From Mobula hypostoma (lineage: Eukaryota), in the NCBI RefSeq assembly GCF_963921235.1, contig NC_086097.1:162752001-162816000 (forward strand): a stretch of DNA of 64,000 bases, written 5' to 3'. Made by a program: the position numbers and the translations under genes. The notes below the pieces were generated by a model. That model was not told the origin of the DNA, made no database searches, and worked only from the letters and a program-made list of their open reading frames with translations. Numbering within the stretch: the stretch's first letter is position 1; each line of letters starts with the position of its first letter. Positions 1 to 64,000 of this stretch are shown here, in pieces.

Positions 1-397
1 TGTATTCACCCGAATTCAGAAGAATGAGGTCTGATATAACCTATCGTATAATGAAAGGCCTTGATAGAGTGAATGTGGAGAGGATGTTTCCTTTGGTGGG
101 AGAGTCTGAGAGCAGAGGACTCAGCCTCAGAATAGAGGGGTGTCCTTTTAGAACCGAGCTGAGGAGGAATTTCTTTAACGAGAGTGGTGAATCTGTGGAA
201 TTCTTTGCCACAGGAGGCCAGGTCTTTATGTATTTTCAAGGCAGAGGTTGATAGGTTCTTGATTTGTCAGAGCATGAAGGGATATGGGAAGAAGGCAGGA
301 GATTGGGGCTGAGAGGAAAATTGGATCAGCCATGATGAAATGGCAGAGCAGACTGAATGGGCCAGTTGACCTAATTCTGCTGCTGTATATGGTCTAA
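1..397 (+). mobile_element. CR1-type LINE 3' end fragment
   Basis: Encodes a decayed ORF2 C-terminus (YRIMKGLDRVNVERMFPLVGESESRGLSLRIEG..RRNFF) and a CR1-type 3'UTR. Similar to the copies ending at 20305, 34552, 45585 and 55215. Confidence 0.85.
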
Positions 398-479
398 ATT
401 ATATAAGACAATGAAGAAAAAGACAGCAAAAAAAAACAAAAGGAAAGGAAATGTCTAAGAGGTAGAATTAGGATTGTGC

Positions 480-700
480 AGGTCGGTTAACAACCTGACG
501 GTTGTAGGGATAGTAGCTGTTCCTGAACCTAGTAGTGTGGGAGTTCTGGCTTCTGTACCTTCTGCCTGATGGATGGTGGGGATCCTTGAAGATAGATGCT
601 GTCGTCTTGAAGCAGAGCATCATGTAGGTGCTTCCATGGTGGTGAGGGCTGTGGCTATTCTAGTCCAGGCTGTGTTCACTGTTCTCTTTTGCCTCTGGTG
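480..700 (-). mobile_element. Rex1/Babar-like LINE 3' fragment
   Basis: Similar to 4600-4870 and 9030-9178 (cctgaacct..gtg..ctgtacctt..cctgatgg). Boundaries approximate. Confidence 0.55.
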
Positions 701-1276
701 TTCCTGTCAATAAGGTAGAGCTGGGATACTGTGTAAGCAAGGAGGGTTTTGGAGGGTCAGCCACTGGAATCCAGCTGGAAAATGGCAACTTCCCTATGTT
801 TTCAATTTGGAAATTTGCAGTGAATAGAATTGATTTTGAGAAGTCGAGTTCAATGCACTCTTGTTAGCAAATCATTAATTCTGTGAGTGCAACAAAGGAG
901 TTACTTTGTCTGTCCCCTTTAAATATTGGTTTTGGGTTCAGAGTGATATCTCATTGAAGTCCTCATCTCAAGTACTAAGCCTTTTTTTTGGCTTGAATTT
1001 TTAAAATAATTTTGATTGGCAATCTTGGGCCAATGGGTTTAGTGTAACTAGCTGGTGTCATGTCAGTGATGAAGGGTATTAGTCAAGTGCTAGAAAATGA
1101 GATTAACTTGAATGTACATCTTGGTTGGCATGGACAACTATGGGCCAAACATAAACACAAGTAGTTCTACTTGTTCCCTTCATTCAATGCTCCTGACCTG
1201 CTGAGTTCCTCCAGCATTTTGTGTATGTTGTATTGCCCAAAGGGCTCTTTTCTGTGGTGTGCAACTCTGTAATAGT

Positions 1277-2653
1277 TCCCTCGTCCCTGTGCCGAAGACG
1301 CCGCGCCCCAGCGGCCTCCATGACTACAGACCGGTGGCATTGACCTCCCACATCATGAAGACCCTGGAAAGACTTGTTCTGGAGCTGCTCTGGCCTATGG
1401 TCAAGCCACACTTAGATCCCCTCCAGTTCGCCTACCAGCCCTGACTAGGAGTTGAGGATGCCATTGTCTACCTGCTGAACTGTGTCTATGCCCACCTGGA
1501 CAAGCCAGCGAGCACTGTGAGGGTCATGTTTTTTGAGTTCTCCAGTGCGTTCAACACCATCCGCCCTGCTCTGCTGGGGGAGAAGCTGACAGCGATGCAG
1601 GTGGATGCTTTCCTGGTGTCATGGATTCTTGATTACCTGACTGGCAGACCACAGTACGTGTGCTTGCAACACTGTGTGTCCGACAGAGTGATTAGCAGCA
1701 CTGGTGCTCCACAGGGGACTGTCTTGTCTCCCTTTCTCTTCACCATTTACACCTCGGACTTCAACTACTGCACAGAGTCTTGTCATCTTCAGAAGTTTTC
1801 TGATGACTCTGCCATAGTTGGATGTATCAGCAAGGGAGATGAGGTCGAGTACAGGGCTACTGTAGGAAACTTCATGACATGGTGTGAGCAGAATTATCTG
1901 CAGCTTAATGTGAAAAAGACTAAGGAGCTGGTGGTAGACCTGAGGAGAGCTAAGGTACCGGTGACCCCTGTTTTCATCCAGAGGGTCAGTGTGGACATGG
2001 TGGAGGATTACAAATACCTGGGGATATGTATTGACAATAAACTGGACTGGTCAAAGAACACTGAGGCTGTCTGCAAGAAAGGTCAGAGCCGTCTCTATTT
2101 CCTGAGGAGACTGAGGTCCTTTAACATCTGCCGGACGATGCTGAGGATGTTCTACGAGTCTGTGGTGGCCAGTGCTATCATGTTTGCTGTTGTGTGCTGG
2201 GGCAGCAGGCTGAGGGTGGCAGACACCAACAGAATCAACAAACTCATTCGTAAGGCCAATGATGTTGTGGGGATGGAACTGGACTCTCTGATGGTGGTGT
2301 CTGAAAAGAGGATGCTGTCCAAGTTGCATGCCATCTTGGACAATGTCTCCCATCCACTACATAATGTACTGGGTGGGCACAGGAGTACATTCAGCCAGAG
2401 ACTCATTCCTTCAAGATGCAGCACAGAGCGTCATAGGAAGTCATTCCTGCCTGTGGCCATCAAACTTTACAACTCCTCCCTTGGAGGGTCAGACACCCTG
2501 AGCCGATAGGCTGGTCCTGGACTTATTTTATAATTTACTGGCATAATTTACATATTACTATTTAACTGTTTATGCTTCTATTACTATTTATTATTTATGG
2601 TGCAACTGTAATGAAAACCAATTTCCCCCTGGGATCAATAAAGTATGACTATG
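1277..2653 (+). mobile_element. 5'-truncated Rex1/Babar-clade LINE with reverse transcriptase
   Basis: ORFs 1259-1444 and 1517-2509 share a frame, separated by one TGA (1442-1444). RT motifs DYRPVALTS, FSSAFNTI, GAPQGTVLSPFLF, FSDD, YKYLG. AATAAA plus a short GACTAT-like tail. 6-bp flanking direct repeat AATAGT (1271-1276, 2654-2659). Confidence 0.9.
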
Positions 2654-3451
2654 AATAGTCTGACAGTTACACTGAATGTCTTGGTTCAATGTATGTTCTC
2701 TTCATCAAGTGGGAAATAATTGCAAAATACGTTCGCATTTTGAGTTAAATCTAATGATGGCACATTTGTGTAACAAAAGGTGAACAAAAAAGTTATGTCC
2801 AATGGGGCATGTTTCTCATAAGAAACATCTATCAGTAAGAAAATTATGACCTAGACATTCAAGCACAATAATGACCTTAAAGGAGTTTTAAAGTAACTTG
2901 TGGGAAATTGATCAGTTAGTTGTATTGGCCTTGATTGGAATCCAATCAGAATTATTACATTTACTTTTGGTACCAAACTGGAAGAAGGATGCAATGCCTT
3001 GGAGGGAGAGGGTGTGATGATGAGCCTTGTGGAACAGTGCCTGGTAAAATCAGTAAGTGGCTCTCTCTAGAATTCGTAAAAGAAATGTCTAGTAAAAGCA
3101 CTTCCAATGGTGTTCTCAGCTGTAGAGTAGGTTGCCTACACATAAAAGGTGAATACAGGCTTTCAAGTCATTAAGTCATAAAGCCATCATGCTTGGCTGG
3201 ATTCCAGGGAAGATACACTTAGTGAAAGACAGGATGTGACCCTAATAATTCTGTGGGTTCCTTCTGTTAAATCTTTGGCTCCAAGGCAGGAGAGAGAGAG
3301 GGTAGTTGTCTGGAAATCTTGGGTCCAATGACTTCAAAGTGTGCCTTTGTGTGACTTGTTAACATCTAGGCCACACAGGTGGTTTTGCTTTGTCTTTTGC
3401 AAGAACTGCAAGCCTTTCATTCTCTGTGTTAATAAGTGTTGTATTTCTTTC

Positions 3452-3667
3452 ACAAACAAGAGAAAATCTGCTGATGCTGGAATTCCAAGCAACAAACACA
3501 AAATGCTAGAGGAACTCAGCAGGCCAGGCAGCATCTATGGAAAAAAGTACAGTCGACATTTCGGGCTGACTCCTGCCGAAGGGTTTTGGCCCAAAACACT
3601 GACTGTACTCATTTCCATAGATGCTACCTGGCCTGCTGAGCTCCTTCAGCACTTTTTAGCGTGTTGT
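3452..3667. repeat. Foldback element of two inverted PLE terminal repeats centred on hammerhead remnants
   Basis: 3495-3570 is approximately the reverse complement of 3571-3667. Both arms match the PLE end at 13721-13828. Confidence 0.8.
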
Positions 3668-4289
3668 AAGATGTTTGTAAAGCTGATGTAGTACCTGACT
3701 ATCATAATATACTTTAACAAAGCAATGACACTGTTCTATGATGTGCAACACAATTTTGATCAAAAATAAACTTGTTGAAAAACTGGGACTTATCCTGTGG
3801 ATTATGAAATTGGCATTTTTTTCCTGGATTTTCTATGTGTTTGATGTACAGGGAACACGGGTCATGCACAGAGGTGTTCAATGATAGGTAATGCGTCCTT
3901 ATAGACCATGTTGGTAACACTCTCTCAATAACTGCTTGTCAGATGAAAGGGGCTCAGAGTGCTGCTCCTCAGTCAGATGCCCCTTTCCTGCTCCTCTGCC
4001 TTGTCAGTCACCTGAGTCACCTTATGACTCATCTGGGATCTGACAGGTTGTTTTAGGTCTCTGGCTACAGTTTACCTTGTTGGCCAGACTGTGGTGTAGA
4101 AGTCTCTTAGCCACCTGAAGTTTGTATGATCCCAGGGGGTCACATGAATGGCAATGGTGCTCAGCACACAAAATATTCTAACACTGTCAATGTATAGAAC
4201 CAATAGCACTGTGAACGTCTACTGTGAATGGCACAATGAATGTAAACAGAGCCGTGCACTATTGAGTGCTAGCGGAACATGCTGCTCGA

Positions 4290-4868
4290 GAAAGAGTTCA
4301 AAGTAAATTTATTATTAAAATACAAATATGCCACCATATACAACCTTGAGTTGCTTTTTCTTGCAGGCATACTCAGTTAATTCAATAACAATAGAATCAA
4401 TGTAGGACCGCACCCAACAGAGTGGACAACCAGTGTTCAAAAGACAACAAACTGTGCAAATCCGAGGAAAATAAATAACTATAGTACATAAGTAAGTAAT
4501 AAATATTGAGAACATGAGATGAGAAGTCTTTGTTAGTTGGTCCATAGGTTGTAGGAACAGTTCAGTGCTGGGGTGAGTGAAGTTATTTGCTCTAGTTCAA
4601 GAGCCTGATGGTTGAGGGGTAATAGTTGTTCCTGTACCTGATGGTGTAAGCTCTGAGGCTCCTGTACCATCTTCCTGATGGCAGCAGCAAGAAGAGAGCA
4701 TGGCCTGGATGGTGTGTGTCCTTGATGATGGATGCTGCTTTTCTGTGACAACACTGTGTGGATGTGATCAATGGTGGGGAGGGCTTCATCAGTGATGGAC
4801 TGAGCTGGACTCACTACTTTTTGTAGGATTTTCCATTCAAGGACATTAGTGTTTCCATACCAGGCTGA
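4290..4868 (-). mobile_element. Rex1/Babar-related LINE 3' fragment
   Basis: Minus ORF 4592-4789 (ASIIKDTHHPGHALFLLLPSGRWYRSL..YYPSTIRLLN) resembles the C-terminus of the 1277-2653 RT ORF. AATAAA on - near 4308. Confidence 0.7.
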
Positions 4869-5067
4869 CAGTGAAAACATGGGTAAAATTCCAGCTGTGT
4901 CAGTGCCTTTACAGTGATGGTTGAGATGAAGAACATGCACAACAGATTTCCAATCTGCCGGAAGTCAGTATGGACGTCTATGGCAATGCTGCTGTGCAGT
5001 GAATGGTGTATTTTGACTTATTGGAATATTAGGAGCAGACTAAATGTGTAATAATTCTATGTCGTAG

Positions 5068-5145
5068 CTTTTGTCAAGAATGGAGGAAACTGGCTTAGAT
5101 GCTGAGGGAATTCTGCGAGTACCTGGATCTACTTCACGGATGAAG
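5068..5145 (+). CDS. ARHGAP28: Rho GTPase-activating protein 28, internal exon (RhoGAP domain start, arginine finger GILR)
   Basis: tag|CTT...AAG|gtaaga. 78 nt, phase 0/0. LLSRMEETGLDAEGILRVPGSTSRMK. Confidence 0.92.
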
Positions 5146-5639
5146 GTAAGAGGGTCACTTCTCATTCTCCTTTTTGTGAACAGTATTTCATACACCAGTG
5201 GTCACTTGCTGCTTTATGTGAGGCTGCTAATCAATAAGAGATCACTGCTGTCAAAGGCTTTTCAACTATATATAAATGGTTAGGAGTTGGAAATATTATA
5301 AACACTTCCAGATAAATGTAAATGAATAAATAAAATTAAAGCTTTTGGTTAAAATATTCTAAAATAATAATAAATAATTCAGAATATTGAAATCAAGAAA
5401 AAGAAGTCAAAGATTTAATTACATCTTTTCCAGGGAGTTGGTGATTTTTAATTTTTGCTGAGCATTGCTAGTCCTGGTGTGAAGTGGCAGATATGAAGGG
5501 CAACCTCCTTTCTTTACTTCACTTCTCTGTTCAGAGTTGAGCCCACTGCAAAGAGGAAAGCCAAGTGCACTGCACTTAATCTCCACTTTGGCTCGGCTTG
5601 CTGAGCTTAACCGAGCGATTGAATGTTATTGATACCAGC

Positions 5640-5846
5640 TGAAGCCTGAGCAACTCTGCACCATCTGTATAGGGGGGAAGGAATTGTCAATGTTTCAGAT
5701 CAAAATCTTGCATCAGGGCCAACAACAAACCAAAACATCGACAGTTTGTTTCCTCCTACAGATGATGCCTGACCCTGTGAGTTCCTGCAGCAGATTGTTT
5801 GGTGCTCCAGAGTCAGAATCCGATTCCAGCATCTGCAATCTCTTGC
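5640..5846. repeat. Older diverged PLE-terminus foldback element
   Basis: Inverted arms. The minus arm reads gccCTGATGCaagattttgatctGAAAcattgac. The plus arm ends with the tail CCAGCATCTGCAATCTCTTG. Confidence 0.6.
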
Positions 5847-6305
5847 ATCCCTTGTTAGGTGGCATTGTCTGGTATAGTATCAGTCAGCTTGAACCAACCC
5901 TTTCGGACTCCACTCCAGTAATAGCTACCTGCAGGTCAGGCAGGGTTTGTGGCTTGTGTGACCCTTTAAAACTTCTCTCTTTGCAGTGGGGTGTAATGAT
6001 AATGGCCCAGATGTGCACGGATTTAGGGATTTCAACTGGAAAGAGCTGATAAGAAGTATTTGCAGATGTCACTTTTTAATAAATATTATTGGAGGATGGT
6101 TCTAGATGATGGCTCAATAAAAGGAAAAGCATCAAGCCAGGATGATATTTAATATAAACAAGGAATTAAATATCCCATGCTGAAACTTAAAATTGTACAT
6201 TTTCTGGGGAAATGGAGGGTTAATTTTAGTGTTCAGGTATGAGAATACTGAGAACATGCTGTGTACCTCTATAATTAGAACAAAAAGTAAGGGGTTTATG
6301 TAAAA

Positions 6306-6896
6306 CAGACATCCCACCTCTCCTGGAAGTTCCGGGAGTCTCCCGCATATTAATAGTAGCTCCCTGCTGCCCGCAAATTATATACAATATCATGGAAATC
6401 AATTTTTTTGAGAGCGAGTGAGAGAAAGCAAGAGAGAGCGCGAGAGCAATCACGAGAGAGCGTGAGCGAGAGCAAGCAAGCGAGCGAGAGAGAAAGCAAG
6501 CGAGAGCGCACGAGTGACCGAGAGAGAGAGAGAGAGAGAAAACACGAGAGCGCGCCATGGCAGGGTGTTCCAAAAAATATATAAATCCTACGTCACCCCA
6601 GACTACACTAAAGTGTACCCCTGCCTAATAGGGATCAAAATAATGACAGTGTTGCTCACTGCACTGTTTGCAACAATGACTTTTCTATTGCCCATGGTGG
6701 ATTAAGACTGTAAAAGACATGTTGAGGTGAGTTTAACAGGTGTCATTCGTTCATTAGCATTGCTAACGTTATTTAAACTAGCTGGCCAGCTGCTAAGGAG
6801 CTACTCTATTGCAGACATCCCACCTCTCCTGGAAGTCTCCCCGCAAATTGATGGTGCTACCTCCCTGAAATTAGTTTTTGCAGGGTGGGATGTCTG
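6306..6896 (+). mobile_element. Non-autonomous DNA transposon (hAT-like) with 13-bp TIRs and 6-bp TSD
   Basis: TIRs CAGACATCCCACC / GGTGGGATGTCTG. TSD GTAAAA (6300-6305, 6897-6902). Internal GA/GC microsatellite ~6410-6550. Frameshifted zinc-finger remnant AHCTVCNNDFSIAHGG..CKRHVE at 6654-6726. Confidence 0.85.
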
Positions 6897-8164
6897 GTAA
6901 AATATCCATGATTTTGCTTTCTAATTTTTTCTTATTTATGAATGTAAGCATTTTACAGGAAAGGTTTTGGGGGATTTGGAGTTAAGTGTGGCAAATGGGA
7001 CGAGTGTGGATGGGAATCTTGGTTGGTATGGACCAATTGGGCCTAAAGGCCCGACTTTATAACACTGAGTAGATTCTGCAGACACAGGATTCAATGGGCT
7101 ACATATCCATCTAATAATTATCATTTTTGAATCACTGTTTTGTGAAAGAAAGCATGAAGTGGTATTGAGGTTATGGAATTGCATATTCTGTTTCAACATT
7201 TCTCGTTTTTATCTGCATTTCTTGGCAAAAAGAGGTCACTTGGAGAGGAGTAGAAGATAGTCATGAGTGACTAATCCTTCAAGCATTTCCTTTGCTCTTT
7301 GTGTGGTGATCTTCTGCTGCCTTATATGTGCATTGAAAGACTGCAAGCTGCATGTATACCAAACATATGCTGTATTCTAAAGAGTCAAAGAACTGAAGGA
7401 ATCTGGAAAATTCACATCAGCTCATCATGGTCTCTCATTAAAAGATTCATCATGCTTCGCCTTTTAGTGGGATCTCAGCCTGGTCTCAAACATCACAGTG
7501 AGATCAGCAGGAATCGACCAGATGGATTTAAGTTTGTCCACAGCACCTTATGGAATCCTGAAAGTGTATGGCACAGAACCATTTGACCCATTATGTTTTT
7601 ACTGTGTCCTAACCTGAGCAGATTCTGATCCTTTCTTCCCAAGTAATGATATTAACAGGAGGGTGGAAGAATTCTTGGGGAAATTAGCAATGTCCACCTT
7701 CATGTTCATACAGCAGGTTTTGACGATGGCCCAAGTGGTACAGTTTGTGAAAAAGACACAGCGTTTTCCCTTTTCAATAGAGTAGATATGGGTCCCTGGC
7801 CCTGGGGAGGAGCATGAATGCTGTTCAGATCTGTTTAAATTTCCTCTCCCATCACACACCATGTTTTCCCATGTCGTGCAACCACATACCTCTCCTAGTG
7901 GTTTAGCAGCCACTGTTATCCTGCCCCATTTTTCCTAGCTGATAGCTTGGGCTCAGGCTGACTAGACCTGGGTTAAAATCTCCTTGAAGTTAGAATGGTG
8001 TGTTGCTCTTCTAAGTGACGATCTGAATTCAAATCAAGTTTTGGGTTCAGATTGACTTTGCCAGAAAGAGATCAAAATCTTTCCAATACAGTCGATGTGT
8101 TTAGTTTTAGTTCCCCTCCACACACTTTTTTTCACCGCACATACAAACAGCCTAGGAAATGAAT

Positions 8165-8355
8165 ACACATACAAAATGCAAGAGGAACTCAGCAGGTCAA
8201 GCTGGATTTATGGATGGAATTGAACAGTTGAGTTTTTGGCCTGAGACCCTTCATTAGGACTCTATGTGTTGTTCATTTCTCTCCATAGATTCTGCCTGAC
8301 TTGCTGAGCTCCTCAAGCATTTTATCAAGATGTCCAGCATCAGCAAGATCTCTTG
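8165..8355. repeat. PLE-terminus foldback element
   Basis: Minus arm with a decayed hammerhead (8226-8261), followed by a plus arm ending in the terminal tail. Confidence 0.7.
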
Positions 8356-8584
8356 AACTCAGGCAGTGTTCCAGCTGAGAATTTTGCTTCACTGCCTCTG
8401 CCTTATCCAAGTCTTCTTTAATTCATTCTCATCTCCTGTCACCTCCGTTCATCATTAACCTTCTTCCATAGTTCTACCCTCTCCTTCAACCAATCCATTT
8501 ACTTTATCACTGTGCCCTTCACCCTTTCCATTCTAGCCCTTGAGAAGCTGATCCTGTCTATTTCTGGAAAACTATGAATTGTGT

Positions 8585-9600
8585 GGAGCACAGAGATTTG
8601 GGTGTTTGTCTAAGCAAATCAGCACAGCTAGTACACGGGTAGAAAAACATAACTGGAAGGCAAATAGAACATTAGCTATTATTTCAAGAGGTAAGGAATT
8701 CAAAAATTGAGGGATTGATACTTTTGTGGTTAAGCCAATTTTTGCTACTGTATCTCCTGAATGACAAGTTGGTTTTTAAGAAGGCACAGGGGAGATTCTA
8801 TACTTTATTGTCACCAAACAATTGATACTAGAATGTACAATCATCACAGCAATATTTGATTCTGTGCTTCGCGCTCCCTGGAGTACAAATTGATAGTAAA
8901 TATTAAAAATTTAAATTATAAATCATAAATAGAAAATAGAAATGGGAAAGTACGGTAGTGCAAAAAAGCCGAGAGGCAGGTCCGGATATTTGCAGGGTAC
9001 GGCCCAGATCCGGGTCAGGGTCTGTTCAGCAGTCTTATCACAGTTGTAAAGAAGCTGTTCCCAACTCTGGCTGTACGAGTCTTCAAGCTCCTGAGCCTTC
9101 TCCCGGAGGGAAGAGGGACGAAAAGTGTGTTGGCTGGGTGGGTCGTGTCCTTGATTATCCTGGCAGCACTGCTCCGATATTCTTCAAGATAATGCAGGGC
9201 TAGGATGGTTTTTAAGGGTTAAATTAAATGAGACCAATAATATTTGGTTCAGTCTAGAAAATGCAAGGAGATTTAATTGTGTTCTTTAATGTTTTAATCA
9301 TAGTTAAAGAATATTTACATAAAATGTATTTCCTCTAGCAGAGAAATCCTAGCAAAGTTAGAGCTAGGCAATTAGGATTAGAATAAGGAAGCACTTTTCA
9401 CACATTGTCAATTTCAAACACACTTTTGCAAAAAGTTGTTGACTTCGGGCCAGCTGAACTTCAAGAATGAGATTGGTGGCTTTGATTGAGTGATGGATAT
9501 CAATGGATATGAAATAATGGTGAATAAATGGTGGAATAGCCACCTTGATTCAACTGAATGGTAGAATAAGCTAGAGGAGCTGAATTTTGTAGTACTATTC
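8585..9600 (+). mobile_element. Old CR1 fragment interrupted by a Rex1-like insertion
   Basis: CR1-like sequence resumes across the insert (aaggcacaggggagattct|tcaagataatgcaggg, similar to VQRRFTRMIPG). Outer boundaries approximate. Confidence 0.6.
8800..9178 (-). mobile_element. Rex1/Babar-related 3' fragment nested in CR1
   Basis: AATAAA on - at the left end. ATTCT direct repeat at 8795-8799 and 9179-9183. Confidence 0.7.
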
Positions 9601-10581
9601 CCACTATCTACTGCAATTCCCACGTCTGTCAAAGTTGCTTCATGTCCAGTGGTTAAAGTTACAATGAAGGTTATGCAATGTGCAATATTTTTCTTCACTT
9701 GATGAAGATGAAACACGTTCTGAAGATTAAGGAACTTAACAAGATTTCTTGCTTTGGTTTCTGCCCCAATTATTCACTTAAGAGTTTTTAAGTTCACTTC
9801 TCATCTATTCCTTGTTACAGCAACCTTTAGCTGCTTTGGCCAAATCTTAGCAATGCCCATTAACTGATGTATTCAGATACCAGAGGAGAATTTGGTGACC
9901 CTCATTTGAGTCATATCTTCTTGGCCAATATTCATTTGGGATTCGAAAACATCCTGATTCTTGCTTGTTCATCAGGGGTTCCACATAACATTCCTTCAAT
10001 CATCAAATGCTCAGGGGGGGGGTGGGCAAATTAACGAGAAATATAATTGATTAGAGAGAAATCTTGTTTTTGGAATTTTCTGTTTCTTGAAAGGTAAGAA
10101 TTGTAAGTTACTGAAATATTTGATTTTAGAATTAAATTGAAGAGCTATTTTCTGAGGGAGAAGAGAATTAAAATGAAGTATGTATTTTATAAGGTACCAT
10201 TATAGCAAAATAAAGATTTCTTCTATTACTGAGACAGGGGTTATTAACAATTTTTTGAAAGACTTATTCAGAAGGGAAATTGAGTGTGGGAGATAACAGG
10301 TGCATGAAAGAACATTAAAGGAAGTTGCCATTTAGGATCTCAAGTCCACCATAAAGTTTGATCCTGGTTGCTCTACGTGTCAAGGGTTGTTAAAGGGACC
10401 AACTGCTTCTGACTCTTTCCAGCCAGGGACAGAAACCATGTTTATCTCTGTCTTGCAAGGTTAGCCCTCTCCTTCAGTAAGTTCAGCTTTTGTTATCAGT
10501 ACAGTAGCTTTCTGTGTTCAGTTAACTGAATAAGTATAGGTTTAAGTGCTGGATTTAAATCAATGCTATTTACATCCACAG

Positions 10582-10738
10582 AATTATCGCCAAGAGCTGG
10601 AGGCAAAATTTTACGAATCCTTTGACTGGGAACAAGTCCATCATAATGATGTAGCCTGTTTACTAAAGACCTTCATCCGAGAACTGCCCTACCCACTGCT
10701 CACAGCTGAGTATCTGCCTGCTTTTGCAGCTGTGCAAT
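10582..10738 (+). CDS. ARHGAP28: ARHGAP28 internal exon (RhoGAP domain)
   Basis: cag|AAT...CAA T|gtaaga. 157 nt, phase 0/1. NYRQELEAKFYESFDWEQVHHNDVACLLKTFIRELPYPLLTAEYLPAFAAVQ. Confidence 0.95.
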
Positions 10739-11589
10739 GTAAGACATAGGAACGACACAAACAAGTTGTAAATATCTTTACCTGTATATCTAACCTCTTG
10801 CATTTCTGTGCGTGTGTGTCTGTCCTTCCAGCATTATTCAGACTCATTGCAAGTGTACAATAGTGGCCATATTAATCATTCCATTCCTCTTGTCTGTTAG
10901 CTAGAGGTGAAGGTTGGGGAAGACATCCCTATTTAATAAGGTGAATTATATTCAGCCTGTTCCCAAAATTCTGTTATTCGCGCAAAGCGCCTTGTAGCAC
11001 ATAGAGTACTTTGGAAATTCAGTGGCTGCAGTATTGTAGCAAACCTGACCACTCGTTTATTCACCGTGAACTACCAGAAACAGCTTCAAAAGAAATGACC
11101 ACAGGTCTCTACCACAAGTGGATTTGGTTCCATTGACTGCTGTGAGTTTCCGAGTAAATGTATTCTACCTTCCCTCCCCAAATGTTGAGAACAAAATTTA
11201 AAAGTGAACTGACTTTCTAAAGTGATAAATAATCAGTTTTTATACTCCTGCAGAATTTGGTCCTCCCAAACTTCCACACCAATTGAAAAACAAACAGGAT
11301 TCAAATGACTGTTACAAAGTCAATATAGACTAATAGCGTTTGCACTGATTCAATGAGCAAGTATTTAATTATGAGCAAAACTAATTTGTCAATGGTACTG
11401 CACATACAGTATTAATGGGAAACAATCCCTTACCGATTGAAAAATTGGTAACATGGCTATTCTAAAATTTCTTGTAAACTGGGAAGAAAACAAGCTACAG
11501 TTTATGCACTTGTGTGCTGAGGCTTTCTTGAGTTCACAAAGTAGCCTGTAGTCTGTCAGAATCACGGTTGAAATAAGGGAAAGGGGAAC

Positions 11590-11800
11590 TGATTTGCACA
11601 CAGCAAACTCCCACAATCGAATCGTGGTTAATTGACCTATCCTTAGCTGTTGTTTGAGAGATGGAATTACATGTAATGTGTAGGTGAATGTCCCAGCTCT
11701 TTTTCAAAGTTCCAGGGAGTATTTACCTGCTTAAGGTGGGCAAGTTGGGCTTTGTTTAATGTCGCTCCAAAGAGCAATCTAAGAGCTGCCTTTGCAATGA
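11590..11800 (-). mobile_element. Diverged DeuSINE (SacSINE1/AmnSINE1-like) remnant
   Basis: gcacacagcaaactcccaca...ctctttttcaaagt..ca..gg..tatttacctg..gtttaatgtc resembles the reverse complement of the Deu domain (recalled consensus). Similar to 63590-63880. Confidence 0.45.
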
Positions 11801-11843
11801 GGTGTGATTTTACAGTTCAATATTTGGCTTGATTTGCTTTCAG

Positions 11844-11926
11844 ATATCTCACAGACGAAGCTGCAGTTACAGGCCCTGCACCTTATCATCATGTTGCTGC
11901 CTGACCCCAACAGAGACATTATTAAG
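11844..11926 (+). CDS. ARHGAP28: ARHGAP28 internal exon (RhoGAP domain)
   Basis: ttttcag-like acceptor ctttcag|AT...AAG|gtatcc. 83 nt, phase 1/0. (Y)ISQTKLQLQALHLIIMLLPDPNRDIIK. Confidence 0.93.
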
Positions 11927-12145
11927 GTATCCCTGATCTCGAAGTATACATGATTGCATCTGAGCTTGTGTCAATCTCACACTGAGCGTATCTGACATTC
12001 ATTGTGTAAAAACAGTATTACTTACGTACAAATCTATATTCATGATACTGTGTATATTTGAACTTAGATTAATGTTTATCTCGTTGACTGTATATCTATT
12101 TGTAGATTAGATATACATGAGGGTCTTGTACATAACCTAATCAAT

Positions 12146-13828
12146 TCCCCCCTACCGCCACTCTCCTCCGTCTAGCGGAATTAGTCCTTACTCTTAATAA
12201 TTTCTCCTTTGGCTCCTCCCACTTCCTCCAAACTAAAGGTGTAGCCATGGGCACCCGTATGGGTCCCAGCTATGCCAGCCTTTTTGTTGGCTTTGTGGAA
12301 CAATCCATGTTCCAAGCCTGTACTGGTATCTGTCCTCCACTTTTCCTTTGCTACATCAATGACTGCATTGGCTCTGCTTCCTGCACGCATGCTGAGCTCA
12401 TTGACTTCATTAACTTTGCCTTCAACTTTCACCCTGCCCTCAAGTTTACCTGGTCCATTTCCGACACCTCCCTCCCCTTTCTTGATCTTTCTGTCTCAAT
12501 CTCTGGAGACAGCTTAACTACTGATGTCTACTATAAACCTACAGACTCTCACAGCCTGGACTATTCCTCTTCCCACCCTGTCACTTGCAAAAATGCCATC
12601 CCCTTCTCGCAATTTCTCCGTCTCCACCACATCTGCTCTCAGGATGAGGCTTTTCATTCCAGGACGAAGGAGATGTCCTCCTTTTTTAGAGAAAGGGACT
12701 TCCCTTCCTCCACCATCAACTCTGCTCTCAAATGCACCTCTCCCATTTCACGCATATCTGCTCTCACCCCATCCTCCCACCACCCCACTAGGAATAGGGT
12801 TCCCCTTGTCCTCACCTACCACCCCACCAGCCTCCAGGCCCAACATATAATTCTTTGTAACTTCTGTCACCTCCAACGGGATCCCACCACCAAGCACATC
12901 TTTCCCTCCCCCCCCCCCGCTTTCCGCAGGGATCGCTCCCTATGCGACTCCCTTGTCCATTCGTCCCCCCCATCCATTCCCACCGATCTCCCTCCCGGCA
13001 CTTATCCTTGTAAGCGGAACAAGTGCTACACATGCCCTTACACTTCCTCCCTTATCACCATTCAGGGCCCCAGACACTCCTTTCAGGTGAGGCGACACGT
13101 CACCTGTGAGTCGACTGGGGTGATATACTGCGTCCGGTGCTCCCGATGTGGCCTTCTTTATATTGGCAAGACCCGACGCAGGCTGGGAGACCATTTTGCT
13201 GAACAGCTACACTCTGTCTGCCAGAGAAAGCACGATCTCCTCAGTGGTCACACATTTTAATTCCATGTCCCATTCCCATTCTGATATGTCTGTCCACGGC
13301 CTCCTCTACTGGCAAGAGGAAGCCACACTCAGGTTGGAGGAACAACACCTTATATTCCGTCTGGGTAGCCTCCAACCTGACGGCATGAACATTGACTTCT
13401 CTAACTTCTGTTAATGCCCCACCTCCCCTTCGTGCCCCATCCCTTATTTATTTATTTTTCTTCCCCTTTTTTCTCTTTTTTTTTTCTCCCTCTGTCCCTC
13501 TCACTATAACTCCTTGCCCATCCTCTGGGCTTCCCCCTCCCTTTCCTTCTCCCTAGGACTCCCATCCCATGATCCTCTCCCTTCTCCAGCCTGGTATCCT
13601 TTTTGCCAATCAACTTTCTAGCTCTTAGCTCCATCCCTCCCCCTCCTGTCTTCTCCCATCATTTCGGATCTCCCCCTCCCCCTCCCACTTTCAAATCTCT
13701 TACTATCTCTTCTTTCAGTTAGTCCTGACGAAGGGTCTCAGCCTGAAATGTCGACTGTACCTCTTCCTATAGATGCTGCCTGGCCTGCTGCATTCACCAG
13801 CATTTTTTGTGTTTTTGTGTGTGTGTCT
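12146..13828 (+). mobile_element. 5'-truncated Penelope-like retroelement (RT plus GIY-YIG endonuclease) with pyrimidine-rich 3' region and terminal repeat
   Basis: GVAMGTRMGPSYASLFVG, YIND (from YIDD), LPFLDL, YYKPTDSH and GIY-YIG VIYCVRCSRCGLLYIGKTRRRL. Frameshift near 13240, after which the frame reads ..EEQHLIFRLGSLQPDGMNIDFSNF. Ends in (TG)n. Confidence 0.93.
13721..13756 (+). ncRNA. Minimal type I hammerhead ribozyme motif in PLE terminal repeat
   Basis: Stem I AGTC/GACT. Core CTGACGA (13725-13731). Stem II (A)GGG..CCT. GAAA (13745-13748). Cleavage triplet GTC (13750-13752). Stem III is loopless (ATGT, inferred consensus palindrome ACGT). Confidence 0.75.
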
Positions 13829-14685
13829 TAACATGAGTTTGCTGTAGAGTAGATACGCTTGAGATTTGCTACAGTTTCCTAGATACACCAATGCTCAAGG
13901 TTTAAATAGCGTTTCAATTCAATCTCTTAATGAATCTTTCTATATCTATAAAGATTAAAATGCATCTTCCTTTTTTTTAGATTTATTGATAGCAATTCTT
14001 TACTAGCAAGATATTTTGTGTTTGAGGCCAGCGATAAAATTTTTATCCTTTTTCTCTTTTCCCATTTTTGCTAAAAAGAATCACCCAACAGACAATTCCT
14101 CAGTGATGCTGATTATTTGTTGAGTGTGTTTTGCTTTGGGATTGTGGCTGGTATTTGAGGTGAGAGACTTGTGCTGAATATTGACAACAGAAAAGTACCT
14201 GGATTTCCATACCTCACCTTTCACCTCGCATCAACAGCCCCAGTGTGCAGATCTTTTTTCACTTCATGCATAATTAGGCTGGTATTTTCCACCAGACCAC
14301 AGGAAGAATAATTGTTATATCACCATATTTAAGAAAACCCATGGGTTGGTTAACAGAGTGGAATGAAAAGCATTGCAGTATTAGAAAGTAGAGTGAAAGT
14401 GTGATTCGACAATTTTGTGGTGAGGTTTGGGAGAGCATATTTTGCATGAACTTGTACTTACACACTATGTATAGCTAATTTGCATAGTTTGTCCTTTAGC
14501 TGGAATTTGTAGCTTGATACACAGGACCCAGATGCCTTAGGATTTTAAATTGTTTTGGAGCATGTATTGTTGAAAATGGGCCAGTTCTCCTTGCGTGGGA
14601 TTAATGAAAAATAAAATGTTGGGGGAGGGAGGGTGTGGGACAACCAGACTGAATCTCTTCCCTTACTTCCACCCCCAACCTCCAG

Positions 14686-14883
14686 GCTTTCTTGGAATTT
14701 CTCAGCAAAGTCGTAGCTAATGAAGCAAAAAACAGAATGAGCTTGTGGAATGTTTCCATGATTGTTGCACCAAACCTCTTCATGTGTAAAGGGAGAACTG
14801 GAAACCATCAAGAGGCAGAAGCAGCCACCAAGGCAGCCAATATTGTCCAGTTACTTATAAAATACCAGGACATCCTGTGGACG
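14686..14883 (+). CDS. ARHGAP28: ARHGAP28 internal exon (RhoGAP domain end)
   Basis: tccag|GCT...ACG|gtacgt. 198 nt, phase 0/0. AFLEFLSKVVANEAKNRMSLWNVSMIVAPNLF...LLIKYQDILWT. NRMSLWN is ARHGAP28-like. Confidence 0.95.
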
Positions 14884-16732
14884 GTACGTGAACCCAGTGA
14901 TGAATGCACTTTGATATGTAGACTGAGAATTTGAATGAAAATCAAAATTTGGCTTGGCAGGTCATATTAGATGTATGCCTTTTGCAACCTATCAGGAGAA
15001 AAATTACAGTGCCAATAAACTAGACCTTTTTAATAAGATATTTTTGAAAATTTCGCTTATTGTAAAGGAATCAAGGCTGTCAGCGATGAGAACTTCTCTT
15101 CTCATCAATGAGTCTGTATACTTTCCGAATGAGTAGTGAGTTCTGAGATCAGGCGTATCAAACAGGAAATGGCTGGAATATGTGTGTAGGTGTTGGTAGT
15201 GGGATGCCATGGGATGCTTCTAAGAATATCACCAACCAGTGTTGTAACTGCAGATCTTCAGGTGGTGAGTCCTACTTACAAAAGTCTTATGCAGTCAAAG
15301 AGCCTTTTGCTTGCCTTCAACAATATCATCAATGACAAAAATATGTCAAAAAAAAAAGAAAAAATACTAGATTTTCATTGGTGTTGATGATGATTGTCCT
15401 CCAGAATTACTGGAGGATTACTGGTTCTTCTAGATTTCAGAGATAAATAATTGTCCCTGATTGCAGAGCAGGATTGCATGGGCTTTTTAGATTGTTTTCT
15501 AATTAGAATGAACATTTTTATTAGTGGCTGGAAGGAAAGTGGTTCATTCCCGTAAAGACTGTGGCTCTGAGTTCACTTCAGAGAAAAATGATTGAAATAC
15601 TGTTGTCCTGTTAACTAAGTCAGTGAGTTAATCAAGATGCTGAACTAAATGCAAATCACAAGATTAAACTAGTTATGTAATCCTATTCAGAGAAGCTGGT
15701 TGCCCTTGATTACCATGATATTATGAAGGCTATTTCGCTGAGGCTGGTAATAAAAAAATGTTGATGAGACTTAAAGCACTCCCACGAACCCGTCATTTAC
15801 GTGATGATTTTAGAAGTTTTAATCACCGTCACTTTGCCAGGTTTCTAAAAAGGTTTGAAGACTTTTGTCATTGCCGTGTACATTCGAGTGTTGGGTAACC
15901 ATTCAGTACTGCAATTTGAACCTTCAGATGATCATTTGCTAATGAAATACTTTTCATTGATACAGATGTCATCCAGGGTGTTGTAGAGTGAAGAGTAACC
16001 TCTCATTTGACCTCAATTCGCTCTTTTAAGCTAGTGGAGATTTTACACAGTAGCATATATTTTAGAGCATTTAATAAATAAAAGTTGGACTTTCCCTTGT
16101 CTATACAGATGTTCAACTTTGCCTAGACATTTCAGAATTTGCATGCTGATAGTTTAGACTTGAGAAAAACAAAACGTCTGGATCGTTATTAACCTTTATA
16201 AGAAATTTTCATCTCCTCACCTAACCGGATATGACGATGATAAAAAAATACTGCAAAGCTTGCAAAGGAGGTGTAGGTTAGAGTATATGAATTCAGTATA
16301 AAATCAGGTACAGAAAGAGAAACAGAAGGAAGAGAATGGTTACGCCATAATTTTATTATATTCTTAAAATCACGAACAGCTTAAAGCCCAATGGAAGGAA
16401 TCTCCTTATTTATGAAGATTTATTTCAACGCTAGATGTTGACAAGCAGTAATTCATCAGACTGCTAACAGACTGTTTGGATTAATAAATGATAAAATATT
16501 TGAGTTCATCTTCAATAACATGCGGTATTCATGCCATTCATTCAGGTGGTGCGTGAGATGCTATTTTCAGGAAGGTAACAGTGGGACTTGTGCTGCAATC
16601 TTCACAGTTACAATTATTCCTGTGCAAACAATATTGTGTGTGGAGTATAGGGTTTCTGTTACTCTAAGAGGAACAATCTTGACTATTAAGCTTCATTGTT
16701 ATTAACTCTGATTCTTCTCTTATCTTACTCAG

Positions 16733-16798
16733 ATTCCTTCCTTTATGATAGCCCAAGTGCGGAAGATGAACGAAAGCGAGAGCAGGAGACGGACAAAA
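16733..16798 (+). CDS. ARHGAP28: ARHGAP28 internal exon (3' boundary uncertain; alternative in-phase donor after 16966)
   Basis: ttactcag|ATT. IPSFMIAQVRKMNESESRRRTK matches the family motif IP/VPSF..QVRKMNE. Phase-0 donor candidates are AAA|gtgacg (16799) and AAG|gtacac (16967). Confidence 0.7.
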
Positions 16799-17963
16799 GT
16801 GACGTGGCTGACTCCGCCTTCATTTTTTTTCCCTCCTGCCTTCAAGGGAAACTGCTCACCCCCATCTGGGAGCTCTCCCCGAGGTCGGAATAGAAACCAG
16901 GAACCTGCCATGTGGGACATGACAGGTGTGAACTTAAGCCCAAGTACTCTGGGGCACAGCTTTAAGGTACACTTCTATGCTGGTATTTCCCCTCCGCTTA
17001 TCATCACAGCTCCGTGTACTCGATGCATGTGCTGACCCTTTGGGGAAAAAAATCAGTCCTTGAGCTTGTTTAAGATTCCTCAAGCACCTCCTTTGCTCTA
17101 TGTTTAAATTAGTTGAGTCACTTCCCGTATCTCTTCATGTAGTTTTATTCCAAATCACAACATTCTGAATGAGAAAATACTTCCTAATTTCTCCTTTAGA
17201 TCTTTTTATGGTTATTTTACATCTATAATCTCGGTTAATCCCCTCATGTGCGAGACAAAACAGTAATTTATTCAAACTCATTCTTATTTTGGAGATCACT
17301 TTTGGCCTCCTCAAGGAGAAAAATCTTATTTTTCTCATCTTTTTGGCATAATCAAGGTTTCTTAACTCAAAGCTCCTCATAAAACCCTTCCTTACTCTAA
17401 CTCTTCTCTAGACCATTGCACTTTTCCTGAAATGCAGACCAAAATGGCATTCTGGATAATAATAGGAAGCAATGCAAAATTGTTCATTTGCTGCTGCTTT
17501 GCTATGGTGTGTCAGTGATGCTTTAAGCAACAAGCCTTCCCATCACAGGGTGGGCCCATCATCAGGTGGAGGTTGATGCTCATCGTTTCCTGTCTCATCT
17601 GCGTACCTCAGCCTGGGTTCTCTGACAGCTCTCTCTAATGACTCCAGCAGCCTTGACTTATCTTCCCCAGACTGGGTTGTTTTGGATAAGATTCTCCCCA
17701 GCTGCCTGTCAGGATGCTGATTATATTGAGATCCTGTTTAGTCTTGTTGATGTCAGGTCTTTGGCTTTCCTCTACACCGCAGATTTAGTATTAACTCTAC
17801 TTACATATTCATATTAATGCTACACAGGCACTGTAATGGTGAAGTAAATATAACCAGAATTGAAATATGGTGGTTTCCATAAGGGAGACAGTATAAACAA
17901 GAATTACTTATTAGAATACATTCCAACGTGTGAGATTAAATGTAATATTCTCTTTCTCTCCAG

Positions 17964-18088
17964 CTGGACATACCAGAGGGAGTTATTCGCGTTTACGCCA
18001 CAAAGCTCTCAAAGGTTTCCATGGCCATTCAGCTGGACAGTGAGACCAAAGCAAGTGATATTTTGGCTAGGTTTCACTGTGAAAACAG
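17964..18088 (+). CDS. ARHGAP28: ARHGAP28 internal exon (C-terminal domain)
   Basis: ctctccag|CTG...AG|gtgagt. 125 nt, phase 0/2. LDIPEGVIRVYATKLSKVSMAIQLDSETKASDILARFHCEN. Confidence 0.95.
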
Positions 18089-19004
18089 GTGAGTTCCTGG
18101 AGGAAAAGAAATTCTTCCAAATCATAACAACATGTTGATTGAGAAAATATCTTCTCATCTCTCCTTTCTCACTTTTCCCGTTAACTTTAAATGAAAACTG
18201 CAGATTTTGGAAACCTGAAATAAAACCTTAAAAAAACACTCAGCAAGTCAGGCGCCATCTGTGGAATGATAAACATAATTAACATTTCAAGTCCAAGACC
18301 TTACATGAGAACAGTGACTTTAAATTTATGATCTCTGGTTATTTTCTCTGCAGTCAAAGGGAATAATATTGTACCAAAACCTGCCTATCTCTTTGGCCTT
18401 TCTCAATCAAGGAATATAAGAAAGAAGGAAAATGAACATGATTGCAAATAAAATTGTGGTAATTTAACATAATTAGCAGTAGGGTAAGTTAGTTTCTCAG
18501 TTTAAGTAATATCAAAGGAGAAATAAAAATATTTCTCAGCAGTTTAGGCGTAGCATTGAGAAAGAAACTGAATGGAGATTTCAGGTTGATCACTGATTAT
18601 CAGAACTTTAAAAGATTAGAAAACAAAGAGTGGTGCAGTTTAGTGGAGCCACTAACTTGTAGCGTCTGTTTCAGTCCTCACCCTTGAAGCTGTCTGTACG
18701 GACGTTCACTCTGAGTTTTCTTTCACATTACAAAGCTGTGCAGTTTGGTAGGTTAACAGTCACTGTAAATCTCCCCTTTTGTGTAGACATGTATATAATC
18801 TGGGGGTAGTTGCTAACCAAGTGAGCAGAATAGAAAATGTTGAATGAAATCACAGTAGATCCAACTTCTCCTCGGCTCATATTTCTGCCTTATTCACCTA
18901 AACCTTGATTGCCCTACCGATTTAGAGGGGAAAAAAAATCTATTGATCTTGGCTTTTTATATATTCAAGGATATAGCCTTCACAGCTCTCTGGGTTAGAG
19001 AAAG

Positions 19005-19103
19005 AAAGCATGCACAAAATGCTGGAGGAACTCAGCAGGTCATACAACATCTATGGAAATAAAAGGACAGTTGACATTTTGGGCTGAGACCCTTCTTCAG
19101 GAC
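19005..19103 (-). repeat. PLE terminal repeat with decayed hammerhead
   Basis: Reverse complement reads gtcCTGAAGAagggtctcagcccAAAAtgtcaact. Confidence 0.75.
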
Positions 19104-19159
19104 AGAGAAGTAAGTGAAAATATTGTATAGGAAAGAAGTGATTAGGCAAAGTGGCATTC

Positions 19160-20305
19160 ATGAGTAGGGCAAAATTACTGGCATGGTTAGAGCATTGGCT
19201 GATTGGCAGCGAGTGGGAATAAAAGGATCCTTTTCTGGTTGGCTGCCAGTGACTAGTGGTGTTCCACAGGGGTCGGCGTAGTGACCGCTTTTTATGCTGT
19301 ATATAAATAATTGGATGATAAAATAGGTGGCTTTATTACCAAGTTTGCAGATGACATGAAGATTGGTGGAGGGGCAGGTAGTGTTGAGGAAACAAGTAGG
19401 CTGCAGAAGGACTTGGACAGATTAGGAGAATGGGCAAGAGAGTGGCAAATGAAATACAATGGTAGCAAATGCATGGTCATGCACTTTGGTAGTAGAAATA
19501 AATGTGCAGACTATTTTCTAAATGGGGCGAAAATCCAAAAATCTAAGATGCAAAGGGACTTGGGAGTCCTTGTGCAGAACATCCTGAAGCTTAACTTACA
19601 GGTTGAGTTGGTGGTGAGGAAGGCAAATGCAATGTTAGCATTCATTTTTTTAAAAGAGGTTTAGAATACTAGAGCGAGGATGTGATGCTGAGGCTTTATA
19701 AGGCACTGGGGAGGCCTCACCTTGGATATTATGAAGAGTTTTGGAGTCCTCATCTAAGAGAAGATGTGCTGGCACTGGAAAGGGTTCAGAGGAAGTTCAC
19801 AAGGATGATTCCGGGAATAAAAGGGTTATCATACGAGGAACGTTTAACAGCTCTGGGTCTGTACTCGCTGGAGTTCAGAAGGATGATGGGGGGGGGGCGG
19901 GGGTGAGGGTGAGGGAGATCTCATTGAAACCTTTTGAATGTTGAAAGACCAAGACAGAGTAGATGTGGAAAGGATGTTTTCCATGGTGGGGGAGTGTAGG
20001 AAAAGAGGGCACAGCCTCAGGATAGAAGGACGTCCATTTATAACAGAGATGTGGAGAAATTTCTTTAGCCAGAGGGTGGTGAATTTGTGGAATTTATTAC
20101 ACAGGCAGCTATGGAGCCCAGGTCACTGGGTGTATTTAAGGCAGAGTTTGATAGGTTCTTGACTGGCCATAGCATCAAAGGTTACGGGGGAAAGGCTGGG
20201 GAGTGGGGCTGGAGGAGAAAGAATCAGCCATGATCGAATGGTTGCACAGGCTCAATGGGCCAAGTGGCCTAATTCTCCTGCTATGTCTTATGGTCTTACG
20301 GTCAT
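19160..20305 (+). mobile_element. 5'-truncated CR1 LINE (RT C-terminal half and 3'UTR)
   Basis: SGVPQG, KFADD, LQKDLDRLGEWA, RPHL, LERVQR..TRMIPG, RNFFSQRVVNLWN, with frameshifts. Confidence 0.9.
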
Positions 20306-20899
20306 GAAATAAAATTGTGGTAGAATATTTTGGAAACGTGAGGGTAAAGATCAATTGGCCTGTTGTATTACACTTGATGTTGATGGAGGAGCAATGCAGC
20401 AGCAGAGTACCCATGTTCCAAATAGAAGGATGGAGCCTAAAGGTGGTTGCTCATTTTCCTGTGTGCCTGTGACAGCTTCTTTTCTTATAGTGTCGTAGGT
20501 TCTTGTACATTTATCTCGATGGGTCTGGCTTTAATATCCCACCTATTAGTCAAGAGCTCCAAGAACACAGCAATCTATGTAAACCACAGCAAGGTGCTAG
20601 CTGAAGTCACACACTGAATTCTGGAACAGGGCCTGATTCAGACACCAGAGCACTGCCAAGTATGTCAAGCTGACGTTATGCCTCCTTTGGCAATACTACA
20701 AAATAAAGTTGTAATTCAGAGTGAATGAGGAACGCCTATTCGTAAATCATAAACAATAGAAGTAATGTTTACCTTATATTATTTTGCTCCCTTCTCTCAG
20801 GTGGTTTACAGAAAACTTTTTCTCAAGCAGCCCTCACCTTTGCATAAAAAATTGTAGCATGCAAATTAGTAAGTAACCATCAGTTACAGATATGGGTGG

Positions 20900-21650
20900 A
20901 GAAAAGGCAGGTGGAATTAATCCAAACAATTGTTGCACTCTGTGAGGTCAAATGTGAAGGAAATTGTACAGTTAGTAACAAGGCACTTCACAGCATTGAT
21001 GTGCAGAAGCATCTTTGGGTCAAAATCACAACTCCCTGAAAATGACTATGCAAGCTCTATAGGGTGCATGCTTACCTTCATTAAACAGAGCCTTGAGTAT
21101 AAGAGGAAGTTGTTCTGCCGCCAGATTAACTTTGGGTAGTCTGCATTTAGCATTGTATGCAATTTTTCTGGTTGCCCCATTGAAGTATGTGAAGGCTTTG
21201 GAAGGATGTAGAGAAGGTTTACTAAAATGCTGTCTGGATTAGAGGATGTAAACTACAAGGAAAGGTTGGGCATACTTACGTTGTTTTCTAAGGAGAATCA
21301 GAGGCTGAAGGGAGACCCGTAAGAAGTTTATAAATTTATGAGAGACCTAGATAGGGTAGACAGTCAGAATCTTTTTGTGCCCCGGGTAGAAATGTCAAGC
21401 ACTAGAGGACATGCATTTAAGGTGAGGGGAAAAGTTTAAACGAGATGTGTGGGGTAAGTTTTATTTATTCAGATGTTGGTAAACATCTGGAACGAACTGC
21501 CAGGGACAATGGAGTAGCAGATACAATGGTGCTGCAGGGAATGAAGGGATAAGGATCATGTGAGGCGGAAGACACCTAGTTTAATTTGCATCATGTTTGG
21601 TGCAGACATTATGAGCTGAGGAGCCTGTTCTTGTGCTGTACTCTTCTATT
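20900..21650 (+). mobile_element. Older CR1 LINE 3' fragment
   Basis: Decayed RT C-terminus (..agaaggtttactaaaatgctgtctggattagagg.., actagaggacatgcatttaaggtgaggggg) and tail gcctgttcttgtgctgtactcttctat. Confidence 0.7.
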
Positions 21651-21786
21651 ATTGATGTAATTAAACAATTATACAGAGAGAAATGAATGTTCTGCATTAA
21701 ATTTCATGTCAGTTTAATATTCTAAAGAAACCCAACGCCATGAAAGGCAGTGAGACACATCTATATATAAAAATATAAATATAAAT

Positions 21787-22605
21787 GGATTGTCCACTGA
21801 CATCTTTTACAAATCTACTGACTCCCTCAATTATCTTGAGTTTACCTCTTCCCACCCTGTCATTTGTAAAAATGTTATTTCCTTCTGTCGGTTCATACGT
21901 CTCTATTGCATCTGTTCTCAGGATGAGACTTTCTATTCTGGAATATTTGATATGTCCTCTTTTTTTTTAAACAACGGGCTTTCCCTTCCACTTCCCCATT
22001 GATACTGTCCTCACTTCATGTCTTCCTTTTCCCACACATCTGTCCACACCCGTCCTCCCACTATCATAACAAGGATAGGGCTCCCATTGTCCTTAGTTAC
22101 CACCCCATGAGCTTCTGTATTTAGGACATCACTCTCTGTAACTTCTGCCATCTCCAACAGGGTCCTACCACTAAGCACATCTTTCCCTCCCCTCCACTTT
22201 CTGGGGAGATCACTCTCTACATGACTCTCTTGTTCACCTGTCCCTCCCTGTTGATATCTCTTCTGGCACTTATCTCTGCAAACTGGACAAATGCTACACC
22301 TGCCCTTAAATTTGCTCCCTTACCACAATTCAGGGCTCTAAAATGTCCCTCCAGCTGAGGTGATATTTCAGCTGCGTGTCTGTCAGGGTCATTTGTCGTA
22401 TCTGGTGCTTCAGAGCGACCCCTACATCAGTGTGGGGATTGCTTCATCGAGCACCTTTGCTCTGTCTACTGCAGAAGACAGGATCTGCCCCATTATTCTG
22501 GTTTTGGCTCCTTCCTTCCGGTCTTAGACTGAAATACCAACTGTTTATTTCCCTCCGTAGATGCTGCCTGACTTGCTGAGTTTCTCCAGCATTTTGTCTG
22601 TGTTG
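21787..22605 (+). mobile_element. Decayed Penelope-like element
   Basis: STDIFYKSTDSLNYLEFTSSHPVICKNVI..ICSQDETF, colinear with 12518-13800, with internal deletions. Confidence 0.8.
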
Positions 22606-22640
22606 ATATTCCAAATTAAATGTTTATTCTCCCTTCACAG

Positions 22641-22705
22641 CACAAATTCCACAGTGCCTCTCAATGGACAGAGCAATTATTTGTTCGAAATTGGTGGAAA
22701 TATAG
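22641..22705 (+). CDS. ARHGAP28: ARHGAP28 penultimate coding exon
   Basis: ttcacag|C...ATA G|gtagga. 65 nt, phase 2/1. (S)TNSTVPLNGQSNYLFEIGGNI. Confidence 0.92.
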
Positions 22706-23977
22706 GTAGGATTTTTTAAAGTATTAAAATCTATGAGAGATGAATTAGTATTATTGTCATATCTACCTTTGATCCACAAAATATTGATAAAAATAATATG
22801 TTAAACATGGCTTCTGCTTGGAAAGTTGACTTATGTCAAGAACAGAGAGCAAGGATTTACAAGGATTCTGTCAAGGCTGGAAATCTTTAGTTCTGCGGAG
22901 GGATGGGTTAGGTTGCAGTTATTTTCCTTGCATTGAATGAGACTGGGGGGGAGATTTAATTGAGATACATTAAATTATGAGAGGGCTAGCAATATGTACC
23001 AGAAAGACCAATAATATGGGGACCTGTATATAAATTAATTGATAGAAGAATTTCAAGGCAATCTTTGGCACTAATTGAGTAAAGTGGGATTGGGGTGTGG
23101 GGTGGGGAAGTCAGGAACTCACTGCTTGAAATGTTGGTTGAAGTGGAGACCCTCAACATATTTATGTAGAATTACAGACTAAGAGTTAATAAGTGGAATT
23201 ATTATTAACAGGTGATTTTAAAAAAATCTGGCATATAAATTTTCTAAGTTATAAATCGCTTTCAATTTTGATGATTCAGTGGCCTCAGGAAATTTTCCTC
23301 CTGTTTAGTGAATAAAGTAATTATTGGTTATGATTCCCTTTCCACTAAATCAGCTGCTTTTGGGTTTGATTAACACCGAATTGATTGATCCCATGGGATT
23401 GGTAGTGGAAAAAGGGCCAGACAATTTCCTTTTTGTAAACCTTGGCCGTGGGTGTACTGGGGAGTTGGATTTTTTTATTCAATCATTGGATCTGAGCATT
23501 GTTGACAAAGCCAACATTTGTTGCACATTCCTTACTGCCCCTGAACAAGACACAGTCACAAACCCCTGCAAACCCAATGGTGAAGGCATTAGGTATTGAT
23601 GTGGAAGTTTTGGCACAACTGAGCAGCTTTAGAGGATCACTTCCGAGAGAGGACAATTAAGAGTCAAACGCATTGCTCTGGATCAGGACACATCGACCAG
23701 ACCTGCACGTCAGACCAGGGCTCTCTGCAATCCATCCAAGGAGGCAGACAAAGTAGCTCATTAAAATAATCATGAGCTGAGAGTAGAAATGAAAAAAATC
23801 TATGATAATGGTTCTATTTTCACTGGGGTACTTAAACATGCATTAGGTCTAATACCTGACTGTATTGTATGGAAGTTGAACCACCAGGTTGGAATGTGTG
23901 GCACCATTCCAGCAACTTCATTTCTTTACGCGGCCATTTGAATTTCATTATTTACAATGTGTTTTTCCTCTTTGCAG

Positions 23978-24069
23978 GAGAGCGCTGCCTGGACCTCAAC
24001 ACATACATTCTAGACTTGTACCATTTAAATCCCAATGCAACTTGGGTCATTAAACCCAGAACACTGTAA
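23978..24069 (+). CDS. ARHGAP28: ARHGAP28 last coding exon
   Basis: tttgcag|GA. (G)ERCLDLNTYILDLYHLNPNATWVIKPRTL, stop TAA. Confidence 0.95.
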
Positions 24070-27000
24070 GGTTATTTGCTGAAGAGTGAAGGAGCATTGA
24101 AGAATCCTGAAGCAGCAGAGTGGTGAATTTAACTGTTGGGATTTCCGAGAACAATGGTGGTTTATAATGGAGCCTTTGCATCTTAAGGCTTTCAGCTGTT
24201 GTTACTGGTACAGATTCTGCATTGGAAGGTGATCATTTTGGTAGTCACCATCTTACTCATCTGATTAAGGCATTTCATGCAGCTGCATTGTCATTCAGTT
24301 GGGTATTCAGAGCACCAACAAGACTCCCATCATCTGGACGCTTCCTCAAGCACCTCAGCATGTTGGAATCAGTCGAATGTTTGTGCGTGACCTAAAATGA
24401 ACAACTTGCAGTAACTCATCTGGGGGTGTTTATGAAACAAGTCGGCATGCCAGACAGAAACATTAAGGATATGGTCTGGAAGGAATGTGCATTTTAAACA
24501 ATTGCAGCATTTAAGCAGACTACACATTCGGAATGAGCCACAGGCATAACCAATCATGTTTTACTTTGCTTTTTTTTAGGGTGGGGAGGGTGGTAGTATA
24601 GGGAAGTAATGATTGTGCCGTCAAAGTTCATGGACACAGAATGGAGAGCAGCCAAAGAATCAACAAGGATATATTTTTTTCTACAAAATCTATTCCGAAG
24701 TGAATGGAAACTGTGCCAAATTCCGTAGATCTGATAAGACGGGAAGTTGTTACATAAAGAGGATGATAGCTGCACCTGCACAAAAACGGAATTCCTGTTG
24801 GCACATGACCCTGAGCTGAGTTACAAATCAGCCTGGAATTTTGTTTTGCAATAAACTAAATGCCAGACTTTCAAACATGGTTCTCATGGAGCCTGTGTAT
24901 ATACAGAGAGATGAGTTGTGGACACAGCAAGCAAACAAGGCCTCAGACCCTCTGGAAATAAAACCCTGTTATGCTTTTTTTAAAAATCTGTAGGAAGCTG
25001 ATTTTCAAGATGGAGGAAGACATCACTGTGTAACCTAATCTCTATTGGGCAGTGCCTGTTGACTGTGTGCTATTGGTACTTTGGCTGGAATTTGATATCT
25101 CCTGAGGAACTAGTCTCCTGTGATATTGTGTGCTATTAGCAGAAAGTGAGGCAATATGTGAAGATAACTCATTGGCCTACTCTGTGATTGAGTACCTCTG
25201 GTCATCTTCATACATCCTGAGCTAATGAGTACGGAGCTGGGTCACAGGTCAGCCACTGGCTCATAGACCGGTTTGACAGAATCGAAGGGCTGAATGATCA
25301 CCTCCTGTTCAGATATTAGTCTGCAGTTAAGCTCATTAGATTGTTCTGGTGCTTTAACATAACTGCTGGATCACTTCAACACTGCTGTGCTGTTCAGAGA
25401 GCCCATCTGTACATGAAAGTTGCTGGCAGATTCTTGGGGTCTTTCTCTGACTTGCGAAAATTGAGCACATTTTTTGGTTGGGTGGGGGTGGGGGGAGTCG
25501 GGTATATTTGACTTCCACTAATTTCTCAGCCTCCTAGAAAAAATGTAGTTTGCTTTTTTAAAAATTCAGTTATGCAAGAGTTTTCTTAGCCTATTCTTCA
25601 TTGGATAGTGCTTATTAATGACTTAATCATGTTAGCAGCAAGTAATCCTATTCCTCTCGGGTGCGGTGGAAGAAATCCTATCAGTTACATGTACCACAGT
25701 AAAACCATTAACTATGCTGTACAACTGACTAAACTTCCTGTTTACATAGAGTGTATATATGTACAACTAGGAGGAATACGTAGAGAGGGTCATTTTGGTC
25801 TTTGTCAGTGTTAATGGTTCACGAGAGCTTACTCCCACAGTGGCTCATTTAACCCTTTCCACGTGGTCTTCTGCTTGATCTGTGCAATGCACTTTCATTT
25901 GTTTCTTTAAGCAGAGTGCATGATGTAATCGTATTTAGAGCAGCATACTCACATTACAGGTCATTTGTTGAAACTGCTTTTGGGAGAGTGCAAATTGGGG
26001 ATTCTGGTGCACATAACACACGTTCCATTCACTTTAATATCATCACCAGATCTGGTTGACTTTTTAAGGTGTTATTATATTACAGCCATGAAATCCAGAC
26101 ATTACCTGTTTAAGGATCTGGAATCCTGGATGATCAAACAGCACAAAAATAAACCTTTTGACCCATTGAGTCCCCTCTGACCATTTTACACTTATTCCAT
26201 TTTATTCTCCCCACACTCTAATTAATTGCCCTCAGATTCTATTCTATCATTCATGACACACATGTAGCTATTTAGAATGACTAATTAACCACCAGTCTGC
26301 ATGGTTTTGGGCGTGGGTGAAAGCCAGAGGGCCTGGAAGGAACCCATGCATTCACAGGGGGAATGTGCAAACTCCACACAAACAGCACCTGAGGTCAGGA
26401 TTAAACTCTCACTGAAGCTTGACACGGCACTTCTACCAGGTGTTCTACTGTACACCATCTTTCTTCACCCCCCCCCCCCCAAATTACAATGTTTTATGCT
26501 GTCTTAACTTGAGAAAAAAACTTGAGAAATAGGACATTTGGTGGGTGGACTTTCCTAACAGAGGCCATCATCTGCAGCCCTTTGTTGCCTCCACCTACTA
26601 ACCCCAGGATTCTGCTGTGATTTCCACCCTACTCTCCTGTATCTACCTATCATCCCACCTCTCCTGGATCCACTTATTGCTTGCTAGCTCAAGCTTCACC
26701 CTTCCTTCACCTTTTTATACTGGCTAAATCCCATCTGTCTTTAGGTCCAGATGGAGGGTTGCATCCTGAAACATTGACCGTCCCTTTTAACACCACAGGT
26801 GCTTCCTGACCTGCCAAGTTCCTCTGACATCTTATTTGCTGCTCCAGATTGTAGCCTTTGTCTTCTCTTCATTCTCTATCTTTAATACGTACTTTTGAGA
26901 CTGGGAGTATTGGCTATCTATTCTGAGTAAACATGTCAATTTCTTTTTGCACTTTCTTTCTCTTTCCTGTTGAGAAGCAACACAGTTAGTTATGAGGTGA

Positions 27001-30000
27001 AAATGAACTGCATGCATTATAACTCTAAAAATCTCACGTGTTGCTTAAGGCACTCAGTTCCTTGAGCGACAATCAGTGACTGATCTCTCATCGAGATGAT
27101 TGCTTCTTTGCCATTTGTGGTTATGATTCGACTTGGAAAACCAAAGTTTAACGAGATTCAGACAGTGCTGCAAAATGGAAGGTCTGTTCCTTGGGATACT
27201 TTGGAAAATAATTTCAATGCTGATTAAGGGGGAAGTAAACATACAGGAGTCACAATGTTAAAGGAATGTTTTTAGTCTTCGGAATGAAATCTTAGAGTTT
27301 AATCAGTAATATTAAAGAGTTCAATTCTCTATCTAGACTGTGAACAGTGTTACTAGAAAGGAAAATAAAACACATAGAGCTTCATAGCATAACGGAATGC
27401 CAGTGGATTAGCATGTATTGATCTATTCCGGCCTCCTAGATAGCTGTTTTAAATGAGTTTGGGTGATTACAGCCTTGCCACTCACAATACGGCTTGTTCA
27501 ACGCGAACCCACCCTTCAGTCAGCGGTTAGCAGTGCTCTGAAATGCCATTTCTTTATGACTCTTCTTTGACTGTTGTAAAAACAGTGGTCATAAGTATTT
27601 CAGAGATGTTGGGCTAGGATCCACTGATAGGTCAGAGTAGCATTAGAGATTGACAGTGCCATACCTCGCATTGGTTTCCTTTGAGGTCTCTTGGTGCCTG
27701 GAATGAAAATGGTTCCCATCTCACCAGTTGAGAAGAAGGACCATCCAAAAACTAATGAAGTGAAAAGGTCGAGTGAATGGGGGAAAATTCTCCTTGTTAA
27801 CAGATCTGGATAAGTTTGTCCAGAGAACATTTTGCTAACACTCCAATTTACCTGCCTCCAGAAGGTTTAATTATGACTTTAATTTTTAACACTACCGTAA
27901 GAGTTTATAAAAACCCTCATTAGTAATAACTCCACTGCCAGAAGTGCAGTGGAAACTATAGTGTATTTATAACCATTTGTTTTTGTGTTTGAGAACAATT
28001 TCCACTTTTATATGTTTATTGTCGATGCAATTTTTATAACATTGTGTTTTCTGAAATGTCTGTGCAAAGCTACCTCTGTTTATTCACATATTTACTGATT
28101 CCCGACAGAGTTGGGATAAATTGAGAGGGCTCTGGGGGGGAACAGGGTCCTTCATGTTTATCACACGATCCTACAAAGTGACCCCCAGTGACCTGCAAAT
28201 AATCCGCTTGTGTAGAGGCATGAAGCCTCACTATCTTTCCACCCTTTATTGTACCAGCAAAGATGGCAGCTAGAGTAGGGGTACATATGGGTCTAGAAGG
28301 CCTGCTTGTTTTTAAATCAGAACAACTGGTTACCATCAAAATTATAACATGGCTCTTTGCCATCATGAAGGTATGAGAATCTCCTCTGCTGCATTTAAGA
28401 ATATAACTTTCAATGTACCTGTAGCTCCTAAAAACATTGAGGCTTGAATGCATGGCTCTAGACTAATCAAACCTGGACTGACCTCCAAAATTAGAGTTTA
28501 ATTTACACTTTTTGCTCTTATCTAATCATAACTTCCCATGTTGTTTGTTTCTTACTGCTGATTTCTGGAACCATGAAATGTTAATATGTGGCAGAAGCTC
28601 AGTATTCAGCAACTTCATTACCTGGATGGTAATCTGGCAGTATTGGCCCACCCAACTTTAGTTTCATTGAATTGAGATGCCTCTACACAGGCAGTGGTTC
28701 CATTCTGCTAGCTTAACTTCCGGATGGAAGATGAGTGATCAAACTTGGGCCCCATTGCTTCACCAATGTGTTGTATTGCCAACTGGCGCTGGGAGAACAA
28801 GGATTGTTTTGTGTTTGTAAGGATGAGGCACCCTCACCTGGTCGTTCCATACATTTCAAAGAATCACGTAGTCATCTGGAACAGAAACAGTCCAAATTCA
28901 TTACCCAGCACATTGCCCATAGCATTATATGGTTTAATGGTTCAAGTGTTTGTCTAAATTCCTGAATATTGTAAATGTCACAGCTTCCGTCTCTCCCTCA
29001 GCCAGTCTGCAGCCACACATTCTCTCTCAGATCCTCTTTAAACCTTGTTGAGCCACTGCACCCTGGAATTAGACACCAGTGCTATATGGAAAAGTTTCTT
29101 AATATCTACCCTATATATGCCTGTCATAATATTGAATAAATCAGTCATGTTTGCTCTTTTTCCATGGGGGGGTGGGGGGAAGGTCTATCAAAATTCACAC
29201 AACTGAAATACACCATCCTAGGTAATATCTTGGTTAATTGTCTCTCTATCCTGTCTGATGCAATCATCTCCTCTTATGGTGTGGTGACCAGAATGGCATA
29301 CAATACTCCAGCAGTGGCCTAACCAAGGTTTTATATCATTATACTTTAACCTCCCTGCATTTAAGTTTGATGCTCCATTTAAGGAAGGCAGGTATCCTGT
29401 CCTGTTATGATTTCTCACAATTACTTCAGTGGAATCCCTTGATCAGGAGACCTTTATTGGAAATTCTTCCTTCAGTTTTCACACCAAATCAGGAAGATAC
29501 ACAATAAAGATTTTCCAACAACATATGCCTGGACGGCTGTTTTCCATGCTAATATAAATACTCAATTGGATGCAGTTTTTTTTTCTGGAGGATCATGCAC
29601 AATTCACAAGGAGCTCTACAAGCAGCAGATAGAGGAGATTTTAATACCATCTGCTCTGTTTGAACCTGGTAGCTGAGGTGAAAAATCAACTTCAACTCAT
29701 TCAATACAGTTCTCATGAAACCTGTGATTTTTAAGAGGCTGTCATCTTTGAAAGTCCAATCAAGATTTTTGGATGGAAAACTCTGGCTTGCAAGCCATAT
29801 ATTCTGACTGACATTGAATCTTTTAATGAATTAGCCCATGAAACATAGAGAGAATCATCACCTTGAAATATAAATTATTTCTGTTTGACTTTTTTAGAAA
29901 ATTCTGTTATTCATGTATGTACCAATGTTTCTTGATATGTGATCTGATTGTACAATGGATGATACTGACAGTAGATCAATGCTACATGATGAGTGATGAT

Positions 30001-30320
30001 GTATAAATTGGTAGGTGTTATCCTGTAGAACCACTTGTAATTCATGGGGTAGCCTTTGATTCATCTGAGATGATGATCTGAGCAGAATATCCTGTGTGTG
30101 TATTCCTGTTCAGTGAGTGTATGGAAGTAGAACACCACAAGTATGCAATGGTGCTTTTAAGCTGTGTCCATAATAAACCAATCATCAATGGAAGGAATGG
30201 TGAGCTTCTGAATACTACTGATAAGGCACAGAAGCATTATGAATGTGTACAAATGTATATTGTACTTTACCAAGTTCACGTTACATACCAATAAAATTAT
30301 GAAAACATTTTTATACTTTC
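24070..30320 (+). other. ARHGAP28: Putative ARHGAP28 3'UTR (extent uncertain)
   Basis: Candidate AATAAA at 24850, 24957, ~29503, ~30172 and 30290. TGTA-rich, AT-rich end near 29900-30300. Few large young transposons in the interval. Confidence 0.4.
26540..26865 (+). repeat. Old PLE 3' end with degenerate hammerhead
   Basis: GGTC cagatgg agggttgcatcct GAAA catt GACC (26744-26779), followed by the terminal repeat. Confidence 0.6.
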
Positions 30321-31912
30321 CAAAATGTAACTCAGTTTTAGTATAAGTACATTTTGAATATGTATATAATTGTTTGGAAATCGTAGGTTTGGATTTTAAT
30401 AATAATAGTACACCTTGCAATCATATTTGCATTGTTGTTGAAGTGATTATATTTGGATGCACTTAAGGGGAAGCAAGTCAAGTAAATGGGGCAATAAAGA
30501 ATAAAAAGGCCATGATAGTAAAGTTTCATGAAGATGAATTGGGTTTAAAAACTGGTTATGCTATTAATTCTGTGTAAAATACCTTGCCTATTTATGAGAC
30601 ATTCAGATTGTCTGAATTTCTCAGATTCCATACGCTAAATCTCTTTATAGCTATGTAGCTTTATGTTTGCATCTAGTCTGTACCTGGCCCGAGTATTTGC
30701 ATTCCCCCTTATAATTCCCTCTTTAACTTATTCTCAACTCCCCTCAGATTCTACTGCTCATCTGCGCTCCAAGGACAGTTTGCAGTTGCCAGTCAACCTG
30801 CCAACCTGTGTGTTTTTTGGGGTCTGAGAGGTAATCCTCAGGGTCATGGAGAGAACTTGGTCACGTGGTGCTGAGAGGCTGCAGCTCTATTAGCTGCACA
30901 ACCCCATTAACAGTGGTGATAATGGAGAGTATTGCACAGAGACCTGGATCAAAATGGTAAGTCTCTGACTTTATCCATCAACCATAACCCATCCTTAAGC
31001 AGGAAAAGGCACCTTTTGCTACTTTGGCTCAGTGATGAAGTATTCCATTGTCATTGGTGTCATTAATGTCCCTTCTATTGTTTTGGAATCCTTAGATTTA
31101 AACTGCCCATCCTTTTCTCCTGACCTTTGGGATTAGAACTGGTTTATTATTGTCTCCATGTACGGTAAAAAGCTTGTCTTGCATACCGTCCATACAGATC
31201 AAATCATTACACAGTACATTAAGGTAACAATAACAATGCAGAATAAAGTGCATAAAACTTCTGAAAAAGTACAGTGCATGTAAATGATGAAGTACAAATG
31301 ATAGCGATGTAGATAGGCCTAGGCCTCAGGCTGCGGTGTCGCCTGTTTGCAGCCACCCAGAGGGAGGCATCGGAGTTGGGCACTCCACTGGAGTGCCAGA
31401 GGTGGTGTGGTGCAGGGTCTATGCTGGAGTCGAAACTGCCCCCTAATGTTAGCTCAGCAGAAGACAAGCTTCATTGTGTTCCACTGCAGACTGCTTCTAC
31501 ATTCATGGACTCTGGGACTTGGACTATATTTTTTTTGTCTAAATATATTTTACTGCTATCTTACATGTGCCTTGTCCTGTGTATGACTGTTGGTACTGTG
31601 TTTTCCACCTGGCCCCGGAGTAATGCTGTATTCATGGATATTTATGTATGGCTGAATGACAATTAAACTTAAACTTGACCTGGAACTATGTGGTTGGACA
31701 AAGATAAGCTATTGTGATGTTCATTCCTATGAACATGAAGCTCCAAGCTCTCTCAACCTCAACAACATTGATGCAGACAGGGGCATGTACACTGCTCTTG
31801 CTGAAGTCAATGACCATTATCTTTACAAATATTTAAGTCAACTGGCATTTGAATATTCTGTCATGTTCTCCATTTATATTTTTCGTGAACACAATGGGAG
31901 TTATCTCCCATG

Positions 31913-34552
31913 TTATGCAATAGAAAGGAAGGATATTAGCCTGGAGGATGTGGAATCGATATGGGTAGAGCTGCATAACACTATGGGGCAGAAAACGCTG
32001 GTGGGAGTTGTGTACAGGCCACCTAACAATAGTAGTGAGGTTGGGGATGGCAGTAAACAGGAAATTAGAAGTGCGTGCAATAAAGGAACAGCAGTTATAA
32101 TGGGTGACTTCACTCTACATATAGATTGGGTGAACCGAATTGGTAAGGGTGCTGAGGAAGAGGATTTCTTGGAATGTATGTGGGATGGTTTTCTGAACCA
32201 ACATGTCGAGGAACCAACTAGAGAGCAAGCCATTCTAGGCTGGGTATTGATCAATGCGGAAGGGATAGTTAGCAATCTTGTGGTGTGAGGCCCCTTGGAT
32301 ATGAGTGACCATAATATGGTGGAATTCTTCATTAAGATGGAGAGTGACATAGTTAATTCAGAAACAAAGGTTCTGAACTTAAAGAAGGGTAACTTTGAAG
32401 GTATGAGACGTGAATTAGCTAAGATAGACTGGCAAATGACACTTAAAGGGTTGACGGTGGATATGCAATGGCAAGCATTTAAAGATCGCATGGATGAACT
32501 ACAACAATTGTTCATCCCAGTTTGGCAAAAGAATAAACCAGGGAAGGTAGTGCACCTATGGCTGACAAGGGAAATTAGGGATAGTATCAATTCCGAAGAA
32601 GAAATGTACAAATTAGCCAGAAAAAGCAGCACACCTGAGGACTAGGAGAAATTCAGAGTCCAGCAGAGGAGGATAAAGGGCTTAATTAGGAAAGGGAAAA
32701 AGGATTATGAGAGAAAGCTAGCAGGGAACATAAAAACTGACTCTAAAAGCTTTTATAGATATGTGAAAAGAAAAAGATTGGTTAATACAAATGTAGGTCC
32801 CTTACAGTCAGAAACAGGTGAATTGATCATGGGGAACAAGGACATGGCAGACCAATTGAATAGGAGGACATAAATAATTTTCCGGAAATAGTAGGGGACC
32901 GAGGGTCTAGTGAGATGGAGGAACTGAGGGAAATACATGTTAGTAGGGAAGTGGTGTTAGGTAAATTGAAGGGATTAAAGGCAGATAAATCCCCAGGGCC
33001 AGATGGTCTGCATTCCAGAGTGCTTAAGGAAGTAGCCCAAGAAATAGTGGATGCATTAGTGATAATTTTTCAGAACGCTTTATATTCTGGATTAGTTCCT
33101 GAGGATTGGAGGGTGGCTAATGTAACCCCGCTTTTTAAAAAAGGATGGAGAGAGAAACGGGGGAATTATAGACCCGTTAGCCTTAACATCGGTGGTGGGG
33201 AAAATGCTAGAGTCAGTTATCAAAGATGTGATAACAGCACATTTGGAAAGCGGTGAAATCATCGGACAAAGTCAGCATGGATTTGTGAAAGGAAAATCAT
33301 GCCTGACGAATCTTATAGAATTTTTTGAGGATGTAACTAGCAGAGTGGATAAGAGAGAACCAGTGGATGTGGTATATTTGGATTTTCAAAAGGCTTTTGA
33401 CAAGCTCCCACACAGGAGATTAGTGTGCAAACTTAAAGCACGCGGTATTGGGGGTATGGTATTGATGTGGATAGAGAATTGGTTGGCAGACAGGAAGCAA
33501 AGAGTGGGAATAAACGGGACCTTTTCAGAATGGCAGGCAGTGACTAGTGGGGTACCGCAAGGCTCAGTGCTGGGACCCCAGTTGTTTACAATATATACTA
33601 ATGACTTAGATGAGGGAATTAAATGTAGCATCTCCAAGTTTGCGGATGACACGAAGCTGGGCGGCAGTGTTAGCGGTGAGGAGGATGCTAAGAGGATGCA
33701 GGGTGACTTGGATAGGTTAGGTGAGTGGGTAAATTCATGGCAAGTGCAATTTAATGTGAATAAATGTGAGGTTATCCACCTTGGTGGCAAGAACAGGAAA
33801 ACAGATTATTATCTGAATCGTGGCAGATTAGGAAAACGGGAGGCGCTACGAGACCTGGGTGTCATTATACACCAGTCATTGAAAGTGGGCATGCAGGTAC
33901 AGCAGGCGGTGAAAAAGGCGAATGGTATGCTGGCATTTATAGCAAGAAGATTCGAGTACAGGAGCAGGGAGGTACTGCTGCAGTTGTACAAGGCCTTGGT
34001 GAGACCACACCTGGAGTATTGTGTGCAGTTTTGGTCCCCTAATCTGAGGAAAGACATTTTTGCCTTAGAGGGAGTACAAAGAAGGTTCACCAGATTGATT
34101 CCTGGGATGGCAGGACTTTCATATGATGAAAGACTGGATTGACTAGGCTTATACTCACTGGAATTTAGAAGACTGATGGGGGATCTTATTGAAACGTATA
34201 AAATCCTAAAGGGATTGGACAGGCTAGATGCAGGAAAATTGTTCCCGATGTTGGGGAAGTCCAGAACGAGGGGTCACAGTTTGAGGATAAAGGGGAAGCC
34301 TTTTAGGACCGAGATGAGGAAAAACTTCTTCACACAGAGAGTGGTGAATCTGTGGAATTCTCTGCCACAGGAAACAGTTGAGGCCAGTTCATTGGCTATA
34401 TTTAAGAGGGAGTTAGATATGGCCCTTGTGGCTAAGGGGATCGGGGGTATGGAGAGAAGGCAGGTACAGGATTCTGAGTTGGATGATCAGCCATGATCAT
34501 ACTGAATGGCGGTGCAGGCTTGAAGGGCTGAATGGCCTACTCCTGCACCTAT
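31913..34552 (+). mobile_element. Relatively young 5'-truncated CR1 LINE (APE endonuclease C-half, RT, 3'UTR)
   Basis: GVVYRPP, IMGDF, SDHNMV, KSPGPDG, NYRPVSL, YLDFQKAFD, SGVPQGSVLGP, KFADDTK. Stops at 32286, 32643 and 34140, a deletion near 32860 and a frameshift near 33185. Confidence 0.95.
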
Positions 34553-36164
34553 CATGAAAAGGGATAATAATCTTCGCTAGTGCAACCAAGATAAGCATTA
34601 TTTGGGGATTTATGATAATCCTAAACTTCTACGCCTGGTCAAATGGCACCAGTATTACTAAATGCAAAGCCTTGGAGGTATACATGATAGAAACATACTC
34701 TTTGTACCACTGAGTCAATGCTGATAATTGAGTACCTATCAATACAAATTCCATTTTTCTAGTACTTGGTCCATAGCATTCTATGCCCTGGTGATTCAAG
34801 TGCTCATCTAGATAGTTAAGTATTGCATGTCTGCCTCCAACAGCCCCTTAGAAAGATTTCTACGAGTCTTCGAGTGATGAATGTATTTCTCAAATCCTCT
34901 CTAAGCTTTCTACCCTTTACCTTAATCCCATACATGCTAATGATTTACATTGTCTGCAATTAACAAGTTTCCTACTATATGTACCCTTTATCATTTTGTA
35001 CAACTTTAGCAAGTCTCTTCTCAGCCTTCCTGCATTCCATGGAAAACAAACCCAACATCCCTCTCAAATGAAATACTGAATCTCAGACAATCTTGGCTTG
35101 CATGCTGTTTACACTGCTGAATAAGACTTCCTTTTTGACTGACATCTTTTTGTGATTTGAATCCTTCTTAGCAAGCAATAGCAGTAACCAGGTTGACAGT
35201 TCAAACAATGTAGTAGCTTCTAAAGTAATTCACAGAAAGGTTAATAAACAGACAAAGAGTTGATTTTCTTCAAAAGTCCGAGCTGAACTTCCAAAATAGG
35301 AATTACTTTTCTGAAGAGGGGTAGCTATCACATTCTTACTGGTTGCTTTAAATTTGTGGTTTGTGTTGTGGCTTCCTCAGGACCATAATTGCTATTTATT
35401 TCTGTAAACACTTCGAAATTACCTCATATCTTGAGAAGCTGGCTCTGAAATTGAGTCTTTTTATTCATGCAATGAGAGTTTAAACAATTTGACTCTCAAC
35501 CATCCAGTGGAATGGACAGCCAGCACTGGAAATGAGGTTACAAGGCAGCTTGCTGCCACACTATTCAAGTTTGCTATAAATCATTCCATTTGGGGTATGC
35601 TTCCTTTTGTTGGATTCAACTAGAGTTGTGTAATACAGTGCAGATGTGGATGTTTTGCATCAACAAGCCTTGAAAGAGAGTCTGGAAATTTTAAGTTTGT
35701 TTTTGACAGAGTAGTTTTGTGTCATGGAAAAAGTCTTCCATTTTCTTTGCCAGTCCCTCAGGATCACTTCATACCCCAATCCCCCAGACTGATTTGCCTC
35801 ATGGCTCAGTATAGCCTTGAGCGAACAGTTTTGTTTCTACCAGTCAGCTATATATGTGTTTCCCTTAGACACCACATGACCAAACTAAAATGTAAGTGTT
35901 GGTAAAATTTTCCCACCCCCCCCCGCAGAAAGTGAATGGCATTCATTGCATGTGGATATTTACTCAAAACAACCTAACACTTACTTTGCATTGTGCTAAA
36001 TGATTCCTCTATGCCTCCTCTCTCATTTTAATTTCCTTCCTCATTTGGCTTCATTTCCAAAGCAGTCTCAAGTGATGACAAAAAGATTGTTTCAACGGCA
36101 AATCCTTTCTTAAAGCAGATAGCCCTATTTCACATATTTGTAGGTAATTCAATTTGTAGACATT

Positions 36165-36600
36165 TTTACAACTTGGGTGGTCAATCCTGCCCAATGTATC
36201 AGTGACACCAGCCTACCCAGCACCAAGGACGTAGATACAGAAAGGTGCTGGGAAAAGGCCAGCAGTGTCATTAAGGATCCCACCCATCCTGCTCATGTAC
36301 CGTTAAGCAGGAGGCTATGTAGCATCCACACTAGGACCACCAGACTCAGAAACAGTTACTATCCCCAAGTAGGAAGACTAACCAACACCTCCACCCACTA
36401 ATCCACTCACCCCACCACAACTATGCTACCATTTTCTGTCAGCCACCTTATGTCACTTTATGGATGTACAGTCAATGTATATATGCTATCTTATGTATTT
36501 ATAGTTATTGTGTTTTTTTATTGGGTTATTTTATCTGGTAGTGTTTCTTTTTTGTGTTGCATTTGATCCAACTGACATTGAACAAGCTTGAATCTTGAAT
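36165..36600 (+). mobile_element. Rex1/Babar-related LINE 3' fragment
   Basis: ORF 36177-36401 KASSVIKDPTHPAH..RTTRLRNSYYPQ, similar to 4592-4789. Confidence 0.65.
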
Positions 36601-37544
36601 CTAAAACCCATGTATCAGCTATAGTACAAAACTGAAGCATTTCAGTGTCTTGGACTGGAGATTTCTGATTCCAGATATCCAAGATCACATAGTACGATAT
36701 TGCTGGAGTTTTTATTTAATTAACGAGAAGGTATAAAATTTCCATTGGTATTAAATAAGATGGTATGACAGGAATGCAAGAGATTAGATATCTTGTTTAA
36801 AGTGGTGTGGAGTCAGCTTCATTTTACTAACCTCATGAGCTATCAAAACTTGATTAGCATCCCAGGCTCCAGTGTCAGGGTTAGTCATGCCTATCAGATT
36901 AACCAGCTGCTTATTTAAAAGAACATAAACCCTCTATTTCAAAAGGAATCCTCATGTTGTTGTCCAGTTTCTTCCTCTCTGGGTAGCCCAACAACTGAAA
37001 GTCTAAACAGAACGCCCCAGTTTTGCGATAATCTGCCCTGTAGCATTTTTGTGATTGGCATTTAACATTGTACAAGTGTTAAATAATATTACCTCACCTT
37101 CATCTGTTTTTACTCAGCTGTACAGATGATTCTCTTGAAGCAGAAATAAAGCATATTCATACAAGTTGTTTACAGATGGGAGTAGAGGTTGTTTGGTGCT
37201 CTTACAACAGGGCTCTGCATACCCTGTTCAAGTGGATTAGCTGCTGTTCAAACAAGTGTGGCTTGTTCCAATTGATATGGGCTACCTAATTTGTGTCGAG
37301 AAATTGTGATCTTACACTTTGGATTCCAGCTCAAGCTGGGAAACAAAAGCAATTATACTTTATAGCAGATTCATAGCGATGCAGGTGAAAGGGAATGAAG
37401 TCATATAACATAACACTATGATTTAAAATGGAACTCCCAGTATTCTTGTAAAATTTAGATCAAACCTGTCAATATTCAGCCAGCCTCTTGTACCTTCACG
37501 ATGTTATTTGGCAATATTTGGGAAATTTGCTTACAACACCCACT

Positions 37545-37900
37545 GGATAGAACATAGAACAGTATAGCACAAGAAAAGGCCCTTCAGCCGAAACAATCAG
37601 TAACCAAATGGCCAATTAAACTGATCTCTTCTGCCTACAGAATGTCCATATCCTTCCAGTTTCTTTACATTCATGTCCTTATCTAAATTACTCCTAAAAC
37701 CCCCTTATCTTTCTGCCTCTACCACCACCTCGGCAACATATTCCTGACACCCACAACTCTTTTTTGGAAAAAAATTGCCCCACATCTCTTGAAATTACCT
37801 CCCTCACCCTAAATGCCCTCTTAGACATTTCAACGCTGCTGTCTGTCAATGCCTGTCATAATCTTATCTACCCTCAGTCTCAGCTGCTCCAGTGAAAACT
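37545..37900 (-). mobile_element. CR1-type 3' end fragment
   Basis: Starts with (ATAGAAC)-type tail repeats then aggcccttcagcc. Decayed CR1 3'UTR on -. Confidence 0.6.
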
Positions 37901-37915
37901 ATAGGTTAATTAATT

Positions 37916-38265
37916 AACACATTAAAGTTGCTGGTGAACGCAGCAGGCCAGGCAGCATCTCTAGGAAGAGGTACAGTCAATGTTTTGGGCCGAGACCCTT
38001 CGTCAGGACTAACTGAAGGAAGAGCTAGTAAGATATTTGAAAGGGGGAGGGGGAGATCTGAAATGATAGGATAAGACAGGGTGGGGAGGGGGGATGGAGC
38101 CAAGAGCTGGTCAGGTGATTGGCAAAAGGGATATGAGAGGATCATGGGACAGGAGGCCCAGGGAGGAAGAAAAGGGGGAGGAGGGGAAAAAGCCCAGAGG
38201 ATGGGCAAGGGGTATAGTGTGTGTTGCTTGAAATTCCAGCATCTGCAGATTTCCTCGTGTTTGCA
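37916..38265 (-). mobile_element. PLE insertion with inverted terminal tail and 11-bp TSD
   Basis: TSD GTTAATTAATT (37905-37915, 38266-38276). Minus copy 37916-38217 with hammerhead at 37975-38010, then a plus-oriented tail at 38218-38265. Confidence 0.85.
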
Positions 38266-38930
38266 GTTAATTAATTGCTTTAAGTTCATAAAAAGAAATG
38301 TTTTGAGGGTTAAGTTCTTATATTACTCTTAATTTCTATTCCTTAGGAAAACCTTTTGGATATTTCAGGCTTTTTAATGGAAAAAAAAGTCAATTTTAAG
38401 ATCATCAAGATTGAGACCAAATGTATCAAGTATTTTTATTGGGCTTCCTTACATGAGAGGAGGAAACTTTTTCTGGCTCAGTCACTGAGAAGGAAAGAAA
38501 GGTCTATTTCCTTACTTTGTGTGTGAAAGTAACTTTTGAATCAGGAGTAGATTTTTAACTCTTGGGGCACATACCTGCATGGTAAACAAGGTGAAAATGA
38601 TGTATAGCTGTGCAATCAGAGTGCTGCAGCCATATTCTCTCTGGTACTCCATATTGGTTTCACCCTCACTGTCCATTTATTGTTCAGCTTGATGACTGAA
38701 TGACTGGCAGGGTCTGTTCAGAGGGCCGTTATGTGTCCGTTACTACAGATCTTGAATCAGTCACACTGGGAAATTAAAATAAAATGTCTATTTTTCAGGG
38801 TCTCAGCTTCATTGGAAAGGCCACATTTTATTGCCCATCTACACTGGTCTTGTAAGTACCAGCACGCTACTTTCTTCAGTTACTGAAGGCCTTTAGCAAA
38901 GGCCCTTGTGAACACAAAAAAGGCAGTATA

Positions 38931-40022
38931 CACTCAGTGCCACTTTGTTAGGTGTAAAGTAATATTTATTAATGTTAATATACATTAATATAAATATCTA
39001 ATTAGCCAAGGTTCCTTAACGTTGTTATAGCTGGGGTGGTAATGGGGATAAGCTCCCACTATCTATTAAATGCTCCCAGTGGCATGCATCTCAAATAGCC
39101 TCTGATAACCAGCCAAGTCCAGCTCCTGACCTTCACCTGTGGCTTAGCTACTAGGCCCGGCAGAACTACTTCTACTGACAGAAGGAGCAAAGATGGGTTA
39201 CTGGTGCCTTAAGACCAGTCGCTTTGAGCAGATGGGGCTCATCAACTGTGGTTGTCAGCTCATCTCAGATAAGGAAAACTCTGATCCCAAACCTCCAACT
39301 GCCTTGCGGCTATACCCACGCATGGGGAGGACCTTGGGAGTAAACCTCAAGGAGATATCCGGAGCTGGAGACCCTAAGGCTGTCCTACCTTGAGCTCAAT
39401 GCTGATCGGCAACTCCAGCAATGCCACTGGTGTCAAACTGTATTGGTCTCTGCCGTTCCATCATCAGCTGTGTGGAGAGGGGGAGCCTGCTGCATGGGCA
39501 ACAGCTTGCTCTCCACATTGTACTGTCCTGGCTTGCATATCATGGTTGACCCCAACTAACAAAGGGCCTTGTAATCAGCCAATCATGTGGAAGTAACTCA
39601 ATGCATAAAAGCATGCAGACATGGTAAGACCTATCCCCCAAATGGGGAAAAAAATGTGATCCAAGTGACTTCGACTGTGGAATGATTTTTGGTTTCATGC
39701 AGGGCAGTCTGAGTATCTCAGAAACTGCTGATCACCTGGGATATTCATACACACCAGTCTCTGGAGTTTACAGAGAATAGTACAAAAAGCATGTCTGTGG
39801 GTGAAAATGCTTTGTTAATGAGAGACATTAGTGGAGAATGCCCAGAGTGGTTCAAGTTGATAGGAAGGTGACAGTAACTCAAATAACCATGCTTTACAAC
39901 AGCAAAAGAACATTTCTCAACCCCCCAACCTTGAACTAGATGGGCAGCAGCAGCAGACCACAAATATACACTCAATAGACACTTTATTAGCTACAGGTAC
40001 CTAATAACATAGCCAGTGAGTG
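38931..40022 (+). mobile_element. Tc1/mariner non-autonomous derivative with TA TSD
   Basis: TA|CACTCAGTGCCACTTTGTTAGG ... CCTAATAACATAGCCAGTGAGTG|TA. Remnant N-terminal HTH (SDFDCGMI..LSISETAD..VSGVYRE) at ~39665-39780. Extra TIR copy at 39969. Confidence 0.8.
39010..39571. mobile_element. Retroposed insert (possibly RTE-associated non-autonomous element) inside the Tc1 element
   Basis: 11-bp TSD TAAT(T/C)AGCCAA at 38999-39009 and 39572-39582. Family assignment is from recollection only. Confidence 0.6.
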
Positions 40023-40423
40023 TACTTCCCAGTAATGACGTCATTTTACTTGTGCGGGAAGCTGCAAGTGGTGGTGCTGACAAATATCATTTGCATTTGT
40101 CCTTCTTGGTTGCCCTTTATTGAACCAGCTGTTTTTTTTTAAAACAATATGTGATGGTTACGTTACTAATCCTATTTTTGACATTGCCATTTTTATTTAC
40201 TTAACTGAATTTAAATTCCCATGGTGAACTTGAACTTGCTCTCCTGCGTCATTAGGCTGGACTTTTGAATGTTCACTAACACAGTATCACACCCTGGGGC
40301 TTAAAAGGCCAAGTGCTAGGTTAGCAACCTCATTTAATGGAGAGCGTTATTTCCTGTCTAAAAGGCTCGAAGATGGCATAAGTACAAAATACAAAAAGCC
40401 GGATGAACGAGTCTTATTTGCAC

Positions 40424-40429
40424 TTTAAT
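40424..40429 (-). promoter_or_regulatory. LAMA1: Probable LAMA1 polyadenylation signal (ATTAAA)
   Basis: About 290 nt after the stop codon, followed ~25 nt later on - by the U/GU-rich tract TTTTTGTATTTTGTAC. Confidence 0.5.
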
Positions 40430-40719
40430 TGCAAAAGAGTTAAGGTATTCAAAATGAACGAAGTTTAACTTTTCCAGTAAATACTGTCAAAAATAAATTG
40501 TAAATGATGAATATTAAAATATTCATCCTGTTACTGCTGGTAATGATTGTTTTGATGGAGGTATTTGTTGTACAGTACAAAATTACTTAGCTAAGTAACT
40601 TTCATAAACAGCAATTGTTGCTGGCATAAAATGCACACTTATCCTGAGTCAAGGAGGATACTTAATGCAATGACGAGATGGGTATGGCTCCAGTTTGCTT
40701 TGGATATATTCTCTGGAAG

Positions 40720-40880
40720 TTAGTGCTTAATGCTAGGACAGGAATGGGGGAAGACTCCCTGGAGATCAAAAGCTCTGCTGAAGTCAAAGTCTTCAGAGTG
40801 TTGATTTTTTGTCAGCTTGAGGTTCCTCATGCAGCCCTGGAAAGACTTCTTAAGAGTCAGGCAATTTTGCTTCACATTCA
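40720..40880 (-). CDS. LAMA1: Laminin subunit alpha-1, last coding exon (LG5 C-terminus)
   Basis: tttcacacag|TG. 161 nt, phase 1. (V)NVKQNCLTLKKSFQGCMRNLKLTKNQHSEDFDFSRAFDLQGVFPHSCPSIKH, stop TAA. Confidence 0.95.
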
Positions 40881-41999
40881 CTGTGTGAAAAGATAAACAT
40901 ACACTTATTACCTTGGGTTTCTTTAATTGAAAAATTATTAACCTGATTCTAACATATTCAGTATTACAGTGAATATATAGACCAGCTGTTACAATTTTGA
41001 AATTGTTCAAAAAGTTGGAAGCTATGCACATTTAGGGTTAAATACTTCCGTGCACCATCGAGATCCTTGAACTGCAAAAGAGCAGATCCACAGAGACTCT
41101 GGTACCCGGCTCGATTTATTTCTGAGTGAGTGCACATACACATTGGACAGGGATTGAAATGTTTTAGTCTACACTTTCCATTCAAAGTTTGAGCAGACCA
41201 CCAACATCTTTAAGAAGTGTGTAAGAGGCTTGCAGTGTCAGGAAACTGACAGCTCAGGGTCACCCTTGCAGACTGGCTGCACAAGAAATGCAAGCAAGAA
41301 AAGGCCACTCTGTCCTCTGTGTCAGCGAGAGCATTCAGGAAGATTCTGGTTGATGCCTTACTTCCAGGGTTTAATTCCCTCAATATATAGAAACTATTGC
41401 TCTGTCTTGAAAATTCACTGCACTTTTAATGAAGAAATTCTCCTCAGCTCTGTCCTGAATGGCCAATCCCATACTTAGTGACAGCCTGTTCTCAAATGTA
41501 AACCAAGTGTGAGAGCTATCTCTGAGAAGAGAGGAAACAGTGTACCAGCTATTTTTGCTTTGTGTGGGAGTATTGCAGAAAGTAAGCGGACTAAAGTGCA
41601 TTTAACTTCTTGCTGGCAAGACAAATAAACAGGACTTCTCATGGAGCTGCCCATTGTGTGAAGGGCCATAAGCAGGAGCAACTACTTCTAAAATACCCAA
41701 CAATGACTTTTTCTTGGGCAGAAAAGGGATAACATTGTTTAAACAATCCTTTTTTAAACTAATGATTTAAAATTTTAAGTTGATATGTAGAGGGTTGCTA
41801 ATCCTTTTAACAATCCTATACATTTCAACAAATAATTTTATGCTGGAAAATAATCTAGCAATGGGGCCATGGTAGGTATGTTCAGAGTGTATCTTTCTGT
41901 CTGCTTGCTAATCCTGCTCCCACCATTAACCATATCACTCTGGCTGCCGGTGAGGGATTTGTGATTTAGGTGGATGTAGACAGTGAGAAACGAGCTACA

Positions 42000-42476
42000 G
42001 CCCTCCGTCAGGACTAACTGAAAGAAGAGCTAGTAAGAGATTTGGGAGGGGCGATCCAAAATGATAGGAGAAGACAGGAGGGGGAGGGATGGAGCCAAGA
42101 GCTGGACAGTTGATTGGCAAAAGGGATACAGAGCAGGAGAAAGGCGAGGATCATGGGATGGGAGGTCAGGGGCGAAAGGGGAGGGGGGGGAGGACCCAGA
42201 AGGTGGGCAAGTAGTGAGAGGGAGAAAAAAAGGGGGGGGAGAAGAAAAATAAATAAATGAGGGATGGGGTACAAAGGGGAGGTGGGGCATTAGCGTAAGT
42301 TAGGGAAGTCAATGTTCATACCATCAGGTTGGAGGCTACTCAGATGGAATATAAGGTGTTGTTCCTCCACCCTGAGTGTGGCTTCATCTTGACAGTAGAG
42401 GAGGCCGTGGATAGACGTATCAGAATGGGAATGGGACGTGGAATTAAAACGTGTGGCCACTTGGAGATCCTGCTTT
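42000..42476 (-). mobile_element. PLE 3' fragment truncated within the hammerhead
   Basis: Reverse complement of 13225-13735. Stops at agtcCTGACGGAGGG. Confidence 0.85.
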
Positions 42477-42702
42477 CAACCCGATGAGATTGTTGTATTT
42501 GGTTTAATTTCTAAAAACAGACGGGAGCAGTGTAGGAACTTTATTTGCACAGTATTCAAGTGCAGCCTCCTGTATTAGGCTTGGTCTTTTTGCACCTCCT
42601 CCAATCCCACCAGACTGCTGCTGGAGTAGTAGTGTGACTGGTCAGCACACCTTTGTTCTGGCTCAGTTCATCCCATAAATAAAAGTGTGCCCAACCCAAT
42701 GG

Positions 42703-42853
42703 ACACACAAGACGCTGTGGATGCTGAAATCCTGGAGCAATGTGCTAAAAGCTGGAGGAGCTTGAGTCAGGCAGCATTTCCGGAGGAAAACAGACAAAAC
42801 TGACTTGACCCGAAATGCCAACTGTCCAATTCCCTCCATAGATGCTGCCTGAC
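42703..42853. repeat. Old PLE-terminus foldback element
   Basis: Minus arm with tail, then plus arm gacccGAAAtgccaactgt..atagatgctgcctgac. Confidence 0.6.
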
Positions 42854-42934
42854 AAAATGTGGTCTCATTAAACTGGCGCTTTATATCCTTAGCTTGCTTA
42901 AATGTATCTCAAAGGATGAATAGATTTTAACAAA

Positions 42935-45585
42935 TACAGGACTGAAGGTGTTATATTTCAATGCACATAGCATATGAAGAGAAGTAGATGATCGTGTAGC
43001 GCAGTTAGAGACTGGCAAGTATGATGCTGTAGGTATCACGGAGTCATGGCTGAAAAATGGTTACAATTGGAAGCTTGATATCCATGGATAATCACATCTA
43101 TCAAAAGGATAGGTAGGCAGGCAGAGATGGAGGAGTGGCTCTGCCGGTAAAAATATGAAATCAAATCTTTAGAAAAATGTGACATAGGATCAGAAGATGT
43201 AGAGTTAAAAAACTGCAAGGGTAAGAAGACCCTGATGAGGATTATTTACAGCCCTCCAAATAGTAGTCAGGATGTGGCACACAAACCCCAGAGGGAGATA
43301 GAAAAAGCATTTCAAAAAGGCAATATTATGTTAGTCATGAGGGATTTCAATATGTGGATAGATTGGGAAAATCAAGTTGAGGCTGGATCCCAAGAGACAA
43401 GTTTTGTGGAATACCTCCCAAGATTGCTTTTTGGAGCAGCTTGTGGTTGAGCCCACTAGATCAGCAATTCTGGATTAGGCGTTGTGTAATGAACCAGATA
43501 TGAACTTGAGGTAAACAGTGACCATAAAATGCCAGTATTCACCCTGTAATTTGAGAGGGAGAAGCTAAAGTTGGATGTATTGGTACTACAATGGACTAAA
43601 GGGAATTGGAGAGGCATGAGAGAAGAGCTGGTCAAAGGTGATTGGAAGGGGACACTAGCAGAGATGGTGGCAGTGCAGCAATGGCTGGAGTTTCTAAAAG
43701 CAATTCAGAAGGTGAAGGATGGATACATCCCAAAGAAGAGGAAGTAGTTTAAACGCAGGATGACACAACCTTGGCTAACAATGGAAGTCAAAGCCAACAT
43801 AAAAGCAAAGAAGAGCGCATATAACAGAGCAAATATTAGTGGGAATTAAAAAAAAACAGAACAACTTAAAAAAACATAAGGGGTAAAGATGAAATATGAA
43901 GGTAGGCTAACCAATAATTTCAAAAATGATACCAGAAGATTTTTCAGATATATAAAGAGAGGCGAGAACAGATATTGGACTGCTGGAAAATGATGCTGCA
44001 GATACAGTAATGGGCAGGATTATGAAATGGCTGACAAACTGAATAAGTATTTTGCATCAGGTGGCAGAAGTGCGTGCAGTTGCTAATACTAGGGAGATTG
44101 AAAGGTCTGAAGGTAGAAAAGTCACCTGGACCTAATGGACTACACCACAGGGTTATGAAAGAGGTGGTTGAAGAGATGGTGGAGGCATTAGTAATGATCC
44201 TTCAAGAATCACTAGATTCTGGTATAGTTCCAGAGGATTGGAAAATTGCAAATGTTACTCCACTCTTCAAGAAGGGAGAGATGCAGCCAAGAATGGAAAT
44301 TATAGGTCAGTTAGCCTGAACTCAGTGGTTGGGAAGATGTTGGAGTCTATTGTTAAGGATGTGGTTTCGGGGTACTTGGAGGCACATGACAAAATGAGCC
44401 TAAGTCAACATGGTTTCCTTAAGGAAAATTTTTGCCTGACCAATCTGTTGGAATTCTTTGGAGAAATAACAAACAGGATGGACAAAGTAGAGTTGGTGTG
44501 TTGTTGTGTACTTGGATTTTCAGAAGGCCTTTGACAAGGTACTGCACATGAGACTGCTAAACAAGATGACAGCATTGGCAGGAGGCAAAGAGTGGGAATA
44601 ACGGGATCCTTTTTGGATTAGCTGCCAGTGACTAACGGTGTTCCACAGGGGTCTGTGTTGGGTCTGCTTCTTATGCTGTATGTCCATGATTTGGATGATG
44701 TAATTAATGGCTTTGTGACCAAGTTTGCAGATAATACAAAGATAGGGGGAGGAAAAGGTAGGTTTGAGGAAGCAGAGATACTGCAGAAGGACTTAGACAG
44801 ATTAGGAGAATGGGCAAAGAAGTGGCAGATGGAATATAGTGTCAGGAAATGTACGGCTATGTGCTTTGGTAAAAGGAATAAAAGCAGAAACTTTTTGTTA
44901 AAAATGGGGAGATAATTCAAAAATCTGAGGTCTAGAGGTATTTGTGAGTTCTCATGAAGGGTTCCCTAAAGGTTCATTTATAGGTTGAATCAGTGGTGAG
45001 AAAGGCGAATGCAATGTTAGCATTCATTTCAAGAGGACTAGAATATAAAAGCATGGCTGTAATGCTGAGGCTGTATAAAGGACTGGTGAGGCCTCACTTG
45101 GGAGTATTGTGAGCAGTTTTGAATCCCCTTTTTAAGAAAGGATGTGCTGATATTGGAGAGGGTTCTGAGTTTCACGAGAATGATTCTAGAAATGAAAGGG
45201 TTATCATAGGAACAGCAATTGCAAGCTCTGAGCCTTTAATCACTGGAGTTTAGGATAATGAGCAGGGATTGCATTGAAATTTAATGAATGTTGAAAGGAC
45301 TATATAGAGTGGATGCAAAGAGGATGTTTCCTCTTGTGGGGGGGCGTGGGGTGGTGGTGTATAGGACCAGAGGGCACAGTCTCAAAATAGAGGGATGTCA
45401 ATTTAGAACAGAGGAATTTCTTTAGCCAGAGGGTGGTGAATCTATCGAATTCATTGTTACAGATGGCTGTAGAGGCCAGGTTATGGGGAGAAGGCAGGAG
45501 ATTGAGAGGGAAATTGATTAGCCATGATGAAATGGTGGAACAGACTCAATGGGCTGAATGACCTAATTCTATTCCTGTTTCTTTT
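42935..45585 (+). mobile_element. Near full-length ORF2 CR1 LINE, heavily decayed, antisense in the last LAMA1 intron
   Basis: Starts at the APE N-terminus (LKVLYFNAHSI, GITESWL). IYSPPNS, KSPGPNGLH, NYRSVSL, GVPQGSVLG, KFADNTK and 3'UTR. Confidence 0.9.
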
Positions 45586-45898
45586 GGTTTAAACAATCTC
45601 ATGGTACATATTGACTGGAAATATTTTGTTCTAATATTCTTAATGGTGATAGTTATGATCTTAAAGAATGACAGATTTGTTATGACACAGGAGGAGGAGA
45701 TTCTCAAGTTAATGTTGTCCCTTCCCCTAACCTTTGTCCATAACACTGCCAATCATTCTCTCTCATGTTGCCTGTCCACTTCAAAGGCACTTTGGAACAT
45801 CGCACTGAGTGATGACTAAATGATTGAAGAAATAGAATTGGATCATGCAGTATTGTGAGAAGAGCAAATGGGGACATCATTTTGAAAAGAATACATAC

Positions 45899-46121
45899 CA
45901 GGATAGCCACCCACATAGATTGGATCATTCGTATCTGCTGAGGTTGATTGTATGTAAGGATTGTCAGCCTGCACAGTAACTCCATCCACAGTCAATGCAA
46001 TACGATGTTTGCTCTTGGTGGCTTGAAGATTATGCCACTTGCCATTGCACAGCTGGTGTGCCTCCTTGGGTTCGTACCTAGCAGTAATTCTTCCAGCTCC
46101 ATTATTTACGTGAAACAGAAC
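45899..46121 (-). CDS. LAMA1: LAMA1 exon (LG5)
   Basis: gtaccag|GTT...CCT G|gtatgt. 223 nt, phase 0/1. VLFHVNNGAGRITARYEPK...STSADTNDPIYVGGYP. Confidence 0.96.
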
Positions 46122-47677
46122 CTGGTACAAAAGATTAACAGAATCCCTTAACTAACCTTAGACTATACAATATGAGACTCTTCCAGATGTACTATAATAC
46201 ACTCAAAGTGCCACAGCATTTTCAGTACTGTACACCATATGGGAAGTGCACTAACAATGAAGACACTGGACCACTGCTAGAGAAATAAGAGTTTTTGAAT
46301 TCAAATAATTAAATACATCTGGAATTTTCAAACAATTTAGTAACTGTTACTATGAAACTACTAGAGTATCTATTTTGCTAATCACCTTCAGAGAAAGAAA
46401 TCTGCCATTTTAACCTGGTTTAGCCAATATGTGGCTTCATACCATCAATGTGGTTGACTCTTCATTGCTTCATCCATTCAAGGGTAATTAGGGATGGACA
46501 ATAAATCCTTGAATTGCCAGTGCTATCTAAATTCCATGGAAAAAAAACTCAACTACTCACATATCCCTGTGTGGCAAATTGTTCATTTCTAATGGGCCAG
46601 AGAGAAGATTTTTCTTCCGAAATGGAGCGATTAGTAATTGTGCATGAGCAGGGAATTCTCACTTGCATATGTAACCATAAGTCAAAGAGGAATCTTGATT
46701 AAGGATTTACAAGAAATCAGATTCAATGAGCCAAGTGGCCCCTTTTGTGCTGTAATGAGGTGTTTCTTTGAATGCTTTTCACAATTCCTAATTGTAAAGT
46801 GATGTTAAAAAATGAAAAATTGTCTAGTCAGTGGAAGCTGAAAACACAAATTACATTATGCACTTTATTTACTTTAGACATTCCCGTTCATGGAATCTGT
46901 TCAATAATATAGAGAAGGAAAGAAAGAGTTAAGAGATTAATATGATTGTTTGGGAAAGTGCCCAGGAAATTGAACCTAATTTTTAAGTATTTCCACATGG
47001 TTAAACATCTAACTTTTTGTATAATATGGAAAGAATCAGTGTGTCTGCCCAAGCATTAAATTCATGTTTATAATAAACAAAACAAAAACCTAAATAGGGA
47101 TTAAATGACAAAGTTTGTATCATATTTATACTTTTAGCAATAATTTATTTAGATTGGATTGGTCTTTGCACAACAGGAAAGATAAAATGGGGAAATTGCT
47201 CTACAAGAGTCAAATGATGATCTTTTAGAAGCTGCTTTGCAAGTTTTCATTCCTCAAAAGGACATGTTTATTACTTTCAGACCCGAGGCTTCCTTTGAGC
47301 TGCTTATGCGTCCTGCAAAGCTCTACAAACATAGATTCTCTTCAATAGGTCTCCAGCGTGGTAACAGGTTTTGGGTTACATTTTACCCCCAGAAGTATAG
47401 GTTACCATGAATGAATATGAAGTACAAGAAAGCCACTTAACCAAGGGCCACACTTTAACAGGAAATGACTGGATAACAGCATAATGTCTACCAAAAAAAG
47501 ATGACAGGCTCAAAATCATACTTCAGTTTGTGCAGAAGGTGAATCAATCTGCCCTAATCTGAAGGATTTTTGCTGTAATAGTGTTTCAATTATGGGTAAA
47601 GTTCTCTCTGTCCCTCTCATCCATAAGCTTGGACTGTTGTTAAAGGACTATAATAGCCAGGTTGCCCTCCTCTAGAC

Positions 47678-48862
47678 CAGTGGTCTCCAACCACCGGGGC
47701 ACAGAGCATGCGCTACCGGGCCGCGAGGAAGCGATATGAGTCAGCTGCACCTTTCCTCATTCCCTGTCACAGCCACTGATCAGCCATTACGCATGCGAGG
47801 TCGTTACCCACGCGTCATCCGTGTCAGGGCGGGAAGGAGATTAACTCCTCGAGCTTGCAAATGATGACGGGCTGAAAAGTATGTTTGACATAACATCTCT
47901 GTCGGCATTTTGGATCAAAGTCAGGGCTAAATATCCTGAGATAGCCACGAAAGCACTGAAAACGTTGCTTTCATTTCCAACATTTTTCTGCGAAGCGGAG
48001 TTTTCTGCAATGAATGCAACGAAAACTAAATTGCAGAATAGACTGGACACAAGGAACCCCCTTCGAGTATCGCTGTCTCCCATCACCCCTCGATAGGACC
48101 GTGTTGTTGCAGGGAAACAAGCCCAGGGCTCCCACTGATTCAGCGATATTGGTGTGTTGCAATGGTTTTATATGTTCATACGGGGGGAAATATGTGCTGT
48201 GTGTTTAATATCCAAATGTTACTTAAAATGTTATGATGCTATTGACTTATGTGACTTAAATAACCCATATAACAATTACAGCATGGAAACAGGCGATCTC
48301 GGCCCTTCGTCCGTGCCGAACGCTACTCTCACCTAGTCCCACCGACCTGCACTCAGCCCATAACCCTCCATTCTTTTCCTGTCCATATACCTGCCCAATT
48401 TTTCTTTAAATGATAATATCGAACCTGCTTCTGACACTTCTACTGGAAGTTCATTCAACACTTCAAGCTCCCCTGAACTCCCCGATAATTGACTTATCGC
48501 TATGTGAAGAAAATATGCACTGTGTGTTTAATATTAAATTCGTTAGATCAACTCTTTTAGAAACAAAATTGAGTGTATTACCCACTTATCGCCTATATTC
48601 CAGTAGTGATTAACAGCCCACCCCACGAACGGAATCGCCAAAAAGGATTTGCGGGGGGGAGAATCGGCAAGTCATGATGCGCATGCACACTGGTGCCTGC
48701 GCAAGGCTTCATGGCCATTGTAGTCTTTCTGGGTAAACAACGCATTTGACTGCTACTCTTCACCGTTGGCAACCCTACCCCCACCCCTGCCGGTCGGCTG
48801 GTCCGCAAGAATATTGTCAATATTAAACCGGTCCACAATGCAAAGAAGTTTCGGGACCCCTG
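47678..48862 (+). mobile_element. Non-autonomous hAT (Charlie-like) transposon with 8-bp TSD
   Basis: TSD CTCTAGAC (47670-47677, 48863-48870). TIRs CAGTGGTCTCCAACC / CAGGGGTCCCGAAAC. hAT dimerisation-domain remnant FWIKVRAKYPEIATKALKTLLSFPT..CEAEFSAMNATKTK..NRLD. Embedded minus CR1 tail at ~48270-48460. Confidence 0.92.
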
Positions 48863-49366
48863 CTCTAGACTCTCTCCCGTATGTTATGCAAAGTCAAATG
48901 GGACATGGCCACTGTGTAGAATGATGCAAAATAGTATGAACATTTGTTGCCCATTATAGACACTGCTCAGTTTTCAAGTCCATTCTTTGTTAATTATACG
49001 AGTTTAATCATTAAAAACTGAAACATGCCTTGATCAGTGCTTTGATGGCTAGGTTTTTGATTGCAGAGGAATTGAGGGTTAAGGAGATCAGAAAGAAAGG
49101 TGAAGTTGAGGCCAATGATAAGATCAGCCATTATTTTACTGAACAGTGGAGCAAACTTGGCTCACCTCCTGCTCCCACTTTAAATATACCCTAATGTTGA
49201 CAGTTTCCTGGAATAGAATATCAGAATTTGGCTACCAATTTCATTAACAGTAGGATATAATTCCAAAATCACTTACTATGTTTTTTGACCATCTACAAGC
49301 GCCGATCACAATTGCACCTGATCCACTGAGTAAATATGAAGCAGAAAACCTGGTTTCCTTCCTTAC

Positions 49367-49500
49367 CTTGCCATCTACAATCTCCAAGCCAACTGCATCA
49401 ACCTTGGCACTGCTAATGCCCAGCAATACGGCATTCCTGGTCGCGCTGCGGAACTCAAACGAAATAATTAAGTCTGATCTCACTTTGTAACCTTCTTTGA
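49367..49500 (-). CDS. LAMA1: LAMA1 exon (LG5 start)
   Basis: ttttgcag|TC...AAG|gtaagg. 134 nt, phase 1/0. (V)KEGYKVRSDLIISFEFRSATRNAVLLGISSAKVDAVGLEIVDGK. Confidence 0.96.
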
Positions 49501-50289
49501 CTGCAAAAAAAACCACAAAGAGACATTTAGTCCAGGGTTAAGGGGGGTCTTAAATGAGACATAGTACTGTGACAAAGGAAAATGATTTCTGCCAAAGTGC
49601 TTGCTTACTTTGCCACAGAAAGAGCCAGAGGAAAGCAACACCACTCCTTTTCCAACGGTGTGGTCAAGGTCCACTGTGCAATGGTCCATCATAGAGCACA
49701 GAAAGAGGATCTGGGTTCCACTGTGTTTACACCAAACAAGTCCCTGCTTATGTCTGCTTTACTTTTAATTCACTCCTAAGATCATTCCAAATTGTTATCT
49801 ACCCCAATCGGAACTTGATGATGAGCACGGCCATTTCAAAGAACAGTTAAAAGTAGCAAACACATTTCCATGGTAACATGTGCCTGCCAAGTAAAGACAA
49901 CAAATTTCCTTCCTGACAGAGCTCTTGGCATTAAATGGACGTTTACACTAACAGTTACTCATATGACTTTCATAATTCCAAATCTATTTCATTTAATATC
50001 CCAGAGCACACGTCTACATCATTAGCCTATGCCTCTGGATTACTAAACAAATGTAAATCCTTTTCTGCTGAAGATCACACTGTGCATCCACCCAGAGGAA
50101 TGTTCAGCTGATCTTTGGCAAGGGCAACACGGAGAGCATCAGGCATTTTCTCGCTGTTGCTATCCCTTCCTCGTTATGCATTTACTCATGAAGGTAGTCC
50201 ACTGCAATTTATTTGCCCCTCACTACCCATCTGCTGTTTTGGTGGCTTCCCCCCTTTTCCCCAATCTGTTCCCAATACCCTGGGTAGGA

Positions 50290-50920
50290 CCCTAGAGAGT
50301 GTGGTACAACAGAAGAACTAGGAGCATAAACGGACAGTTTTCCAAATGTTATGTCACAGGTGGACAGGATGGTGACCGCATTGTTTGGTATGTTGACCTT
50401 CAGTCAGGGCATCGAATACAGGAGTTGAGACTGAGGTTGTACAGGATGCTGGTCATGCTTCACTTGGAGAATTGTGAACAGTTTTGATTACCTTATTATA
50501 GAAGAGACATCGTTAAGCTGAAAAAAGTGTGAAGAAGATGTATGAGAATATTCCTGCCTGACTTATAGGGAGAGGCTGGGCAAAATAGGACTTTATTCCT
50601 TGGAGCATAGGAGACTGAGAGGTGACCTTCCAGTGGTGCATAAAATCATGAAGGGCATAGATTGGTGAATGTACACAGCCTTTTTCCCCAGGAAAAAGTG
50701 AATTAAAAACTGAAGGAGCACAGGTTTAATGCAAGAGAAGAAAGATTTAAAAGGTACATGAGGGCCAAGTTCTTCATGTAGAGGGTGTTGAATAAATGGA
50801 ACAAGCTGCCAGAGGAAGTAGTTGAGGAAGGTATAAGAGTAACAGTTGAAAACACTTGTAGGCAGGAACATTGAAAGGAATTGTTATGTAGGCCAAAGCT
50901 GAGCAGGATGGGGTACTGGC
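50290..50920 (+). mobile_element. Old CR1 3' fragment
   Basis: LRLYRMLVMLHLENCEQF, then ttattccttggagcataggagactgagaggtgacctt, typical of the CR1 ORF2 end. Confidence 0.7.
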
Positions 50921-51377
50921 ACAGTAGAACATTGACACTTTTCAGAAACCTAGAACAAGAACAAGTACTGGTGATGATAATGTACCAGCTGAATGTTAAA
51001 GGAGATGAATCCTTTTGTGTTTTATCATTTAAGCATGCTCACTCAGGGCTGGACAATTACACGCTGTAATTGTGTAAAGCCTGCTATGCTTACAAAACAA
51101 ATCAGACCCGTGATCCTGCCTCCGGGATTCCATGGAGACTCTGAAATATTGGCTGGCTCTTAAAGACAACAGTGTTTCTAATATTTAATACAGACTCTGT
51201 TTCCCCTGGAAGACTATGTAAATCATCCTATTATTGGAAATAATTAGTTAAACTACCATTTTGGAGGAAGATTACAGATTAAAGTGATTTAAACAATCTT
51301 TTTCACACTCATTTGCGAGAGCAGGATTTAATTAATTTCCCTTGGGAAGATTGTTTCTGCCCTGGTTCTTTCCAAGT

Positions 51378-51638
51378 GACCTGGCTGGTGGCGTAGTGGC
51401 ATCAGTGCCGGACTTCGGGATGAATGGTCCCGAGTTCGAATCCAGCCGGCTCCCCTGAATGCTTTCCACCCATGCTGGGTTATGAACTGCTGATCTCTTT
51501 GGAATCTCACCCGGCAGAAGGCAATGGCAAACCACTGCTGTAAGTTGCCTCGTACACAGTTCCCCACTACATCAGAGAGGCGTGGAGAGAAATCGTCCGC
51601 TAACCAGAGAAACTCTGGATGTGATGTGCTTTTCCTTT
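51378..51638 (+). mobile_element. tRNA-derived SINE with RTE-type body/tail and 12-bp TSD
   Basis: A box TGGCGTAGTGG, B box GAGTTCGAATCC. RTE-like GAAGGCAATGGCAAACCAC. TSD TTCTTTCCAAGT (51366-51377, 51639-51650). Confidence 0.85.
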
Positions 51639-51680
51639 TTCTTTCCAAGTACTACAACTGACTGAGGATAACTTGGGAAC

Positions 51681-51871
51681 ACACACTAAATGTTGGAAAA
51701 CTCAGCAGGCCAGGCTGCATCTTTGGAAACGTTGAGTCCTGGTTAAGGGTCTCGGCCCAAAATGTCGACTGTTCACTCTTTTCCATAGATGCTGCCTGGC
51801 CTGCTGAGTTCCTCCAGCATTTTGTGTATGTCTCTCTGGATTTCCAGCATCTGCAGATTTTCTTGTGTTTG
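51681..51871. mobile_element. Minimal PLE-terminus foldback insertion with 12-bp TSD
   Basis: TSD TAACTTGGGAAC (51669-51680, 51872-51883). Inverted arms around a degenerate hammerhead at 51735-51770. Confidence 0.85.
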
Positions 51872-51943
51872 TAACTTGGGAACTTAAGAATAGGTGCAAG
51901 TCTCAAATGAACTGTGGATTCATTAACATTAATCATCATTTAC

Positions 51944-52097
51944 CCAGTGCAGCAAATCCTGTGCCGTCAAAGAACGAGCCCTCTTGAATGGTAGCATAAC
52001 ATCTGCTCACAGTGAGGATAGAGACTGGCCTCTCCATGTCCAGGGGCTTGCTATTCAAGGTCACACCACTAAGACAAGCAGGAATACTATGTGTTGC
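51944..52097 (-). CDS. LAMA1: LAMA1 exon (LG4 end / LG4-LG5 linker)
   Basis: ccacag|GCA...CTG G|gtaaat. 154 nt, phase 0/1. ATHSIPACLSGVTLNSKPLDMERPVSILTVSRCYATIQEGSFFDGTGFAAL. Confidence 0.96.
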
Positions 52098-52212
52098 CTG
52101 TGGAACAACAAAGAAACCAAACATGTTGACAAAGAGATGAAAGTCTAATAATTCACATCAGATTGAATTTTTTGAGCTTTTTCTCATTTAATGGGATTTA
52201 ATGCCTTCCATA

Positions 52213-52437
52213 GGCCAGCTAGTGGCATAGTGGCATCAGCGCCGGACTTCGGAGCGAAGGCTCCCGAGATTGAACCCAGCTGGCTCCCCGGGCACGCTTT
52301 CCATCCGTGCTTGGTTGAGCATTGAGCTAGCAACTTGACCTTGTAAAAAAGAAATTGCCTGCTACAGAAACATCAACAGCAGAAAGTTGATGCCTATGCT
52401 CTCTCATGAGTTTAAAAGGCAATTTCCTTCTTTTCCC
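52213..52437 (+). mobile_element. tRNA-derived SINE (same head as 51378, different 3' part) with 16-bp TSD
   Basis: TSD TTTAATG(C/T)CTTCC(A/G)TA at 52197-52212 and 52438-52453. Confidence 0.8.
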
Positions 52438-54704
52438 TTTAATGTCTTCCGTAATGTTTTATTTAATATGATACAACTTGGACTAGGCAGAGACAATTGT
52501 AATGAGATTCCCTGTGTACTTCCAATTGCTGGAATTTTGGATAATAATGAATAACAGTCTCTGCTGAATACCTAGAGGGATTTATTCATAGGCAGTTCAG
52601 GGCTTCTTTGAATACAGTAAATGGGTAAATCATTGCTTAAAAGCAGACTCAGGCTGCCTAGCTTTTAAACATAAACACAGGAAGATATTAACCATTTAAT
52701 GACCCCTGAATTGACAAAACAAGTGACCCTGAAGCAATTTAAAGGAGAAGTACAGAAGACTGAATGCCCGTGACAAACTCATCGGCACTCTTGTAACAGT
52801 GAGTGCTATAGGGAAACGATCTGATGTGTGAATAGTGATGCAACTAATTTGCTCTATAGCATTCTACAAATCAAAGTGCAAATCTGCCTTAATGTAAGTT
52901 AGTCTTTAAGTACACTAGACTGTTATTAGTGCGGCCACCCTATCTTTCATGCAACATCTCCACAATGTACAGTAACAAACATGTCAAGGCTTCTTCAGAA
53001 GTATCTCAAGTGTACATGTCGGATGGAAAGTGGAGGACACTATGAATTCATCTGCCATCCTGGCTGGTAAAGACAATTGTTACTCCTTCGTTGTGTCTGG
53101 AATCACCAACTCAACAGCACTGCAAAGTATTTTCACTATCAGGCCTGCAGCTAATTCAGAAGGTGGTACATCACAACCTACTCAAGAACAATTGGGACAA
53201 AATAGGGGTTTCTCAACCTTTCAAATCTAAGGCAAAATTGGTTGTGATTGGTTTATTTCTGTTCTAAAGCTCTAAATGCAAACTCTCCACATGGGGATCT
53301 GGGTAAGAGATGAGGGAAGCAATGCATGAACGTTCCCGCTAGAATTTTAATAGCAATCTTTCACAATGGGTACATAGTTTGATAGTAAGCCCAGCTTACC
53401 TGTCCTGGTACAAACAGGGGGAAAATTGCTGCTGTCCAAGTCAGGTAGTATTCACCTCGCATTTCTTGCCGACGAGACCTAACCAGACATTCTGACTGTG
53501 GCTGGGACCTATGCATCTGCTCAAGATCATGCATGAAATAGACGTATTTTTATAGTCTGTGATGCTGCTGCAGCTAAGTTTTTTCACTGCACCTGTGCAT
53601 ATGACAATAAACTCAACTTTGGGAAGACAATATTTCTACTTAGCAGGAATGAGTTTGATGATGCACACTGCATTTTACCAGATTCATTAATTAAATTGCT
53701 GACGGGCTGAGGTTTTTAGCTTGGGAAGTTATTTTGGGTGTGAGCTGGCCCCTCAACTTGTGGCCACAAGAGTGTGAGACAAACCTTTTACGGCTGGTCA
53801 CCTACATCCATCAACCATCCATATCAATACTACTCTCAACTGCAAAAATCTTTGTTAAATACACTTAGCTGGAGAGCTTGATTGTTTCACTAAACCATCT
53901 CTTTATTCCTGAGATCTAGACAGTACTTTGTTAATCTCAGTCTGTGCTCATTTTTAATGAAGATCTGAATTTACAAATGTAAGCAAAGAATAGGAAGATG
54001 GTTTTATCAAAATCCCTTCCTGGAATCCGGTTTCCATTTCCTCCTTGGTTCTTCCACATCCTTCATTAATAAGAGGACGGCACAGGATGGAGACATTTCA
54101 ATAGATGCTGATAATGCTATTTCCTATAACGTATGCTGAGGAACATTTTACCCTCCTTCCTTTCTATGCCCCCTTTCTCTTCCTTAAACACATCCTGAAA
54201 CCCAGCTACCCAGCAGTCTGTCATGAAGAGCTCAATTCAGATGGTGTTATTTCCCTGTGTGTTCATAAATGGGACACTTTGTGCAAAGGCTGCGGATAAT
54301 AAGACGACTGCTGGATAACATTTAGCTTAGGCACAGAGTTAGGATTATATGGTTCTAATAATAAAATATACAATGCTACCTTCAGAGGAACAGCTGGCAA
54401 GTCATTTTTCCTCATTGATAAAACTATGTACCAGAAATCAATCTCAGCTGCACTTAAATTATGTTTGCATTCACTTTGCTTTAAGAACATCACATATCAC
54501 TTCCAAAATACTCATTCAGACGACTGATCTTCCTCTCTATTTGTGGAACATGTTGGTATTTGTGCGACAATGGTCAAAAAAGAACCATGAGACTAAAAGG
54601 GCAGGCAGAAATAAGATGTGCTGTATTTCATGCTGCTTCACAGCTCTGGAATCTGGTTTCGATCCTGGCCCCGGGTGCTGCCTGTGTGAGCTTACACCAT
54701 GACA

Positions 54705-55215
54705 TATCGAGTGTTGTGAGCAGTTTTGGGCCATATGCCTAAGCAAGGATGTGCTGGAATTGAAGAGGATCCAGAGGAAGTTTATGAGAATGATCCTGGG
54801 AGGGAAGATTTAATGTATTGTATGAGGAGCTTTGATGGCCCTGGGCCTGTACTCACTGAAGTTTAGAAGAATTGGGGCGGGTGGGTGGGGGACTCATTGA
54901 AACCTACCTAGTATTGAAAACCTAGATAGAGTGGAAGTGGAGAGGATGTTTCCCCATACTAGGAGTCTCGGACTAGAGTGTGCAGCCTCAGAACAGAAGG
55001 ATGTCCTTGGAAGCAGAGATTAGGAGGAATTTCTTTAGCCAAAGGGTGGTGAAACTGTAGAATTCATTGCTACAGCTGCCTGTGGAGACCAAGTTATTGG
55101 GCATATGGGGTGAAGGCAGGAGAATGGGGTTGAGAGGGAAAGTAAATCAGCCATGATGGAATGGAGGAGCAAACTTGATGAGCCAATTGGTGTAATTCTG
55201 CTTCTGTGTCTTATG
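54705..55215 (+). mobile_element. CR1 3' fragment inserted in a V-SINE
   Basis: CR1 ORF2 end and 3'UTR. A SINE head lies at ~54620-54700 and V-domain-like ggtttctgcagcatgctccagtt resumes at ~55219. Confidence 0.75.
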
Positions 55216-55928
55216 GCTGGTTTCTGCAGCATGCTCCAGTTCTTTGAGATGTGCAAGTAGCTTCAACGACGACTGAAGATGATTCCTTTGTGTAGGTCGA
55301 GAAATGAAAGGGGAGTTGATGGACATGTGACAGGGAATGGGTCACTGGGAAAGGAGACTGATGGGAATGCCCTACTGGGAACTGGTGGGCTGAATGGCCT
55401 CCTGTGCCGTAATTACTACCAAATACAGAATCACTAACAAAGGATATATTATGTCAAAGAAGTAATTAAGGTAAATAGAGCACATGTTGGAAATTTTCAG
55501 CACAGAAAGCAACATCTGCTGAAAGAACTGAAATGTAACTGCCTCTTTCTCCAGAGACGCTGCTTGACCTGCTGATTGTTCCAAAGACCGAGTCTGAACA
55601 AGTCTGCAGTGGTTATTATTTCTACTTTTGATTTGGCTCAGCTTCTGAGAGACCAAAACCTGATGCACCTTTTTTTCCTGTATTTTTAATAAAGTACTTC
55701 ATTTAACCAACTACTAACAAAATTGAGAAAACACTCCTAACATAAAGCAAATGTATATTAAAAAAAAACAAAAACATTTCAAGTCCATTTAGAATATTCT
55801 GCTCACTTTGTACAAGGTTTCTCACAGGAAGAGTGGGGCCATGGATCAGTACTTCTGATGTTGTATCATTACTGATAATGACAAACAGAGGTAGCATGCT
55901 AACAAATAGACATTGAAGCTATTCTTAC

Positions 55929-56081
55929 ATTTCCTATTTTCTTGGCTTTGTAATCCGGTGGCAAGCCTCCAAGGTACAACTTCTCTTCCACATCCAAAGA
56001 GTTGCCATCGCCCACAGCAGAACTGGATTCCTTCCCATCTACTGTGATCACAGCTCTACGCTTTGCGTATTCTGTTTTTAC
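55929..56081 (-). CDS. LAMA1: LAMA1 exon (LG4)
   Basis: ccttaaag|GTA...AAT|gtaaga. 153 nt, phase 0/0. VKTEYAKRRAVITVDGKESSSAVGDGNSLDVEEKLYLGGLPPDYKAKKIGN. Missed by the ORF track. Confidence 0.95.
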
Positions 56082-56307
56082 CTTTAAGGAGATATACAGA
56101 AAAGGTATATAGAAGAAGCAAAGAGATTCCGTATGTCAAACCAGCTGTACTATAACACTGATCTGTTAATAGTTCACATTTTCAGCATTTTCTCTATTTT
56201 GGCCTTGTATGACAGCATATTTTCCTGTCATGGATGAAGTGAAAGGCATATTTTCATTGATCTACAGCATTAGAACTGATTAGCTTCCAAATAACTTACC
56301 TCATGAA

Positions 56308-57346
56308 GCAAACAAGAGAAAATCTGCCGATGCTGGAAATCCAAGCAACACACACAAAATGCTGGTAGAACTCAGCAGGCCAGGCAGCATCTATGGAAAA
56401 GAGTACAGTACAGGACTGGAGGAGAAAAGATGGGGAGTAGATTTAAAAGGTGGGGGGGAGGGGAGAGAGAAACACAAGGAGATAGGTGAAACTGGGAGGG
56501 GGAGGGGTGAAGTAAAGAGCTGGGAAGTTCATTGGTAAAGGAAATATGGGACTGGAGAAGGGGGAATATAATAGGAGGACAGAAGGCCATGGAAGAATGA
56601 AAAAGGGAGGAGCAGGACAGGCAAGGAGATAGGTGAGAGAGGGAAAAGGGAGGGTGGGGCCTTACCAGAAGTTTGAGAAGTCGATGTTCATGCCATCAGG
56701 TTGGAGGCTACCCAGACGGAATATCAGGTGCTGTTCCTCTGACCTGAGTGTAGCCTCATGGAGGCCATGGATAGACATAATGAGGCCTGATGTAGATTGG
56801 GAGGCTGCTTCGATGAGCACCTTCGCGAAAAGAAGGGGGATTTCCCAGTTGCCACCCATTTTAATTCCACTTCCCATTCTGGTATGTCTATCTATGGCCT
56901 CCTCTTACTGTCACGATGAGGCCACACTCAGGTTGGGGAAACACCACCTTTTATGTCGTCTGAGTAGCCTCCAACCTGATGGCATGAATTTTGATTTCTC
57001 GAACTTCTGGTAATTTCCCCCCTGCCCCTCACCATTCCCCATCCCCTTTTCCCTCTCTCACCTTATCTCCTTCCCTGCCCATCGCTTCCCTCTGGTGCTC
57101 AGCTCTTTTTTTCTTTCTTCCATGGCCTTCCGTCCTCTCCTATTAGATTCCCCCTTCTTCAGCCCTGTATCTTTTTCACCAATCAACTTCCCAGCTCTTT
57201 ACTTCACCCCTCCCCCTAGTTTTTAAATCTACTCCTCATTTTTTTTCTCTCCAGTCCTACTAAAGGGCTTCAGTCCGAAATGTTGACTGTACTCTTTTCC
57301 ATAGATGCAGCCTGGCCTGCTGAGTTCCTCCAGCATTTTGTGTGTG
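56308..57346. mobile_element. Inverted pair of PLE 3' ends inserted as one unit, 12-bp TSD
   Basis: TSD TTACCTCATGAA (56296-56307, 57347-57358). Minus arm ~56308-56777, plus arm ~56790-57346. Both encode ..LQPDGMN.DFSNFW. Confidence 0.9.
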
Positions 57347-57897
57347 TTACCTCATGAAATGTGATTTACCACTGGACCCAACAATTGATGCCTCCTTTTA
57401 CTCTCAAAATTATTGCTCTCACCGATCAATTGCTGGTCAGGCTTCATTTGACAACTAACAACAGCTTGTATTTCTATACCAACGTTAACAAGGTATATAA
57501 TTTGGAGATGTTTCAGGTGCATAATTGAACAAAATGTAATATTTAGCCGCCTGGGGAATAAAAGAAATTGTTTTTAAAGACAGCCCTGCAAGAGAAGACA
57601 TAGAAATCCTGGGAGGTTTGGGAGACTGTGTGGTTTACACATGCTAACATTTTTTAATCAAAGTGGGAATACTCAAATGGTGGATTTTCATGAGGTTCTA
57701 TTGTAACTTCACTGGAGGAGTTAAAGCTTTCTACAGCTCTGCCCTTGAAATTTACCAAGAAAGGAAACACTTACAAAAAATACTCCAAATTTAACTTGGA
57801 AGAGAAGCAACAGAAGAAAGACTTAACAGAAGTTCACAAAACTAGGAAAAGCTGAATAAGAAGGAATTCCTCTCCTTAGCATAAAAGGTAATAACCA

Positions 57898-57980
57898 GTC
57901 TTGGCCCGAAATGTCAACTGTACCTCTTCCTATAGATGCTGCCTGGCCTGCTGTGTTCCACCAGCATTTTGGGTGTGTTG
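57898..57980 (+). repeat. Short PLE terminal repeat fragment
   Basis: tcttggcccGAAAtgtcaactgtacctcttcctatagatgctgcctggcctgctg, which is the 3' half of the hammerhead plus the repeat. Confidence 0.75.
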
Positions 57981-58723
57981 GAAGAGATTTAAGGTCATTT
58001 TGGAAGTATAGGAGGAGAATTGACGGTAATGCACATAAATGCTGGAGGAACATTTTGTGAGCTTTGTCTTGGAATTGAGGGACAACCTTTTAACTGGGTG
58101 GGAGGGACACTGTGGAATCGGGAGGCCCCCATTGATTCCATCAATGATACAATTGACCTATTTGGGAGAAAGCTCTAACTCAGCATTCAACATACTCAGA
58201 AGTGCCAGATGCCTGTTGTGGTGGAATAGGTTTGAAAGGCAGTTGGCCTTCCAGATCTCAGCAGGCTAAAAACAAGTCCAAGTGAATTTCTATTCTCATC
58301 AGCATAAACCACCACATGACATGATACACCTCTATGCTAATTTAATGCTTCATTTGGCTTCCAAGTGTTACAGTTAATACAAGGGCATACAATGTTATTT
58401 ACCATTGGTACTTGGCATGTTAAAAGTAATCTTCCAATTTGTTCAAGCTCAGCTGAACAATTCGAGTACAAGTCATTTGGGAAGTAGGTGCGCAATTAGG
58501 CAGTGTTGGCACTGTGGAAAGATAAGAGTCTTCACTAGTTACCTTGGAACTTTCAACTGCCTTTTATGGAACCCATGGTGGAGAAGGAATTATATTGTCA
58601 GTTTCCTAAATCATGATGTGAAAGAAATGGCTAACTTGAAATTTCTTTTACCTTGCATCTTGCATGCAAATGGAGACAAAACGGAGAGGTTAGTGAAATA
58701 TCAGACCTAACAACCAGACTTAC

Positions 58724-58913
58724 CGAATGCCACTGTCCATCGTTAATGGGGTTTGGCAGGGTGGCCATGGCCGTACCTCTCCCAAGGTTAAAGAGGAAAT
58801 GCAAACGCCCCATCCAAAGCTGAAGGGCTGCATAGTCAATCTGGTTTTGGTGAGCCATGTAGTAGATCAGTCCACTGGAGGCATATGTTCTAATGTTCAA
58901 CTGGATAGAAAAC
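58724..58913 (-). CDS. LAMA1: LAMA1 exon (LG4)
   Basis: ttggttag|G TTT...TCG|gtaagt. 190 nt, phase 2/0. FSIQLNIRTYASSGLIYYMAHQNQIDYAALQLWMGRLHFLFNLGRG...NDGQWHS. No further upstream exon was recognised in the window. Confidence 0.96.
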
Positions 58914-59759
58914 CTAACCAAAATGAGAAACACAATCATCAATTTTTCAAGTAACCACAATCTTTCCATTACACACTGCTTTGGTTCTAGTCTACGGCAA
59001 ACGTTCCTCACCAGAGTAAAACTTGATTCTTAGAAAATGAGATTCATATGTGAATTGTTGTTCTAGGAGAAGGTGGTTTATATTTGTGACATTTTTTTTC
59101 ATTAACACCACAACCATGAAACCTTCTTCAATACAAATCATCTGAAATCTGAGATTTGCATCATGGTATTTAAACACATCTTTAATTGATTCCTCAGCTT
59201 GATATTAACAGCAGTGAGCAATATGCTGAGCCATGAGATTTCAGCTTGTGGCGGTGTCCGTTTCTTTTGCCATTGATAGTCTATTGTGCCTCTAAGTTTT
59301 GAACTGCCTGATTTGATCTAACTCAAACTAATTTAGTATGGTCATAGAGGCGTAAAGCAATAGGGAGGATATTCTCAGTGTGACGACAGAAATGTGCCTT
59401 CATAACGGTGGTTACCACACCAGTACTATCATGGATAACTACACCTGCAACTGGCAGATTGATGAAATTGAGGTCAAGTAGATTTAAAGACGTCTTCCAG
59501 AAGATCAGAAGGGAAGATATTGATCTTAGTTCTTCCTTCTTTAATGCATAGTGTTGCAACCATAAATGTTCACATCCCTCCTACCTTCCTTCCCATGTTC
59601 TTCTCATTGTAGGATCCCCTAAAATTCACTTGTTTGGTACAAACAAGTGATTATGATTTTATGACATGCTTTGTTATAATCAAATTCTTAATCTCCCTTT
59701 TCAACTGTGGCAGTGTGCTATATTTAGATTTTGGGAATGCAATTTTTTAAAAACTGTTC

Positions 59760-60110
59760 ACTCAAGGGATGAGGGCTTTGCAGGCTGAGCCAGCATTTAG
59801 TTTTCAACAACGAGTTTCCCTTAACAAGGTGGCAACCAGCTGTCTTCTTGAACCACTGCAGTCCTTGAGCGATGGGCGTACCTACAACGCTGTTGAGGAA
59901 GGATTTCCAGGATTTTGACTGAGTGACAGTCAAGGAACAGCGTTATTTTTCCAACTCAGGATGGAGTTTGGTTTAGGGGGTAACTTTACCGTGGTGGTGT
60001 TGCTAGGGTTTTATCACCATTGTCCTTAGAGCTGGTAGAGGTTCTGAGTTTGGAAGGTTCCATTTAAGATCTTGATGAGTTGGTACAGTGCATCTTGTTG
60101 ATGATACAAA
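59760..60110 (-). mobile_element. Old LINE 3' fragment (CR1/L2-type)
   Basis: cttcttgaaccactgcagtcc..gatttccaggattttgac. Related decayed pieces at ~23480-23730 and ~38805-38910. Confidence 0.5.
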
Positions 60111-60721
60111 GTGAGTGAATGGCTATGGATGCGGTGCTTCGTAACTGGGCTACTGTGTCCTCTACGGCAAGATACATTGGTAGGAGTAGGACAGCCACAA
60201 ACAAGAATGATAGGGTAACTGCTCTCTGTTATTCCATGGAATTAAGCAGAGGAATATCAAGTCACAATAGTTCAGAAGATACTGCTAACATCAGCATTAA
60301 TAAAACTCATGAAGGCTATGCATTAATGTAGATGATTTGTATTTTTGGAAAGTGGTAGGAGTATTTGCACTGCTTTTTAAACGTCTGCTCGTGTAGTTGA
60401 AGTGGGATCCCCTAGCTCTTGATTCCTCAGCTAGGGGAAGACTTAGTTGCAGCAGAGTAAGTCCAACACAAGTTTCCCATGTTCTTCCCTTCATAAATCT
60501 ATGCTCATACTGCTAAATCCAATCATTCCCCATCATTGAAGTCAGGCTAACAATCAGTAATTTTCCTCTTACTTCTTTCATGAATAATAATAAGTTTATT
60601 AATTTGACATTCGTGGGAACTTCCTGTGTACAAATCAGTTTCCATATTCCCTACATTTATGGCAATGACTACATTTTAAAGCAACTCCATTGTCTGTACA
60701 TTGTCTCCACTGTCTTTAGGC

Positions 60722-60893
60722 CAGGGGTCGGCAACCTTTTTGCCTTTGTGGGCCGGATTGCGTATTAATGAGCGGATGGTGGGCCAGGTAAATGCCATAA
60801 AAAACTTGAAATATATGAACTATCCATTTAAATACATTTAGTTATGTTTTGCCTCAAATTAATGAATAACGCATGCTAGAAAATCTTGCATTC
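60722..60893 (+). mobile_element. Orphan hAT (Charlie-like) end
   Basis: CAGGGGTCGGCAACCTTTTT..GGGCCGGAT after a CTTTAGGC site. No partner TIR or TSD found. Confidence 0.6.
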
Positions 60894-62105
60894 TTTGAAT
60901 GCAAACCCTGTTAGGATTTCTGTACCATCGGAGAACCCATCAGTCGACAAAATACTAAAGTCTATTTGAAAAGATGGCCAGAGCTGGTTCACTCCATTAT
61001 CTGCAACAGTCCTAATTCATTTCTTAATGGGCAGAGGATCACAGGATTTTACTCAAGGTTGTTGTAATGAATAAAGTGGGAGATGAAAAAATGCATCAAG
61101 TCTGGGAAGAGAGGGCTATGCTTTTTGAAGTTTGGGTAATATTGGTGCAAAATGAAGGATGATTAACCCTGCAAGTAACTGGAACCATAACTTAACTTGG
61201 AAGCTCTTTATCAAAAATAAATAAATCCTAAACTGTGATAAAGATTAACAAGTTGATTGAGAAGTAACAGATGAAAAGCAAGGTCTTGGTATTTGGGGGT
61301 GGTGTGTTGGAACGGCAAGGACTTATGGGCAGGAAGTAAGGATGTACTATTTTCCACAGATGTTCTGGAGATTTACTGCAGGAGAGACTTTTAAATGATT
61401 TTTGCAGGTTTTCCACCCGACACTGAACCTCATTAACAGTGGGGCCAGAGCAGAGTTTGGGCAATCACAGGAATTGAAGTGAAGTAAATCTCAAAATGGG
61501 GGGATGGGAGGGATTGGTGGAGTCAGGATGGAGGATGGAAGTTATGGATAGTGGACTGGCAAACAGTAAGCTTGTAAAGAAGGAGTAGGGCACTTCTGTC
61601 ACTTGAAGCACAACTAGGAAAGGGACTTTACTGATTGGGCTCAGCCCTCCACTTCACACTATCTCAGTTCCACACACTGAAGAGGTTAAACATATAAAGC
61701 AAATACAGCACCGTATTTGTCAATGTAGAGCGGAGAGCAAGTTTGTAATGCTGGTTGGACAAAGGATGTTCGGGACAGCAAGGTGGAGTGCTACGGGAGG
61801 GGTGTAGGCAGGTGGCAGAAAAGGAGTGCCAGGGCCAGAGTGGGCACGGGCACAGACACACACAGACCCAAGACCAGGTAAGGTAATTTGATTCCAAATA
61901 ATTGATTTAGTGATCATTACAGAATGTCTCTCTGCTGCCTCCCATCTCCCTTTCCCTTTTCCCAACCATGATGCCCTTCTCCCTGGCCCCTTCCCACTCT
62001 CAGTTCACAATAGAGACCCATATCAGAATTAGATTTATCTTCACTCACGTCATGAAACTTGCTTTCCTTTGCGGCAGCAGTATAGTGCAATTGATAAAAT
62101 CCACA

Positions 62106-62310
62106 GGTGGCACAGTGGCGTAGTAGTTGGCACAACGCTGTACAGCTTAGGCGACCCGGATTCAGTTCCTGCCACTGCCTGTAAGGAGTTTGTATGTTCT
62201 CCGCGTGACCATGTGGGTTTCCTCCGGGTGCTCCAGTTTCCTCCCACAGTCCATTGTAAATTGCCCTGTGATTAGGCTAGGATTAAACTGGGGGACTTGC
62301 TGTGCGGCAT
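62106..62310 (+). mobile_element. V-SINE (tRNA head and V domain)
   Basis: TGGCGTAGTAG A box, GGATTCAGTTCC B-box-like, V-domain GTGGGTTTCCTCCGGGTGCTCCAGTTTCCTCCCAC. Decayed relatives at ~18630-18840 (+), ~26180-26430 (-) and ~30690-30900 (-). Confidence 0.8.
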
Positions 62311-62319
62311 GACACGGGA

Positions 62320-63035
62320 GTGACAGTCTCAGCAGCAGCCACTGCACTTGAAGGCACTGTCCTCCAGTGTTGTCTTGGTGTTGTTTTTTCAGCGAATGCG
62401 CTTTTCTTCAGCTGCAAGCCTCAGCCTCTCTTCTCCTCTTTTTAGATCTCTGCGTAGTTCCATCCTCCGCTTGCAATGTCCTCCCACCTCTCGACGTTCA
62501 TGTTCAGTGACTTCATGTCTCTTGCAGACATCTTTGAAATGAAGATGGGGCCGCCTTGTGCTCTCTTGCCAGAGGCCAGTGCCCCGTACAGCAGGTCTTT
62601 TGGGATCATCCCGTCCGACATGCAGTGTACGTGGCCCAGCCAACGGAGACGGCGTTATTGGAGCAGGGCGAAGAGGCTGGGTATCTGGGCGCGGGCCAGG
62701 ACCTCATTGTTGGTGACTTGGTCAACCCACTTGATGTCCAGGATGCGTCTCAGGCTGCGAAGGTGGAAGGCGTTGAGACGCCACTCGTCTGGAGTAGAGG
62801 CTCCAGGTCTCGCTGCCGTGAAGCAGTGTACTGAGGACGCAGGCCCTGTAGATTGCCACCTTGGTGTGTGTCGTCAGCTTTTTGTTCTCCCAGACTCTCT
62901 TTGTCAGCCTGGCGAATGTTGAGGCTGCTCATCCGATCCGTCTGTTGATCTCGGGGTCTAGGGAGAGACTGTCCGTGATGGTGGAGCCAAGGTATGTAAA
63001 CTCGTGAACTACCTCCAGCTCGTAGTTGTTGATGG
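62320..63035 (-). mobile_element. RTE-clade LINE RT C-terminal fragment
   Basis: Minus translation YELEVVHEFTYLGSTITDSLSLDPEINRRIG*AASTFARLTKRVWENKKLTTHTKVAIYRACVLSTLLHGSETW..RRLRWLGHV, with stops and frameshifts. Confidence 0.88.
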
Positions 63036-63589
63036 TGTATATATATTGTATTTTTTTATGTATTGCACTGTATTGCTGCTGCAAATCACTGAATTTCACA
63101 ACCATGCCAGAAATAATGAGACCATTTCTGATTTCTTATTGGACCAATCTGAGAAAGATTTGTATTTTTTTATATTTTGCCTTCTCCACCGAAAAGCTAT
63201 CTTGCTTCTGGAGGCTAAAATTACCTGTTGAGAAACCTCAATAGTGCATTCATAACTTTTTACAGTACTGATCACATGTGCATCTTCTGTTAGTACAATT
63301 AATCTAAACCAAGGACTCCAAAAATAACAAACAGTGGAAACTTTAGGACTGCACATCATTATTCAGTTTAATAGAGTTCAGCAGACCAAAATCAGTCTTC
63401 TGCAAGTGTGCTACCTAATGACCTTACACTGCAGCAGATGCAAGGTCTTCCTCTACTGTGTTGTGTGTAGAGAAACAGTTGTACGCTATAATAAAAATAC
63501 CATCAGTGATTCAAAGAAACACTTCAGGAGTCTTGTTTGCACTCCCAACCAAGGTATAATTCCACAGGCAAGATTTTAGCTAATTTTGT

Positions 63590-63880
63590 GAACAGCGAGC
63601 TTCCATGAGCAGCAGAATATGGTAATCGGATCATCTTGTTGATTGATTTTAGATAAAGGATAAATATTGGCCAGGGATCTGCTCTTGTTAAAATAGTGCC
63701 CAACTGTTACGTTCATCTGACAAAGGAGATAGAATTGTGGTTTAGTACTCCATCGATAAAGTTCCCAATGAAATGCAGCATCCTCTTAGTACTGCAATAA
63801 AGGAACCACCTAGATTTTTCAGTTGATATCTCAGATATGACCTAAACCCATAAACATCTGATTCAGAACTGACAATGTCA
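63590..63880 (-). mobile_element. Diverged DeuSINE (SacSINE1/AmnSINE1-like)
   Basis: ggataaatattggccagg..ctgctcttgttaaaatagtgcc..catctga..ggttta..tgcagcatcctcttagtactgca resembles the Deu-domain reverse complement (recalled consensus). Confidence 0.6.
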
Positions 63881-64000
63881 TTCTTTGAACCATTCCTTCA
63901 AATGACCTTTTGAAAATAAGCTTAAAAATCATTCGACAGTAACTTTCACGTCTATTATGGAAAATTTCTTACTTTCTCTTCACTGAGTTCTCATCAAAGG

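Follow-up and report, generated by a model that had tools for sequence, protein, structure and literature searches.

The window, a stretch of 64,000 nucleotides of Mobula hypostoma DNA, carries part of the gene ARHGAP28 on its plus strand. An exon at 10582-10737 encodes RhoGAP sequence that is 100% identical to the M. hypostoma protein named ARHGAP28, and this protein maps to plus-strand exons from 44 kb upstream of the window through a stop near position 24066. Protein mapping and contig joins place two further exons at 11844-11926 and 14686-14886 (both +), and between them lies an intron of 2,759 nt (11927-14685, +) with GT..AG ends. Splice joins across 11927-14685, again with GT..AG, were present in contigs of two sequencing runs presumed to be RNA. 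Since the exons are on the plus strand and the joins span this interval, the hammerhead motif that is the subject of this analysis lies in sense inside the intron, as a preliminary description of this DNA had proposed. A search over 200 kb upstream did not find the first coding exon, holding the first 41 codons, and its absence there suggests that the first coding intron exceeds 155 kb.

The intron contains a 5'-truncated, Neptune-type Penelope-like element (PLE) at 12130-13830 (+). Its bounds were taken from empty sites, one contig in each of two other organisms, that join the flank before 12130 directly to the flank after 13830, and the age of the insertion is read from these two contigs. 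The unit measures about 3.7 kb in all; the insertion comprises about 1.7 kb of it, terminates in a GT-rich run and lacks an optional tail; it is bordered by an imperfect target-site-like duplication recognized in the sequence (left copy 12123-12133, right copy 13825-13834, both +). A stop-free frame of 374 codons (12136-13257, +) encodes the C-terminal part of a reverse transcriptase (RT), the thumb/linker region, a CX4CxxC motif and the start of a GIY-YIG domain. The end of the GIY-YIG domain is in another frame (13227-13414, +, with the stop at 13412-13414), the frameshift being near 13241, and is followed by the 3' untranslated part or pseudo-LTR (pLTR) that holds the hammerhead (13415-13830, +).

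An RT followed by a C-terminal GIY-YIG domain in one ORF was recognized with 107 longer homologs (E value <=1e-20), most of them annotated as RT (PF00078) and some as PF01541; the GIY-YIG match inside the window itself is weak (E value 0.043). A CX2-5CxxC linker upstream of the GIY-YIG domain is present in the translation as CX4CxxC. This linker motif is absent in Penelope and Poseidon (PMC8557442), so these two clades are excluded and Neptune is indicated. The motif together with the host points to the Neptune clade, with the qualification that Nematis has the linker motif too. Among 12 long-frame loci examined from at least 150 listed, two (L181 and L188) have the arrangement pLTR-ORF-pLTR and carry two hammerheads on one strand, spaced by 3,728 and 3,514 nt. 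The window copy retains no more than the 3' half, with a single ribozyme; over the coding part it is 88-92% identical to 21 long copies. In the window there are at least ten further fragments of the window-copy family and of older families, including those at 37916-38219 (-), 42001-42477 (-), 21796-22604 (+), 51678-51827 and 56347-57979, and none fits the full descriptor given below. Elsewhere in the genome, two young copies (L182 and L183) have open frames of more than 1,000 codons that reach a natural stop, which suggests that the ray Neptune family may still be active.

The motif is a minimal type I hammerhead without loop III at 13721-13756 (+), with a predicted cut at 13752/13753 and the architecture reported in PMC4209133. 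Its letters and coordinates agree with the preliminary description and read AGTC (13721-13724), CTGACGA (13725-13731), AGGGTCTCAGCCT (13732-13744), GAAA (13745-13748), TGTC (13749-13752) and GACT (13753-13756). The invariant core is complete as had been stated, with C3 U4 G5 A6 N7 G8 A9, G12 A13 A14 A15.1, U16.1 and H17 all present; C3 to A9, with C at position 7, occupy 13725-13731 (+). A short helix I joins the 5' and 3' ends through four Watson-Crick pairs, between the 5' arm at 13721-13724 (+) and 13753-13756, plus one possible wobble, U13720-G13757. An extra A at 13732 (+), typical of PLE minimal hammerheads (PMC4209133), sits between positions 9 and 10.1 and was retained in 49 of 50, 55 of 55 and 28 of 31 copies in three age classes. 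Helix II, at 13733-13744 (+), pairs GGGU with GCCU around a CUCA loop and closes with G10.1-U11.1. G12 A13 A14 A15.1, one half of the dimer helix III, U16.1 and C17 follow at 13745-13752 (+), the helix III half being AUGU in the window copy. The register of helix II in the preliminary description was off by one, A13732 being the extra base: the GGGU/GCCU register was predicted at 0.86-0.95 versus 0.04 for the alternative. That alternative register, with an A-U closing pair and no extra base, was disfavoured by folding. The hammerhead lies in the 3' repeat of the window copy and in both repeats of loci L181 and L188, and its single occurrence on a coding element sets it apart from the tandem, non-coding retrozymes.

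The bare pattern CTGANGA..GAAA occurs in the window at chance level (5 matches versus 6.2 expected). The full descriptor, consisting of the core, a 4-bp stem I, a 3-bp stem II and a pairable 15.2/16.2 segment, matched once in the window and in none of 200 first-order shuffles, so that no second core-bearing copy was found in the window by this descriptor. The earlier assignment to the PLE minimal type I hammerheads without loop III is borne out. The Rfam search that had also been recommended as a check fails for this minimal form; the covariance models gave no hammerhead match at gathering score across the window and none at E values up to 10 within 13000-14500.

Relative to its older relatives the window copy differs within the motif at 13740 in the loop (A in the window copy, G in the family), at 13744 (position 11.1) and at 13749 (position 15.2), and these differences from the family are CpG transitions, as the preliminary description had it. 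Two of the three changes hit the 10.1-11.1 pair and the centre of the dimer helix. The former is G-U in place of the G-C formed with the C of older relatives; the latter turns the palindromic ACGU of the family at 15.2-16.2 into AUGU, with two tandem wobbles in a homodimer. On comparison of the copies, the dimer palindrome is inherited and is degraded in the window copy. Among copies that share the upstream diagnostics, a set that includes a few old-family rows, CTG was found in 4, CCA in 4, CCG in 13 and CGG in 1; since CTG is as frequent as CCA, U11.1 in the window copy is likely a product of CpG decay. The earlier view that the CpG changes are compatible with wobble pairing stands, but they do not appear harmless: besides producing G10.1-U11.1, they move the predicted energy of the helix III duplex from -1.7 kcal/mol (ACGU) to +2.6 kcal/mol (AUGU).

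Nearest-neighbour energies, which disregard core tertiary contacts and are indicative only, placed the active homodimer fold of the window copy at -7.2 versus -18.6 kcal/mol for two monomers, that of intact C11.1 copies at -16.7 versus -25.8 kcal/mol, and that of intact U11.1 copies at -11.5 versus -22.0 kcal/mol. Since the intact copies are also 9-10 kcal/mol above two monomers, these energies set the window copy apart only modestly, helix III excepted. When the window copy was modelled as a heterodimer, with either of the two nearest sense copies or with an intact copy of the family, the active fold was still 7.5-10.6 kcal/mol above two monomers, and the heteroduplex helix III with an intact partner contains one wobble only, at a predicted +0.1 kcal/mol. 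Stem I had a predicted probability of 0.03-0.10 in 80-135 nt of native context and was favoured only in the isolated 38-mer; intact copies lose stem I in context as well. In the monomer model of the isolated motif, G5-G8 is predicted to pair with positions 15.2-17 (13749-13752), giving an inactive rod.

Across the genome, 65,458 strict matches to a 32-nt degenerate pattern of the motif and 97,822 matches to an independent downstream anchor were found, with 0 for the reversed control of each, and the matches to both were divided evenly between the strands. In a tree of 37 copies built from 375 non-CpG columns outside the ribozyme, where the placement of the window copy is indicative, that copy was basal in a recent radiation and adjoined C11.1 copies; its terminal branch, at 0.053, was among the longest. 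Changes at non-CpG core positions versus other positions numbered 3/450 versus 17/2800, 15/495 versus 128/3187 and 22/302 versus 151/1636 in the three age classes, based on 136 of 145 aligned copies. These rates give no preferential conservation of the core among copies (Fisher p 0.75, 0.38 and 0.32), and although some loci had been retrieved by a core-containing pattern, a bias toward an intact core, no excess was seen. When the old lineages are compared with the young, differences fall on 2 of 36 ribozyme positions versus 13 of 44 downstream positions (p 0.008), the old lineage set being mixed and the downstream count being raised by indels. Neutrality among copies combined with retention between lineages suggests that the motif is maintained in active master elements and decays freely once inserted. 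A lack of preferential core conservation, which the preliminary description had named as evidence against its reading, is thus found among genomic copies and not between master lineages.

The variants carried by these lineages may bear on what the hammerhead contributes. U11.1 is fixed in the youngest subfamilies on the sequences compared: in the GCRCC subfamilies, so called from a marker just 3' of the motif, U11.1 numbered 34,025 versus 563 for C11.1. The GTACC subfamilies (21,284 matches) are mixed, with about 58 U and 39 C counted by eye in the first 100 rows. All 12 long-frame loci have U11.1 in the 3' ribozyme, and L181 and L188 have it in both ribozymes. Because the youngest copies, with intact ORFs, carry U11.1, this state may be tolerated. 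A core with A6C gave 414 strict matches genome-wide, and 13 of 20 inspected A6C loci (L121-L140) share old-family flanks; A6C is reported to be a natural variant of low activity (PMC3088659) that prefers manganese (PMC7151607). The size of the effect of G10.1-U11.1 on cleavage was not found under those position labels in the literature available to us. In the most prolific recent lineage, then, G10.1-U11.1 became fixed in the two ribozymes of elements with an intact ORF, and A6C was carried by an older lineage as it spread; if both are poor cutters, this would be a natural experiment in which PLEs rise to copy numbers in the tens of thousands with a hammerhead that is weakened, a tentative reading that we think has perhaps one chance in a few of being right. 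Amplification with a weak ribozyme, if true, would bear on the question of whether the hammerhead is useful to the PLE or only a rider; PMC8557442 raised the possibility that hammerheads are simply parasites of PLEs. A dated series of natural variants (C11.1, U11.1 and A6C) tied to amplification success makes the role of the PLE hammerhead testable.

The ends of genomic copies were also compared with the predicted cut site. In one respect the copies fit the published behaviour of the class: the anchored ones, the window copy among them, retain sequence 3' of the cut site, and those of sufficient length mostly run through it, which suggests that their templates were uncut or religated there. 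With patterns that left out the TATA subfamilies, 288 copies had a 5' end exactly at the cut site versus 70 at a control position 3 nt downstream. Thirty loci with cut-site ends were inspected and were mostly inversion junctions with short microhomology, along with a few small deletions; only one of the 30 joins clearly unrelated DNA. Genome-wide, the 5' ends of short copies accumulate not at the cut site but on the opening base of stem I, with 2,095 junctions, and 10 of 97 anchored copies have their 5' end at 13720-13722. A transcription start or a fold-back stop in reverse transcription would explain these stem I ends. Many copies form head-to-head pairs of short 3' ends with a microhomology joint near the ribozyme, for example L003/L004, L021/L022 and 3496-3638 of the window.

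Core-bearing copies in and around ARHGAP28 were compared with the orientation of the gene. Over 230 kb searched, five were sense and four antisense; this is an incomplete count of copies per ARHGAP28 pre-mRNA, the first coding exon not having been located. Besides the window motif, the sense copies lie upstream at about 41, 52, 113 and 159 kb from it, and the two nearest (41 and 52 kb) sit in a different intron; the four antisense copies are upstream as well. A branch-point-like heptamer, a pyrimidine tract and an AG occupy 13701-13718 of the window, 3 nt 5' of stem I, and in some subfamilies the heptamer is a perfect TACTAAC. The AG near 13718 could serve as a cryptic splice acceptor in sense introns, and in the Penelope element of Drosophila virilis an intron end has been described at helix I (PMC4209133). 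No joins using an acceptor near 13718 were among the 15 joints listed of 285.

Taken together, these data make it very probable that 13721-13756 is the 3' minimal hammerhead of a truncated Neptune-type PLE copy in an ARHGAP28 intron, and that it is now a passive, decaying passenger without meaningful cutting of the host pre-mRNA. The parent element is built as pLTR-ORF-pLTR, its two hammerheads lying on the same strand at a distance of about 3.5-3.7 kb, and the window copy kept only the 3' one. By analogy with its class, such a ribozyme would need to dimerize via the ACGU palindrome, would be weak even then, and might depend on the protein of the element itself. CpG deamination after insertion would then have altered position 15.2, probably 11.1, and the loop, and folding models suggest that the RNA adopts inactive alternatives before a partner arrives. 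Some points run counter to complete inertness. The invariant core and GUC triplet are complete, with both changes still permitting wobble pairs, and family-like sequence is present at depth in the two runs presumed to be RNA, so that trans partners may exist. The earlier suggestion of an effectively intact copy with the potential to cut the pre-mRNA was not supported, given the changes in the 10.1-11.1 pair and the dimer helix, the single ribozyme of the insertion, the distance to the nearest sense copies, the low probability of stem I in context and the empty intron of two other organisms. The motif is most likely immaterial to ARHGAP28, being one decayed repeat copy among about 100,000.

The alternative that survives best is conditional activity, in which abundant Neptune RNA or protein would allow pairing in trans and cutting of a small, unselected share of the ARHGAP28 pre-mRNA or of the excised intron. 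The intact core, the single wobble of the heteroduplex helix III and the roughly 100,000 genomic copies are in keeping with it, as is the protein-assisted cleavage described for an anole element (PMC11167929). We nevertheless consider it improbable, since stem I is predicted to be disfavoured in context, even intact dimers cleave weakly (PMC4209133), core-bearing copies show no orientation bias in ARHGAP28, and spliced joins across the intron were seen, in individuals that may or may not carry the insertion. If sense intronic copies were open to cutting in trans, latent cut sites would be present in thousands of ray genes; nothing in the analysis shows such cutting.

That the motif might instead be a domesticated intronic ribozyme regulating ARHGAP28 processing, like the hammerheads of amniote RECK and C10orf118, is very unlikely. 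Its sense orientation within an intron and the amniote precedent (PMC6155905) would suit such a role, but the orthologous intron is empty in two other organisms, which argues that this is not a conserved intronic ribozyme; moreover, without a loop III there is no monomer fold, and the copy shows ordinary CpG decay and a long terminal branch. A chance match to the hammerhead consensus without ribozyme ancestry, to which the chance-level bare pattern and the silence of Rfam might point, is less credible still given the full-descriptor result, the presence of the motif in each of the two pseudo-LTRs of full-length elements, the features known from the class (an extra nucleotide, a GG/CC helix II and the palindrome; PMC4209133), and the retention of ribozyme positions between old and young lineages.

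Viewed as a decaying PLE passenger, the motif can be set beside several known systems. Minimal hammerheads have been reported for Xena, Poseidon and Neptune elements of fishes; in PLE minimal hammerheads one nucleotide separates 9 from 10.1, the G10.1-C11.1 pair is highly conserved and the 15.2-16.2 segment is palindromic; a lone minimal hammerhead gave no cleavage and dimers gave low cleavage (PMC4209133). With the PLE hammerheads of Cervera and De la Pena (2014; PMC4209133) the ray family shares the type I form, the short helix I, the missing loop III, the extra nucleotide, the pseudo-LTR location, a family-level palindrome and thousands of mostly single copies per genome. The window copy departs from them in having G10.1-U11.1 instead of G-C and a broken palindrome, and copies in the ray are about ten times as numerous as the 4,000-9,000 given for coelacanth and Xenopus. 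In contrast to the Neptune elements among the EN+ PLEs of PMC8557442, the window copy is 5'-truncated and frameshifted. No shark or ray names were found in the supplement files of PMC4209133 that were searched, and no description of the ray Neptune family was found in the literature searched on Penelope-like elements or hammerheads of cartilaginous fish.

The Poseidon element PAc of Anolis carolinensis resembles the ray element in that a hammerhead adjoins the start of the ORF and genomic copies come in two 3' forms, one ending in a tail of about 36 nt and one lacking it (PMC11167929). Unlike the ray element, Poseidon is without the linker motif, and the first in-frame Met, which lies inside the ribozyme in PAc, is about 130 nt downstream of it in the ray element. 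The PAc ribozyme cuts only with the element's protein, yet catalytic mutants still insert in vitro, making the hammerhead dispensable there, and no RNA-seq reads were reported to terminate at the cut site (PMC11167929). The amniote hammerheads of RECK, C10orf118/CTCL and DTNB are likewise type I, sense and intronic; they are conserved across species and cleave in vitro, whereas the window motif belongs to a lineage-specific repeat copy and cannot form helix III alone. Non-LTR retrozymes, reported in one chondrichthyan, also have a type I hammerhead derived from PLE pseudo-LTRs (bioRxiv 10.64898/2026.07.22.740005), but they are non-coding tandem repeats, whereas the window motif stands alone and is joined to coding sequence for RT/endonuclease. 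The type of motif found here is already known from Penelope-like elements, and the window copy is a further, degraded instance of it.
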